From NCBI GenBank assembly GCA_016748015.1, contig JAAOMT010000097.1, positions 124,001 to 188,000 on the forward strand: a stretch of DNA of 64,000 bases, in the 5' to 3' direction. Numbering within the stretch: position 1 is the first letter of the stretch; each line of letters opens with the position of its first letter. Positions 1-64,000 of the stretch are shown here, one piece after another. A model generated the notes under the pieces. That model did no database searches. It saw nothing but the letters and a program-made list of their open reading frames with translations, and was not told where the DNA came from. This DNA is from Geosiphon pyriformis uo1 (taxonomy: Eukaryota; Fungi; Glomeromycota). A program made the translations under genes and the position numbers.

Positions 1-3000
1 ACAGTCTGTAGTTCAGTTAAAATAGAGAACAGAAGCCCAGTTATCTTAACCCCAATACTCATGTTTGCAGCCAGAAAGTACACAGCTGCCCCACCTACCA
101 TCTTAATAGAACCAGCATTTTTCAAAGACCTATTTGTGTAGATTTTAATGCAATTAGACCATATCTTTAACAAACTATTACGAACAAAAGAGAATTTTTC
201 AGAATCTAAAACATCTAGCATATTTTTCCCAAAGTCAGCATTAGCTTTGACCTTTAAAGAAACAAAAATGTTCATGAAATCAGATGTCAATCTAAACCAG
301 TAAGGCACAAGGTTTTTTAAATCTAACTGCTTCCAATGCTGAAATTTTTTCCAGTTTATTACCTTTCTCTTCTTGTCAAGAAGTCTGTTACCAAATGCAA
401 CACCAAACCACTTCAACAAAAAAACAGATTTGTAGTACAAAAACTAACCCAAAATACCAGACATTGGAAAAATACCAGACCCATGAAAGGCACAAAGCAG
501 ATTGTTTGCCAGTGACAACTCATTCACCAAAAAAATTTTCACCACTTCTGCCAAAAAATTATTCACAAGACTAACACATAACCTAACAAAAAATTGTAAG
601 AGATTTAGAAGAAACCAACCCAAAACTTGTAAATTCAAGAATCTATGATCAAACAAACATCTAAGAATACCATAGCCATTGACAAATAAAATTAGAGAAG
701 CCAGCTTTCTTTCAGACTGCATCTGTTCAAAAGGCTTTAAACCATACAAAAATAGATAATACAAGACTTTACTGGGGAAGTTACATAGTAAACTAGCCTT
801 GGCTTTAAGACTTTTCTTAATTATCATGTCCCACTTATAACATACATCCAAAGAAACAAAACTAAACTATGTGCAATAGCTAATAATTGGTTGCAAAACT
901 GCCAAAACTAAGTAACAAAATTGTTTATCTGTAATGGCTTTTCTTAACACCACATTAGAAAAAAACCTGACATCCACATAAGTTTGAGCCAAACTGGACT
1001 TAGAGAGATTTTTAGTTGATAAAAAGATACCCAGATATCAGTGTGACTCACTCTTTTTGGCAATTGAGATTGGCAAGCCATTAATTAACAGTAAAGTATT
1101 CTTAACATCTTGATTGATGGGAATAACCACTGTCTTATCATTATTTATTGAAATATCATTGACCTTAAAAAACTCACTAGCAATATTCAAAATATACTGT
1201 GTGGAAGCCTGACAGCTCCTAATTCAAATTGTATTATCTACAAAGGCACCAGCAGCCAAGAAAAAAGTTTTCCTTCCAACTGTCTCAATCCTGTCAAACT
1301 TCGCCATAAATCTAGTATCTATTCTGTATTCACACAAGTACTCATGTTTCTTCACTTCACACAAAAGCAGATCATAAAAAATTCTCCACAGGAACAGAAA
1401 AAAGACCTCTCTTTGATCCAACCTATCATGTACCCTATAGCTTTCTGAGAGCCCAAAGTCAGTTATCATCTTGTTAATCCTATCTTCATAAATATTGCCA
1501 AAAAACTGGATAAACTGATCACACATTTTGATGCAACACAAGCTTGCCCTCAAATGATGCCAGCCTACTAAGTTATAAACTTTATGCATATCCTATAGTA
1601 CCAGCCAAAGTTCTCTATTTTTTTCTAGGGCATCTTCAATAATGGATTCAATTGCAAAAATAGGAGACTGGATAGAAATACCCTTTAATACCGAAAAATT
1701 ATTATTATAGAGAATACCAAATTTGCTACAAACCAAAGATATCTGGTCAGAAAGAATCTTAAATAAAATTTTACATGTAATATTGACTAATATGATAGGC
1801 CTAGTATTTGTCAAAACACTATTCCATTTATAAGACTTTAGGATTATTGAAATCCATGCTCTCTTCTAGGCAGCTGAAACCATGCCCAAACTCAAACACA
1901 AATTCAGTAGCCTCAAAAGGCAGACCAATATCTTTTTACCACAATGTTTCTAAAGTTTATTAGGTATTTCAGACAATCCAGCCACTTTATTATTTGGCAA
2001 GCCATCAATAACCAAAGACAGTTCTGCCATACTAATCTTTTTTATTACACTAGAGAAGACATTATTATCTATATAATTCAGAGACATATATTAATAAAGC
2101 CACAGATTAGGCATCTTTGGAAGCATTAATTGCTTTCTCATCCATCCTTTCATAATTTTATCATCTTAAACTTTACCTTCTTAGGCTCCACCACTATCAC
2201 ATCATCTACCACCAAATGATCCAAAACAACCTTGCAAAATGGGCATTTCAAAATGCTTTTATTATTCATCCCTTATCAGAACAGAAATTTTTCATATGCC
2301 AGTCAATAGTCTTCCTAATATTAGCATTTTTTACTACTTTTGATTCAAAATACTTGGACTTCTGATATTTTTTCCTCACTACTAACAAATGTTTAACCAA
2401 ATTTATTAAATTTATATCATCTAAAACCATATCAGTAACCTTAGACACTTCAATATCATCAATAGATATCCAAACTCCAATAAGATGATCAAAGTTTGAG
2501 AGGTCACCAGAATTCCAGGATTTTACAATTTTAGCAATGAGCAACTTCAGCTTATAAAATTTTAAAAATTGCTTGTTCTTAGAACAATTATATTCACTAT
2601 ACCAGCTCTTAAAAAACATCTCAGTAGTAGTCTGTATCATGACTTCTTCTAATGCTTTCCACATTATATCTAAGTTACCATTGATTTTAGCAACCCTAAA
2701 CATGTAAGATCTGGTTAACAACTTGGTAGAAGAACAATTCTTAAAATGCAACCACTGAACTTTGTCCACATTTTCCAACTTGAACTTCTATCAGTCTCAG
2801 TTGGCCTGCTTATGAGCATTAATAAGATGGGCATCTAGAAGTTCACCCAAACCAATAGAAACTAAAATTAATTTATGATATGTATCAAAAAATTCTAACA
2901 CATTATTAATGATATACAATGCAATTGTAGACATCAGATGCTCACTTACAAAAATAAAATCTATCACTTTCTCAATCCTTCTAGAATTGCTTTAAGTTAG

Positions 3001-5560
3001 AGCTTTGGCCAACAAATGTTCATTGAAAGTATTAACCAGGCCCAAATCCAAGCAGAACTTGAAATTAACACTCTTCTTTGATCTATTTTTATTAAAATCA
3101 CCACCTAAGACCACAAAAGAGCTAGAACTAACTGCTATAGAGATCATAGAGTTGACATCAGCAGCTTGAGTAAAACAAATACTAATAGATACACCAGCAT
3201 AGAGACCCAAAATAGTAACTGAAAGCTTGTTTTTAAACAAAAGATGCACAAAAATCAACCAACCAGGAATCTTTTCAACTTTAGATACATGACAAGCCAA
3301 AAAAATGTCCATGATTATGGCAACCCCAGCATCAAGAAAACTCACATCCAAACCAGAAGTAAAAACCCAAACTTCATTAAACCTATTCATAATCTACAGT
3401 CTAACACTAGATTTTAATTTTGTTTCTATAACAATTGAAACCATATTTTCTGATTTCTTATGCCAACAAACAATGTCTTTCTGCTTGGCAAAAACATTGA
3501 TACTCTTAATATTGCATGTAGCAAATTTCTAGATCAAATCTATTATTAAGAAAAAAGAGGTGCCAAGGGATTCAAATCAGCACACAAATAATCCAATTTC
3601 AACAAAACAAAACCAACAGAAGTTTCAAGAGCCACCAATTTCAATTTCAGACTGCCCACTTTAATGGTAAAAATTTTTGAACTGCTTAGACTCAGAGTTG
3701 AAAACATATTCACTACAACTGAGGAGGAAGTTATAGGGAACATTTGTGAAATATCTAAAATCATATTCAAATCTAAATCTGAACTTAAAAGCACAACTAC
3801 AGCAGAAGAAAAAAGTAGAGAAACAGATGCCAGAGGCACTAGATCAACCAAATTCAGCTTCCTCACAATGTCCAAAACTTGATCTGCCAAAAGCTTCAAA
3901 GAATGTTTCAGCAAGACCAGATAATCATTAATAGAGGAAACATTTTGAACAACCAGTTTGCTCCTCTTATTGCTTAAGACACTATGAACAGAAGAACCAA
4001 ACCCAGAACCAAAGATGAAATAAGAACCACCAGAAAAAAAGGCAAGTAAAACTACTTGCACCCAAGATTTGCCACCAAAAGCTACAGAATAGGAGATAGA
4101 AACACTTTTTTTTGTATACAATTTTGCCAGCTGAAGGTGACATTTATCTAAAATGCTTTTTTTAACAAACTTTAAAGACTTAGAAGTGGTCATCATTGGT
4201 ACATTACACTCCAAAACAGAATGACCAAAATGTCTATACCTCTTATAATAAACCAAATCCAATCTAGCCCAAAAAAGTTTAATACCACCAAATATTGGCT
4301 CAGTGTGATATGCAGACTCCAAATCTTCCTCAGATCCAAAACCAATCACAGCACAGCAAATCCAGTTACCAGAATTTAATGAATAATTAATTACACAGGT
4401 TTTCCCACCAGTCCTATCCAAAAGAATGCCCAAATCATGAGCAGTTGTTCCCACCAACAAAGTAAATAGCAAAGCTCTGAACTGATCTCTTGATGTCTAT
4501 GTATTGCAATCTTCTATAGTTATAGTTACACACACTAAATTTTTACCAATTAAGAAGAATCATTTTGCAGCCAACCGTTCAACCTAATCTGATTTGGCAA
4601 ACTCCACTACAGTCTTCAACCACATTCCAATTAGCTGAACTTTGATCGACTTAATATTACCAAATTTGAATACTACAGTAACAATTATTTCTTTTGGCAT
4701 GTCCATGAGAATTTTTTTGATAATCACAGTCTGATTTAAAATTGTTCTTTGTTTTTTGACATTAATATTTACAATAATTCCATTTTTTTTGGCCAATAAA
4801 GTAGTCTTCATCATGCTGATCTCTGATGTAAAGATAGATCTAATAATCTCTTAAATTTTGAAAGAGTAGTGGTCTCCCCAAAACCATTGACTAATGAAAA
4901 AAATTTTCTAATCAACTGAGTTTTTGCCATTGCTGATTTCTCTTTTATAGCTGAAAGATTAATATTCAAAGCAAACAACTTTTTAATTGACACTTCTATA
5001 GGAGTTTTGATGATTTTTGAGTCAATTCACTTTTTGTTAAGAAAGATAGGCAAGCAAGAAGAGAGAACAACTTCATTATCATCTATACAAAAATTGGGAA
5101 AACTGAGCAGAAAACCAAAAACAGCACCAGTGTTGACTTGTTTTGTCTTGAGTATAGTAGCAGCTGAGCTCAAAAGAGACCCATTATTTATACCAGCCAT
5201 GCTAATATCTTTATTATCACCAAATAGACTCTTCACATTAAAATATATATTATTATCAGGTCCTGATTTATTTAAGAAGATATCTCTTTCATCATCAAAA
5301 TGTTTAACATTACTAAGAATAACTTTTTTCTTTTAAGAAAAAAAACCACCAGCAGAACCATAAAAAGCACTTTTGGATGCCTTTTTTTTAGACTAATGTT
5401 ACTTGTAGTAGTTTCTAAATTCACGAAAAATGGGTTATTATTAGGTAAAAAAATATTAATATAAACTAACAAGAAAAAAAAACAAAAAAACTTCTTTTTC
5501 AGAAAATGTGCTTTTTGAGGATTTTTGAAGGTAAGAGAAAAAGAAGTTTTTTTCTTATTT
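1..5560 (-). mobile_element. Degenerate non-LTR retrotransposon (LINE) copy A: ORF1 remnant plus ORF2 (AP endonuclease, reverse transcriptase) remnant; 3' end lies outside the window
   Basis: Minus-strand ORF fragments are collinear with the 13.9-20.7 kb element: endonuclease VLGGDFN (2992-3390), RT motifs TNTRPIILV, IEDALEKNRELWLVL and AGAFVDNTI, and a knuckle-like ORF1 remnant FGHSVLEC. Many stops and frameshifts. The 5' end motif (aagaagtttttttc(c/t)tattt on +) is shared with copy B. Confidence 0.92.
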
Positions 5561-6861
5561 AATTAATTTTGGTAAAAAAAAAATATTATTCAAATTTTTT
5601 TAAAATACATAACACAAAATTAGTTAATTTTTTAAAAAAATATTATATTTAATAAAAAACTTTTAAATCTTAAAATATTTATTACAAAGTTATTTTTTGG
5701 TTTATTTAAATTATTTTTTAAGTTTTTTATTATATTTAAAATTTTAGTTATTTGGTTTATTAATTTAGTGTATTAAGTTAAAATTGCTGTTTTTTTGTTT
5801 TATGTTATTAAAAATAAATTTAGTTTTAATTAAATATTTTAGAAATTAAGCTGTTAAAATTAATTTAATAAATAAATTATAATTAAGTTTGTTAATATTT
5901 TAATTGTTTAAATTTTTGCTTTTGTTAAGAACAAATCTATTTTAATAATAAAATAAAATAAAATTGCTTTTTTTTGGGTTTTTAAATTATGAATTTGGTT
6001 AAAATTTCAAGTTTTTTGTAAAATTTTTTTGGTATTATTAAGAATAAACTAGATAATTTATATTTAAATAATAACATAAAAAATAATATTAGTTTTTTTT
6101 GAGTAATAATTTATTGGTTTGTTTGTAAATTTTGAAAGACATAACAAAAAAAATACAATTTGGTTAAATAAATTTATCAAAAACAATAGATTTAAATTTT
6201 GTTATAAATAAAATAAATATTAAAAGTTTGTTTATAGTATCTAATATAATGTAGTTTTATATTAGTTTAGGTAATTGGTTATACATAAAAAGCACACATA
6301 TATAGATTATAATTAGATTATACTTGTTAATATTTAATAATAATATAACTACTTTGTTTTATTGTTTTATTATTAAATTGTAATAATTCTGGTTTTTTTG
6401 TCTTTTTAAACAAAATTTATTGGATAATTCATGAAACCAATTCACTATAATGAAAATACATTATAAAGAAAGTACTGCGTATATGTTTTTACAATAAATG
6501 TGAATTACACACTTTTTATATATAAGTAATTATCATCTTTGAAAGACCAAAATCTTTAAATACATAAAATTATTTTTAGAAATATAATTTTTATTAAATC
6601 CTTTTTTGGATTTTTCAAACCTAGGCGACGATTGAAACGGCCAAAGAAACAAGGAACAATGAAACGACTTACCTTTTTAATCGAGGACAAAAAAGGTAAG
6701 TATTTTTATTACTACATAGGGATAATCTAATTGTCACATGATGGCAGTCATATCTAATTTTTTTAAAAATTTTTGGATCGACTCTCGCAAGCCCGGCCTC
6801 TCGTTACTACTAAAATTGTCGTGAGCAGAGTCGAACGGTTTTTGGGAAAAACTTGGGAATC

Positions 6862-9800
6862 ATGGATACCCACGCTGTCTATCAACTATTTAATGCCTCT
6901 TATCACCCTGACCGTAATATACAGAAACAAGCCGAACTACAAATAAAGCAGGCAAGTTGAATTGATTTTTCCATTCAAGTCATTCTGTAATCGTTATTTT
7001 TACAAGATTTCCTCTTGATCAGATCGAAGGCCTTCCTGGTTTCATTTCTGCTCTTTTACAAATAGTTGGGTCTGAAATATCGGAACTTGGTGTGCGGCAA
7101 GCTGGTATGACTAGTTTTAAGCTTCGTACCTTTATCAACAACCAAATCATTTGCGCGAGAAGGTTTTTTACTTGCAGTAAAAATTCTCGTGATCTTTCAA
7201 TCCTTTTTTCAAGCTTAGAAGCAAAATGGAATTTTTGTTCATTCATTTTTTTTTCAAGGTTTGAGGATCAATGGCATCATTTTGCTTTCTGAAACGAAGG
7301 ATATTCCTTAACATATATGATTCCTGAAATGAATTTATTTTTGAGATGAATTAATTTACTCAACCTTTTATATATTCCAAGAATCTTATTTGATATATAT
7401 ATATTTCATTTCTTTCTAGTTGCTATATACCTCAAGAATCGTATTCGAAAAGCATGGCGCATCGATGAAGACATTCCATTATCTGTAGCTGCTCCTATCA
7501 CCGATGAAGATCGAGAAGTTTTCAAAGTCTCAATAATACAAATACTTGTAACCGCGCCAAATGCTGTCAGGTGAATATATGAAAGCTATTTGGATGGATA
7601 CCGTGATTTTCGATTCTAATTTTAAATATTGTTCAGGCTACAATTACTTGACTCTTTGAACAAAGTATTAACCTACGACTATCCGAATCATTGGCCAGAC
7701 TTCATGAATCAGATTCATTCTCTTCTTTCTTCCAATGATACTCGAGTTGTATATGTTGGTCTCCTGTGTCTTCACGAAGTGGTTAAAGTATATCAGTAAG
7801 TAGTACCCGTTGAATTTTTTTCACACAATTATATTTCACCCTTACTAAGCTTTTTTTATTTAGATGGAAGTCTTCTGAATTACGCGAACCTCTTATTGAT
7901 ATTGTAAAAAGTACATTTCCCGCTATTTTACAAATTGGTCAAAATCTTGTCAACGAAAACAGCGTTGATGCAGCAGAAATGCTAAAAACTCTTCTTAAAT
8001 CTTATAGCTCTGTCATTCAAGTAAGTATATTTACTTATTATTTTTTGAAAATTGGAATATTACCCAAAAAGCTATTTAATACTAATTTATTGACAACTAT
8101 TAAGTACGAATTAATACTACCTCTTCAAGATAATTCCTCCTTGATACCTTGGGGAACCTTGTTATTACAAATAGTGGCAAAACCTTTAGCGGATGATTCC
8201 ATGCCGGTCGATTTAGAAGAACGTGAATCTCATCCACTATGGAAAGCAAAAAAGTGGTCATATCGAATTTTAAACCGCTTATTCGGCAGATATGGCAATC
8301 CTGCGCAACTTTCCGGTTCTCCAAATCAATATTTAACTTTCGCAGAAAACTTTATTGAAAATTTTGCTCCTCAAATTCTTCGTGAATATCTGCATCAAAC
8401 AGAATTATGGATTCAAAAGAAGCAATGGCTGAGCAATAAGGTTTTATATTTTTTGTCGGACTTTTATAAAGATGCGTAAGTCTCTTCTTATTAGCATGTA
8501 AGAAATTTATACTTAATCGTGATCTGACTATATATATCTTTTTTAGCATCACTCACAAAATCACGTGGCAAATCTTCAAGTCCCATAGTGCAACAATAGT
8601 TTCTGACTTCATTTTCCCTCAACTATGTTTTTCTGATCAAGATCAAGAGTTGTGGGAGGAGGATCCTGTAGAATATGTCCATAAGAAAGTCGATCCTTTA
8701 GAAGATTTTACATCCCCAGCCATCGTTGCCATTACTTTTCTCATGGACCTGGCTAAATATAGAAAAAAATATACCTTTGCGACAACTCTAAGCCTTATCA
8801 ATAATATTTTAAACACATATCTTGAAGCTCCCCCTGAAGCCAAAAATCCTCGAGCCAAAGACGGGGCGTTGCGTATGATCGGGTGTCTTTCCAATTTGGT
8901 TTTGCACAAAAAATCCAATGTCGGCCATTTGATGGAATCCTTTTTCACCACCCACGTATTTCCTGAATTTCGAAGCGAATATCCATTTTTGAGGGCTAGG
9001 GTAAATTAAGGAGGCCCTGATTTTGTTGCATTGAAAACTTTAGAAACTCATTACGGAGCAAATCATCTTCTTAGGCGTGTGACATGCTTATCAAATTTTC
9101 AGATTTGGATTTTCAAAAGGTGAATCTTGGTATCGCGTTCCAAGGAATCACGGAATGCATGGGAGATTCCGAATTACCTGTTAAAGTTCAGGCTGCCTTG
9201 GCTTTGCAAAGTTTAATTCGTCATGACATAGGTAAATAAGAGTTTTCCATTTTAATCATTTAACACCGTTTTCATGGAAACATTTAAAAACTCGCTATTC
9301 TCTATAACCAATTTAGTCAAAGATGCTTTGATTCCCAACTTGCAAGTTGTGATGCAAGGTGAACTGTTTCTTCGATACCTACTCTTCTTTTTTCGCCATT
9401 GTTCTTTTTAACATATTTACTTTCTTCTTATAGAATTACTTAATCTCACCAATCAGATCGACGTGGATACTCTTGTTACAGTTATGGAGGAGTTTGTGGA
9501 AGTTTTCTCCGAAGAATTAAGTCCTTTCGCTGTCCAGCTTTGCATTCAGATGGTATACTATCCCGTTTTAATATTCTTTAGATTCATGCATGGCAGAACT
9601 TCTTTTTTTGATTTTTGAAAAATACAGCGAGAAACCTTTCTACGGCTCATGCAAGATTTGGAAGAATCACATGCTCACATTACAAAGGAAAACTATTCAA
9701 GCTCGGGAGAGATGGATGAAGTGAGTGATAAAACTATGGCGGCCACGGGTGTGTTGAAGACCATTAGCACTCTTATGCTAAGCTTAGAAACCACACCTGA

Positions 9801-11743
9801 GACATTTGCTGAATTGGAAAAAGCTCTGTTACCTGTCATTACATATACCTTAGAAAATAGCATTATCGGTAAGGGCCATATTTTACTTTTCGATAAGAAC
9901 TTTTTTGTCAAAAACTTAAACCACAACTTTTAATAAAATATTTTTGTAACCATATTAGATCTTTACGATGAAGTTTTCGACATCATTGATAGCTGTACGT
10001 TCTCGACAAAAAATGTTTCACCCATCATGTGGAGTGTTTTTGAACCAATATACAAAACCTTCAAAGATTCTGGTCAAGATTACATTGAGGGTAGGATTGA
10101 GAAATTTGTTTTTAGCTCATGAAATTTTAGAAGCTCAGTTTCCATGCTTTAATTACTAAAGAAGCGCTTATTTATATATTAAGAGATGCTTCCAGCGCTT
10201 GATAATTATATCTCATATGGCAAGGACGTGTTTGTACAAAATCATAACTTACAGGGCATGATTTATGACATGATCGAAACGGTACCTTTTAAATTTCTGA
10301 TCTCTTAAGGAAATGCAGTACAATCCAAATTTTCACGTTAGCCTCATTAATCCTCTTTACAGGTTATGAAAAGTGACAGATTAATTGAAAATGACCGTGT
10401 GTGTGCATGTAAATTAATCGAATCTGTGTTGTTAAATTGCCGTGGTCACGTTGATAAGGTATTTATATGATTTCTATATTCCTATCAGCTCAAATAATCA
10501 TTTATTTCATTTCAGTATATCGAGCCATTTCTTGGATTGGTATTTGGATATTTGGGTCGAATAGAAGAGATTACCAGTTCTGAATTTAAAATTTATTGTA
10601 TCGAGACGGTATATTACAATTCTGTTTTGCTTGCAACTTTTGAATATTTAAAATATCTTCCAAACATTGTTTTACCGCTAAATCTGTTTATCGAATTTTG
10701 AGGTCGTCAACGCTTTATTTTATAACCCAATGCAAACCCTTCGGATTCTCGAAGAACGTGGACTCACTCAAGGATTTTTTACAATTTGGTTTAATAATCT
10801 CGAAAAGTTTTCTCGGGTTCATGACAAAAAGTTGGTGATTGTGGCACTTTGTTCTCTACTTGAAATTCCTCTTGAACAATTGCCACCTACTTTGCAAAAT
10901 GGCTGGCCCCAAATGTTTGACGGAATATTGAATACTTTCAAAACATTGCCTAAAGCTGAAGCAGGTAAGCAGGAGGACATTATATTCTCGGGTTCGAATG
11001 GATTCATAATCTTTTATTATTTGTTGTTTTTAATGACCAATAGCTCGCCAACAAATAAAGAAATTCTACGAAGGCATCGAGAGCGACGACGATACAGGGG
11101 AAGAATCCAAGGAATTTGATTTAAGTCAAGACGATGGAAAAAATATAAATAAAGATGAAGAAGATTATGATGAAGTTGAGGGTAAGACGCCTTACCCTAT
11201 TCCCTATACTGATTTTATTAGAATATTAATCGCTTTATTTTTCTTAAATAGAAATTGACGATGATGAAAATGTCACAGACGAGGATGCTGAATATCTAGA
11301 ATTTCTTGCCAAAGAGGTTTTTTTGGGAATTTGAATATTTATTTGGAATTTATTGTGTCAAAGGCTATAATTCTCCTAACTGCTGTCGAAACAGGCTGCA
11401 AAATACTCACCAGATTCGGATCTGAAAGATGAAGATGAAGATATGGAGGAGGAAGCTTTATTTGAATCTCCTTTGGATGATATAGACGTTTATATTAGAT
11501 TCCAAGAAATATTGTTAGGTATGGATAAGTATTTATTTCCATGAAGATAAAAGACGCAGGAAATATTGAAACTGAAATTTTTTTATTTTAGGCTTACAAC
11601 AACATAACCCAAATTCCTATGCACACCTCACTAAAAATCTCAACCTTGAGAAATCCAATTTCATCTCGACCATTTTTTCAATAGCCGATGAACATCGAAA
11701 GGCTCAACAGGAACTGATAAATCAAGCCAATTTTGAAGACTAA
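6862..11743 (+). CDS. NMD5: Importin-7/8-like karyopherin beta (NMD5/SXM1 family), many exons
   Basis: Spliced translation MDTHAVYQLFNASYHPDRNIQKQAELQIKQ..VRQAVAIYLKNRI, WKAKKWSYRILNRLFGRYGNP, WEEDPVEYVHKK, KDGALRMIG, EMLPALDNYISYG, RVHDKKL and an acidic C-terminal tract. The first intron is GC-AG (6952-7022). Confidence 0.9.
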
Positions 11744-13001
11744 CCTTGAACTTGGTTTTTGATTTAAAAACTCTTATATTACTACTTTAATTCTTTTGTT
11801 TATCACACGGTAACAAATTTACAAAAGGCATCTTACCCTATAATGTTTAGTTGGGGAAGAAGCTGGTAAATACAGTGTGATACCAAAAAAATGGATATTT
11901 TTGTTTTTATATAATAAATAATTATTTAAACAAGTTAAATATATTTTTTAATAATAAATAAATAAGATTACTTTTTAAACTCTTCTAATAATCTTCCAAT
12001 AATAGAAAAACCGATTAACAATTTGATTGAACCCCATTTTTATGATAATAATGATTATACACAAAAACCCAAAATATTACTAGTAGTTTTAAACAACATA
12101 TTTTACCAAGCCGTAAAATATACATTGTCAATCGATATACCAAAATTAATAAAAAGTTACTTTTGTATTAAACTTTTACCATTTTTACCAATTTATAATA
12201 CTAATATTAATTATTACCATTACTAAATTCTTATGTATTTTATGATTTTATTACATATTTTATGTTCTGTTTCTTTTTTTTAACAAAAGCAACATTAACA
12301 ATTATATCTTTCTTATCTTGTTTTTTTTAATGTTACAGATGTGTTTTTCTTTTTTTTTCTTTTTATTGCTTAGAAATAAAAACTTATATCTATTGTTTTG
12401 GTATTTAGATTATAATTGTTTACTAATATTGATTTTGTTGTCATTATCTTAACAACACAAAAACCATCATAATACACACATAAAATAATTTATTGTTTAA
12501 TTCTATGGCCAATATAGTTAAAAATATTATTATAATTAACACAAATCTTAATTATTAACAGTAAAAAAAAACAAACAAACAAATAATAAAAAGTATAAAG
12601 TTGAAACAAGTCTTTTTTTTATATTTAAAAGAAGCAAAAAGTAGAAAGAATAATAATTTTATATTATATTTATTATTATAGAATTATATATAATATAATA
12701 ATAAAAAACTATGTTTTAAACAAAAAAAAAGCCATAAACATTTTTAGAATTTGTTAAAAAAACACATTACAATAATATAGTTTTATATAAAAAAAATTAT
12801 TTAAGTTTAAAAATTTGTTATTTGTTAAAACATTAAAGCATAAAAGCTTAAACAATTTACTTAGTATTGTATCTGATTTTAATTATAAAAACAATTATAA
12901 TAAAAAATTATAATTTAAGAGCAAAACTGCAAAAATATTTTGTTGTTTTATAAACATAAATTTTATTTATAGAAGCAATTATTTAATAATTAATTTAGTT
13001 A

Positions 13002-13726
13002 TTTTTTTTTTTTTTTTTTTACATTTTAACAAGTGAAATCCAAATGCTACCTAGTACTATACATCATGTAAATGATCTAAACTAAGTACGAATTATGTAT
13101 TTTTTACATGTGACCAGTCACTCAAGCTGATCAAAACAACACTAGACACCTATATGAACAGAAACCATATCATCTACACCAGAAAAAAACAGACAAGATT
13201 TACAAAACCCAAAGCTAATACCAAAGGTATCAGTAATACCTAATAACTTAACCACACCAGCCGAAAGTAACTTAGAGGGGCCTATAACAGAAAAAGGGAG
13301 AGAACCATCATGCAGAATTAAACTATTTCTCTTCATAAGAGACCTGTGTTTGGCATGAACCAGCCAAACCTTCTCCCAAAAAGCAAGACAAAATTTACAC
13401 ACAAAATTCATGACGGTCAGAGCTGTCACTTTGGAATTCTTAAAAACAGTAACTGATTCATAGTATCAATTATTAAAAACAAAATTTTTACACAGAGCCA
13501 TGCCAATTGCAGTACCAGAAACACAATTTGACAACAACTGTGAGACACATGAAAAAGAATGAGAAAAACCAGTGTGAGTCTCCCAAGCAGATACATGAAC
13601 ATCAACCAACTGAGTGCAGACAGAAGCATCAGATGGGCAAGAAAACACATGGTCAGAGATCTCAATATCATCACAATAAAGACATATTATGTTGGGATAG
13701 CACCTATCATACAAACATTTGTGCAC
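13002..13726 (-). mobile_element. 5'-truncated LINE copy C (3' end only) with poly(A) tail and target-site duplication
   Basis: Poly-T at 13002-13020 on +; sequence is homologous to the 3' end of copy B (CLYC..SDHVFSC zinc motif, VWLVHAKHR). Flanked by direct repeat atttagtta at 12993-13001 and 13727-13735. Confidence 0.92.
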
Positions 13727-13902
13727 ATTTAGTTATAAATATAAAAATAATAAAATAATAAAATAAATAATTATAAATTTAACCAATAACTATAAAAGTT
13801 TTAAAAACAAATACTTGATTTTTAATATTAAAATTCCAAACAAAAAAAAACAAAAAAAACAATAAAATTTGGTTTTTAACAATTAATATTAATATTATTC
13901 TA

Positions 13903-16900
13903 TTTTTTTTTTTTTTTTTTTTTACATTTTTAACAAATGAGGTCCAAACGTGACCTAGTGCTATACATCATACAAATGATCTAAATTAAATGCGAATCAT
14001 GCGCTTTCTATACGTGACCAGCCACTTGGGCCAGTCAGAACTACACTATACATCTATATGCACAAAAACTGGATCTCCAATATCTGAAAAAAATGGACAA
14101 AACTTACAAAGCCTGAAACCAACTCCAAAAGCCTCAGCCACCCCCAGCAATCTGATCACACCAGCCGAAAACACCATAGGCAAACCAGAAACTGAAGCAG
14201 GAGCAGAGCCATCACGCGGAATCAAACTGTGCTTTTCCATAAACGCTCGGTGTCTGGCCCGAACTAACCAAACATCATCCCGAAATGCTAGACAAAACTC
14301 ACACACAAAGCTCACAATCCTCTTAGCACCCTCCTTAGAATCTTTAAAGACCGAGACAGACTCACAAAACCATTCATCGAAAACAAAGCCCTTACACAGA
14401 GCAACACCAACTCCAACCTCAGAAACACAAGAAGCCAAGGCCTGTAAGACACATGAAGAAGAGCGAGAAAGACCAGAAAGAGCCTCTTAAGCTGAAGCAT
14501 GTGTGCCTAACAAACGAGCATGGCCAATGGCATTCTGAGGACACGAAAAGACATGATCCGAGGTCTTAATGTCACCACAAAACAGACAGACCACACTGGA
14601 GTATCTCCTATTATATAAACGCTTGTGCACAGCAACAGAAAGCCGATGATGAAGAGCCTTCATAAAGTAAGTATGACAGCCTGCCATGCGCATACTGGTA
14701 AAACTAGATGCCAAGTGAGAATCAGGGTGCCACACTATAGAAGACTTAGACCAATTGATATCAGCATACAAACTAACATCCACAACACGAGAACCCACTC
14801 CAATCTCCCAACGAGCTCAATGAACTAACTGGAAAACATCACGAACAAAGTGTCTAGAATTACCAGAAACTGCCGTACTATCAGCACATAGAAAATGTTC
14901 ACTGACTAAATGAGGTAGGTGCCAAGCAGAGAGAGCAGCACTTTTGGCAAGCGCATCAGCATGTTCATTGCCTGAGACACCTGAATGATCTTTCACCTTA
15001 ACCCAATTCACATCCAAATTCTTTTGATGAATGATGGTGGCAATGTGACAATGCTCGATCCAACAGTGGTTCCTGAAATCCAGACAAACCAGCAAAGACT
15101 TTGACCTACATGCATCCAAAGCAGTCTGGCTATTTGAGAACAAGTCAATCAAACGAGAAAAAAGAACACACTCAAGGGCCAAAGCTATGGCTTGCAGTTC
15201 TGTTAGAGTAGAAGAAACCAAACCAGACACCCCAACACCCAAACCCAAGTTAATGTCCTCAAAAAAAATGGCAGCACCTGCTCTCATGTCAACAGTGCCC
15301 AGACCAGAAAGAGATCCATCTGTATACAGAGAAAAGCGGGCAGCATCAATGGTCGGCAAAGTGTCATGAATCACACCAAAATCATGAGAAAGACAAACAT
15401 CAGACACAGCATGACCATCCACCAAAGAAGAACTTGAGGAGAGAGGCACAATGCTACCAAGAAAGCGAACAGAAAGTTTAAACCAGAAAGGGACTGGACC
15501 ATGAGAGTCCAGCCTCTTCTAACACTTGAAAGTCCCCCAACTGAAAACATCACCATTATGGTCATGAAGCTGTTTCACAAAAGCAATTCCATAACGCCTA
15601 AGCGAAGAGATGCACTTGAAAAAACAGGATTCACCAAGAACCAAAGACATAGGAGTACTATACTGACGACGAAAAGCACAAGCTAGAGGGCCACCCAAAG
15701 ACAAATCACACCCAGAAAAAATGCAAATCACACCCGCCAAAAAATTATCCGAGGGACTGATACCAACACGAACCGGAAACAACAAGGGATGACGAGGATG
15801 CCAGCTGAGAACCTGGAGGTCATAAAACTTATAAGAAAACAAGTAACCCAAGACACCAGTAGAATTTGCAAAAGCAATAACGGAGGCCGATTTACTCTCA
15901 GCCTGGATCTGTTCGAAAGTTTTTAAATTGTACAAAGAGGGGTGATGAAGTGCATTACTGGGAAAATCATGTGGCAATCCAGACTTGGACTTTAAGACCT
16001 TGCATACTAAAGCATCCCATTTACTACAAACACCAACAGAAACAAAACTGAACTGAGTCCTGTAGCTGATGATAGGGAAAAGAACTGCAGACACCAAATA
16101 TGCACACTGTTTGTCTGAAATCACTTTTCTCAAAACAAAATTCACAAAAAACTGTACATCAGCTTGAGGTTTAGCCAAGCTAGGCTTTAAAAGACTCTTA
16201 AAAGACAAAAAAATACCCAAATAGTGATGAGATTCCCCTCTCTTGGCAATGGAAATAAGCGCATCACTGATAGTTAAATAAGGATCCAGCACCTGGCAAT
16301 TGATGGAGATGGTCACCGTTTTGTCATTGTTTACAGAAATATTGTTAAATCTAAAAAACTCATTAACAACATCAAGAATGCATTGTGTAGCAGCCTGGCT
16401 GCTACCAACCCAAATAGTATCATCAACAAAAGTGCCAGCAGCAAGAAATGAAGACAGCCCAGCTTGAGGATCCATCTGGCCAGTTCTTGATATGAAATGA
16501 GAATTCAACCTGTAGCTATACACACTATCCTGTCTCTTGACCTTACACAAAAGTGAATCATAAAAAATACGTCAGAGAAGAGGTGAAAAAACTTCTCCCT
16601 GATCCAGCCCATCATGGACACAATACCCATCAGTCAAGCCAAAGTCAGTCATCACTCTGTTGACGCGACCATTGTGAATACTGCCAAAAAATCTAATAAA
16701 CCTGTCACACATTTTGATCCTGACTAGACTCCTCCTAAGATGTTTCCAACCAACTGAGTCATAAGCCTTGCGCATGTCCTGTAAAACCAGCCAAAGTTCA
16801 CGGTTCTTTTCCAAGGCATCCTCAACCACAGAACCGATAGCAAAAATGGGAGATTACATTGTCGTACCCTTCAAAACTGAAAAATTGTCCCTACGAAGAA

Positions 16901-19900
16901 CATTAAAAGTGCTGCAAGCCAGAGAGATTCTATCTGAAAAGATCTTGGAGAGAATCTTGCAGGCCATTTTAATTAAAGCTATAGGATGGGTGTTTGTGAG
17001 AACTCCCTCCCATTCATATGGTTTAGGAATCATCGAAACCCAAGCTTCTCTCCAAGGCCCAGGGACCGACTCGCCAACCAAACAGAAATTCAAGAACACC
17101 AAAAGCATATCCAAAACAGATTTGTCACAATGTTTCCATAATTTGTTGGAGATACCAGAAAGACCAGCCGCTTTTCCATCAAAAAAATCCTTGACAACAG
17201 CTGACAACTCATCAAAACTAATCAAACACATGACATCAGAGAAAGCACCATCAAACACGTAATCCAGAGGCCGATATTGACAAACCCAATCCTCAGACAA
17301 GTCAGACACCACCTCACGTTTTCTGGTCCATCCCTCCATAATTTTGTCCACCTTAGACTTAACCAAAACAGGCTCTAAAATCAACTCATCTTCTACAACC
17401 AAATGATCCAGGACCACCTTGCGAAAAGGATGCTCCAAAACACTCCTAATGGTGTGACCCTTGTTCAGCTCAAAACTCTCTATCCTCTTACCAATAGCCT
17501 GCTTGATTGAGGATTCTTCGGCGTGCTTGGATTCCACTAATTTGAATGAGTGGTATGATTTTCTTGCTTTGGCCAGCGCAGAACGAATAAGATCAAAATT
17601 AGAATCTGAAAGAAACAGAGACTTAACCACTGATGCACCAGGGGAGTTGAATCTGTGCCACACCTCCAACAAAGAAGCAAAACCATCACTAGAAGCCAAA
17701 TACGAAGTCTTGACCAACTTAGAAACCAGCAGCTCCAGCTTGTGAAACCTAGAAAAAGTCTTGGTAAACACACCATCAAAACCTTTGAACCATTTTTTCT
17801 TAAATGTACCACCTGCTGAAAGAACCATAATCTTGCGAAAAATGTCCCACATAGTATCCATATCTGAAAATCTTACTGCCACACCAAAAGCATCTGAGAA
17901 CATAGAAACATTAGCAGCTGAGGCATCCTTGAACTCCAACCACTTAGCTTTATTGGCACTTTTGACATCAAACTTCCAACGGTCTTTATTCGCTTGCTTG
18001 CAAAGAGAATTCAAATGTGTATCCAAGAGCCTGCCCAAACCCAAATCCACTGAAACAGCTTGATGGTCTGTGTCAAAATGCTCACTGACATTCAAAACTT
18101 CATGACGCACTATTGCATTGACAAGACTTGAGGAGACAAACACGTAATCAATTGTTTTCTTAACACCCCTAAAATTTTCCCAAGTGGGCATTTTTGCAGC
18201 CAGGCTACCAACTAAAGAATTGACCAGACCCAAATCAAAGCATCTTTTGAAACTTGCACTTTTATGAGAGCCGTCTTCATTAAAATCGCCACCGAGAATG
18301 ATGAAAGAAGATTTGTTGACAGCTTTCACAATAAGAGAATTGATTTCACCAGCCTGAGAGAACTGAACCACCGAAGAAGCACCAGCATAAAGCCCCAAAA
18401 TTGACACAGAAAGTTTACCCTTGAAAAGTAATTTAATGGAAAGGAGCCGACCAGGCACCTCAAAAATCTTGCACACATGATGAGCCAAAGAAACGTCCAT
18501 GATAACAGCAACACCCACACCTAAGTGACCAGAGTTCAAACCAGAAGAGAACACTTAGACACCATCAAACTTGTCTGCAATCCATGGACGAACCTTACTT
18601 TTTAATTTCGTTTCAGTAATGATAGAGACCAAATTGTTCATTTCCTTATGCCACCTAATAATGTCCTCTTGCTTAGCGAGATTGTTCATGTCCCTGATAT
18701 TGCACGTAGTAACTTTCCAGACTAAACTGCTCATTGAGTGAGGGGTAGAGACACCAAAAGCGCACCTATACTATCCATTTTGGCCAAAAGGCCCAGAACC
18801 GTCTCCATTAGACACTTCATGCTGTCTTCCAGCTTAGACACTAAAGACACATCAAAAGACACCACTCCCGCGACATTCCCACCACTAGTGGACACACCTG
18901 AACCCTCACTCATCACTACATCTGCCCCTTAATCCTGTAATGAAAAAGTTACCAACAGCTGACATCCAGGGCTAGGCTGGGGAACCATTGGCCCAAGTGC
19001 ATCCAACCTCTTAGCCAGCTTACCAACTTGCTCCGCGAGGCTGGCGAGACTGCGCTCAAGAGCAGTGAACCTATCATTGACTTCCATCACAACCGGTTGG
19101 AACGGCTTCATCTCCGAAGAGGAGCCATTATTCACCACAACGTTCTGACCAGAAAGGGGGAGCGAAAAGCACCCGCGAGCAACCTTTGCCCAAGAGAGAC
19201 CACCAAAAGAGACCAGATGGGCAACTGGAGCCAAGTGTTTGGCATAGATGATTGCTAGCCTGCTTTTATCTGTATCCGAAAAAACTCTACACAGCAAACT
19301 ACCAGAAGATAATTTCCTACCAACTGCACAACCCAATGACGTGTGACCCAATTTCTCACACTTGGTGTATTTAGCAGAAATGAGACGAGACCAGTGGAGA
19401 TTGGTGTTCCTGAGTACTGGTGTGGTTTCCACAGCAGCATCCAATGATTCAGCAGAGTCGAAACAAACAACAGCACATCTGGCCTGAGCATACGTAACAG
19501 AATGATGATCAATGACGCATGTTTTCCCACCCACAGATCTAACAAAGTCCCAGATATCATGAGCAGTGGTCCCTATCGGCAATGTGTAAAGCAGTGCTCT
19601 ATGTTGGTCTCTTACATCCCACACTTCCTTGTCTGAATCAGCCCTAGCCATACATACAGCATTTTTCCCGATTAAGATGGACCACTCAGCTGTGACCAAA
19701 TCAGCCTGATCCGATCATTCGAATTCCACCATTGCCTTCTGCCACAGCCCGATTAACTGCATCTTGATTGCCTTAATAACTCCAAATTCAGATAGCGCAG
19801 TGCACACAGCCTCAACCGATGTTCCAATTGGAATTTCTTTCATGACCACAGCCCAATCTGAGTGACCAGCTGATCTTTTAAGATTGGTGTTTACCATAAT

Positions 19901-20677
19901 ATTTGCACCAGTAGCCTTTTCAGTGGCTTTCATTAGATCTGATTCGGAAGTGAATGTTGCTCTGATGATCCCTAAGAATTTTGAGAGGGTAGACACCCCC
20001 CCAAAACCATTAATTCCAGAAAATAAACTCCTGATCTTCTTGAGCTTTTCCTGGGCCGAATTTCCTTCTACTGCTTTCAGATCCAAATTCAAAGCAAATG
20101 ACTTTCTAATCGAAACATTGACCAGGTTCTTAAGAGGAGGGGGAAGCACCAGAGGGGCATCCAGAAGAACATCATCATTATCATTGTTATCCAAGAAGTC
20201 GATCTTTCCCAAAGGTTTTCTCAATGCTTTCCTAGTTGTCAACCGCAAACCTTTCGGCATTTGATTCAAATCTCTACCAACGAGTGCACCATCTTCACCA
20301 TAATCGAAACTTGTCTCCTCAACAAGACATTTCTCTTCCATATCAACACTGTCAGATTCTGTGGTATTACCAGTCTTCAAACCCCATGAATGACCACTTT
20401 GCACCTTAGCAGAACCCTCTTCAGCATCAGCATTGTCCTCAAGAACACCACCTCTTCTCTTTTTTCTTGACAGAACAGTCTTGAAACCACCCTCAGAGCC
20501 AGAACTTTTAACCATCTGTTTCATAACAGCAATACTAGAGCCAACAACAGCCTCATAATCAAGCAGAAATAGTTTGGATTTATCATACTGAATGGTAAAA
20601 AACTTCTTCCAAAAAACTTTTGACTCTTTTTTTTAGAATTTATGGAGGAACGAGAGAAAGAAGTTTTTTTCCTATTT
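13903..20677 (-). mobile_element. Near full-length but inactivated LINE copy B: ORF1 (about 20524-18731, CCHC-like knuckle) and ORF2 (about 18734-14046: APE endonuclease, RT, RNase H, C-terminal zinc motif), 3' poly(A)
   Basis: ILGGDFNE, IDYVFVS and DTDHQAV (APE); LQDMRKAYDSV, GLDQGEVFSPLL and FVDDTIW (RT); LYTDGS..TELQAI..KVKDHSGVSGNEHADALA (RNase H); CLFCGD..DHVFSC. Poly-T at 13903-13923. Several premature stops. Confidence 0.96.
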
Positions 20678-21835
20678 TTTAATATAAGTTAAATAAAAAA
20701 AATCTAAAAATAGAAGATTAATTTCAAAATAATTTAAAAATAATAATATAAACATATTTATAATTTAAGAAAAATTTTTATTAAAAGTTAAAAAATATAT
20801 AAAATAAGTATATACAAATTTAAAATATATACAAACAAAATTTATAATTAATATAAATAAATTTTTTTCAAGTTTTTTTATTGTTATAAATATAACTTAA
20901 ATATTAATAAAAATATTAAAAATACATAATAACTAAATACTTTACTAAATTTTATTATTAATAACATATCTGTATTTTTTTAAAAAAAAATAAAATAAGA
21001 TTTATTATAACTTTTATTATAAAAATATATATAGTTAATATTAACAATAATAATAATAATAATATTAATAATAATAACAATAATAATAATAATAACAATA
21101 ATAATAATAATAACAATATTAAAATAAAATTAGCAAATACTTAAAACATATAATTAAATAAGTATTTTAGATTTTTTTTAGATTTTGCTAAATAAAACTG
21201 TTTTTTAAATAATAAATTAACTTGATTAGTAATAATCAATATTGCATATTATTTTATAACTTAATTTATTTAAGTACAACAATTTTATTTGTAATTTTAT
21301 TCTAAAAAAATTTAAAATTATACATAATTTAAATTTAAATTTACTTTTTGTACATATTATATATATTAAATCAAAATAATGTTTTTGTTAATTAATTTTT
21401 TTTAAATTTTAATATGTATTTTTAACTTTTACAAATTTTAAGAATTTTTAAATTAATTTAAGTATTTAAATATTTATGTTAATTTATATTGTATAAATTG
21501 TAAACAACAAATATTATTTGTTTTTAATATTAACAATCTTGAAATTATTATTTAATATATGATTTATTATATAAGATTAAACCTAATATTAAGAAAGCAA
21601 TTTTATTTTTATAGTATATTATATACAAAATTTTTATAATTTGTTTATTATGAAATTTTTTACATATGAATTTTTATTAAACAGAGTTTTGCAATAGAAA
21701 ATTTAGCATTTATGTCATATTTGCTTTATATGAAAACTTGTTTATTTGTTATGTCTCAGAATTTACATTTTAAATTCAAAAATTTAAGCGTTTTGATTTT
21801 TAACTTATATATAATACGGGAAAAATTAAATATCA

Positions 21836-21954
21836 AAATTACGGCACTCTGTATTCCCGCGTGGTCCCCCACCGCAGTACTGACAGAGCCATCAGTGGCT
21901 TAACTTCGGAGATCGGACGGGTTCCGGTGCTTTTCACTGTGTATGGCCGTAATT
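21836..21954 (-). rRNA. 5S rRNA gene, dispersed single copy
   Basis: Reverse complement AATTACGGCCATAC..AGCACCGGAACCCGTCCGATCTCCGAAGTTAAGC..GTACTGCGGTGGGGGACCACGCGGGAATAC..GTGCCGTAATTT is about 119 nt with paired termini and ends in a T-run (Pol III terminator). Confidence 0.97.
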
Positions 21955-22066
21955 AAAATTTTCTCAACACATTGCTATACAAAGAGTAGAATTTTTTTTT
22001 GAAACAAAATTCAGATTCTTTTACTAATTCCCAAACTCTATTGACCTGAATTCTGAATTTCAAAAG

Positions 22067-22663
22067 ATGGGTAAACCAAAAAGTATGTCCAAGTTCCTTC
22101 TTTCAGTTCACTAATTTCAAGTAAACCTGAAATTTTTTAACTGGCAAAAAAACAGAACGTTGTGACTTCCTTCCACACGAAATGCAAATAGACGAGAAAA
22201 AAAAACAACCTCTTCTTTCGAGACGCATGGAGATTGATGCATGGTCTCTTCCAAGTAAATAACAATAAAAAATAAAGTTCATAAAAATATCGCTTGCCGA
22301 TTCCTTATTACTGTTAGGAGTATATCATTATCGTAGAAAATCCTTTGTTTCCCTCTCTTTGACTAACACTTTTGAAACCAAACTTTATTGCGAGACATAG
22401 CAAAACAAAACATTACAATACCACAACCACCAAAACTGAATCCTCCGGTCCAGACCCAACTTCGTACAAAACAAGGCGCCCAAAGCATTTTACATAAAAC
22501 TATTAAAAAGAAGCCCGGGAAAAAAGTCAAAACCAAAGAAAAGAAGCGACAGAATGTACTCTTGCAGAAAGCATTAGCGCGTATGGATAAGGAAGAGACA
22601 AAATTGGATATCAAAATGGAGAAGGTGGTGAAACAAAAACAACGAAAGTTACTCTGGGAATGA
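22067..22663 (+). CDS. Small basic protein, probably Alb1/Ecm1-like pre-60S shuttling factor
   Basis: Starts MGKPK, has introns, and ends in a K/R-rich C-terminus KRQNVLLQKALARMDKEETKLDIKMEKVVKQKQRKLLWE resembling the Alb1 domain. Confidence 0.55.
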
Positions 22664-22798
22664 GCAAATCATCCTTGTCAAATTAGAATTACATGCGAAA
22701 ATTATATTACTTATGTTTAACTTATTATAATAGAAATCCCAAATCTAAATTTATGGAATCTCGGGAGAAAATGAGGCAATATTCTAGATATGGAATAT

Positions 22799-25700
22799 TT
22801 AATGCATTGATTTTGTGCGTTTTCTTTCCTTCTTTTCTTTGGCATCATTTTGATTAGCACGTTCACTTGAAGCTGCCCTCAATTTTAAGAGCACTAAACA
22901 TGAAAAAATCATAGATTTCTGTTAGCGAAAGAAGCCAAGAGTTAAATTACATTAAATGTACCTGACCAATTTACCTCGATCTAGAGCCAGCTCAATTATA
23001 CACCGATTCTTTATCAGTGCCAAAACGGGCCAAGTCGACTGCTCGCCCTTCAGAATCCAGTAATCTAATGCTCCCGTTGTTGGATTAGAGAAAAGTTCTT
23101 TAAAGTCCTAGATTTCACGAATGATGAATCATTAAAAGGGATGTCGAATTAACCCAAAATTCGAAATATTTTGAGCTACCTTGAATGAGACATGTGGGAC
23201 AATAGTCACGTGCCCAGAGACTTTGTCATCTACCATTCCACGAAGTATTCGTGGAATTAATCTCATATGTTCCAGCTATAAGAAAACATAGAATGAAACC
23301 TGTGAAATTTTAACAACTATACAACAATACAAGAGAGTGATTCGAATTCAAACCTGTAAGATTCGATGACGGAATTCAGATGAAATAAAATGGCCACATT
23401 TATACAAAATGGTTCCTGTTTGTGACATTGGCTCTTTTGGCAAGAATGGCACGATATATGGGTTTGCTTGAGATACAATAAAGTGATTAACATTAAAGAG
23501 CTCCGTAATTTTCTGAAATGGGGATTCACTATAGAACGAACGAAATTTGTAACATGAGGTTAGAAACTGGTAAGGAAGGTTCGAAAAGTACAGATTGCAA
23601 GTTAATCTTACCTTTCTGAAGGGGCAGAGTCGATCCATTTTTTCCATTTTACATCTGAAGAATAGATGTTAATTTATTAGAATCTCATATGCTAGTAAGT
23701 TCCATGATCTTTTGATTATAATTGAATTTGAATGACTAAAACACTTTAATACCAGAAGGGGCCCATGGAACAATTGCTCCAGTCTTATCCTTTGCCAGAA
23801 GCTCAACACTATTATAAAGACCCATCATAGCAGCTGAGGCAAGAGCAGCACTTCGTATTAACTAACTCAATTAAAAAGTTAGTTCGTGAAATTGTTAAAT
23901 GGAAAATTTATGATTTTTTTCATTGTTTCAAGACCTACAACATTAGGCGCTGTCAAATAATTTAATAGTTGAGGAACTTCGAATTTCCTGGTCGAAGAGA
24001 CCGTGATATTGAGGATTCGCTTTGTTTTTACAAAAGCTTCCTAAGGAATTTCAAGAAATTCAGTATTCAATTTTGGGGTGAAAAAAGACTCAAAACACAA
24101 AAGTGATGGTCACATACTTCAAAGGTTAGATCCTCCACGTTACTCCGAACACATTCTTCCAAAACTCTAACATCCATAAGATAGCCTGTGACAACCAGTA
24201 TAAATTAAATTTCCGATTCAATAAATCAGATAATTGAAATTTTTCGCTAATATGTATTTACCATGTTTTAAAAAACGTATTATCTTTCGTTGAATGTTGC
24301 CTTTTTGACCAACTTTGCTGAAGGCCCCCAGGTCAATACCACCAGGCTCAAAAATTTTCTGTAGATAAAATAGAAAACCAAAATCAATCATGTCACTGAA
24401 TCAAAATGAATTCGAAAATAATTTTGATACCGACCGGTAATTCTTCATCAGTGTGAATACAGATTAGAGCGGCGATTAATGCCCCGATCGCAGTTCCACT
24501 AATAATTCTTGGTAACAGTCCATTCTCTTTCAGTGCCTTACAAACTCCCAAATGGTAAAGACCTGGAAAATTCAATAATTATTTAGAGTAAATTAAGAGG
24601 AAAATGGTTAAATTGAAAAATGAACTTCACCTACCAAATGTGGCACCACCATAAAGTACCAAAGCAGTACAGCCAAAACTTTGTCTTGTATCATTAAAGA
24701 ATTCAATTTTGGATTGAAGAGTTAAATCGTTGAAATCTGTGCACGCAATACATTCAAGCTGATCCACGACTTCCTGCGTGTAATCTTCAATCAGCTTTTT
24801 AGTTCTGCAAGAAAATCTTTTGAAATCAATTATGATATTCGAATCTAAATAGAAAAAAAAAGATTTCATTACTCAAAAATAATCACCCCAAATATGACCG
24901 CTCGAATAATTTCGGATCATTTAATCCGCCCAGATTCCGTAATAAACCTAGAGAGAAATGAATTTCTTGAAATTAGAAATTCATAAAAAGAATTACTCGT
25001 TTTTCATGAATTTACTAACCTGACCTTAGCAAGTAGATCATGGCACAAACATCGTTTTTCTCTCTTGCTTGTTTGAGATGTTCCAGCCTATGCTTGATGA
25101 AAGCACTATCGTAAAAAGGTGATTCAGGTTTTTCTTTCCATGCATCGTTTCCTTTGATTTCAAAAATAAGGAACATGATTAAACCTTAAAATCAAGATTT
25201 AAAAATAGGAAAAAAAACATTTGCAAATCATCGGTTTACCTAAGAGTCTACGACCAAAAATTAAAAATAAGGCTTATAAAATTAGCATATTTCTAATTTG
25301 ACTCGAATCCCTTTCCTCGAAATATTTGAGATTTACAAAATGATCAACAATAAAAATAAAAACTCACAAATCCAATTCATGAGCTTTTCTCGCCCATTCT
25401 TCATAGGTATTTGCATGCCATAAATCAAGCCGTACTTGTTGAGCCAGGGTTCTCGAATGTCTAAGTTTATTAGATATCGTCTAAAAAAACAAAATATTAT
25501 TCCACAAAATCATGATAAATTTCCTGAAATCAGATAATTTGAATACACTTACCCGCCATACAGACACCACAAATCGGACCACGAAATAGAAAAAAGCAGT
25601 AGCGAAATATCCCAAAGCTCGGGTGACAAACGACTTTCAACAAAGGATTAGATAAAAAAGGTATAAAATTAATTTTAGAATTTTCTCAAGTTCCCTTGTC

Positions 25701-25855
25701 ATCTTAAAGACTTGATAAATAGAAATATTTTTATGAAAATACCCTGAAAAAGATTAGATACAAGAAAAATATAAGTTTCACTTTCCCATTGTGATAATTT
25801 CAAATCAGAGAAAGAAAAGTTTTTATGAAAAAAAAAGGTTACAAACCACAAACAT
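22799..25855 (-). CDS. TGL3/TGL4-type patatin-domain triacylglycerol lipase homolog (DUF3336 + patatin); catalytic Ser appears replaced
   Basis: TYEEWARKAHELDLLLGNDAWK, RQSFGCTALVLYGGATFGLYHLGVCKAL, IISGTAIG, LLNYLTAPNV, ELFNVNHFIVSQANPY. Start codon uncertain. Confidence 0.88.
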
Positions 25856-26847
25856 AATAGTATAGAAGGGGGGATTTCTTGTATTTCTTGACAGGCTTTT
25901 TACACTCAAAACTTTTTCAAAATAATTAACTGCCGCAAAGTCTTTTCTCCTGCTAACCAACTCTTTATGTAATATTTGCTGACATGATTGTTCGTTAAAT
26001 AGGTAAAAGATCAATTTGGTATGATCACATGGAATAATGCATTGTATGGTTTAGATTTACCATTTACAAACAATGCATGTCAAAAATAAATTAAAAACTT
26101 GTTTTGGGCCGGCGAAAGATGGATTGACATGAGGGGTTGGTCACAATGAAATTTAACGTTGGAAATTAGAAGTATGTTGAATCATTGCTTGGTTCATTGT
26201 GGTCAATTCCTTGGGGTTAGTTGGTTGGTTGATTGATTGATTAATTTCAATCAATTAATTTCAACCCTTTCCTAGAAAAATTTTAGCCTTCTCTCCTTTT
26301 CTTTAAAATTCAAAAAGTCTAAAATAAAAATGATATTCAATATAAAACTTATGCTAATTATTATTAAATATAGCTCTTAGATATTCAAATGTCTAAAATT
26401 TTAAATATGAAAATTTAAATAAAAAATGGTTTAAAATTAGGATTTTTTTTAAATCCAATGAATAAATTTTGCCTTTCAGTAAAATCTCTTGTTATCACTC
26501 ATTTTTTCTAACTTTTGTCTGAAACCGTTCTTTCATTAAAAGAGGCTGTTTCTGGCTTCATTTCATCTTTTTCTTTTTCTTGAGTTGAGTAATTAGATGA
26601 GACTTAAGATATTTAAAGTTTAAATTAATTTTTAACTTTTTAGTTTTCGATCGTTTCTAATCATTTTCGTTTAAAAAAAAATTTTCAACATCAGGTAACA
26701 TATTATTACCAAAGGAAACTTTGGGAAATATTTGAGACAAGAACTGAAAATATATATTCTTAGGATATTGTTTGGAAGTTTTTTGATCACAATTTATAAT
26801 AAATAACGGATGATGAGAACTTTCAAAGTAATCATTGTGCTTATTGT

Positions 26848-27790
26848 ACAGTTCCAACTTACTTAATTTTTAAACCAAATAAAAAATTCTAATTATTACT
26901 TTGTCACCCTCTATTTGACTCTAATACTGCTTCAATCCTCCTTGGCATTGAGGTAATAACTTCTTCGAGAACATAGGTATCAAATTTCTCTCATTCCTCC
27001 TTTAGGGCAATTTAAAGACTTCATATTTTTGGATATTATCCTTCAACACCTTTAATTGCTTTCTGAAATGGAGACAAATTGGGTTTTAAGATTTCAAGGT
27101 AAGTACTTACATTTATTTTTTTACCATTTCTTTGGTATTTATCACAAAATACTAATGGTCCTTTTAATCCTCCCGCGAAACACCTTTAAACTATTATGAA
27201 TTTTAGTCCACTTTTGAAAGTAAGGATTAAGCAATTAGCATTAAATTTTTTTTCCAGTGTGCCGCCAAACTCTTGACCATCGCGATTGGTTCCTAATTTA
27301 CATACCCGTCTCATTAAAGAAGATAACTTTTGCCCAATTATATTTTTTTTTTCCTAAAACGAGTATAAGTATGTGTTTCTGAGATATAAGATTTTTTAGC
27401 TGCTATATGTGACTGAAATCCGGAGTTATAGAGTACATTTGGGGGTAGTTGACATACCGCATTTTAGACCTAAATTATTGACAATTTCATTATGGTGGAT
27501 GTCGTTTTTCTTTGGCTTTACACACTAGAAAATCTTTTTCATGGTTAGTAAGAATTTGTGGTCTTCCAAAATGTGATAAGTTTTTACTTTTTCCTGTTCT
27601 TTTGATACTTGTCAATAAAGCGCCGTATTGTTGTGCAATCACATCCAAGCATTTTTGCAATTTTTGCGAGATTTATGGTTTTCATGTATGCAAGAATCTT
27701 CCCTTTGTCCATTTTTCTTTCCAGATTGAGAGAATAATAATTATCGATATTTTTCACTGCAAAAAAAAAAAGCTAAAGTTCTTGAACTCC
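26848..27790 (-). mobile_element. Degenerate Tc1/mariner DNA transposon relic
   Basis: Minus-strand fragments GRPQILT (HTH linker), TFKSG..IV*RCFAGGLKGPLV and C-terminal SMPRRIEAVLESNRG, with stops and deletions. Possible terminus TACAGTTCC at about 26847; matching TIR not found. Confidence 0.75.
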
Positions 27791-28121
27791 AAATAAAGCG
27801 AGTAAAAAGTTCATTTAGGGTAAATTCTATTATTATAGGCATTTTCTTGTATTGAGTTATGCTCCACAATGCATTAAATGTTGATACCACCAAAAATTCC
27901 CCGTCTATAAACTCGAATGAGTGGCTCAAAATGTCGTCAAATATTTTTCTTAAGAATTCATTATCTACCTTTTTTTACTCTTCCCAAATTCCTGCAGAAA
28001 TCCAAAGAAAAACAGTGTATCGATAATTTACTTACAAATATTTATAAAAGTTTTTTAAAAAACCCTTTTTTTTTTTTACCCAACAATATTATAATGTTGG
28101 AGAGTCGTAAAAAGTAGAAAT

Positions 28122-28205
28122 TTTGATATCTTGATTTTTTTTTTTAAAGGAGATTACACATGCAATTTGATATCTTGATTTTTTTAAAGGTGGTTACCCA
28201 TGCAA
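28122..28205. repeat. Two-copy imperfect direct repeat (about 42 bp unit)
   Basis: tttgatatcttgattttt(t)nAAAGG..ttac(a/c)catgcaa occurs twice in tandem. Confidence 0.85.
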
Positions 28206-29532
28206 ATCGAGAAAAAAAAAAGAAAAAGAGAATCAACATAAATTTTCTTCCAAAAATATATTCTAAAGTGTATTATGATTTTAATAAAAAAATAAATTGA
28301 ATTTATCTTTCTTTGAATTCAAAATTTTAATGCATATGATGGCTAAACCTTATCATCAGATTGAACTTATAATTGTAATTTTTGATTAAAATTTATATAA
28401 AGAAATACAACCGCCCGTTAAAAAGATCCGTATTCTAAACGCAATACAGAAACTTTCAAGTTCCGTACTTGGGGTATACAGTATATACTTAAATCCCTAA
28501 TCGGTAGGATTGGAAAAAAATCCTATGATTAGACCACTTATTTATTGTCTTAAATGTTTTTTTACCCAAGAAAATCTTATAAATCCTTGCATAATTTATC
28601 GAAAATACTTTTAATCCCTTTAGAATTATGATTAATTAGGGAAATACGACTGAATCATAATCTATAATGTATCTCAATCAATCCCTTACATTTTCCATCT
28701 GCTAAGGGATCATAATGCATAATACGCATGATAATGAATCCTTGCTCAGACAGTTGATTGAAAATTTGATAAAGAAAGGCCCTATTTCGAAACTTATTTC
28801 CTCTTCACAAACTCCCCTTTTTAAATTCTAAAGTTAATTGGTTCTTCTTGTTTGTTCAATTTTTAATAAAACCCTTGCCCCAGTAAAAATATTCTATTTT
28901 TGTAAAAAAAGGGAAAGCAAAAAACGTGAGAAATAAAAAAATATATAACCTGTTTATTTCATTATTAGGTTTATTATTATTAAATTTAGGTACCATTATG
29001 CCCACGTTAGACTGTCACGTTCCGGATCCTACAGATTGCTTGAATCTCTTTTCGTCTAGGGTTTTAATTCGCATGCTTCGGAAGAACTTCCTGTCAATTG
29101 TGTTTTTTTTTAAACCTTGATTCATTTACCGTGGTACTAATGACGATTATGATAAGTCTTGGATGACACTACCAAGAAAGGAAAATAACCTACCGAGAAA
29201 ACAAAAGAGCTGCAGCAGTTTCAAAAACAAAAAGAAATGCATGCATCATGCAGTAGGATGCAGATTAACAACACTTGCACCAATTTTGAAGTAGAATGAA
29301 TAAAGTTTTGATTAGTTAAGAAGAAGAAGACTGAACTTAAGAAGTCCAGTTGCTTCCCAGCATTGATGAAATCATTATTTAAGCAGGATCATTGAAAACT
29401 TTCCCATCAACCTTTCCTTCCCATCTTTTTTAATCTCTTTATAATTTCGTCTTGACTCTTTTAAGAGAAAAGAACAATATTAAATACACGCACGCGTTAA
29501 TTTCCTTTATTACTGATATCAATTTAAAAATA

Positions 29533-30861
29533 ATGCCAAAAATCAAATCTGAAAAAAGGGAATTCAATAATTTCGTTTCTATGCCATTGGTATTTCTTCA
29601 ACCGGCTCCAATCCCGGCGGTAGATCCAACTTCATCCATGATCTCGACTAGAAATAATGACTTAAACTCATCAACCGCAGCGCTAACTGATTCAAATGGT
29701 GTTTTCATTCATCAACAAGACCGTCTAAGCTCAGAAGATATAATGCTACTTCAGGATCCACCTTACAAACTTACCCTCCCGATTAACGAATTATTGGCAC
29801 CCGCTAAAAGAACGCGTAAAATCAACAAGAAATTGGCACAAACTGGAGGCCTGACCGAGGAAGATGAGAAACCACCTCGACCACAAAATGGTTGGGTAAT
29901 CTTTCGTAAAGATTATGAGGCAAAATTACGTGAATTGAATCCGGAAGAGACTTACAAAATTCAAGATATCTCTAAAACAGCTGGTCCTGTTTGGAGAGAT
30001 CAATCCGAAAAAGTTAAAAAATATTTCGAGGTGTTACAACGCGTCGCTCTAGAAAAACACAAGGCAATGTATCCAAATTACAAATATATGCCGAAAAAGA
30101 AGGATCAATCAGCCAACACAACATCCGTGACAGCACCAAAAAATGAAAAGAATTGGGTTTTTCGTGAAATGGCAAATCGTCAACCACCATATCTTTATGA
30201 ACACACAAGTGGTGAAGAATGTCGAATGCAAATCAATCCGGATACACCAACACCTTCATCTTTGGTAAATTCACCACGCGAATATTCTTCATCTGGAACT
30301 TTTTCTCCGACACCACCAAACTCCCCGGCTGAAGATCCATTTGATATTTATAACGCGTCAAATAATTGTCATGCTCCCTCGTTTTACTTTGAAGACTACC
30401 ATTATGCTACCTCTGCCAACACTAGTATCCCGACATCAAATCAATCAACCGCTTCTGTTAGCTGTACACCATCACCTAACTATTATTCAGCAATACCTTC
30501 GACAAACATATTTCCTCCCATTTCGAATTTGTTGCCTTCTTATTTAAATAATCAAAATACCACGGTTCCTTCTTCATTTGATTCTTCATTCAATTCCGGG
30601 ATCAATGAAAAATTTACAGATTGTTCGCTCAGCATACTTGCCAATGGCCTTGGAATTAACTTGAATCCGATGAGTTCGACATCTTTATTTCAAGGTTCTA
30701 CCATGACAACACTTTCTGGCGACTCGAACACACAATGTTTTGACGCTACCTCGCCATCGAATTCCTTCAAATTGGAGGAAATTCCATTGGATCGGTACGA
30801 CTTTTCAAGTGTCTCTCAACAATTCAATGAGGTTAATTTCACTGCCACTACCACCACTACC

Positions 30862-30892
<31 letters not shown>

Positions 30893-31611
30893 TAAATTCC
30901 AACAATGGAAACACTACGATCTTTGATAATGGTAACAATCATCAAGAAAATTTCACACCCAATATGGTTAATGTCGATGGAATGGCCCTTAATTACCAAT
31001 CTGGGAAAAACTATAACGAAACTTTGGAAACATTTGGAGGTGATATCTCTATGCTTTTCAACCAACAATCGAGTGGGAATTTCAATTTCTCCAACTCCGA
31101 ACCTTATAAGGGGAATAAATTTACAGATAATTTCAGTAGCATAAAGCTTTCAGATGATTTTGTATTTCAAGAAGATTTCACGGATGGCGATTGCATTGGG
31201 GTTGATGGGATGAATTCAAACGACCTCTTTTGTCATCTTCAACAACAGCCCCTTGATTTGAATCTTCATCAGGAATCACCAAAGATTGAATCTGGCAGAA
31301 TAGCTAGTACATTTAGTCCTGAAAATGTGACAATTCCGAGCCCAACTAAACTTGAATTTCCATTCGCAACTATTGTGACCGTGACCACCACAACTACAAA
31401 TGCTTCATTTACTGTTAAAGATAAACATAAGGAAATTTCATCATGTATACCTGATAGTTGCTCGACAACTCCTTTTGTTCCTCCCCATCTTCCCGAATTT
31501 TTAATGAACAATTATGATACAACCTTTGCTGCTGGAAATTTCTCTGGCGTTTCGTTTGAAGAGTTATTTGGTGAAAATTGTGACTTGCCGTCACCACCTT
31601 TTTCTTTCTAA
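29533..31611 (+). CDS. MATA-type HMG-box transcription factor, intronless, long low-complexity S/N/acidic tail
   Basis: PPRPQNGWVIFRKDY..ISKTAGPVWRDQSEKVKKYFEVLQRVALEKHKAMYPNYKYMPKK, preceded by PPYKLTLPINELL; single open frame of about 690 codons. Confidence 0.93.
30862..30891 (+). repeat. (AAC)10 microsatellite encoding poly-Asn in the HMG protein
   Basis: Directly visible in the sequence. Confidence 0.95.
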
Positions 31612-32424
31612 TAGTTTTTATTATGGTTTTTTTATTGATTAAGAAAGCCAATATATATATATATATATATATCTCTTTTTTTTTTTTTTTATGGAAAATG
31701 AGAAACAATCTAAATTCACCATTAAAAAGCTAGAACAGCATTTTAACTTTTTAGAATTTTAATTATTATGCCCATAAGCTTCTCTCAAGCGTCCACCATT
31801 TCACTGAAATCATTTTCATATTCTCAAACACTTTATCTTGATTTTTACTGAACTTTCCTAACGTTTTCCAATGTCTACATAAAAAACTTTAAATCTAAGC
31901 TATATTTGCATGTCCCCCGGAAATCTAAGATATTTCTCAAACCCACAACTTTTATGGCAAACACGTCTTTTCCATAGACACCTTTGGTTCACTCAACCCA
32001 ATTTACTCAAATATGCCACTAATCATTTCCAAATGATCAAATTCCAGAATTCAAAACCATTTCAAAAAATTACAAAATTACAAATAGAAACAAGCTTCTC
32101 ATTATTTCTCTCTTTCTCATCATAAAAAAAAAAAAAAAAATAGAAATACAAAATATTCAATAAAAATAAAAGCATATTAATAAATATATTAATAAAATAA
32201 AAATGTTCAGTTGGTGAAATTAAAAGATATTGTAACTTTATTGAATCAAATTTTGAATAATTTTTTTTTCAATAACGAAAACTTTGAATATAATTAAAAA
32301 ATCGAGTTTTTGAAATTCAAAACTTGATTTTTTTTTTTTTTTTTGGTGATTTAAGATAGATGATTATAAAAAAATTCAGGTATGTTGATTTATTTTTATA
32401 AAATGGTTTAAATTAATTAATTAA

Positions 32425-32455
<31 letters not shown>

Positions 32456-33272
32456 AAAACCATTATTATCTCCCACACAGATTACAAATATGTTTACAAT
32501 GTAAAAGAAACAAAAAAAAAAAAAAAAACATTGAAACTTCCCAGTTATTTTTTTTTACATACATTACATTCCTGAAATTCGATCTTCTAATTATGATCAA
32601 AGAACGAAAGAAGCAAAACTTTTTAAAATGAAAAAAAGGTAAAATAAAAAAAGTCTTGATCAAAAATAGTAAAATTAAATCCTAATTAAAAAAGAAAGAT
32701 TAGAATTTTTTTTTTTTTACGACTTAAAAATTTTTTTTTGTTGATCTATTTATCTCTTAAATATCTTAATATTTGGTAACTTTTACGTGCCTCTCTCCAA
32801 AGTTTTAGAAATCCAAATTAAATTTGTTCTATATCTTTATATTAAATTGTCCTTCCCCCAGATTTTATCAAGAATTATTTAATTATTTCGCTCAGACTAA
32901 GACGAAGAAAGTAAAAACTAGATGGTTAGAAACATTGGTGTATCTCACTTTTTTTTTCAATCGTCAATATCATTATGTCAATTATTCAAAGATTTTCCCT
33001 AACATTTCCGAGTGATATCAATCGTTTAGCCTTTTTCATTTCAACTTGACCTATTATTTTTAACTCTCATTTTATCAGATTTTTCATTTTTATTGAAAAT
33101 TAAAGAGACAATTCGGTAAATTAAAACTCTTTTTTAATTTGTTTCATGTTCCCATGACTCGGAAATAATTTGATATTCACACTTTTTAACACAAACTTTT
33201 TGGCTGAAATTCTTTTTTTGATTTCTTACCATTTGGGTTTTTTTTTCCAAACTCCATATACTTGTTTCAAAA

Positions 33273-34160
33273 ATGAGACAAGAAAACGAGGGAAATGAAC
33301 AACAACCTTTAATAGTAAATTTGCCCAAAGACATCCCACCTTCACAAGGTTTTATTCAGGCACCGATAGGCTACACCTTTTTGAATTTACAATTTGTGGC
33401 ATATTGGGTGGCCACTGCTGGCTCTTTATTTTTCACCGGTACCATTTGGTATGTGAACTTACAAGGTGAATACAACCATTTCATATGGCATCCAATTTTG
33501 ATGTCAGCTTCAGTGTTTCTTTTAACACAAGGTAAAACGAGAACCTTTTTTTCTTTTTCTTTTGCGTTTTCGTTTTCGTTTTTTTTTTGCCAATCATTTT
33601 TATCTCTAAACTTTTCAAAGGTGTACTTGTACTTCAACAAACGAGCAGACCACGAGAAAAGAAGAGAGGTCTCAACTTTCACCTTGTTCTTCAATATCTC
33701 TCGGTCATAACAGCCTTTATTGGATTTCTGGTAGCATTTTATCATAGGACAATTAATAAAAAACAGCACTGTAAGTATTTCTTCAGTTACTTCTTTTATG
33801 TTGACTAAATTTTCTTGAAGGCTCATCAGAAATAAATCCGAAAAAATAGTCAAGTCAACTCATAGTTTGCTAGGATTAGCAGCATTATGGCTAATATTTA
33901 TGCAAATAATGTTCGGAGTGGCCATAGTCAATATTACAAGACTTTTTGGGGGACTGGTGGAAGCTAAAAAAATGTACAAGTATCATCGCATGACCGGTTA
34001 TCTTTTCCTAATTACGGCTTGGCTAGCTATGATCAGCGGAACGCAAGTGGGTCGAACGAAACGTGAATTTCAATACGAATGGGTTTGGCTCTTGCTCTCT
34101 TGCGTTACCATTTTCGCTCTAGTTCGTCGAGTGGTTATACGAAAAATGGGTTTTTTTTAA
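33273..34160 (+). CDS. Cytochrome b561 domain membrane protein (3 exons)
   Basis: FIWHPILM, NFHLVLQ, STHSLLG and KYHRMTGY supply four heme-ligand histidines in transmembrane helices. Confidence 0.85.
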
Positions 34161-35276
34161 TCTGATATCCCACAGTCGATCGAATCAACAAATTACCCAA
34201 TATTCTGGTTTGGATCTGATAAATTTGATTACCCTCATTTATTCCAAAAGTGGTGTTTATGCACGATTTCTTCCTTTCGTAATAGTATTTGACAGGTAAA
34301 TTGTGTATCATTGGATTGGTTTAAAAGAATAACATTTTTTGAGCTTTTGAAAATTTATTAATTTTTAAAATAATTATAATTGCAATTACAATTTTATACT
34401 GTTACTTAATAAAAATTCTTATAATGATAAATATTTTATATACAAATGAAAATAATTGATGCTATTTTTATAAAAAAATATGTTATATTTTTTAACACAT
34501 GTTTTTTTGAAATGAATTCTTTGATTAAATGTAATTTTATTTAAATTAAATCAATCATCTGGAAAATAAAAATGATGAAATTTATTGTTTTTATGAAAAG
34601 ATTGTGTGAACCCATTTGATATCAAGATATTTCCTGGTGAAAATTACTCGGCTGTAAATAATAGACTTGTTAGTTAAATATTGTTACAAAGATTGGGGAG
34701 TTGATATGATTCGGCACTATCAAAAAAGATAAACAAAAAGGCGGGATAAAATTGTGAAAATATTTCGTATTAAAATTATTAGTTTAAAAAGATTTTTTAT
34801 AATGCATAGTGACGTACGCTATCCAAGTGTTTGGAACTTGAAAATTTACCCGTTACTAAAAAAAGTTTAGAAAGTATTTCAATCTCATAGATATCGAAAT
34901 AAAAATATAACTATTTTTAAGTTGCCTTATTTGATTAATAAAAATAATTATGAAAAGGAACATAAAAAAAGTTTTTTTTTTTTTTTAACCAAAATTATTT
35001 CCGTTTTTTACACATGGTGTGAATTATTTTTATATTGAAAATAGAGCATCAGATTTTTTAAATCCATTTATTTGGAGAAACAGAAAATCATATATGTTTA
35101 AAAAAAGAAAAAAAAAAAGATTCTAAATTTTTTCTTAAAATCAAAAAAAAATTTTTATTGTCAAAAATAAATAAAATCTTAAATTTATAATTATGTGAAA
35201 TTTAATTATCATAAAATTATTAATTATTATAAAATTATTAATTATTTTTATTTTTTATTATTAAAAAAATTTAATT

Positions 35277-35312
<36 letters not shown>

Positions 35313-36028
35313 GTTTATATTTATTTCTAAATTGTTATTTATCAAAAATATTTGAAATAATAATACATATTAACTATAAAAATTGTTTTTATTAAAAATT
35401 ATTTTTATTGTTATATCAAAAATATTATTCATTTGATTTTTTTTATAAAAAATAAATTCTTATTTTTAATATATACATAAACATAATAATTTTAATAATT
35501 TTATTTTTAAACTACATTTTTTTATTTTTTTTTTATTTTTGATTATAAAAATAATTTTTAATTTTTTAATTTTTTAATTTTAAAAATTTTTATATGATAT
35601 ATTTATTAGTTTCTTGATAAGTGTAAAATCGTATTATGTAAAAAAAAAATTTAAATAAATAAATAAATGTTAATTTATTTTTCATCATATTATTTTATAT
35701 AAAATTTTTTAGTTTTTATATATAGAAAACTTTATAACTTATGTTTACTTTTTAATTTTATTCAAAAAAAAAATCAAATACATTATTACAAAACTACGCC
35801 TAAAAAATCAATAATGCATGTGCCCATTACTTCTAATATGGCTAATCCATAATAATCATTATTAATTAGTAACATTTATATATAAAATGATCAACCTGAA
35901 CTGGTACCATTATCAGTATCACGCTAATTAGTAAAACGCGATCGCTCAAGTTTTTCTCACGGTTGCCTTCCATTCTAGTATCCCGATTTTTGAGCCTTTT
36001 TTCCTATTAAACTCTTCTATCGAACAGA

Positions 36029-36802
36029 ATGCCTTCTCTCCCTTTCACTACACTCACCGTCATGACCACAATTACCACCGTGCCTTGGCACTTGACCCTC
36101 TTAATTACAATAATTGATTTTCCGATTGTAATAGGATACTTTTTTATGGTAGCAAATATACTCTTTGATACACTGACCCGTCCTACCTCTTTCCCCACTA
36201 GCACTAGACCTTTAAACGGACCAACTTCTACAACCCCACTTCTTTCTCCTCCTTCCACGAGTGCTGATTTATCTTATATCGAGTCCAACAGTTTTCGAAT
36301 ACTTGTTATAGGCTGGTGTTTAGCTTTCTTAGCTCCTCTGCTTGGATATATAGATTTCGCACAATTACCATGGGATATTAGAGGTTTCTTGGGATGGTCT
36401 GGGATATTTGTAATATTAATAGGACTTTCTTTTTGCGTCTACTCTAAAAAAGCTAAAGCACGGTTCACACGAACCGGAGTGTTGACGAATGATGAGTTAA
36501 TAGTAACTCAAGGTGCGTATAAGTCGTAAAGATGATGACGAAATGATAGAAAAAATAATATCCAATTCTTCTTTGGGATTCTAGGCCCTTACCGGCCTGG
36601 CTACCTGGGCCAGATGCTAGCGTGGACAGGATTCGCAATAAGTTCTGGTAACTTGATAGTAATCTCAGCGATAGTTATGATCATATGGATTGTGTACTGG
36701 TATCGGATGCATGCGGAAGAAACATTGTTAATGCACAGTTTCGGTGAAGATTATCTTGAATATCGGCGAACCGTTAAAAAATTAATCCCTTATATTTGCT
36801 AG
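36029..36802 (+). CDS. ICMT/PEMT-family integral membrane methyltransferase homolog (2 exons)
   Basis: LIVTQGPYRPGYLG..YRMHAEETLLMHSFGEDYLEYRRTVKKLIPYI; multiple hydrophobic helices. Confidence 0.8.
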
Positions 36803-37140
36803 AATTGCCGCCGGGCATTTATTGCAAGATGACATATGGACATCGCAATTTCCTATATAGAGTAATTGGCTAGATGACCCAAATATAATTATAATAACTT
36901 AATATCTTCTCTTAATATTTTCTCGTTTTTACGTTTGTACCAGCACATAGAATAGAAACAGATGTTGATTCTTCAATACATTTGATAGCTGATATGTAGG
37001 CCACCTTTTTCAACAGTCTAGGATTAATAATTGTTTCCTCCTATCACTTTTTTAATATAGTATCTTTCAGAGAAGCCATTTGATGTATAATAGATTGCAA
37101 ATGTCATTTCTACCTAAGGATTAAGCTATCTGTAATAAAT

Positions 37141-38761
37141 CTATCTTTTTTTAGCAGGTCGCGGTTTGACATCTTCCTCTTTTACAGAGTGCAAATATAC
37201 AGCATCCTTGGTTTGCTGTGTTTGATATGTTGGTTGTTGATATCCCTGTTTGAAGAACATTGGTTCAATAGCTTGATTTGAAGTTAAGTATTTAGAATAA
37301 ACTTTATCAAATATAAACCGACTCACCTTACTCCAATCGTAACCAGCACCATAGGCAAAGATGGTACCGTTACGATTAAATGTCGTGGCGACAATAGGTA
37401 CGTTGATTGTGCTAAATCCTTTAAGTCGTTGTTTAGAATCTTTATCCCAAAAATTAAAGGTTCCATCACTACCAGCTGTTGAAAAAGTGCCGTGTAATGG
37501 ATGAAAAGATATGGCATTTACGGCGTATACGTTCACATTATTTTCACGATGACATTTAAACGAAAAGCTTGCACTAGTATGTAAAATAGTAGTAAGTTAT
37601 GATTTGTTTGAACTATATATTATAATATAATAAATTCCTTTGGATTCTTACGTGCTTTCCTTTTCATCAAGATATTGTATCCCAACTCTCCCTTCAATGC
37701 TACCTATGGCATAGCCTGTTCCATTGATGAAACAAGCCACCGTACGGGTTTGCCATTTTAAAGGACTTTGTGCAGTCTGTTTTTCCGGAAATAGATTATA
37801 TTAAGAGTATATCATGAAAAGATCGTATAAATATATATATTCTACTAAGAGATTGACAAACCTTATATACTTGAGAGGGATTTAACATGTTATAAACGAC
37901 AACGTGTCTTTCTGCGGTAGCAACTACCATTAATGGAAATACCAAATCCATAGCATAGCATCTCTCTGGAAGATTAACACTCAATACGGGTGTTGACATC
38001 CGCATATCCCAATACTCGACATTTGTCGTAAAATAAAAGTTAGATAAATAAAAAAAATCATATCATACCTGAAAAAAAACTTTAAATTTACCTTTACAGT
38101 CTTATCCCAGCTTCCCGTTGCAACAACTGGGGATGTTCCACTGTCTACCCACTTAATACACTTTATAGGAGCATCATGTTGAGCTATTTGTGCTGCAGTT
38201 CCTGTGGTTACGTCAAACATTCGACCAGCCTTGTCTGCACCACCCGACAATATTTTAGTGCCATCCTTCCGAGAAAAAACATTTGGTTTATGCCTTAAGA
38301 AAACTTGAGGAAGTGGTATTTTTCCAGAAAGAGCAAAATTAAATCGGACTCAATACTTTGCTCCATGTGCAACACAAAGCCGGGGCCTCATGGGGGTACA
38401 AAGCCTTGCCAAGAGCTGAGCCTGTGGTCGAGTTCACCTCGTAAATTCTAACCTGGAGAAACAGACAGTTGGAGTTTCAGAATTATTAATTTTATACATC
38501 GAATCTATGAATTGATGAAACAAATATTTTTTCCCTTTCCTGATTGTCCCAAGAGGACACTGCCAAATAATCAGCAACAGGTGAAAATGCTAACTGCGAG
38601 ATCCCGTCAGTTGGCGGATTTGGCAACTGGTCCAATGTGAAATATCAGTAAGCTTATAAAAAGTAACAGACAGGAAAAAAATGCAAAAAAAAAATTAGGC
38701 CTACCACATAATCTTTAGGAGCTTCCGTGTTGCTAACAATATTAGGTCTGTTGAACGCCAG
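37141..38761 (-). CDS. RAE1: Poly(A)+ mRNA export WD40 protein Rae1/Gle2
   Basis: [93 protein letters not shown]. Start codon appears to be non-AUG (see findings). Confidence 0.95.
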
Positions 38762-39320
38762 TTTGTTAAGTTTCTTTTTGATATAGAAGAATAAGAAAAA
38801 GGTTGAAGAGTTAACTTGTAAAGAGGGATGTCAAGTTTTCAAGTTGTTCTCCACCATAAAATAGAAAAGCACACGAACTTAGGGCCCCAATCAGTCTTGA
38901 TTTGAGGTACAAATCAAATAACACAGACTGCTTTGAAGTAAATTCAAGGACTCATGTTTTTTAAAAGTTACGAGAAAAAGGGCTTTACCCAAAATAAGTT
39001 AGTGGAAATAAGCTGGTAAATCATATCCTGAAACAACAAAATATACTGTTTTAATTGAAATTTATAAAGTAAAAATAAAAATAAAAATCCTTTTAAAAAA
39101 TGTATTAATCAATTTTGTTAAAACAAAAAAATTATATATTTTAGCAAAATTTTAAGCTTATACTTCAATATTTTTATAAATTGTTAAAATTAAGTTTGAA
39201 AATTTATTCGGAGTTGAATTTAGTATAGACTAAATGGGTCGCGTCAATAGTTGATTATATACTCATTATTGTGAATAATAATCACTCATTTGTCTACACC
39301 TTAAATCACCAAACACAAAA

Positions 39321-40330
39321 ATGAATTGCTTGCCTTGGAGTTTAGAATATTTAGCTCAACAAGAAAAAGATTCTCAGTCAACCGTAATTGAAGGTACGTC
39401 TTTTTTTACATGCGCACAGGCTTAGTTCCTCCGCAAACTGCCAAAGTTGCCTACCTTACTGAAAACTGCTCGTTTTTACTTCTGAACGTTTGATTGAGTG
39501 CGCCCAACAGCCGTTACCAAACTTTACACTGTAAAATATAAGATAGCACAAGAAGAGCTTGACCAATGTGAATCCTGTGCACCTTTAAGACGGGTTCTAG
39601 ATTCAGAAAAAGAAAGTTGTTCGAAAGAGAGTTTGTCTATGCTAGCTCTAAAGTTAATTGAACTTGAGAAAATCCGAGAAAAAATAGTTAGGAAATGTCT
39701 CGTGCGGCTCATCGCCAAGAAAGACCAAACCGTGTTACGAGCTCAAAGGGATAACAAACCCATGGAAAGACTGTTTGAATATATTCTGATTGCATTGAAA
39801 CGAGAGGCCAGTAGAATTATAAAATTTTGTTCTTTTTTGCGAAAAGGTTCCTATCGTGAAATTACGATAAAGTTTTTTAGCCAGCCATGGTGGTCTTTGA
39901 TAAATGTTTTGCATGGCCTCCGTTTTATGTTGTAAATTGAATTAACCTGTTTTCTCCCTATGTCCCTCCGTAGATCTTAAAAGCAGTGCTATCAGTTTTG
40001 GTTTAACTGTAGTTTTTATTTTGAAAATGTTGAATTAACTTTCAACTTTGGTTCAATCACATTTTAAAATAACTGATATTCTTTCTTCTTCAAAACAGAT
40101 TTTATTCAAAGAAATTCAAGAATCTCAGTCGGATATCGTTGACTGGGTCGCCGCTTTAAACAAACTATTCCCAGAAATAAAAGATAGTGAAGCTGAGAAA
40201 GACAAAGACAGAAAAAAGTATCCCTTTCACTTTTCCTCTCGTCATTTTCCATCACAACGCCCTATCTTGGTTAAACTATTAGTCCAAGTCTTAAAATATA
40301 CAAATGGGAATGAGGAATCCGTCAGGTGAT
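39321..40330 (+). pseudogene. Possible degenerate or unknown helical-protein gene fragments
   Basis: ATG exon MNCLPWSLEYLAQQ followed by ORFs 39498-39935 and 40048-40329 with protein-like composition; I could not build a clean splice path or recognise a family. Confidence 0.25.
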
Positions 40331-40804
40331 TTCAAGAAACTTTAAATTTTAACCACCATTTAGAAATCCCTCTTACCACATCCAGTATATTACAGTGTTT
40401 TTGGATTCCAAGAATTTTCTGATGCCCTTTCGCTAATTTCATGGGAACGAATTCGCGATATGTTGAATGAGTATTTGAATAATTTTCACTACCATATGAA
40501 AGAAATGTCCGATTTAATTTCTGAACAAAGTCATCAAAATGAGGTCGTACAGTCGATGAAAAATAATTTCTAGATATCAGCCCTTGCTTTGACAGATGAT
40601 TAAAATGCATATCAAAAGTTATTACTGGGCAACAAAATTGAAGTTTAAAAAGGAATAATTAATTTTCGTGATAATTTAGTTACTGTAAAATTTACAAGAG
40701 ATTTAATCTTCGAAAATATTAGTTGCTTAGAGTTAAAATTGTCTAATATTTTACATTGCAATAAATAGCTTTTATTAGGCATTAAACACGGAAATCCTGA
40801 ACTT

Positions 40805-42935
40805 TTATGAGCTAGCAGCCTGATTCGCTGAAGTTGTGGTTACTTGATTTACGTTATCTTTATTGGCTTCCTTGAGTAAAAAAGATATCCACATATCCGA
40901 AAACGACTGTACAAGGCGAAAAATCAGTTTAAAGTAAAATAATGAATGCAAGTTCATTCTCTTAATACTAACCTCTCGGGGTGCTTCCTCAGTCACGGGT
41001 AGCAATAGACTATTACTCCTGGGCACCTCCTCAGATTTCCGAATTAGGGGTCTTTCTGATGTCGGTGTCCATAATCCTGACACCCATCCACTCGGCCGAT
41101 CATCAAGACCCGAACGTGGTATTGCAGATCTTCGAATTAAACCTACCTGTTCTTTTTGTTCATCAGTCCATTGCAGCATGCTCGACATCAGTTGCAATAT
41201 TTCAAAACGTTTGCTATCACCTCTTGGCGTGTTAAAAAATGCTATTAAAAGATTGGTAATTAAACGCCTGGGAAATTCCAAGATTGTTAATATATTAACT
41301 ATCGCACTCAATTTCAAAGGGTTCAAATGCTTCAGCCGTGAGTCACCAAATCTGACTTACTTGTCAACATTGTGGTCACTGCTTTCTTCACGCATTCGAC
41401 GCATGGCTTCCGTTAAATGCTCGTTTAATATGACAGCTAAAAAGAAATTTTAAAATTAAAAATCCTGTTAAATTATTCTTAAATATTTATATATTACCTT
41501 CATGACGTAGCTTGCCAATCAGCAGGTTCTTTTCTTTGATCTCTCTTTCATACTGTTGGGTCTTGCTATATTCCCCTTTGATTTGTGATAATTGGCTCTG
41601 TAAAAAAAGGAATATCAGTTTGATCTAGCAGAATGTCGGCTTAATATGTTACAAAAGCGCTCTTTATCTGACCTCTGCAAGAATGGCCCTTTCTTTAAAT
41701 TCTGATAATTCGCTGGTCGCGATGGCAAGCCTTCTTTGTATTCCTTCGACAGCCTCACGAATCTCAGATTCCTTAGCTTTATCAATAAATAGTAATTGAA
41801 TTTATTTCAAAGTTCTCTTTCGTTTAAAATCTTGGGTAACTATTTACCAGCTTGAAATTCCTCCAAAACAGTTTGTAAATTTGATAAACTCTCTGATTCA
41901 GTCTCCTTTTCCGTATTTAATATTTCTTTCTCGTTTCGTAATATTTCTATATCTCTTTCCAAATGTTTTATGTGTGAACTCATCTCATCTTTGTAACCCT
42001 TTTCCTGCATTGCCGTCATTTCCCAATCCCTTCGTTCGCCTTCAACACGCTCTAATTTAATTTGTAACTCCTTTAGTGCAGTATCCCTCTCGGCTATCTC
42101 ATGAGCGGAATGTTGTTGGATTTTGAAAACTTGTGTTCGCATATGTTCTAATTCTTGAACCAATTTTTCATTTTCATTACGATGAGTACTAGCATCGAAT
42201 TTTAACTGCGAAATTGAGTTGTTGAGTTCTTGATTTTGTTGATTAAGGCCTGCAATTTGTTGTCGGGCTTGTTTGAGTTCTTCCTAATCGAAAACCAAAT
42301 GAATAATCAGCGATAAAAGGAAAATAAGAGAGATCAGGAAAATATTCAAGGTATTAAAACAGAGGGATTGTACCCTCTTGATTTACCATATCTCCTTTTA
42401 GCTTATCTTCTAAGGAGGTTTTCACTGTGGCTAACTTTGCCAACAGGCTTTGATGCTGTGCTTCCAAATGAGTCTTTTGCCCTCGCGTTTGCTCCAGTTG
42501 GGTGACCAAGAAATCTCTTTCCTTAGAGAGTTTTTCATTATCATTTTCAAATTGCTGCAACTTCAGCTCAAGTTGACTGTAAGTCTCACTGTCGAGCCTC
42601 TTTTCCTCATGCGCCTGCTCAAGTTGCGCACACAAGTTTTCTTGCTTTTTTACTAACAAAGCTTTCTCAGCTTCCAAGTGTTGTTGATGAGCTCGAAGTT
42701 CTTCCAGTGTTTCATCTTTTTGGTTCCTAGCTATATTTTGCTTTTCCAAAGTTTGTAGCTGCTCCAGTAACGAGTCTCTTTCATTCGACAATTCATTATT
42801 TTCATTTTGTACTTTAGCAAGTTCAGTGCGTAAATAGCTGAGTGCTTGTAAAATTGCTTGTTGATCAACGACTAGCTGCTTATTTGTTTCTACACCGTTC
42901 CCGAGAGGTGACGAAGATGTTTGCAAATCTGACAT
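40805..42935 (-). CDS. RUD3: Coiled-coil golgin with C-terminal GRAB domain (Rud3/GMAP-210-like)
   Basis: Long heptad region, then KNLLIGKLRHEAVILNEHLTEAMRR..NVDKRLITNLLIAFFNTPRGDSKRFEILQLMSSMLQWTDEQKEQVGL..SFSDMWISFLLKEA. Confidence 0.85.
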
Positions 42936-43241
42936 GACCGTTCAAACGGTTATGTTGTAGGCTGAATTTTCGCAATAATACAAGGAAATGGTCTGTAATA
43001 AAGCATGAGTTTCTGTTTGTGACCACATGTGCAGTGAGCTCCGAAGATAGTGCAGCGCTGCAGAAGAATCTTAAGCTTATAGATTAAGGGCAAAAATTTC
43101 AACAAGTCATTTTGATAAATTTTTATTTCCCTAATTTGGCAATTTTGATTATCGGGATTTAAATTTGCGGCATCAAAGATTTTCAATCAATTTGACTTTC
43201 TCTATTTCCAAAGGTTTAGAGCCTCACCCATTAACACTGTG

Positions 43242-45048
43242 ATGTCAATAGAAAGAAGACCTATTCAGGAGACTTATGTTAAAGATGCGGCCTTTTCCGA
43301 CATTTTACATGGAAAAGAAATCATCGAATCTGACGGTAGTTTTTTCACAAAAGTCACTTCAAAGGACAAAGCTGCACACGAAGCAGTGGTAAAAAATTAT
43401 TTGAGTTTTTGGGAGGGGAAGGAACCGGAGAATGAGACAAGTGAGGACATCAAAGCGCGTCAAGAAAACTATACGTCTCTAACCAATTCTTATTATAACA
43501 TTGCTACTGACTTTTACGAGGTATTAGTATAAAAATTTGGTTTATTGTGTTTTTTAAATGTCCCAATCATACAAGCTGTTTATTAGAATAAGCTTTTTAA
43601 CAATTTGGGGACTTTTAATAATTCCAATCTAATATGAGAGAAGTGTCACTTGATTATTTGTAAATATTCAGAATTTCAAACCTTAATTGGTCGTTCGGAA
43701 CCGTTCAATTTTTCTAATTTTTCAATATTTTATGTAATAATCAAATGGTACTTCTCGTACGATCAAAATTGAAAAATTCTGATGTATTTGAAATTCAGAA
43801 CATAAATTTCTGTTTATTCGGATGATTTGGAAAGAAACAATTAAATAAAATCCTTCCCCGTTCAATTTTTCAATTGAATAGCTTTTTGGTTAAAATTGGT
43901 TATGTGCTTTTCAATACCTTAATAGTATGGTTGGGGAACCTCATTTCACTTTTGCCGTTTCTACCCCAACGAAAGCTTTGAACACGCCATTTCACGACAC
44001 GAGCATTACTTGGCTATGCAATTAAATGTGAAACCTGGTATGAACATACTAGATATCGGCTGTGGCGTTGGTATGTATGAGAAAAGAAAAGTAAACTAAT
44101 ATCCATATCATTTAGCCTACTGACCCTTTTTTACCAACCTAAAATCGACCAAAAAATAGGTGGGCCAGCACGGGAGATTTGTCATTTCACGGGTGCCCAT
44201 ATCACTGGATTAAATAATAACGATTATCAAATCCAACGCGCCAAGGAGTATTCAAAAAAGATTGGGCTGGAGTCAAAAACTGATTTTGTAAAGGGTAATT
44301 TCATGGATATCCCTTTCGAGAATAACAGTTTCGATGCAGTATACGCAATCGAAGCCACTTGTCACGCACCAAAACTCGAGGATGTATACGGAGAAGCATA
44401 TCGTGTGCTTAAACCTGGTGGCATCTTTGCTATTTATGAATGGTGTACTACTGAAAATTATGACTCAAAAAATCCAGAGCATCAAAGAATTTCACGTGGA
44501 ATCGAGGTGAAACTACTAAGAAAATCTTTTTATTGTCATTGAATAATTTTTCTGAAGATTGATATTTTCAAAGGTGGGTGATGGGATACCAAAACTGTTT
44601 AGTACTTCAGTTGCTGAAAAAGAATTTCGAAGCGTTGGATTTGAAGTTCAACTTGCCATCGACTTAGCAGTCAACGATGATAAATCTACCTGGTATCATC
44701 CCTTGGAAGGTGATTATCGTAAAGTTCAATCACTTTGGGATTGCTTTACAGTCTTCCGAATGACACGTATGGGAAAATATTTCACTCGTGCAGTGGTAAG
44801 TCTAAAACATAAAAGTGAAATTAGCCAAAAAATTGTTTCAAAATAATTGATTTATTACCTTTTTTTATAAAATGAAGGTCGGTTGTTTGGAAAAGCTCGG
44901 CATTGCCCCAGCTGGTTCTATAAAAACTCAAAAGGTTCTAGAAACCGCCCAAGATAGTATTATTCAAGGTGGACGGTTAGGGCTCTTCACACCTATGTTT
45001 TTGCTCGTTGGCAAAAAGCCTACTTCAAAAGAGCAAACAAAATTTTAA
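43242..45048 (+). CDS. ERG6: Sterol 24-C-methyltransferase
   Basis: [63 protein letters not shown]. Confidence 0.97.
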
Positions 45049-45121
45049 AATACATTTTAAGAACTGCTAATTATAAATTTTGGAATTTTATTTTACCTAT
45101 TCATTTAGTTTCATTTTTAAT

Positions 45122-46898
45122 TTAATTTGCATGCAGTTTACCAAATTTTTTTGGTGGGAGATTGAATTCAGTTGCTAGGGATTCAATATCCTCTGTAGTG
45201 GTGATAGACTTAACATGATCAAGCGGATACTCTTTCCTAAGTAGGTTAGCAAGTACCCTCCCAGGTCCAAAAGCAATAAAGTGATGGATATCACGATCCT
45301 TGCAATACTTTACACTCCTGTGCCATTGTACAGTTGCTGTAACCTGGGCAGCCAGTAAAGAAGGTATATCCTGGACAGATTTTATCTAGTAAACCAAAAC
45401 AATTAGTCAATAAATTCCCCTGTGATATAAACTTCCATAATAAATATCAATTTACCGGCTTTGCAGTCACATTAGATATTATGTCGACAACCGGAGGCTG
45501 AAATTCAATATCCTGAAAAGCCGCGAGTAGTTCAACCGATACAGGTCGCATTAAAACGCAATGAAATGGAGCACTATAAAAATTTTCACAAATTACTCTC
45601 ATGAAAGAGATCTTGATGTCGCAGGAAATAAAAAAATAACCACGTACGATACAGGAAGATCGACTGCACGCGCAGCAATTTTTTTTGATTGTAAAATGCG
45701 TGATGCGTGATCTACTCCATAACTCGTACCACTGATAACAACCTAAATATAGGGATATGAGAATTTGACAATGAAAATTTCCGATTGCTTAGGGAATGTT
45801 TTAATCACACACCTGGAAAGACTGGACCAGAAAAGATTGTAGATTAAGTGGCTTGAAATATTGAAAAGTTGATAAAATCATTTTAAAATTTACTCACGCT
45901 ATTTATGTTCGCCAGCTCAACAAGTTCACCTTCGGGCAGACCAGCGCGAATTTCCTCGATGGATTCTTCAAGTGCTGTAAGGTTGTTTCCTTTTACAACG
46001 AGCGCAGCGATAGCAGTTTTCACTCCACATTGTGAAACTGTTTTTGACATGGCCTCCCCACGCAATCTCTGTGCAACAACTTTTGAATAATTATTTGAAG
46101 CTAATGTTATTCTGCTTTGTAAAAAAATAACTCACGACTAGTTTTACGGCGTCATATAATTTTAGTGAATTTGTTGCGACAAGAGCCGTATATTCTCCCA
46201 TGGAATGACCAAGCACATAGGTACACGCAGAAGAAACATCGAATCCACACTCTTCCTAAATTGTAGATAACAGCAATGTGTGAAATGATGCTGAGATCGT
46301 CAAAATCATAAAATTTACTCACCTCTAAAACTCGCAAAATTGCAACAGATACAGTTAAAATTGCAGGTTGAGCGTTCTCAGTAAGAGTGAGCTTTCGCTA
46401 TAAATTCGCGCTTTAAAAATATGGCTAATTTCAGCGACAAAATACAAAAAAATTACATACTTGCTGACCGTTAAACATTAAATCTTTCAATTCACCACCT
46501 AAGGCTTCGTCGGCTTCGTCGACAACCTTACGCGCCGAAGGAAAACTCGCATAGAGATCTTTGCCCATGCCTACATATTGAGCACCTTGTCCTATATAAA
46601 AATATTGGCAGAGTTTTTTGAAGACAAGGGGCTTAAGGAACAAAGGTTAGATAGACGTATAAAAAGAATGCGAAAATAAAAGTTCATAGTACCAGGAAAC
46701 AGTATAGCAGAGTGTGCTTTTTCTATTCCAGCAGTACTCTAAGTTCAGAAGATTCGGTTTTATAATTATTGTTGCAATATAATCAAAAGAACTCTATGCT
46801 CTTACCATCCAAGTTCGAAAAGAAGTTTTTTTCAAAAGAGGTCCGCTTAAGTTGAAAGAACGAGCAAGTGTAAAGCTTTTGATAAATGTGAAAAGCAT
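45122..46898 (-). CDS. MCT1: Mitochondrial malonyl-CoA:ACP transacylase (FabD)
   Basis: N-terminal presequence-like segment, ILFPGQGAQYVGMG, TENAQPAI, LGHSMGEY, ANINS-SFQ-VVISG, LPVSAPFHC, FGPGRVL. Confidence 0.95.
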
Positions 46899-47442
46899 CG
46901 TTTAATTGAAGTGAATACAAAGCAGCCTGGGAAGCTTAAAAAAAGGTTTCTAATAGATCGCCAACCTGCTGACCGAAAAAGGCTCTTTCACAGAAATTTA
47001 ACGATCGTCACAAACAGAAAATAATTTCACTCTTAAAATTTGATTCCTTACATCCGTTTATTATTTTAATGTACAGGGGTGATGGATCATGAAGAATTGG
47101 AAGAAAAAATATTCTCAGTGCAATATAGAAACAGTTTATATGTCGAGATGTTCAGCTGCTAAATATCAAATGATAAAAATAACTTTTTTTATCAGTTTAA
47201 TTTTAATATCCTTCTATTGCATAACCTTGAACTGAAATAAAATGTCCTTGGGAGAGAATAACAATAACGGCATCTCTTTAAGCTTGATAACAATTTATGT
47301 CTGTTTTTCCACCGAGATATCAAACCAGAAATTTCGTCTATAGTTAGAACCCCACATAGGAAAGGATACAATTTTGATGATAAAAACTCGGCGATTGTGA
47401 CGATTGGGATCGAGGTTAGGTTATTATTGGCCTTACCTTATA

Positions 47443-48072
47443 TCACGAATTATCAGAGGTCACCGTGGGGATTTCTCCACCTTCTGCTGATGCGGCGGCA
47501 TTTTCAGTAATTTCCGCCTCATGAACTAGCGAACTTTCTTTGACAGGTGACGAGTTGTGAGCTTGTGTGGCAATTGGATTTGTATGGGGAATGGTTTCAG
47601 GAGAAGGGTGTTCAGAGCCCACTGGAACCTGGGTTTTTCCCGCTTTTGAAAGAGCATAATCTCCAGAATCAAAATATTTTCGTTCCTTAAAAGAAAAGAA
47701 AGCAGTTACAATCATATAGATTAATAGTGGGAAAGAAAATAAGAAAACGTCGGTTGAAAGGTGAATTTCTCGACTTAAAAGCTAATTAGGTAGATAGCCG
47801 ATTGATCAACTAAATCAAATATCCTCAAAATTACAAGAGTTAAAGATTTTATTCAAGGCTGACAAGTTGACAAATATATACCTTCAAATTTCGATTTATT
47901 ATATCCTTTCCCGCTGGGAGTCGCCCATAAAGATTGAAGAGCTTTTTCTCTTCTTCGGTTAATTTCTAAGGAGAAAAAGCTATTATAAAGCAATCCATTT
48001 CTATTTTTCGAGAAAAAGTTTACTAAAAACACTCACCGCTAAGTCAACCTTATTTTGTTTTGCAGGCACCAT
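47443..48072 (-). CDS. IGO1: Endosulfine/ARPP-19 (Igo1-like) PP2A-B55 inhibitor
   Basis: KLTEEEKKLFNLYGRLP..ERKYFDSGDYALSKAG. Confidence 0.93.
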
Positions 48073-48482
48073 AGTAAACTATTGAAAAATAATAGTATTT
48101 AATCTTTGGTTTTTAAACGAAGGATAAACTAGTCAAAGAATGAAGACTGTGGAAAAATAATATCCAGGTAAAAAACCTCTTGGAAAGTGGTTCTTGCTAG
48201 CTATATTCGATACTAAGACCATTTGTGGCCACTTGTGTTCCCACCTTTGCCAATTTTGAGAAATTTCACCCGTCATCTAGAAAGTTTAACAATCTTTGGG
48301 ATATCCAACTTAACTTCTTTTGTTCTTGCAGTCTGCAATGATAATCATTGATTGTTCCAAAGATCACTTAGCTGCAGTGTTCATATTCTCACGTGTTGAT
48401 CTCAGCCTTATTTCCGACTGGGTACGCAATAATTGTAAGCAAAAAAGGTACCATAATTAAAGTTGAACAGTAGTTTATACAA

Positions 48483-48493
48483 GTATATATAAA
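48483..48493 (+). promoter_or_regulatory. TATA-like box upstream of the U12 snRNA gene
   Basis: gtatatataaa lies about 20-30 nt upstream of the inferred snRNA start. Confidence 0.5.
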
Positions 48494-48512
48494 GCAATAG
48501 AGGTTACCATTA

Positions 48513-48683
48513 ATTGCCTCAAATTAATGAGTAAGGATAATATAGGATTTGGGTGATTCCAGTCCATTCAGTAGCTATTGCTCTGAAGTAATCACCAAAT
48601 ATTTGGAGGAATATAGATCGGTCTCGTGGAGTTCGTTTACACTACTTCTGTAAACTTGTTCTCCAGTGTTGCTGGTCTTCCTT
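48513..48683 (+). ncRNA. RNU12: U12 minor-spliceosomal snRNA
   Basis: 5' ATTGCCTCAAATTAATGAGTAAGGATAATA resembles the conserved U12 5' end (UGCCUUAAACU.AUGAGUAAGGAAAA), including branch-pairing GTAAGGA at 48531-48537. Hairpins ggatttgg/ccagtcc and ttcagtagc/gctctgaa; Sm-like aatatttgg; long 3' stem (agga/tcct, agatcggt/gctggtct, tggag/ctcca, gtttaca/tgtaaac) capped by loop CTACTTC. Confidence 0.92.
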
Positions 48684-49912
48684 TTACACTCCGTGGTTTA
48701 ATTTAGAACCTTTATCAGTTTTTGTATTATCTAAGTTGATGTTCTATGAAATGACCTAAGTAGCGAATTATCTGAATTTTTAACAACCGAGTATTCCCAA
48801 ACGGTTTCTTTTGTTACTAGGAAAAAGGAAACACTGAACTTGAACTCCAATTTTCGGCCTTTGTCGATCTGCAATTTTAGAATTGACAATGGGAATTTAT
48901 GTAGTTTTAATTAAATTACAAATTGAATTACAATGAAAGTGAAAGAACTATAAATTATTTTGTGATTGAATGCCATGTTTGAGAACAATTTTATAAATGG
49001 GAGTTTTCTTAAAACTGAACATTATTTTGCATTCCTTTCAAGCTATGGTAGCTACTGAATCGAACTCAATTGGCTTGCATTTAAATGAAAAATATTCAAT
49101 TTAGCAAGAAAATAAAAGTGGAAGTCTTATTTCCAATTCGATTCTTCATATCACCGAGAGATCTTAGCAGACTAACGAAAGATGGTAGTCTTTAATATCG
49201 AGATATTGATACCGAGTTCTTCAACTTAATTATATACATTTACCAAAACCATATCGATCGAGATAAAGTTCCATCTAAAATTTATGAAATTTGCCTTATT
49301 CAAATTGAGTTATCAGTCGTAATAGGATAGCGCATCATAAAAGATATAAAGCTTTGTTTGACAACCCGAAAGGATTAACGATGACGATCTCAACTTGGGC
49401 GGCTACGATTGGTCCGAGAATGATGTGATTTTAGCTTCGTACTCCTTACAAACTCGAAAAAGTTTCTAATATACCTTAGAATAGTCAAAACGACATTTTT
49501 TGGTATTTTCGGGATTTTCTTTCCTGCGAATTCCAGTTGTCTGAGTTTTATTCCCGCTCTGCAAACCCGACTGACTGGGTGTTTCTGTCTTGAGATGCTT
49601 AGGGGTAATTTAAAAGCATCTATCCCAATTGGTTTGGGATGTCAAATAGGTGTCAAAGCGACATGACACATCTTTATCCTAAGTGTCGCCCACTGGCAGA
49701 GCACTTGGAGAAGTTTCCTTCCCCAAATATAGGATAAAGAAAGGGAAATGCGGAATGCTCAGGGTAATTCTCCAGGGCAGAAAATCTTTGGAGTAGTCAT
49801 CTCTTTAAAGAAAACAAAGATCAATAGAGAATTCCTTTCCTTGAGAAAACCATTAACTATAGTTAATTGAAAAATTGTTACTTACACCTCCAAAAGTTTA
49901 TAATGAAAATCG

Positions 49913-52092
49913 TCATTGATCAAACATGCTCTCAAAAAAATCATCCTCAGTCATTGAGGGGCAAAAGCCGGACTGAAAACTTTGTCCCTCATTAGTAAAT
50001 GTCTCAAGACTCGCATCCTTTGGCAAATTATGTGTTCCAAAACGCTCAGAGGCTACCACACCGTGATATAAAGGAGATTGTCTTATTAAAGTTTTGTTGA
50101 ACTGACCATCTTGATGATTAAAAATGGCTTCGAACTCATCAGAATTTGTCCATTGATCCTCATCTTCCTTATCAGGAACCGTTTGACATGACGAAGGTGT
50201 AATATCTTGAACTTCATATATTAAGCCACTGTGCTTATTTGAATCGGCTTTAAATTGTCTTTCATCACCAAAGCCAAGTTTATAATGGGAATCCATCTCG
50301 TCCATCTCTTCCCAGAAATTTTTATCATGCTCTAAATCTGAATCGTTATTTCCTGCGAAACAATTAATATAATCCATGTATTCTAAATCTCCTCTTTTAT
50401 CCGCCATTTCAAAGATTTCTTCATCATGATCTACTGTTGTATTTGAGTCGAATAATTCATTTGTAGAGTCGTCAAAACGTTGAATCCCTGGTATATCTTC
50501 CGGATAAAAAAAGCTGATTGGAGATGGGTTTAAATTCTGGGCAGCCTTCTTAGGATTTTGTGGCGATGCCTTTAAAGATTCGCTGTCGTCAAACTTGCAG
50601 TTCTGAAATTCATCCTCGCTTGAAGACTATAGATGTTTGAAAATTATCTGAATAAGACGATTCTTTCAAAAAAAAATATGAAGTTTAATACCTCTTGAAA
50701 TAATATTGCCGGTATTTTGAGATTTTTGGCAGCAGCATATAAGCCATCAGCAAGAATTATCTTTGTCTGTTGTTGCGAGCTGACCAAATTTTCTTCGTGA
50801 GGTATCGGAAAATTTAAATCAACCCTCTTTCGAATCCGCTGAAAAGCATAGGAATCATCATAAATGCTATGAAAATAAAATATATTGCATTTTTATTTTT
50901 TTCACGTTACCTCTAGATATTGATCTGCCTTATATTGAAAATCTTCATTAACACTTGTACAAATTATCCGCGTCAAAGAATTCGAAATGTTTTGAACGTA
51001 TTGTGTAATAGTTTCAAGCTTCTGCAAATTTGGTAAGAAATAATGAGAAAATTTGACAGTAAAAGACAAAATCATTGCAATGATAAATTTATATTACAGT
51101 TTGATAATCTGGAGAAAAAATTAAAGGATATCTTTCAACCAACAAATTTCGCATAATACTTCGAAAAGCCGTATCAATCGCACATATTTCGAATGAAGCT
51201 GTCTCCTTACTATTCCTCATTAACTCGTGGCGCAGCGATGCTACGTGTGTAAAATTTTGCTTGTCAAGCATAATAGAAAACGCTTTTGGTTGAAGAAATA
51301 CACGAATGCTGCAGAAAAGGATATCTATTGCAACCCAATTGAAAACAAAGGTCAATTTATTTAAGTTCCCGAAAGGTCTTCGATCGGATGAGTATGGTAA
51401 GGAACAATTACCAGACGCGTGTATCCAGTATTCTATGAAATAAATACTGAGTTGTTATTTGACGGCTAGATGTTGAATTTGAGACGAGATTGATAGGGTG
51501 AACAATGTTTCACCTACCTTTATTAAATTGTCGTGATGGTTCAGCAACGGATAACATGGTGGAGAACCCAAATTTCCGCCATATCTTATGAAAATTAAAA
51601 TTTCATCAATCCATTCCTTGATTCTATAATAAATCTTCCAAATATTCAACGTATATTTACCTCTGGTCGGCAAAGTCGTTTTAAAATGATGTGTTCTCTT
51701 TTAGAGCTCAAACTATACAATTTACCGTCAATTCTATTTACAAAGTGATTATATACAAAAAGACTGGCTAAGGAAGATCATATTTCAAAGATCCCGTAGA
51801 CTTTCTTTTAAGCTCTAAAGACGAAAGAGGATATATTAAGACGAAGTTTCCCGTCGTATAGAACAACGTCCATTTTATTCATGTCGTCTTCACTCAGTTC
51901 GCGCATGTTTGGGAGTAACTGCACGTTATACTCGACTTGTTGGAGGCAACTCACTTTCAGTATGTGAAAGCTTGGATTCGAGTTGGTTGCTACCCCAATT
52001 TTCAAGATCTCGGGTGTTAAAGAAATAGAGGACGAGCGTTCAACTATATGGTTTGGAAGCGTTTGAGTAGAGACGCTTCTATTAAGCAACAT
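49913..52092 (-). CDS. Candidate TopoVIB-like meiotic DSB subunit (TOP6BL/MTOPVIB/Rec102-type transducer) with acidic disordered C-tail; contains two AT-AC introns and a 2-nt exon
   Basis: Spliced reading ..MDVVLYDGKLRLN|FVNRID|E|IWRKFGFSTM..KLTFVFNWVAID|VASLRHELM..IDTAFRSIMRNLLVERYPLIFSPDYQT|KLETITQYVQNISNSLTRIICTSVNEDFQYKA resembles the W..(Y/F)G motif and the C-terminal transducer helices of TopoVIB-like proteins. Confidence 0.62.
51247..51324 (-). other. U12-type AT-AC intron (78 nt, in-frame, stop-free)
   Basis: Donor ATATCCTTTT, branch TGCTTGAC, acceptor ACAC; length is a multiple of 3. Confidence 0.75.
51745..51834 (-). other. U12-type AT-AC intron (90 nt)
   Basis: Donor ATATCCTCTT, branch TTCCTTAGC, acceptor TCAC; removal bypasses the stop ending ORF 51808-52092. 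Confidence 0.8.
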
Positions 52093-53926
52093 GACTACCG
52101 TGTCAAAAGGAAGAATAACGCATCAACATATTTTTAAACAACAGATCACTTCTGCATGATTGTGACGTCATAGCGGTGACACAAAAAAATGCGTTCCCGA
52201 GACCTCTGAATTTTTTTCTAATATGAATTGAGACAATTGTTTTTTCTAATTTTATTAGGCACCAACTATGCCAGAGAAAGCATGTCGGAAGTTGGTAATG
52301 ACGAGTGGGTATGTGAAGAACAGCCCGCTTCGGTAGTTCGGTTTGCTTTGTTCAATAAGATGCTTTGCTTTTCTCTTGTTCGCTAGATGATAATTCCAAA
52401 AAAGAAAAGTTTTTGCAACATAATTCAGCAAGAAGCTGTTACCTAAATGCTAGTCTGTCCTGATCCTACCACACTTGAGTTCTTTTAGGAGTATATTGCC
52501 AACACATCGAGTCTACAAATATTGGAACATACTTATGATCAAATATTTCGAAATAAATTAAAGAAAATGAAAAAAAAACAATGAATCTATATAATTGAAT
52601 GAGATTCTTTCTAACTCTCTGCTCCCTTTTGATAAGAAGCAAGGGATGCTTGCCATTAATTGCAAGCTGATTTACAACTCACTAAGAACTGGCACATCTG
52701 AGGCAGCTGATTTATGATTTTAGATGAGTACATTTATTTTTAGGGTTATTAGAATACCGAAATTTTACTGCTGGATCTGAAGGGTATTTAAAAGTCTTAA
52801 GAAGAGTTGAATTTTTACTCCTTTTACTTTGATTCGATCTCGCCAAGAAGGTTAAATAAAAGTTAAAATCTTAAAATTTTAGACGTCATCTGGGATAAAA
52901 TGTTATCCACAATCGGGCGCACCGTCACTTTTCAAAAATTTATTGAAAATAAAATTTTATAATTATAAAAGTTTAGACAATTGCAAAAATAATTAATAAA
53001 AAACAAAATAATTTTAAAACAATTGTACCATTTTTAAATATACATTTAAAATTTGTTTTATTTCAGATTTTAAAATTCACATTATTAACAATTAATTGAA
53101 ATTATTTATTGTAAAAAAAGGTTATTTTGTAATTATATAATTAATAAAAATATTAAAAAACCAATTTTGCAGCAATAAATTTTATATAAAAACTATTTAT
53201 AAAACATTTAACTAAATTTGTAATATTAATGTCTTAAAATTATAAATTTATTATCAAGAACAATAAAAAAAAATTAAATTTTAAATTTTTAAATTTTAAA
53301 CAAATAATTTTAATAAATAATATTATTTATATATAATATATTTATTATTGTGTAAATTTTATTTTTTAAACATAATACTAATAATTAATTTGTAAAAGCT
53401 AAATTATTTATTATAAATTTTTAAATTTATGCAATTTTTTTTATTTTTTTTTATTTGCTTTTATAAAATATGATTCTATTATTATTTATTTGAATTTTTT
53501 GACTTTGACAATATAAATTTATGTTAACTAATTAAAAACTAAATAAATTTTTTTGTTGCTTTTTTGATAAATAATAACAGCAAATACTTATTTACATATT
53601 TTATATATAAATCTTGCTTATTTTATTTTTTAATTTGTTGTATAATTCTTTAACTGTTTTATTCCAATATAACATATTTGTAGTAACAATATTTTATTTA
53701 ATGCATTTATGTTAATAATTTATTTAAATCCCCAAGTGATTTTTTATTTCCACCAAACATTCGGTAAGTTTTTCTAGTAACATATGTACAATTATTTATG
53801 GGTTTAATAGTGAGGATATGGCATAAATTGATTGGCTAAAGTGAAGATCTACAATGTCGGAGATTGAGATCACATGACCTAACACTATTTGTAGGGTGTC
53901 TGCGAGAACTCGTTCGCGTCATAGCC

Positions 53927-55941
53927 ATGTCTTCTAGAACCCAAGAGTCAAAGCTTCAAGACCACTTGCAAGGTGGACCTTGGTGTCTTATCGAGTCAGA
54001 CCCAAGTAAGTTCACCACCTTACTTTTTGGGCTTTACAATAGGTAAAAAAAGTGTCCGAAAAGAAAATAATAGTCATCAATAGTCCTTTAATGCATTTAT
54101 AATTCTCTGTTTACAAAGCGGTATTCAGTTCCTTGGTAAGGGGTCTTGGGGTCAAAGGTGGTGAAGTCATTGATGTCTATTGGGACCTTGATGATAAAGA
54201 ATCTTGGGAACGTGAAGGGTAATTTATTTTGCCAATGAGGTTCACTTTTTTCGGTTTTTTTGGAGGGAACCCAATACTATTATTATTTTTCCTTCTATGG
54301 ATAGAGAGGTATATGGTCTAATTTTTCTCTTTAAGGTTAGTATGGAAATTGATAAGAGCGGGGAGGAATTTGACGATGATGAAGAATTGTTGCAAGTCTA
54401 CTTTGCTAATCAGGTATATTTTCGTGTTTCGATGTTGATTTTGCAATTCCAATCTTTTTTATTCAACTAATAGAATATCTTAATTCTGATAGGTGATTGA
54501 CAACGCCTGTGCCACACAGGCTGTTCTCAATATCGTCTTAAACTGTGATCGTCTTGATATAGGCCCTGAGCTCGAGAATTTTAAGGATTTCACCAGAGAG
54601 TTTAAGCCTCCGGTATACATTTAACCTTGAGTAGTGTTGAGATATCAAGTTTGAAATATTTTCTAACTTTCTTATTGATACAGCTCAAAGGTCTAGCGAT
54701 GACAAACACAGCCAGCTTCCGTAATAATCACAATCGTTTTGTGAGGTATTTGCCCGATCATGTCATCCATCTAAAATTAGATTTTGTCGATCTACATCAA
54801 AAACTCTCTTTTGATGCTCCTAAAAAGGTTTGCAGAAGATTTGCAAATAATAGAACAACAGAAAGCGAAAGAGTTGGAAAACGACGATTATGAAGATGAA
54901 GAACCCGTTTATCATTACATAGGCTATGTACCATTCAAAGGAAACGTCTACGAGCTCGACGGGCTCGCTCGCAATCCGCGCAAGCTTGGTAGCCACCCTT
55001 AATCTACTTTCTTCGATATCATTATTAAAAAGACCCAGACTGATTGATTGTAATTTTCAAGGGGCAATTGAGGGGAACGATTGGATTGAAGTTGCTCGAT
55101 CTTCTGTTAGTGAACGGATGCATAAGTAAATGAGTCTCAAAATTATATAATAATTTCACTTTTCTTTAGAGTTTAACTTGATCCTCACCTTTAATATTTA
55201 CCAGGTTTAATGATTCTGGGATTGCGTACAGCTTGATGGCGATCATTAAAGATCGGGAAATGTTACATGAAGAAAAAGCAAAAGATAAAGAGATTGAAAA
55301 AAAAGCGATTGAAAAGCGACTTCAAGAACTGGATAAGAATTGGTCAAAAAATAATGAGATAAATAAAGTATGTGATTTGATATTGCGATTTTCTTTTAGT
55401 TCAATTGCGTACATTTAAATTGAAAATACGTATTTATAGGGAACAAATGAGGACAATGAAAATGATGCTGGTCAAAGTTATGGGTCAGAAACTAACCGAA
55501 AAATAGAGGTTGTCCAAAAAATTCAAGATATAGAGTTAATAAGCGAAGTGGGTGAACTTTTAGAACGGCATAAAAATCTTATTCAAGAAATCAGACTAGA
55601 GCTTGAACAGGCAGAAAAGGAACGAGAAAACAAGATTAATGCTGAGGTACTGCTCGCTGATCAATCTTTCTCGGTTATCAATGGAGGAATTGAAAAATAC
55701 ATTTACACTCTATAGGCCGACAATGTTCGACGAAAGCACGACTATGTGCCTTTCTTGACAGAGTTTATAAAAATATTAGATGAACGGGGTGAACTCGAAG
55801 ATATTCTTGATGATTTGGCTTCCCAGGTAAAATAAACATGCGAATCTTCAAGATTTTTCGAACTTTAGAATTCGGGAGTATAAAACTAATAATTTCGACG
55901 CTATTTAGCCTATGGAAGCCGAAGAGTATGAGTATGACTAA
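53927..55941 (+). CDS. Ubiquitin C-terminal hydrolase of UCH37/UCHL5 (or BAP1) type
   Basis: [53 protein letters not shown], and C-terminal [16 protein letters not shown]. Confidence 0.92.
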
Positions 55942-56099
55942 TTAATTCTAAGGGAAATGTAAATGTTGGTTCACACTGTAAATATTTAACTTCATCATAG
56001 ATTCTAACGATTATAAGAGTTAAAATTATATTTCATAGTTTTGACTTCACAAGAAACATAACAATTAGAGAAACTTTGAGATTCGCTTTTTACCATGCG

Positions 56100-57468
56100 T
56101 CGCTTTGTGAGGTCTGAATTTTTCATTAGTCGGAATCTTCAAATTGCGGATAGATTGTAACAGGTCAATGATAGGCCATACTAAGGATTGCTATGTAACA
56201 CCTATTATTTCCCGTAGGGTCAAGGCTCTATCAAGCAATGGCCGGAGAAGATCCCCCGAGGCCATCTTCGTCTCTATTACAATCCCACAATTCCGGCAAT
56301 TGTACATTTTGGACCCTATGATTCTTTGGATGTTGCCACATTGACTACAAGTCTAACAATATACCTTTTGTTTTTCATATTTATTGTATTATATATTTTA
56401 TTCTTTTGATTGTAAGATCACATGTGTTCTTGTGTGGATTGGGCCCTTGTTATTTTTTCGATGTGAAAGGCCATAGTACATGTTTATCCTTACAAACAAA
56501 GAATGAAAAATCCTATAAAAATGATATAAAACAATTGTATCGATGTGCATATATATATATATATTCCTGGAGTGTGAAGGCAAGATAAATAGAAGTGATT
56601 CCAAGGTAATTCGGTAAAAATTCTGAGACTGAAAAGAAAGATTCTATGTGGATGCACCTTGTTGTCACTGTGCATTACGTTTAATAACTTTTTTCGCGCA
56701 ACCAATGCTTGATCAATCGCTTCGTCCGTGATGTTGGCAGGAGCTGAGCCTAAGCAACTTCTTAAGAGCATGCCAAGAGAGAGACCATGGCTCTGGAAAA
56801 TTTTCTTTCACCCCAAATAGCTGAAACATCATCAAAAAAAAGACATTTTTGTTGAAACGTCATAGGTTTTAACCATCCTCTTTGCGTGGCCATCTTGTAT
56901 CATAATGATGCGACGCCTTTTGCTCCATGTCACCACAATATTAAATGGAAATCTCCCCAGACCTATCCATTGCTACAATAGCTGCTTCTGAGAGTGGTCG
57001 AGATAAATTTTGACTAGCGTGCGGTTGAGGATGCCTTCCGTCTTCTGGCGTTTGCCACGGGCTGCTGTTGCCTTCCCTTGTGCTTTTTTGTTCTTGCGTT
57101 CTCTTCAGTAGCAAGAAGCTCTTCCCTGAATGCGGCAATTGAAGACTGTGTTGACGGCAAGAATATCTTGAAGAATTGTGCCCTTCAAAGGTTGCATCAC
57201 CGAAGAGGACTACAAGTTTTGCGGAATGGAGGGGGAAAATATATTGGAAAAGGTCAAAGGTAAAGTGGGAGAGTCAAGCACAGTGGGTAATGGCAACCTC
57301 CAAGACAGCACCATGGTTTGATCGTTCCCAGTAGGGTTTTAAACCCTTAGCGCTTGAAGTTGACGCCAGAACCGATATTCCTGATGAACTCACTTGTGGC
57401 GAAAAGTTGTTCTTGTCGCTTAAGAACCTCTTTTTGCTTTGCACTAGAGACATGAACAGAGGTAGCAT
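56100..57468 (-). mobile_element. Internally deleted Fanzor/IS607-type TnpB-like pseudogene
   Basis: Frameshifted fragments in TnpB order: STSSAKGLKPYW/NDQTMVLSWRLPLPT; VKIYLDHSQKQLL*QWIGLGRFPFNIVV; PANITDEAIDQALVARKK; zinc ribbon TCSQCGNIQRIIGSKMYNCRNCGIVI; RuvC-III-like RDEDG/RGIF/LRPLLDRAL. Element ends are uncertain. Confidence 0.8.
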
Positions 57469-57631
57469 TTTGAGAAGTCAGCTCCCGATTTTGATTATTG
57501 ATAACATAGTAGGCAAATCTTTTTATGATGTCATCAGATCCCGAGGAGATCAATAGATGATGCTCTTTAAGATTTGAGATCTATCTCATGAATAGCTCTT
57601 CTTTTCACCAACTAATCAAAAGATTACAATC

Positions 57632-60781
<3,150 letters not shown>

Positions 60782-61064
60782 ATATGATTTTATATGGATT
60801 ATTAAATGCTCGATTTGAAAATTTGGACAATTTTGGAAACAGGGTATTGGAGCGGTAATTTATTCGTATTTATCGTGTCTTTTTAAGGAACTTACAAGAA
60901 AATTAATAAAATTAGCAACTTACAAATCAACATGAATTATTCCATTATTTTATATATTTATTTTTTCTTAATTACTCTGCCAAAATTCATCTAAACTGTC
61001 TTCCCGTTCAAGACGCCCCAATAACTGGTCAGGAGGTACAATCACTATTCAAAACATATTGTCT

Positions 61065-61557
61065 TTAATCATTATCAATAGAGACTCCCTTAGCACGTAA
61101 TTCCGTTTTTGCCTCTTGTATTTGCTAGATTGGCAAGAGAAAATACTTGATTTTAAAATCATAAACAATATTGGAACTGTCACCTTTTAAATTGTTTGTG
61201 AGGCAGAATTTTTATACCTCCATCAGTTCAAAATAGGCATCATCACAATCACGAAACTTGAAGATATGGTATCCAATATTTCCTAAGGAATATGCACCAA
61301 AAGAAACCAGAGACCACCATGGCAGCTTTTACCAAATCAGATAAACCGAGTTTTATTTGAGTTTATTATTTTGGAGAACCAAAATTTGTCGTCTTTTAGG
61401 CAACATCTAGAAAGGAACTCGTGGAGAAAAAAATACATACCACTGGTAATATCTTTTCTTGAAATATAGCAGGCGTTGGAACGAATTTGAACAGGAGAAG
61501 AAAGTATATGACTGATGTGATACTAAGGAAAGTTGCGGTTTCTATGGCTCGTGTCAT
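61065..61557 (-). CDS. DPM3: Dolichol-phosphate mannosyltransferase subunit 3
   Basis: ILPV|LPWWSLVSFGAYSLGNIGYHIFKFRDCDDAYFELME|QIQEAKTELRAKGV; about 95 aa in 3 exons, absent from the ORF track. Confidence 0.93.
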
Positions 61558-61903
61558 TCTACGTTATATTTTTTATTTTGAAAAGAAACAAGTATGCTTT
61601 GATGTTTAACCGTTTTTATAACAATGGAAGTTCCCGATGTGTAGTTTATTCCGCAGTTTTCATGAATTTAAAGTTTTCTTAAAGCAATTATAACTACCAT
61701 TTTGAGTCCTATGGATGTAACCTAATCTCTTATTAAGAATACTCTTTAAGGTTTGAATCGATAATCTGCCGGGGCCATTTATTTTAATAGTGTTAGCATT
61801 GAACAAGTTAGTGTCTAATAAAAATGTAAATACCAACCTTTTAATTGTAATTTAGATAGAATCACAAAAAATCGAAAATATCGTCAAACTAAAGAAGTCA
61901 GTT

Positions 61904-62500
61904 TCAATGCCAAAATCCAGCTCTTTCGTTAGGCTCTCTGACGGGCCATGTTATCCAATTCCACTTGACTCCTCCACGAATTTTTTTTGGTTTACCCCCA
62001 TCGACAGGCACACCTAAGAAATTAAACGAATAGAAATTTTTGTTTTCTTGAAATTTGGAAAAGTTCCTTTAAGAGATTTTCGCTTACCATTCCAATATTT
62101 TATACCCCATGCTTTTCCGTGGTTTATAGTCTGTTAAGGAATCGGATGATAATATATGCGCAATAACTATAAAATATAGATCAAAGAGGAAGTGAATAGG
62201 ACTAACCTTTTTCTTGAATCTAATTTTTGTTACTTCAATATATTCCCGTCGGAAACCCTTAGCCATCCACTTGGTAGGCAGCTGTATTGATTCAAAGCAA
62301 AAGTTGCGGGTTAAGAATTCTCGACCTCGAGTTACGCTATCAAGTCCACGATTCACAGTAACATTCACACCAACCACTTTTTGTCCGATACCAAAATAAG
62401 GGAAGACATTTAACAATTGATATAAATTTTTACCCCTTTGTGACTCTACAACGACGGGAAGTTCAGAACTGTATATCAATTTCCTTGCTATGCTCGTCAT
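61904..62500 (-). CDS. Probable mitochondrial ribosomal protein mS34-like
   Basis: GKNLYQLLNVFPYFGIGQKV..YIEVTKIRF..HGKAWGIKYWNG..KKIRGGVKWNW. Confidence 0.65.
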
Positions 62501-62964
62501 GAATGACCTTTAATTGAGACCTCACAATTTTCTAAGATAACCTATCCAGGATTTACAATAATTATATACATATTTGCCACTTTATTATTGTAAATACAGA
62601 AAAATTATGGGATGAGGAAATTTTCAAAATAAATACAATAATAAAAAACACAACAAAAATGCCAAAAATATATTTAACAATAAATATATCACTTTATTTA
62701 TTTTTATTTAAGAAAATATTTTAACTATATACGTAATTTAAAATATTTTATTATATATAAAAAATAAGGTTATAATATTTTTTGCTAAATTTGGTTATAA
62801 GTATTAAAATTGGTAAAACACAAAAATTCAAAATCTGAATGCAAACTTTATTTAGAATATTTAATTCAGAATTGAAATTGCCATAAAATTTCTCAATCTG
62901 AATCCAACTTTTAATTTATCAAAAATCCAAACAAACAAATTCTTGGCTTTCCTCAGTTTGAGTC

Positions 62965-64000
62965 ATGGAAGGGAACTATTTCAACCGTATGTGTCCTAAA
63001 ATAACTTATTCCAATAAGATTGATGGTTGAAATAATACTTATTTTTTCTTTTTGGGTGTTTAGCTCCCGCAGAAAATCGCCCCAAATATAGAGCTGGTCG
63101 CAAGCCTACTGCTGTTAAAGTTTACACAATTAACCAGGAGTCTAGGTGTTCACTCAACTTTTCTTACAGTATAGGTTTATAATATGAAATATTTAAATTG
63201 TTCCCTCCATTAGATATTTGGTCGTTGAAAACGTTCCCAGCATTGGCTTAAAAAAAGAGCTTATTGAATTATGTGCACTATATGGAACTGTGGAAGAGTA
63301 AGTGCGTGATTAGCCAAATTATCTTAATTAATACTCAAATATGGTTTTGATTATTCAAGGTATAGACACTTGGATGATTATCCATGCGAAGAATTCACCG
63401 AGGTTTACTGGGTAAAGTTTCAATCTCTGGCTGAATCTAGGTGATATATTTTTCAAATCTTTAATTTTCACAAGTTATACTTTCTACTGGCAAGATTGAT
63501 CTAATATAGTGATCATGGAACCTTTTTGTGTAAGGGTAGCAAAGCGAAAAGTAGACGATCATATATTTTTTAGTTCCCCTCTCAGAGTTCGCTATGCACC
63601 CGAATATGAAACGGTACAAGACACTCGAGATAAGCTGTTTGAAAGACGTCAGGTGGTTGCAATAAAAACTGGAGAACATAAACCTCAACAACTGGGTGAG
63701 TAAAATTCGATTTTGTAGATTTTATCAAAAAGAGATGAGATTTGCTAATTTTCTTATCTAGAAACGAATTCTTCAAGGGGTTCATTCACAACCTATGCCC
63801 CGCCTCTTCCGTTGAGTCTTCCTAGCTCAACCAATTATTCACAATCAAATCTCTCTTTGAATTATTCAACGACTTACATGCCTCCTCAACATTCCACGTA
63901 TACGATATATCAAACGTTAGTGACTTTAATCAAAGAATAGCTATATTTGCTTTTTATTTTCTCATCTGTTCTTATAAATTGAAATATGGCAAATATTCAG
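62965..64000 (+). CDS. RBM48: RNA-binding protein 48, minor-spliceosome factor (runs off the window end)
   Basis: RPKYRAGRKPTAVKVYTINQESRYLVVENVP..ALYGTVEEYRHLDDYPCEEFTEVYWVKF..AKRKVDDHIFFSSPLRVRYAPEYETVQDTRDKL. Confidence 0.93.

Follow-up and report, generated by a model that had tools for sequence, protein, structure and literature searches.

Does the early-diverging fungus Geosiphon pyriformis (Glomeromycotina) encode a U12 snRNA, and is the minor spliceosome at work in it? The question is raised by a short plus-strand locus in the stretch of 64,000 nucleotides of genomic DNA that we analysed (the window), where a first-pass annotation had read a U12 gene from sequence motifs, hidden in an apparently empty intergenic region, and had concluded that this fungus keeps a working minor spliceosome. 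The background of this claim, the loss of the minor spliceosome in Dikarya and its retention in early-diverging fungi, is already established. A previous study applied the same four Rfam minor-snRNA models to more than 3000 genomes; it found no convincing minor introns in Ascomycota and Basidiomycota, and reported 205 minor introns with canonical signals for Rhizophagus irregularis, together with orthologues of the 65K, 35K, 25K and 20K proteins (Larue & Roy 2023, PMC10639083). Minor snRNA genes have been found in other basal fungi as well (PMC11347168). R. irregularis belongs to the same subphylum, Glomeromycotina, whereas Geosiphon is placed in a different order, Archaeosporales. Geosiphon is not named in the main text or in one supplement of Larue & Roy 2023, which gives no gene structure, promoter or antisense overlap (PMC10639083).

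Results

Identification of the U12 snRNA gene

A scan of the entire window with Rfam 15 and its gathering thresholds yielded two matches, U12 and 5S rRNA. The U12 match (RF00007) spans positions 48514-48682 of the plus strand and positions 1-151 of the model and scores 55.1 bits (gathering score 53), with E values of 5e-8 for the window and 2.4e-8 for the 128 Mb genome; it is thus significant and of full length, in keeping with the U12 gene proposed from motifs. The same locus was the sole U12 match of the covariance model in the assembly (128.3 Mb, 792 contigs), in which the window corresponds to C457:124001-188000, and a DNA search of the assembly found no second U12 copy. When the stretch was folded alone, the minimum free energy (MFE) structure reproduced the hairpins and had a z-score of -3.28. 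The elements from which the first-pass annotation had read the gene (GTAAGGA, two small hairpins, an Sm-like site, a 3' stem-loop and an upstream TATA) are all in place (Table 1).

Table 1 Features of the U12 locus and its surroundings, and promoter geometry of snRNA genes in the same genome (window positions unless a contig is given; box and TATA positions are relative to the 5' end of the gene)
Feature	Position	Strand	Basis or remark
U12 snRNA gene	48513..48682	+	Rfam RF00007 full-length match; relatives-only model R1; single copy
USE-like box TACCATAATT	48449..48458	+	starts at -65; differs at one position from TCCCAYAATT, the snRNA box of the genome
TATA box TATATATAAA	48484..48493	+	-30; position like U6atac (-31) and U6c (-31)
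GUAAGGA, branch-site recognition sequence	48531..48537	+	invariant in 11/11 aligned U12 sequences
Stem-loops IIa and IIb (two small hairpins)	48545..48587	+	Rfam alignment, MFE folds
Sm site AAUAUUUGG	48598..48606	+	aligns to the Rfam Sm site AAUUUUUGa
Long 3' stem-loop (SLIII)	about 48608..48682	+	Rfam alignment; helices kept in relatives
5'-UTR exon of an endosulfine mRNA isoform	48508..48861	-	covers U12 antisense; spliced contigs
Endosulfine (ENSA/Igo1-type) coding exons	47446..48072	-	ATG 48072; Pfam PF04667
U12-type AT-AC intron, 90 nt	51745..51834	-	absent from RNA-derived contigs of runs X3 and X2
U4atac candidate	C513:8149-8280	-	43.7 bits, under the Rfam cut-off of 53
Promoters of eleven major Pol II snRNA genes	box -75 to -83; TATA -34 to -42		spacing 41-44 bp
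U6c promoter	box -63; TATA -31		spacing 32 bp
U11 promoter	box -68; TATA -37		spacing 31 bp
U4atac candidate promoter	box -65; TATA -35		spacing 30 bp
U6atac promoter	box -67; TATA -31		spacing 36 bp
U12 promoter (TACCATAATT, one mismatch)	box -65; TATA -30		spacing 35 bp

The Rfam score exceeds the gathering score by only 2 bits, and we therefore used an independent model built from relatives. A metagenome scan with a 22-base 5' motif, a pattern that shut out the human 5' form, yielded 15 contigs, 13 of which carry U12 genes above the Rfam threshold. From five distinct full-length relatives among them, with the window sequence excluded, we built the covariance model R1, and its only match in the window was 48514-48683 (39.2 bits, E about 1.6e-6). 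The window U12 and U12 genes elsewhere have 24 contiguous 5' bases in common: in the metagenome genes with the GCCUCAAA 5' variant (L025-L039) the 24-base 5' end is the same or nearly so. These genes share their architecture with the window U12, L037 being the closest, and are mostly 144-152 nt long, compared with about 170 nt for the window gene.

The base-paired structure is supported by covariation with the relatives. In an alignment of eight U12 sequences, 94.7% of the pair cells form standard pairs (a percentage inflated by the fitting of this alignment to the model structure), compared with 39-47% when the partners were slid by 1-3 columns. Both sides had changed in 22 of the 35 pairs, and the observed pair values were reached by none of 500 column shuffles. 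In SLIII, helices 3 to 6 are 86-98% paired across the relatives, and the number of double changes in them is large, 16 of 24 pairs being altered on both sides.

Motifs and structure of the U12 RNA

The 5' end of the RNA reads UUGCCUCAAAUUAAUGAGUAAGGA, and the plus strand from 48513 runs (A)UUGCCUCAAAUUAAUGAGUAAGGAUAAUA. The RNA may in fact begin with the A at 48513, and its 3' end may fall inside the TTTT at 48682-48685. With human and Arabidopsis U12 (RF00007) the RNA shares the 5' GCCU.AAA...AUGAGUAAGGA that includes the branch-site recognition sequence, stem-loops IIa and IIb (here at about 48545-48565 and 48567-48587), the Sm site and the long 3' stem-loop with its seven-base CUACUU-type loop. 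It is longer than the 151-position RF00007 model, with insertions in SLIIb and SLIII. At position 7 a C replaces the U of the usual CCUUA, and the resulting C-A mismatch costs the classic stem-loop I one of its pairs; the U-to-C change is common to all relatives, although the search pattern demanded it.

The Sm site and the apical loop of SLIII each depart by one base from the Rfam consensus. The sequence AAUAUUUGG sits where an Sm site (RAU3-6GR, between SLII and SLIII) is expected, but an A breaks the U run, the consensus being AAUUUUUG. The SLIII loop, CUACUUC at 48642-48648, is closed by a 7-bp stem (GUUUACA/UGUAAAC) and matches the canonical 65K-bound loop CUACUUU in six of seven bases, the last base being C where the consensus has U. 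This loop is expected to be the binding site of the 65K C-terminal RRM. The relatives have the Sm sites AAUUUCUGG, AAUUUUUGA and (C)UUUUUGC, and the loops CUCUUU or UCUCUUC where the window U12 has CUACUUC; judged from these sequences, both positions evidently vary within this U12 group. The one-base departures, which the first-pass annotation had suggested may be lineage-specific, lie inside the natural variation of the relatives.

Promoter architecture and choice of polymerase

For the promoter comparison, we took 22 snRNA genes of the genome (U1 x4, U2 x5, U4 x2, U5 x3, U6 x4, U11, U12, U4atac and U6atac) and aligned their flanks at the 5' ends. The flanks revealed a common architecture, a TCCCAYAATT box followed by a TATA box, and this pair stands upstream of U1, U2, U4, U5, U11, U4atac, U6atac and one U6 gene. 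The USE-type box is common to 15 snRNA genes besides U12, namely the eleven major Pol II genes, U11, U4atac, U6atac and U6c. U12 itself has TACCATAATT at -65 and TATATATA at -30. If up to one mismatch is allowed, the box is matched 11 times on the two strands of the window, that is at about 1e-4 per position and strand, and a match on the right strand within the right zone of 35 nt therefore has a chance of about 0.004. The U12 genes of the relatives are preceded by ACCCATAAT or CACCATAAT boxes at about -55 to -65; since these are like the box of the window gene, we regard its core ACCATAAT as a recurring natural variant.

The geometry of these promoters separates two groups. In the minor snRNA genes, the arrangement is about one helical turn shorter than in the major Pol II snRNA genes (Table 1). 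Plant snRNA genes likewise have two external elements, a USE (RTCCCACATCG) at about -70 and a TATA box at about -30; in their Pol III genes the two are one helical turn closer, and this one-turn difference decides the choice of polymerase (PMC9845283). The first seven bases of the box (TCCCACA) are the same, whereas the plant USE ends in TCG and the fungal box in ATT. Unlike the situation in plants, the short spacing (30-36 bp) is found in every one of the four fungal minor snRNA genes, among which U11, U12 and U4atac are of the Sm class.

The plant rule raises the possibility that the U12 gene is real, yet transcribed by RNA polymerase III in this fungus. Its USE/TATA geometry (35 bp) indeed resembles that of U6atac (36 bp) and U6c (32 bp) and differs from the 41-44 bp of the major Pol II genes, a difference of the kind that matters in plants (PMC9845283). 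Moreover, the gene has no internal T4 run, owing to its Sm site being AAUAUUUGG, and it ends in the TTTT at 48682-48685. However, the short spacing is also seen in U11 and U4atac, whose Sm sites include T5 and which lack a T run at their end, so that spacing alone is no sign of Pol III here. The T4 of U12 is short compared with the T7-T9 that follow U6 and U6atac, a T4 run is missing by chance from about 1 in 5 sequences of 169 nt and about 33% T (a rough estimate), and T runs are not avoided in the relatives. In the organisms studied so far, U12 is known as an Sm-class transcript of Pol II. Transcription of U12 by Pol III is thus unlikely, and RNA polymerase II is most likely the enzyme that transcribes this gene. 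We are similarly doubtful of the broader proposal that the short, U6-like geometry of the minor snRNA promoters marks a separate transcription class, with U12 as a Pol III product at its extreme.

An AGTGG(G/T)G-like box was also observed downstream of most Pol II snRNA genes in the genome. Two exact USE matches elsewhere in the window were considered and set aside. On the minus strand, at 62612-62568, the USE TCCCATAATT is followed 44 bp on by TATATAAT, which is Pol II snRNA-type spacing. We rejected a hidden small-RNA gene at this place: a coding exon begins about 30 nt after the expected start (62207-62500, minus strand, with an ATG at 62500 and 98 codons that lack a Pfam match), and none of the Rfam families fits. 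The exact USE at 56283 (+) has no TATA at the right distance and is probably due to chance.

An antisense endosulfine exon covers the gene

Assembled contigs of two public runs, X2 and X3, were placed on 47000-52900. Neither run is on record as RNA; we regard their contigs as RNA-derived because they are spliced. They reveal a minus-strand transcript with the pieces 48861-48508, 48417-48245, 48078-48037, 47965-47882 and 47685 onward, which encodes an endosulfine: PF04667, searched on the exons apart, gave 47.1 bits (cut-off 29.8) and 26.9 bits. As coding starts at the ATG at 48072, the first two pieces are 5'-UTR exons. Contig 7 of run X3 carries the minus-strand GT..AG joint 48417/48508, and a contig of run X2 covers 48585-48835. 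The intron 48418-48507 of this isoform contains the U12 promoter. The region described in the first-pass annotation as apparently empty and intergenic holds no coding sequence, but it is not empty, since the exon 48508-48861 spans the whole gene antisense. The depth figure of run X2 is 5.4 for the contig over 48585-48835 and 1060 for the coding exons; contig depths are poor measures, but with the upstream contig so far below the coding exons, the upstream exon may belong to a minor endosulfine isoform. The RNA contigs over U12 belong to this antisense 5'-UTR exon or are inseparable from it and, running about 180 nt beyond the 3' end of U12, are no demonstration of the snRNA itself.

This overlap suggests a reading in which the U12 likeness is a chance resemblance within the endosulfine 5'-UTR exon, and the minus-strand mRNA is the sole product of the region. 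The RNA contigs of the region, which a minus-strand GT..AG splice links to the endosulfine mRNA, agree with it. Chance is nevertheless an extremely improbable source of a match with a whole-genome E value of 2.4e-8, at a place picked by an independent model as well, with 24 contiguous 5' bases in common with U12 genes elsewhere, a structure backed by covariation and a snRNA-type promoter on the plus strand.

Other minor-spliceosome components in the genome

A working minor spliceosome requires partners for U12, and the genome search proposed for U11, U4atac, U6atac and 65K/RNPC3 found U11 and U6atac outright, U4atac below the threshold and a candidate for 65K. With the Rfam models, U11 scored 80.9 bits and U6atac 70.9 bits, both above the cut-off; the 5' end of U11 is UAAAAGGG, and U6atac carries AAGGAGAGA and a terminal T9. 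The U4atac candidate stays under its gathering score and would therefore be missed by threshold-based annotation (Table 1). About 17 bp form between its 5' region and U6atac, with a dG of -28.2 kcal/mol, a value reached by none of 1000 shuffles. In stem I, UGCCGAC of U4atac faces GUUGGCA of U6atac, whereas the Rfam consensus sequences are UGCUAAC and GUUAGCA; the difference amounts to a double change from A-U to G-C on two unlinked genes. Because of this pairing and the compensatory change in stem I, we take the U4atac candidate as real. For helix I, a 5-bp pairing between UUGCC of U12 and GGCAA of U6atac had a dG of -6.9, no improvement on shuffled sequences, of which 264 in 1000 reached this value.

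The search for minor-specific proteins was confined to 65K, 59K and 25K, out of a set that also comprises 48K, 35K, 31K and 20K. PDCD7/59K was detected with PF16021 (35.6 bits, cut-off 27) and an SNRNP25-type ubiquitin-like domain (25K) with PF18036 (44.3 bits, cut-off 22.8). There is no specific Pfam family for 65K/RNPC3, and we used as a lead the degenerate pattern G-R-M-[KR]-G-Q-A-F, which we take to be a 65K motif. The pattern had one exact match in the genome, and the reversed control had none. The two RRM exon pieces of this candidate, searched apart, had RBM40 (RNPC3/65K; 3egn, 5obn) as their best match, with E values of 9e-11 and 1e-5, and the C-terminal RRM of RBM40 outranked RBM41 and U1A.

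A spliced U12-type intron near the gene

An AT-AC intron with canonical U12-type signals lies 3 kb from the U12 gene. On the minus strand, from 51834 to 51745, it starts with ATATCCTC, has TTCCTTAG 24 nt before its 3' end and ends in AC. We computed its pairing with U12, U11 and U6atac: the branch site pairs with GUAAGGA of U12, which is complementary to UUCCUUAG of the intron. The intron is absent from the contigs of both runs (Table 1), and from its removal we conclude that minor splicing operates in this fungus. Together with U11, U6atac, the U4atac candidate and the genes for 65K, 59K and 25K, the spliced AT-AC intron supports the working minor spliceosome that the first-pass annotation had deduced from U12 alone. 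The deduction was correct, but it is not new for the subphylum, as the same has been published for R. irregularis. The evidence supports a complete and active minor spliceosome encoded in this genome, with U4atac as a sub-threshold member and 65K as a candidate.

The window also contains, at 59858-59952 (+), a candidate GT-AG U12-type intron of 95 nt, GTATCCTTG...TCCTTAATT...AG, which came from a motif scan. In addition, the intron that follows the exon 62207-62500 has TTCCTTAAC near its end.

Active U12-type splicing also bears on the question of whether the locus could be a decaying or silent U12 pseudogene, the working gene lying in unassembled sequence. The assembly may indeed be incomplete, the Rfam score is barely over the threshold, the USE box has one mismatch, and the RNA contigs at the locus cannot be attributed to U12 itself. 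On the other hand, neither the covariance model nor the DNA search brought up another U12-like sequence in the 128 Mb, the functional motifs of the locus are all intact and compensatory changes keep its stems. Its promoter elements occupy the same places as those of U11, U4atac and U6atac, other organisms also have the box variant ACCATAAT ahead of their U12 genes, and U12-type splicing is active. We therefore consider a pseudogene very unlikely.

Other features of the window

The 5S rRNA gene at 21836-21954 (-), with a score of 102 bits, stands alone and distant from any rDNA unit of the window. At 14817-20524 (-) there is a series of long ORFs (210-566 aa) that look repeat- or retroelement-like, and a 719-aa ORF at 29452-31611 (+) in part resembles an HMG box by eye.

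Discussion

The covariance models, the covariation with relatives and the promoter context together bear out the U12 reading of this locus, and on these grounds we conclude, with a probability of roughly 0.93, that the early-diverging fungus Geosiphon pyriformis (Glomeromycotina) has its single functional U12 snRNA gene at 48513/4-48682 (+). The locus is apparently functional and would be transcribed in its own right into a capped RNA, with the ends proposed above.

The following mechanism can be proposed. Transcription would start from a promoter external to the gene, with the USE-like box at -65 and the TATA box at -30. By homology with the U12 RNAs that have been studied, an Sm ring is predicted to bind the RNA at AAUAUUUGG and the C-terminal RRM of U11/U12-65K to bind the SLIII loop CUACUUC; 65K would then bridge via 59K to U11 and so form the U11/U12 di-snRNP. 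In U12-type introns, GUAAGGA would pair with a branch site of the UCCUUAAC type and leave the branch adenosine bulged out, and the 5' end of U12 would subsequently pair with U6atac in the catalytic core.

To summarize what this means for the organism, an unannotated but expected gene joins the parts list of a glomeromycote genome. With the spliced AT-AC intron as RNA evidence, a complete and working minor spliceosome is supported for a second order of Glomeromycotina, a deep-branching one, and this knowledge helps to mend gene models that contain AT-AC introns. For studies of how snRNA transcription evolved, the plant-like USE, with its distinct spacing in the minor snRNA genes, may hold modest interest.

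Follow-up and report, generated by a model that had tools for sequence, protein, structure and literature searches.

Meiosis starts with DNA cuts made by the enzyme Spo11. Arbuscular mycorrhizal fungi (AMF) have long been held to be ancient asexuals, and Spo11 is found in their genomes together with other genes of meiosis. A gene in a 64,000-nucleotide stretch of the Geosiphon pyriformis uo1 genome (contig JAAOMT010000097.1, positions 124,001 to 188,000; hereafter the window) raises the question of whether Spo11 has a TopoVIB-like partner in these fungi, as an earlier note made from the DNA letters had proposed. No paper was found in the literature linking AMF meiotic genes with a TopoVIB-like, Rec102 or TOP6BL subunit. 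The gene is most likely this missing partner of Spo11, a subunit of the Rec102/TOPOVIBL type.

Gene organization

The coding span (49913..52092) lies on the minus strand, from the ATG at 52092 to the TGA stop at 49915-49913, and its productive model comprises 545 residues encoded by 8 exons separated by 7 coding introns. The gene is single-copy in the genome, and the RNA evidence comes from the only cDNA run in which it is present, a small one. The 5' UTR (52093..52104) bears a template-switch-like adapter at the cDNA 5' end, at 52104. Exon 1 (51835..52092) encodes residues 1-86 and is followed by intron 1 (51745..51834; 90 nt, phase 0), which is of the U12 AT-AC type. Exon 2 (51661..51744; 84 nt, residues 87-114) starts with TTTGTAAATAG and is seen in a cDNA contig, as is the removal of intron 2 (51585..51660; GT..AAG, 76 nt; contig joint 51584|51661), the unusual AAG acceptor of which is read from this RNA contig. 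Exon 3 (51518..51584) begins with IWRKFGF (51584-51564), intron 3 (51433..51517) is a GT-AG intron of 85 nt (contig joint 51432|51518), and exon 4 (51325..51432) encodes residues 137-173. Intron 4 (51247..51324; 78 nt, phase 1), outside RNA contig cover, is assigned by comparison with orthologues as a second U12-type AT-AC intron. The stalk helices begin in exon 5 (51098..51246), which contains AIDTAFRSIMRNLLVERYPLIFS, and continue after intron 5 (51097-51022; GT-AG, 76 nt; the identical junction is annotated in orthologues) with a helix in exon 6 (50911..51021) containing YVQNISNSLTRII. Past intron 6 (50910-50839; GT-AG, 72 nt), the Rec102-like domain ends in exon 7 (50692..50838). The productive form of intron 7 (50627..50691; GT-AG, 65 nt), assigned by comparison with orthologues, keeps ..LFQE|SSSEDE.. 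in frame and leads into an acidic tail (49946..50626) that is little conserved and probably disordered. The tail totals ~235 residues and ends in a conserved hydrophobic-acidic motif, DDFFESMFDQ (49916..49945), with a family pattern of roughly ED-x-FF-D/E-x-MF-D/E-E. A GT-AG intron of 94 nt lies in the 3' UTR (49792..49885), 27 nt past the stop, and a loose cDNA end matches 49762-49791. The 545-residue model, translated from the joined exons, matches the orthologues over its entire length in a direct alignment; the database searches reported below used the exons, and folding used the orthologue from Gigaspora. The peptides IWRKFGF, AFRSIMRNLLVERYPLIFS and YVQNISNSLTRIICTSVNEDFQ, quoted in the earlier note, are all present.

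Two AT-AC introns and the minor spliceosome

The earlier note had joined the reading frame by removing a 90-nt AT-AC intron (51834..51745) and including a 2-nt exon. The intron is confirmed by an exact and unambiguous joint in the spliced cDNA contig (51744|51835; GT..AT on the plus strand, hence AT..AC on the gene strand), and its retention stops the frame at a TAA (51810-51808). The 2-nt exon is rejected: in the same contig the intron is followed by an ordinary exon of 84 nt (51744..51661), and no micro-exon is needed to keep the frame. This contig also carries the joints of introns 2 and 3, both read as GT-type donors. The RNA bears out introns 1-3 of the junctions that were to be checked, but not the frame-keeping 65-nt intron 7, since the only contig there has a 73-nt form.

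The U12 branch box resembles TCCTTRAC and usually lies about 10-20 nt from the 3' end of the intron. Intron 1 has the donor ATATCCTC and the 3' end ATCAC, which fit a ATATCCTT-like U12 donor and an AC end, and a branch-site-like box TTCCTTAG 24 nt before its 3' end, a longer spacing than usual; in Ambispora, the branch box TCCCTTGAC lies at 12 nt. The intron is found at the same position, in the same phase and with an ATATCC donor in Ambispora and R. irregularis, while Gigaspora shares its position, phase and AC end, the donor letters being partly N-masked. Intron 4 has the donor ATATCCTTTT, an AC end and a branch-site-like box TGCTTGAC about 17 nt before its 3' end (TTCCTTGAC in Rhizophagus and Gigaspora). 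It is in frame and stop-free, and the 26 residues that it encodes are absent from the orthologues. Its position and phase are common to Ambispora, R. irregularis and Gigaspora, in which it exhibits an ATATCC donor, a TCCTTGAC-like box and a ..CACAC|ACG.. acceptor. These sequence features support its assignment as a second AT-AC intron.

A U12 snRNA gene is reported by Rfam in the genome (48514-48682, plus strand; 55.1 bits, gathering score 53), and the minor spliceosome is therefore taken as present in this organism. Since the full-length message requires the removal of two introns assigned to the U12 type, its production would depend on this machinery. The two rare AT-AC introns also explain why automatic gene models are wrong: as the earlier note had anticipated for GT-AG gene finders, the public model of this gene is mis-joined at them, and so are those of Ambispora and several others. 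The gene thus provides a worked example of U12 introns causing gene finders to break a gene.

Orthologues and sequence profiles

Orthologues occur in at least 11 genera of Glomeromycotina, Paraglomus included, and all are named hypothetical. The gene is present, intact and single-copy in every sampled AMF order, and homology searches found no sequence relatives outside Glomeromycotina. Members of the family share helices with invariant residues and the C-terminal motif, and at least 90% of them retain the Trp of IW[RK][KQ]FGF. No Pfam domain is recorded for the public orthologue proteins. The one Pfam match that recurs in the family is PF21736 (REC102), with 8 of 14 members at E<=1 and a best E of 6.5e-5; all scores stay below the curated cut-off of 27 bits, the highest being about 23. 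The matches are collinear and cover up to 167 of the 197 profile positions, residues 75-253 of the Gigaspora orthologue corresponding to profile positions 5-171. PF21736 gave no match with the exons of the window alone or with the public model of the gene, and exon-by-exon Pfam analysis returned nothing meaningful. The family profile searched against PDB sequences reported neither Rec102 nor TopoVI-B, its sole match being a designed helical protein (E 0.028). Neither the tail in Pfam nor the acidic tail searched alone among proteins of 130-415 residues returned a hit. No ATPase (HATPase-type) Pfam match was obtained and no residues stand ahead of the transducer sheet; a GHKL/Bergerat ATPase domain is absent.

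Predicted fold

The fold was modelled with AF2 on residues 1-321 of the Gigaspora orthologue, which is 38% identical to the protein of the window (pLDDT 72.6, pTM 0.73; one of five models confident). An earlier run with the R. irregularis orthologue and 14 sequences gave a pLDDT of 36 and was discarded. Foldseek, the kind of search called for in the earlier note, returned no unrelated fold in first place: its top match is Rec102 of the yeast Spo11 core complex (8urq_B; E 5.5e-3, probability 0.92), with no match reaching E 1e-3. VIA-align superposes the model on this chain with Z 10.8 and an rmsd of 3.9 A over 200 of 227 residues. Rec102 is again the best match (8uru_B, Z 10.5) when 48,161 chains are searched without bias, and no other PDB chain has Z>=8, the second being the TopoVI-B chain 2q2e_B (Z 6.9). 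Rows 1-4 of the ESM Atlas shape search are clusters of 'topoisomerase 6 subunit B-like' proteins from plants and chordates (TM 0.47-0.49 over about 219-228 residues for rows 1-3), while the Atlas feature search with the Gigaspora orthologue gave no usable match. Together with the sub-threshold REC102 Pfam matches, these results support the TopoVIB-like reading put forward earlier.

The model opens directly with the transducer sheet, its residue 15 aligning to Rec102 residue 2, so the protein is predicted to be transducer-only, in agreement with the earlier proposal. W116 ends two short helices (104-110 and 113-117), after which the chain turns into a strand (121-126). Rec102 is described as having a Trp that closes short helices ahead of a strand, with the same order of secondary structures (PMC11746154), the comparison being one of description and element order rather than of residue-by-residue superposition. 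The Trp of IWRKFGF may correspond to the W of WKxY, a motif of which it would be a remnant.

Proposed function and alternative readings

The gene quite probably encodes the glomeromycotinan orthologue of the TopoVIB-like subunit for meiotic double-strand breaks (DSB), of the Rec102 type and, as the model predicts, reduced to the transducer without GHKL domain. Its first ~310 residues would form this transducer, with a beta-sheet, the conserved Trp after short helices and a kinked helical stalk that closes with a hairpin of helices. From the analogy with yeast Rec102 and mouse or plant TOPOVIBL, this hairpin would be expected to dock to Spo11 on its winged-helix side and to aid DNA binding and cutting. 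In metazoan TOPOVIBL, a conserved C-terminal element binds REC114 (PMC9665070, PMC9671922). By analogy with this helix, the C-terminal motif of the fungal protein could be a docking peptide for another pre-DSB factor. We infer from these likenesses that the gene product binds Spo11 and acts in meiosis. A Spo11 gene is present in the same genome, located through the Toprim model PF21180 in a six-frame search; its exons contain DIYYKDVQLFGTQ, DIYYKD (the catalytic Tyr region) and LFDNDPYG (Toprim), while the Spo11 N-terminal model PF04406 was blank in this search. Six-frame genome searches with PF21736 and the REC114 models PF03525 and PF15165 were also blank, as were their controls, which makes these blanks uninformative. 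Co-folding of the stalk (residues 159-296 of the public model) with two exon-sized pieces of Spo11 (4377-4496 and 4132-4287, minus strand of the Spo11 locus) gave an ipSAE of 0.01, the fold of the partner being uncertain and the alignment unused, and speaks neither for nor against binding.

The S5-domain-2-like fold is common to GHKL transducers, GHMP kinases and RNase PH. The protein might accordingly be specific to Glomeromycotina and share merely such a ribosomal-protein-S5-like sheet with helices, with another job and no link to Spo11. Many S5-domain-2-like folds indeed match the model at Z 5-6, the Pfam matches are sub-threshold, and the homology searches gave no relatives beyond Glomeromycotina. 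This reading is nevertheless unlikely, as the score of Rec102 exceeds that of every other chain by 3.6 Z units and its match takes in about 200 of 227 residues, stalk helices included, and not the sheet alone. The next PDB chains are TopoVI-B transducers, the Atlas search is led by four TOP6BL clusters, and REC102 is the only Pfam family to recur. That TopoVI-B transducers are the second-best structural matches could also suggest a genuine topoisomerase VI without meiotic function, like that of plants, with this protein as its B subunit. This is hardly credible, since the ATPase domain is lacking, the model being in register with Rec102 nearly from its first residue and devoid of any HATPase-type match. 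Moreover, the TopoVI accessory subunits BIN4 and RHL1, which track TopoVI, were found in no fungus by Brinkmeier et al. (PMC9665070). The Rec102-type subunit is the preferred identity.

Another issue concerns the number of products. The sole contig over the last intron uses an acceptor 8 nt further downstream (joint 50618|50692), which removes 50619..50626 as well and breaks the frame; as worked out from the sequence, this 73-nt form meets a stop two codons into the next exon and would yield about 310 residues without the tail. The locus might then encode a ~310-residue Rec102-like protein and, from an internal transcript starting near 50799, a separate acidic protein. At its end at 50799, this contig bears the 5' adapter that is also seen at the 5' end of the gene (52104), and an ATG near 50747 shares the frame of the tail after the 73-nt splice. 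Against this rather improbable arrangement, all full-length orthologue models read through the junction as one protein with a conserved ..ESS[SN][ED][ED].. segment, and Ambispora has no extra AG at the corresponding place. Incomplete cDNA can also give an internal adapter end, and minor isoforms can be hidden in contigs. Meiotic splicing in yeast is under Mer1 control. By analogy, the output of the Spo11 partner in AMF could conceivably be gated by splicing, the U12 introns and the frame-breaking acceptor rendering the message unproductive in vegetative hyphae, a doubtful proposal. Productive splicing would then take place only where meiosis happens, which is as speculative. If true, the splice state of the gene would reveal the time and place of meiosis in these supposedly asexual fungi.

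As a Rec102-type partner of Spo11, the gene would add the second subunit of the DSB-forming core to the meiotic gene set of AMF and provide a second, very specific marker gene for locating their meiotic stage. Its intact and conserved orthologues support the view that this machinery is kept under selection, and the known spread of GHKL-less Rec102-type subunits would be extended to an early-diverging fungal lineage.

Comparison with known systems

The closest known counterpart is S. cerevisiae Rec102 (8URQ/8URU chain B; PF21736), to which the predicted fold corresponds with Z 10.5-10.8 over about 200 residues and 16-18% identity. Like Rec102, the protein as predicted is limited to a transducer, in which a beta-sheet and a Trp after short helices precede a kinked stalk of several helices that closes with a helical hairpin. 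Spo11 is encoded in both genomes, and the Pfam REC102 similarity is collinear, weak and sub-threshold. The Geosiphon protein differs from Rec102 by its length (545 residues versus 264), due to an extra ~235-residue acidic tail with its C-terminal motif, by a Pfam score below the cut-off and by having no known Rec104-like partner. Its gene contains 7 coding introns, two of them assigned to the U12 type, while yeast, to our knowledge, has no minor spliceosome. Mouse TOPOVIBL/TOP6BL and plant MTOPVIB are the top shape matches in the ESM Atlas (TM 0.47-0.49, 219-228 residues). The layout predicted here resembles theirs, a transducer with Spo11-binding helices being followed by a disordered stretch and a conserved C-terminal element, but no GHKL-like domain precedes the transducer and sequence similarity is not detectable, the C-terminal motif having no demonstrated similarity to the W562 helix. 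With the archaeal TopoVI-B subunits (2Q2E, 2ZBK, 1MU5), the protein has in common the transducer fold (Z about 7, 120-166 residues, chain residues about 330-465); unlike them, it is devoid of the GHKL ATPase, the H2TH domain and the long straight stalk, and is not interpreted as a topoisomerase subunit. Regarding the introns, the U12-type AT-AC introns reported in Rhizophagus irregularis and other minor-intron-bearing fungi (Larue and Roy 2023, PMC10639083) are alike in their ATATCC donors and AC ends and, less clearly, in branch boxes resembling TCCTTRAC; the U12 snRNA gene of the present genome is in keeping with this. The present gene differs in that two such introns occur in one small gene and are both kept across AMF orders, intron 1 having a long distance between box and acceptor (24 nt) and intron 4 being in frame and stop-free.

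Gene structure and splicing

The ORF fragments at 49913-52092 of the minus strand, within AT-rich DNA (GC content of the window 33%), join in one frame as a single gene of 8 exons encoding 545 residues. Its joined-frame model comprises exon 1 (52092-51835), exon 2 (51744-51661, 84 nt), exon 3 (51584-51518), exon 4 (51432-51325), exon 5 (51246-51098), exon 6 (51021-50911), exon 7 (50838-50692), and exon 8 (50626-49913), all on the minus strand. Five of the coding introns are of the GT-AG type, all short (65-85 nt), and two are AT-AC: intron 1 (51834..51745, minus strand; 90 nt, ATATCCTC...AC, phase 0) and intron 4 (51324..51247, minus strand; 78 nt, ATATCCTTTT...AC, phase 1). The gene is single-copy in the Geosiphon genome (assembly searched: 128.3 Mb, 792 contigs).

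The stretch was found in only one public RNA run, which is regarded as cDNA because its contigs are spliced and a cDNA adapter is present, the run's own record being uncertain. The first cDNA contig has its 5' end at 52104 and an unambiguous AT..AC joint of 90 nt at 51835|51744, followed by joints at 51661|51584 (GT..AAG) and 51518|51432. This proves the 90-nt AT-AC intron proposed in the earlier note; the 2-nt exon that it had also included has to be abandoned, the letters after intron 1 being an ordinary 84-nt exon in the contig. Intron 4, as read from the DNA, is a second AT-AC intron added beyond that proposal. In the second cDNA contig, which joins 50692|50618, the last intron is 73 nt long: its acceptor AG lies 8 nt downstream from the productive one, and the frame stops after two codons. 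The third spans what is left of the last exon, stop codon included; beyond it, a 94-nt GT-AG intron of the 3' UTR (49885..49792) is spliced out. The contigs leave 50800-51401 uncovered, introns 4-6 being here without RNA support.

The 5' adapter present at the gene's 5' end (52104) also closes a cDNA contig at 50799 (minus strand), a sign of an internal start or else of an incomplete cDNA. An ATG near 50747 enters the frame of the acidic tail when the 73-nt splice is used. Within this tail, the cDNA contig reads G versus A in the assembly at 50201 (depth 10), apparently a difference between strains or alleles. The neighbouring, divergently transcribed gene has an adapter-bearing cDNA 5' end at 52257 (52257-52300, plus strand); the two starts lie only ~150 bp apart, so the genes share a promoter region. 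Elsewhere, a 5S rRNA gene occupies 21836-21954 of the minus strand (Rfam RF00001, 102 bits).

Orthologues and conservation of the AT-AC introns

Homologue searches were run exon by exon. The 111-residue stop-free stretch 51430-51098, which crosses exons 4-5 through intron 4, matched P0001, the public model of this gene, as well as full-length relatives. About 28 relatives were found, every one from Glomeromycotina (Gigaspora, Cetraspora, Dentiscutata, Racocetra, Rhizophagus, Glomus, Funneliformis, Acaulospora, Entrophospora, Ambispora, and Paraglomus); those with a name are all labelled hypothetical or unnamed, and no Pfam domain is recorded for any of them. The closest is that of Ambispora, with 45% identity over the whole protein.

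Both AT-AC introns occupy identical positions and phases in the genomic loci of Ambispora, R. irregularis, and Gigaspora, with ATATCC donors (that of Gigaspora intron 1 is partly N-masked), TCCTTGAC-like branch boxes, and AC ends; the intron 4 acceptor context ..CACAC|ACG.. is also conserved. Across intron 1, the Gigaspora and R. irregularis proteins read ..N|FVNRIDG.., identical to the cDNA joint. Retention of intron 1 would bring a stop at 51810-51808. Intron 4 keeps the frame and contains no stop, so that retaining it would add 26 residues; those encoded by 51324..51247 are absent from Gigaspora and R. irregularis. Across the last intron the relatives read ..ESS[SN][ED][ED].., and all end in ..FF[DE]xMF[DE][EQ], so it is the 65-nt form together with the stop at 49913 that gives the conserved protein.

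At the U12 introns the public models are in error. P0001 (618 residues) lacks exon 2, retains intron 4, and, with the true stop spliced away, runs on into ~80 unrelated residues, while P0002 of Ambispora (locus L003) and P0014 of R. irregularis (locus L004) use makeshift intron 4 junctions (..DILF|I.. and ..DDIHF|..). Minor introns are already known in R. irregularis (PMC10639083). The structure of the gene itself makes this message dependent on the minor spliceosome; that such dependence regulates meiosis is speculation. A U12 minor-spliceosomal snRNA gene lies at 48514-48682 of the plus strand (Rfam RF00007, 55.1 bits versus a gathering score of 53), ~1.2 kb past the stop codon of this gene carrying two U12-type introns, whose transcript contig should reach ~49290 if colinear with the genome.

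Identity of the protein

At the sequence level, REC102 (PF21736) is the one Pfam family that recurs: eight of the 14 members match at E<=1 (best E 6.5e-5), all scoring below the curated cut-off of 27 bits. The matches are collinear, residues 75-253 of the Gigaspora orthologue P0004 aligning with profile positions 5-171 of 197. Among PDB sequences, neither Rec102 nor TopoVI-B was recovered with a family profile.

A first AF2 run reached a pLDDT of 36, and a second, on P0004 residues 1-321 with 20 sequences, returned one confident model (pLDDT 72.6, pTM 0.73). In order, it shows long strands forming a sheet, a pair of short helices that end on the invariant Trp of IW[RK][KQ]FGF, further strands, and four long helices. 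Foldseek against the PDB (350,542 chains) places first 8urq_B, from the yeast Spo11 core complex (E 5.5e-3, probability 0.92), and also lists several TopoVI-B chains. VIA-align of the Foldseek candidates superimposes model residues 15-320 on residues 2-258 of 8urq_B (Z 10.8, rmsd 3.9 Å, 200/227 residues). An unbiased VIA-align search of 48,161 representatives returns 8uru_B as the sole chain with Z>=8 (Z 10.5), followed by the transducer of M. mazei TopoVI-B (residues 332-467, Z 6.9) and generic S5-domain-2-like folds (Z 5-6). The extent of chain B, residues 2-258, fits Rec102 (264 residues), not Rec104. The first four rows of an ESM Atlas shape search are "type 2 DNA topoisomerase 6 subunit B-like" clusters of plants and chordates.

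Rec102 itself comprises a six-stranded sheet, the Trp of a WKxY motif after short helices, a switch loop, a kinked stalk, and a helical hairpin (PMC11746154), an order of elements that the predicted P0004 structure keeps. As nothing precedes the sheet in this model, the protein has no GHKL domain, the Rec102-type reduction; such reduction arose repeatedly in eukaryotes (PMC9665070). The REC102 signal, the Rec102 top fold match, the TopoVI-B chains ranking next, the TOP6BL clusters, and the lack of GHKL support the transducer-only TopoVIB-like reading of the earlier note. The protein is most likely the Rec102/TOPOVIBL subunit of arbuscular mycorrhizal fungi, for which we found no previous report in the literature.

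Putative Spo11 partner and mechanism

The Geosiphon genome also encodes Spo11, in a gene that carries both the catalytic DIYY region and a Toprim motif. Its 5' part (positions 4132-4663 of its locus L006, minus strand; assembly G000, contig C340) consists of several short exons, reading MEVPITVQ.. / ..VILKIESIIEKLLHDLANG.. / ..SFAVIIRLLEIIHELLVQNTTATKR|DIYY..; no obvious GT donor was found there for the first intron. The Spo11/Top6A Toprim model also has a weak second match (G000:C701:921132-924293; E 0.75, 97-residue open frame), which may be due to chance or to another Toprim protein.

In yeast, the helical hairpin of Rec102 sits on the winged-helix domain of Spo11 (PMC11746154). By analogy, the last stalk helices of the present protein (AID.AFRS.M.NLL..RYPL.FS and the next two helices) would dock on Spo11. 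Likewise by analogy, another pre-DSB factor might be recruited by the acidic tail, which ends in a conserved motif, much as metazoan TOPOVIBL recruits REC114 through its C-terminal helix (PMC9665070, PMC9671922).
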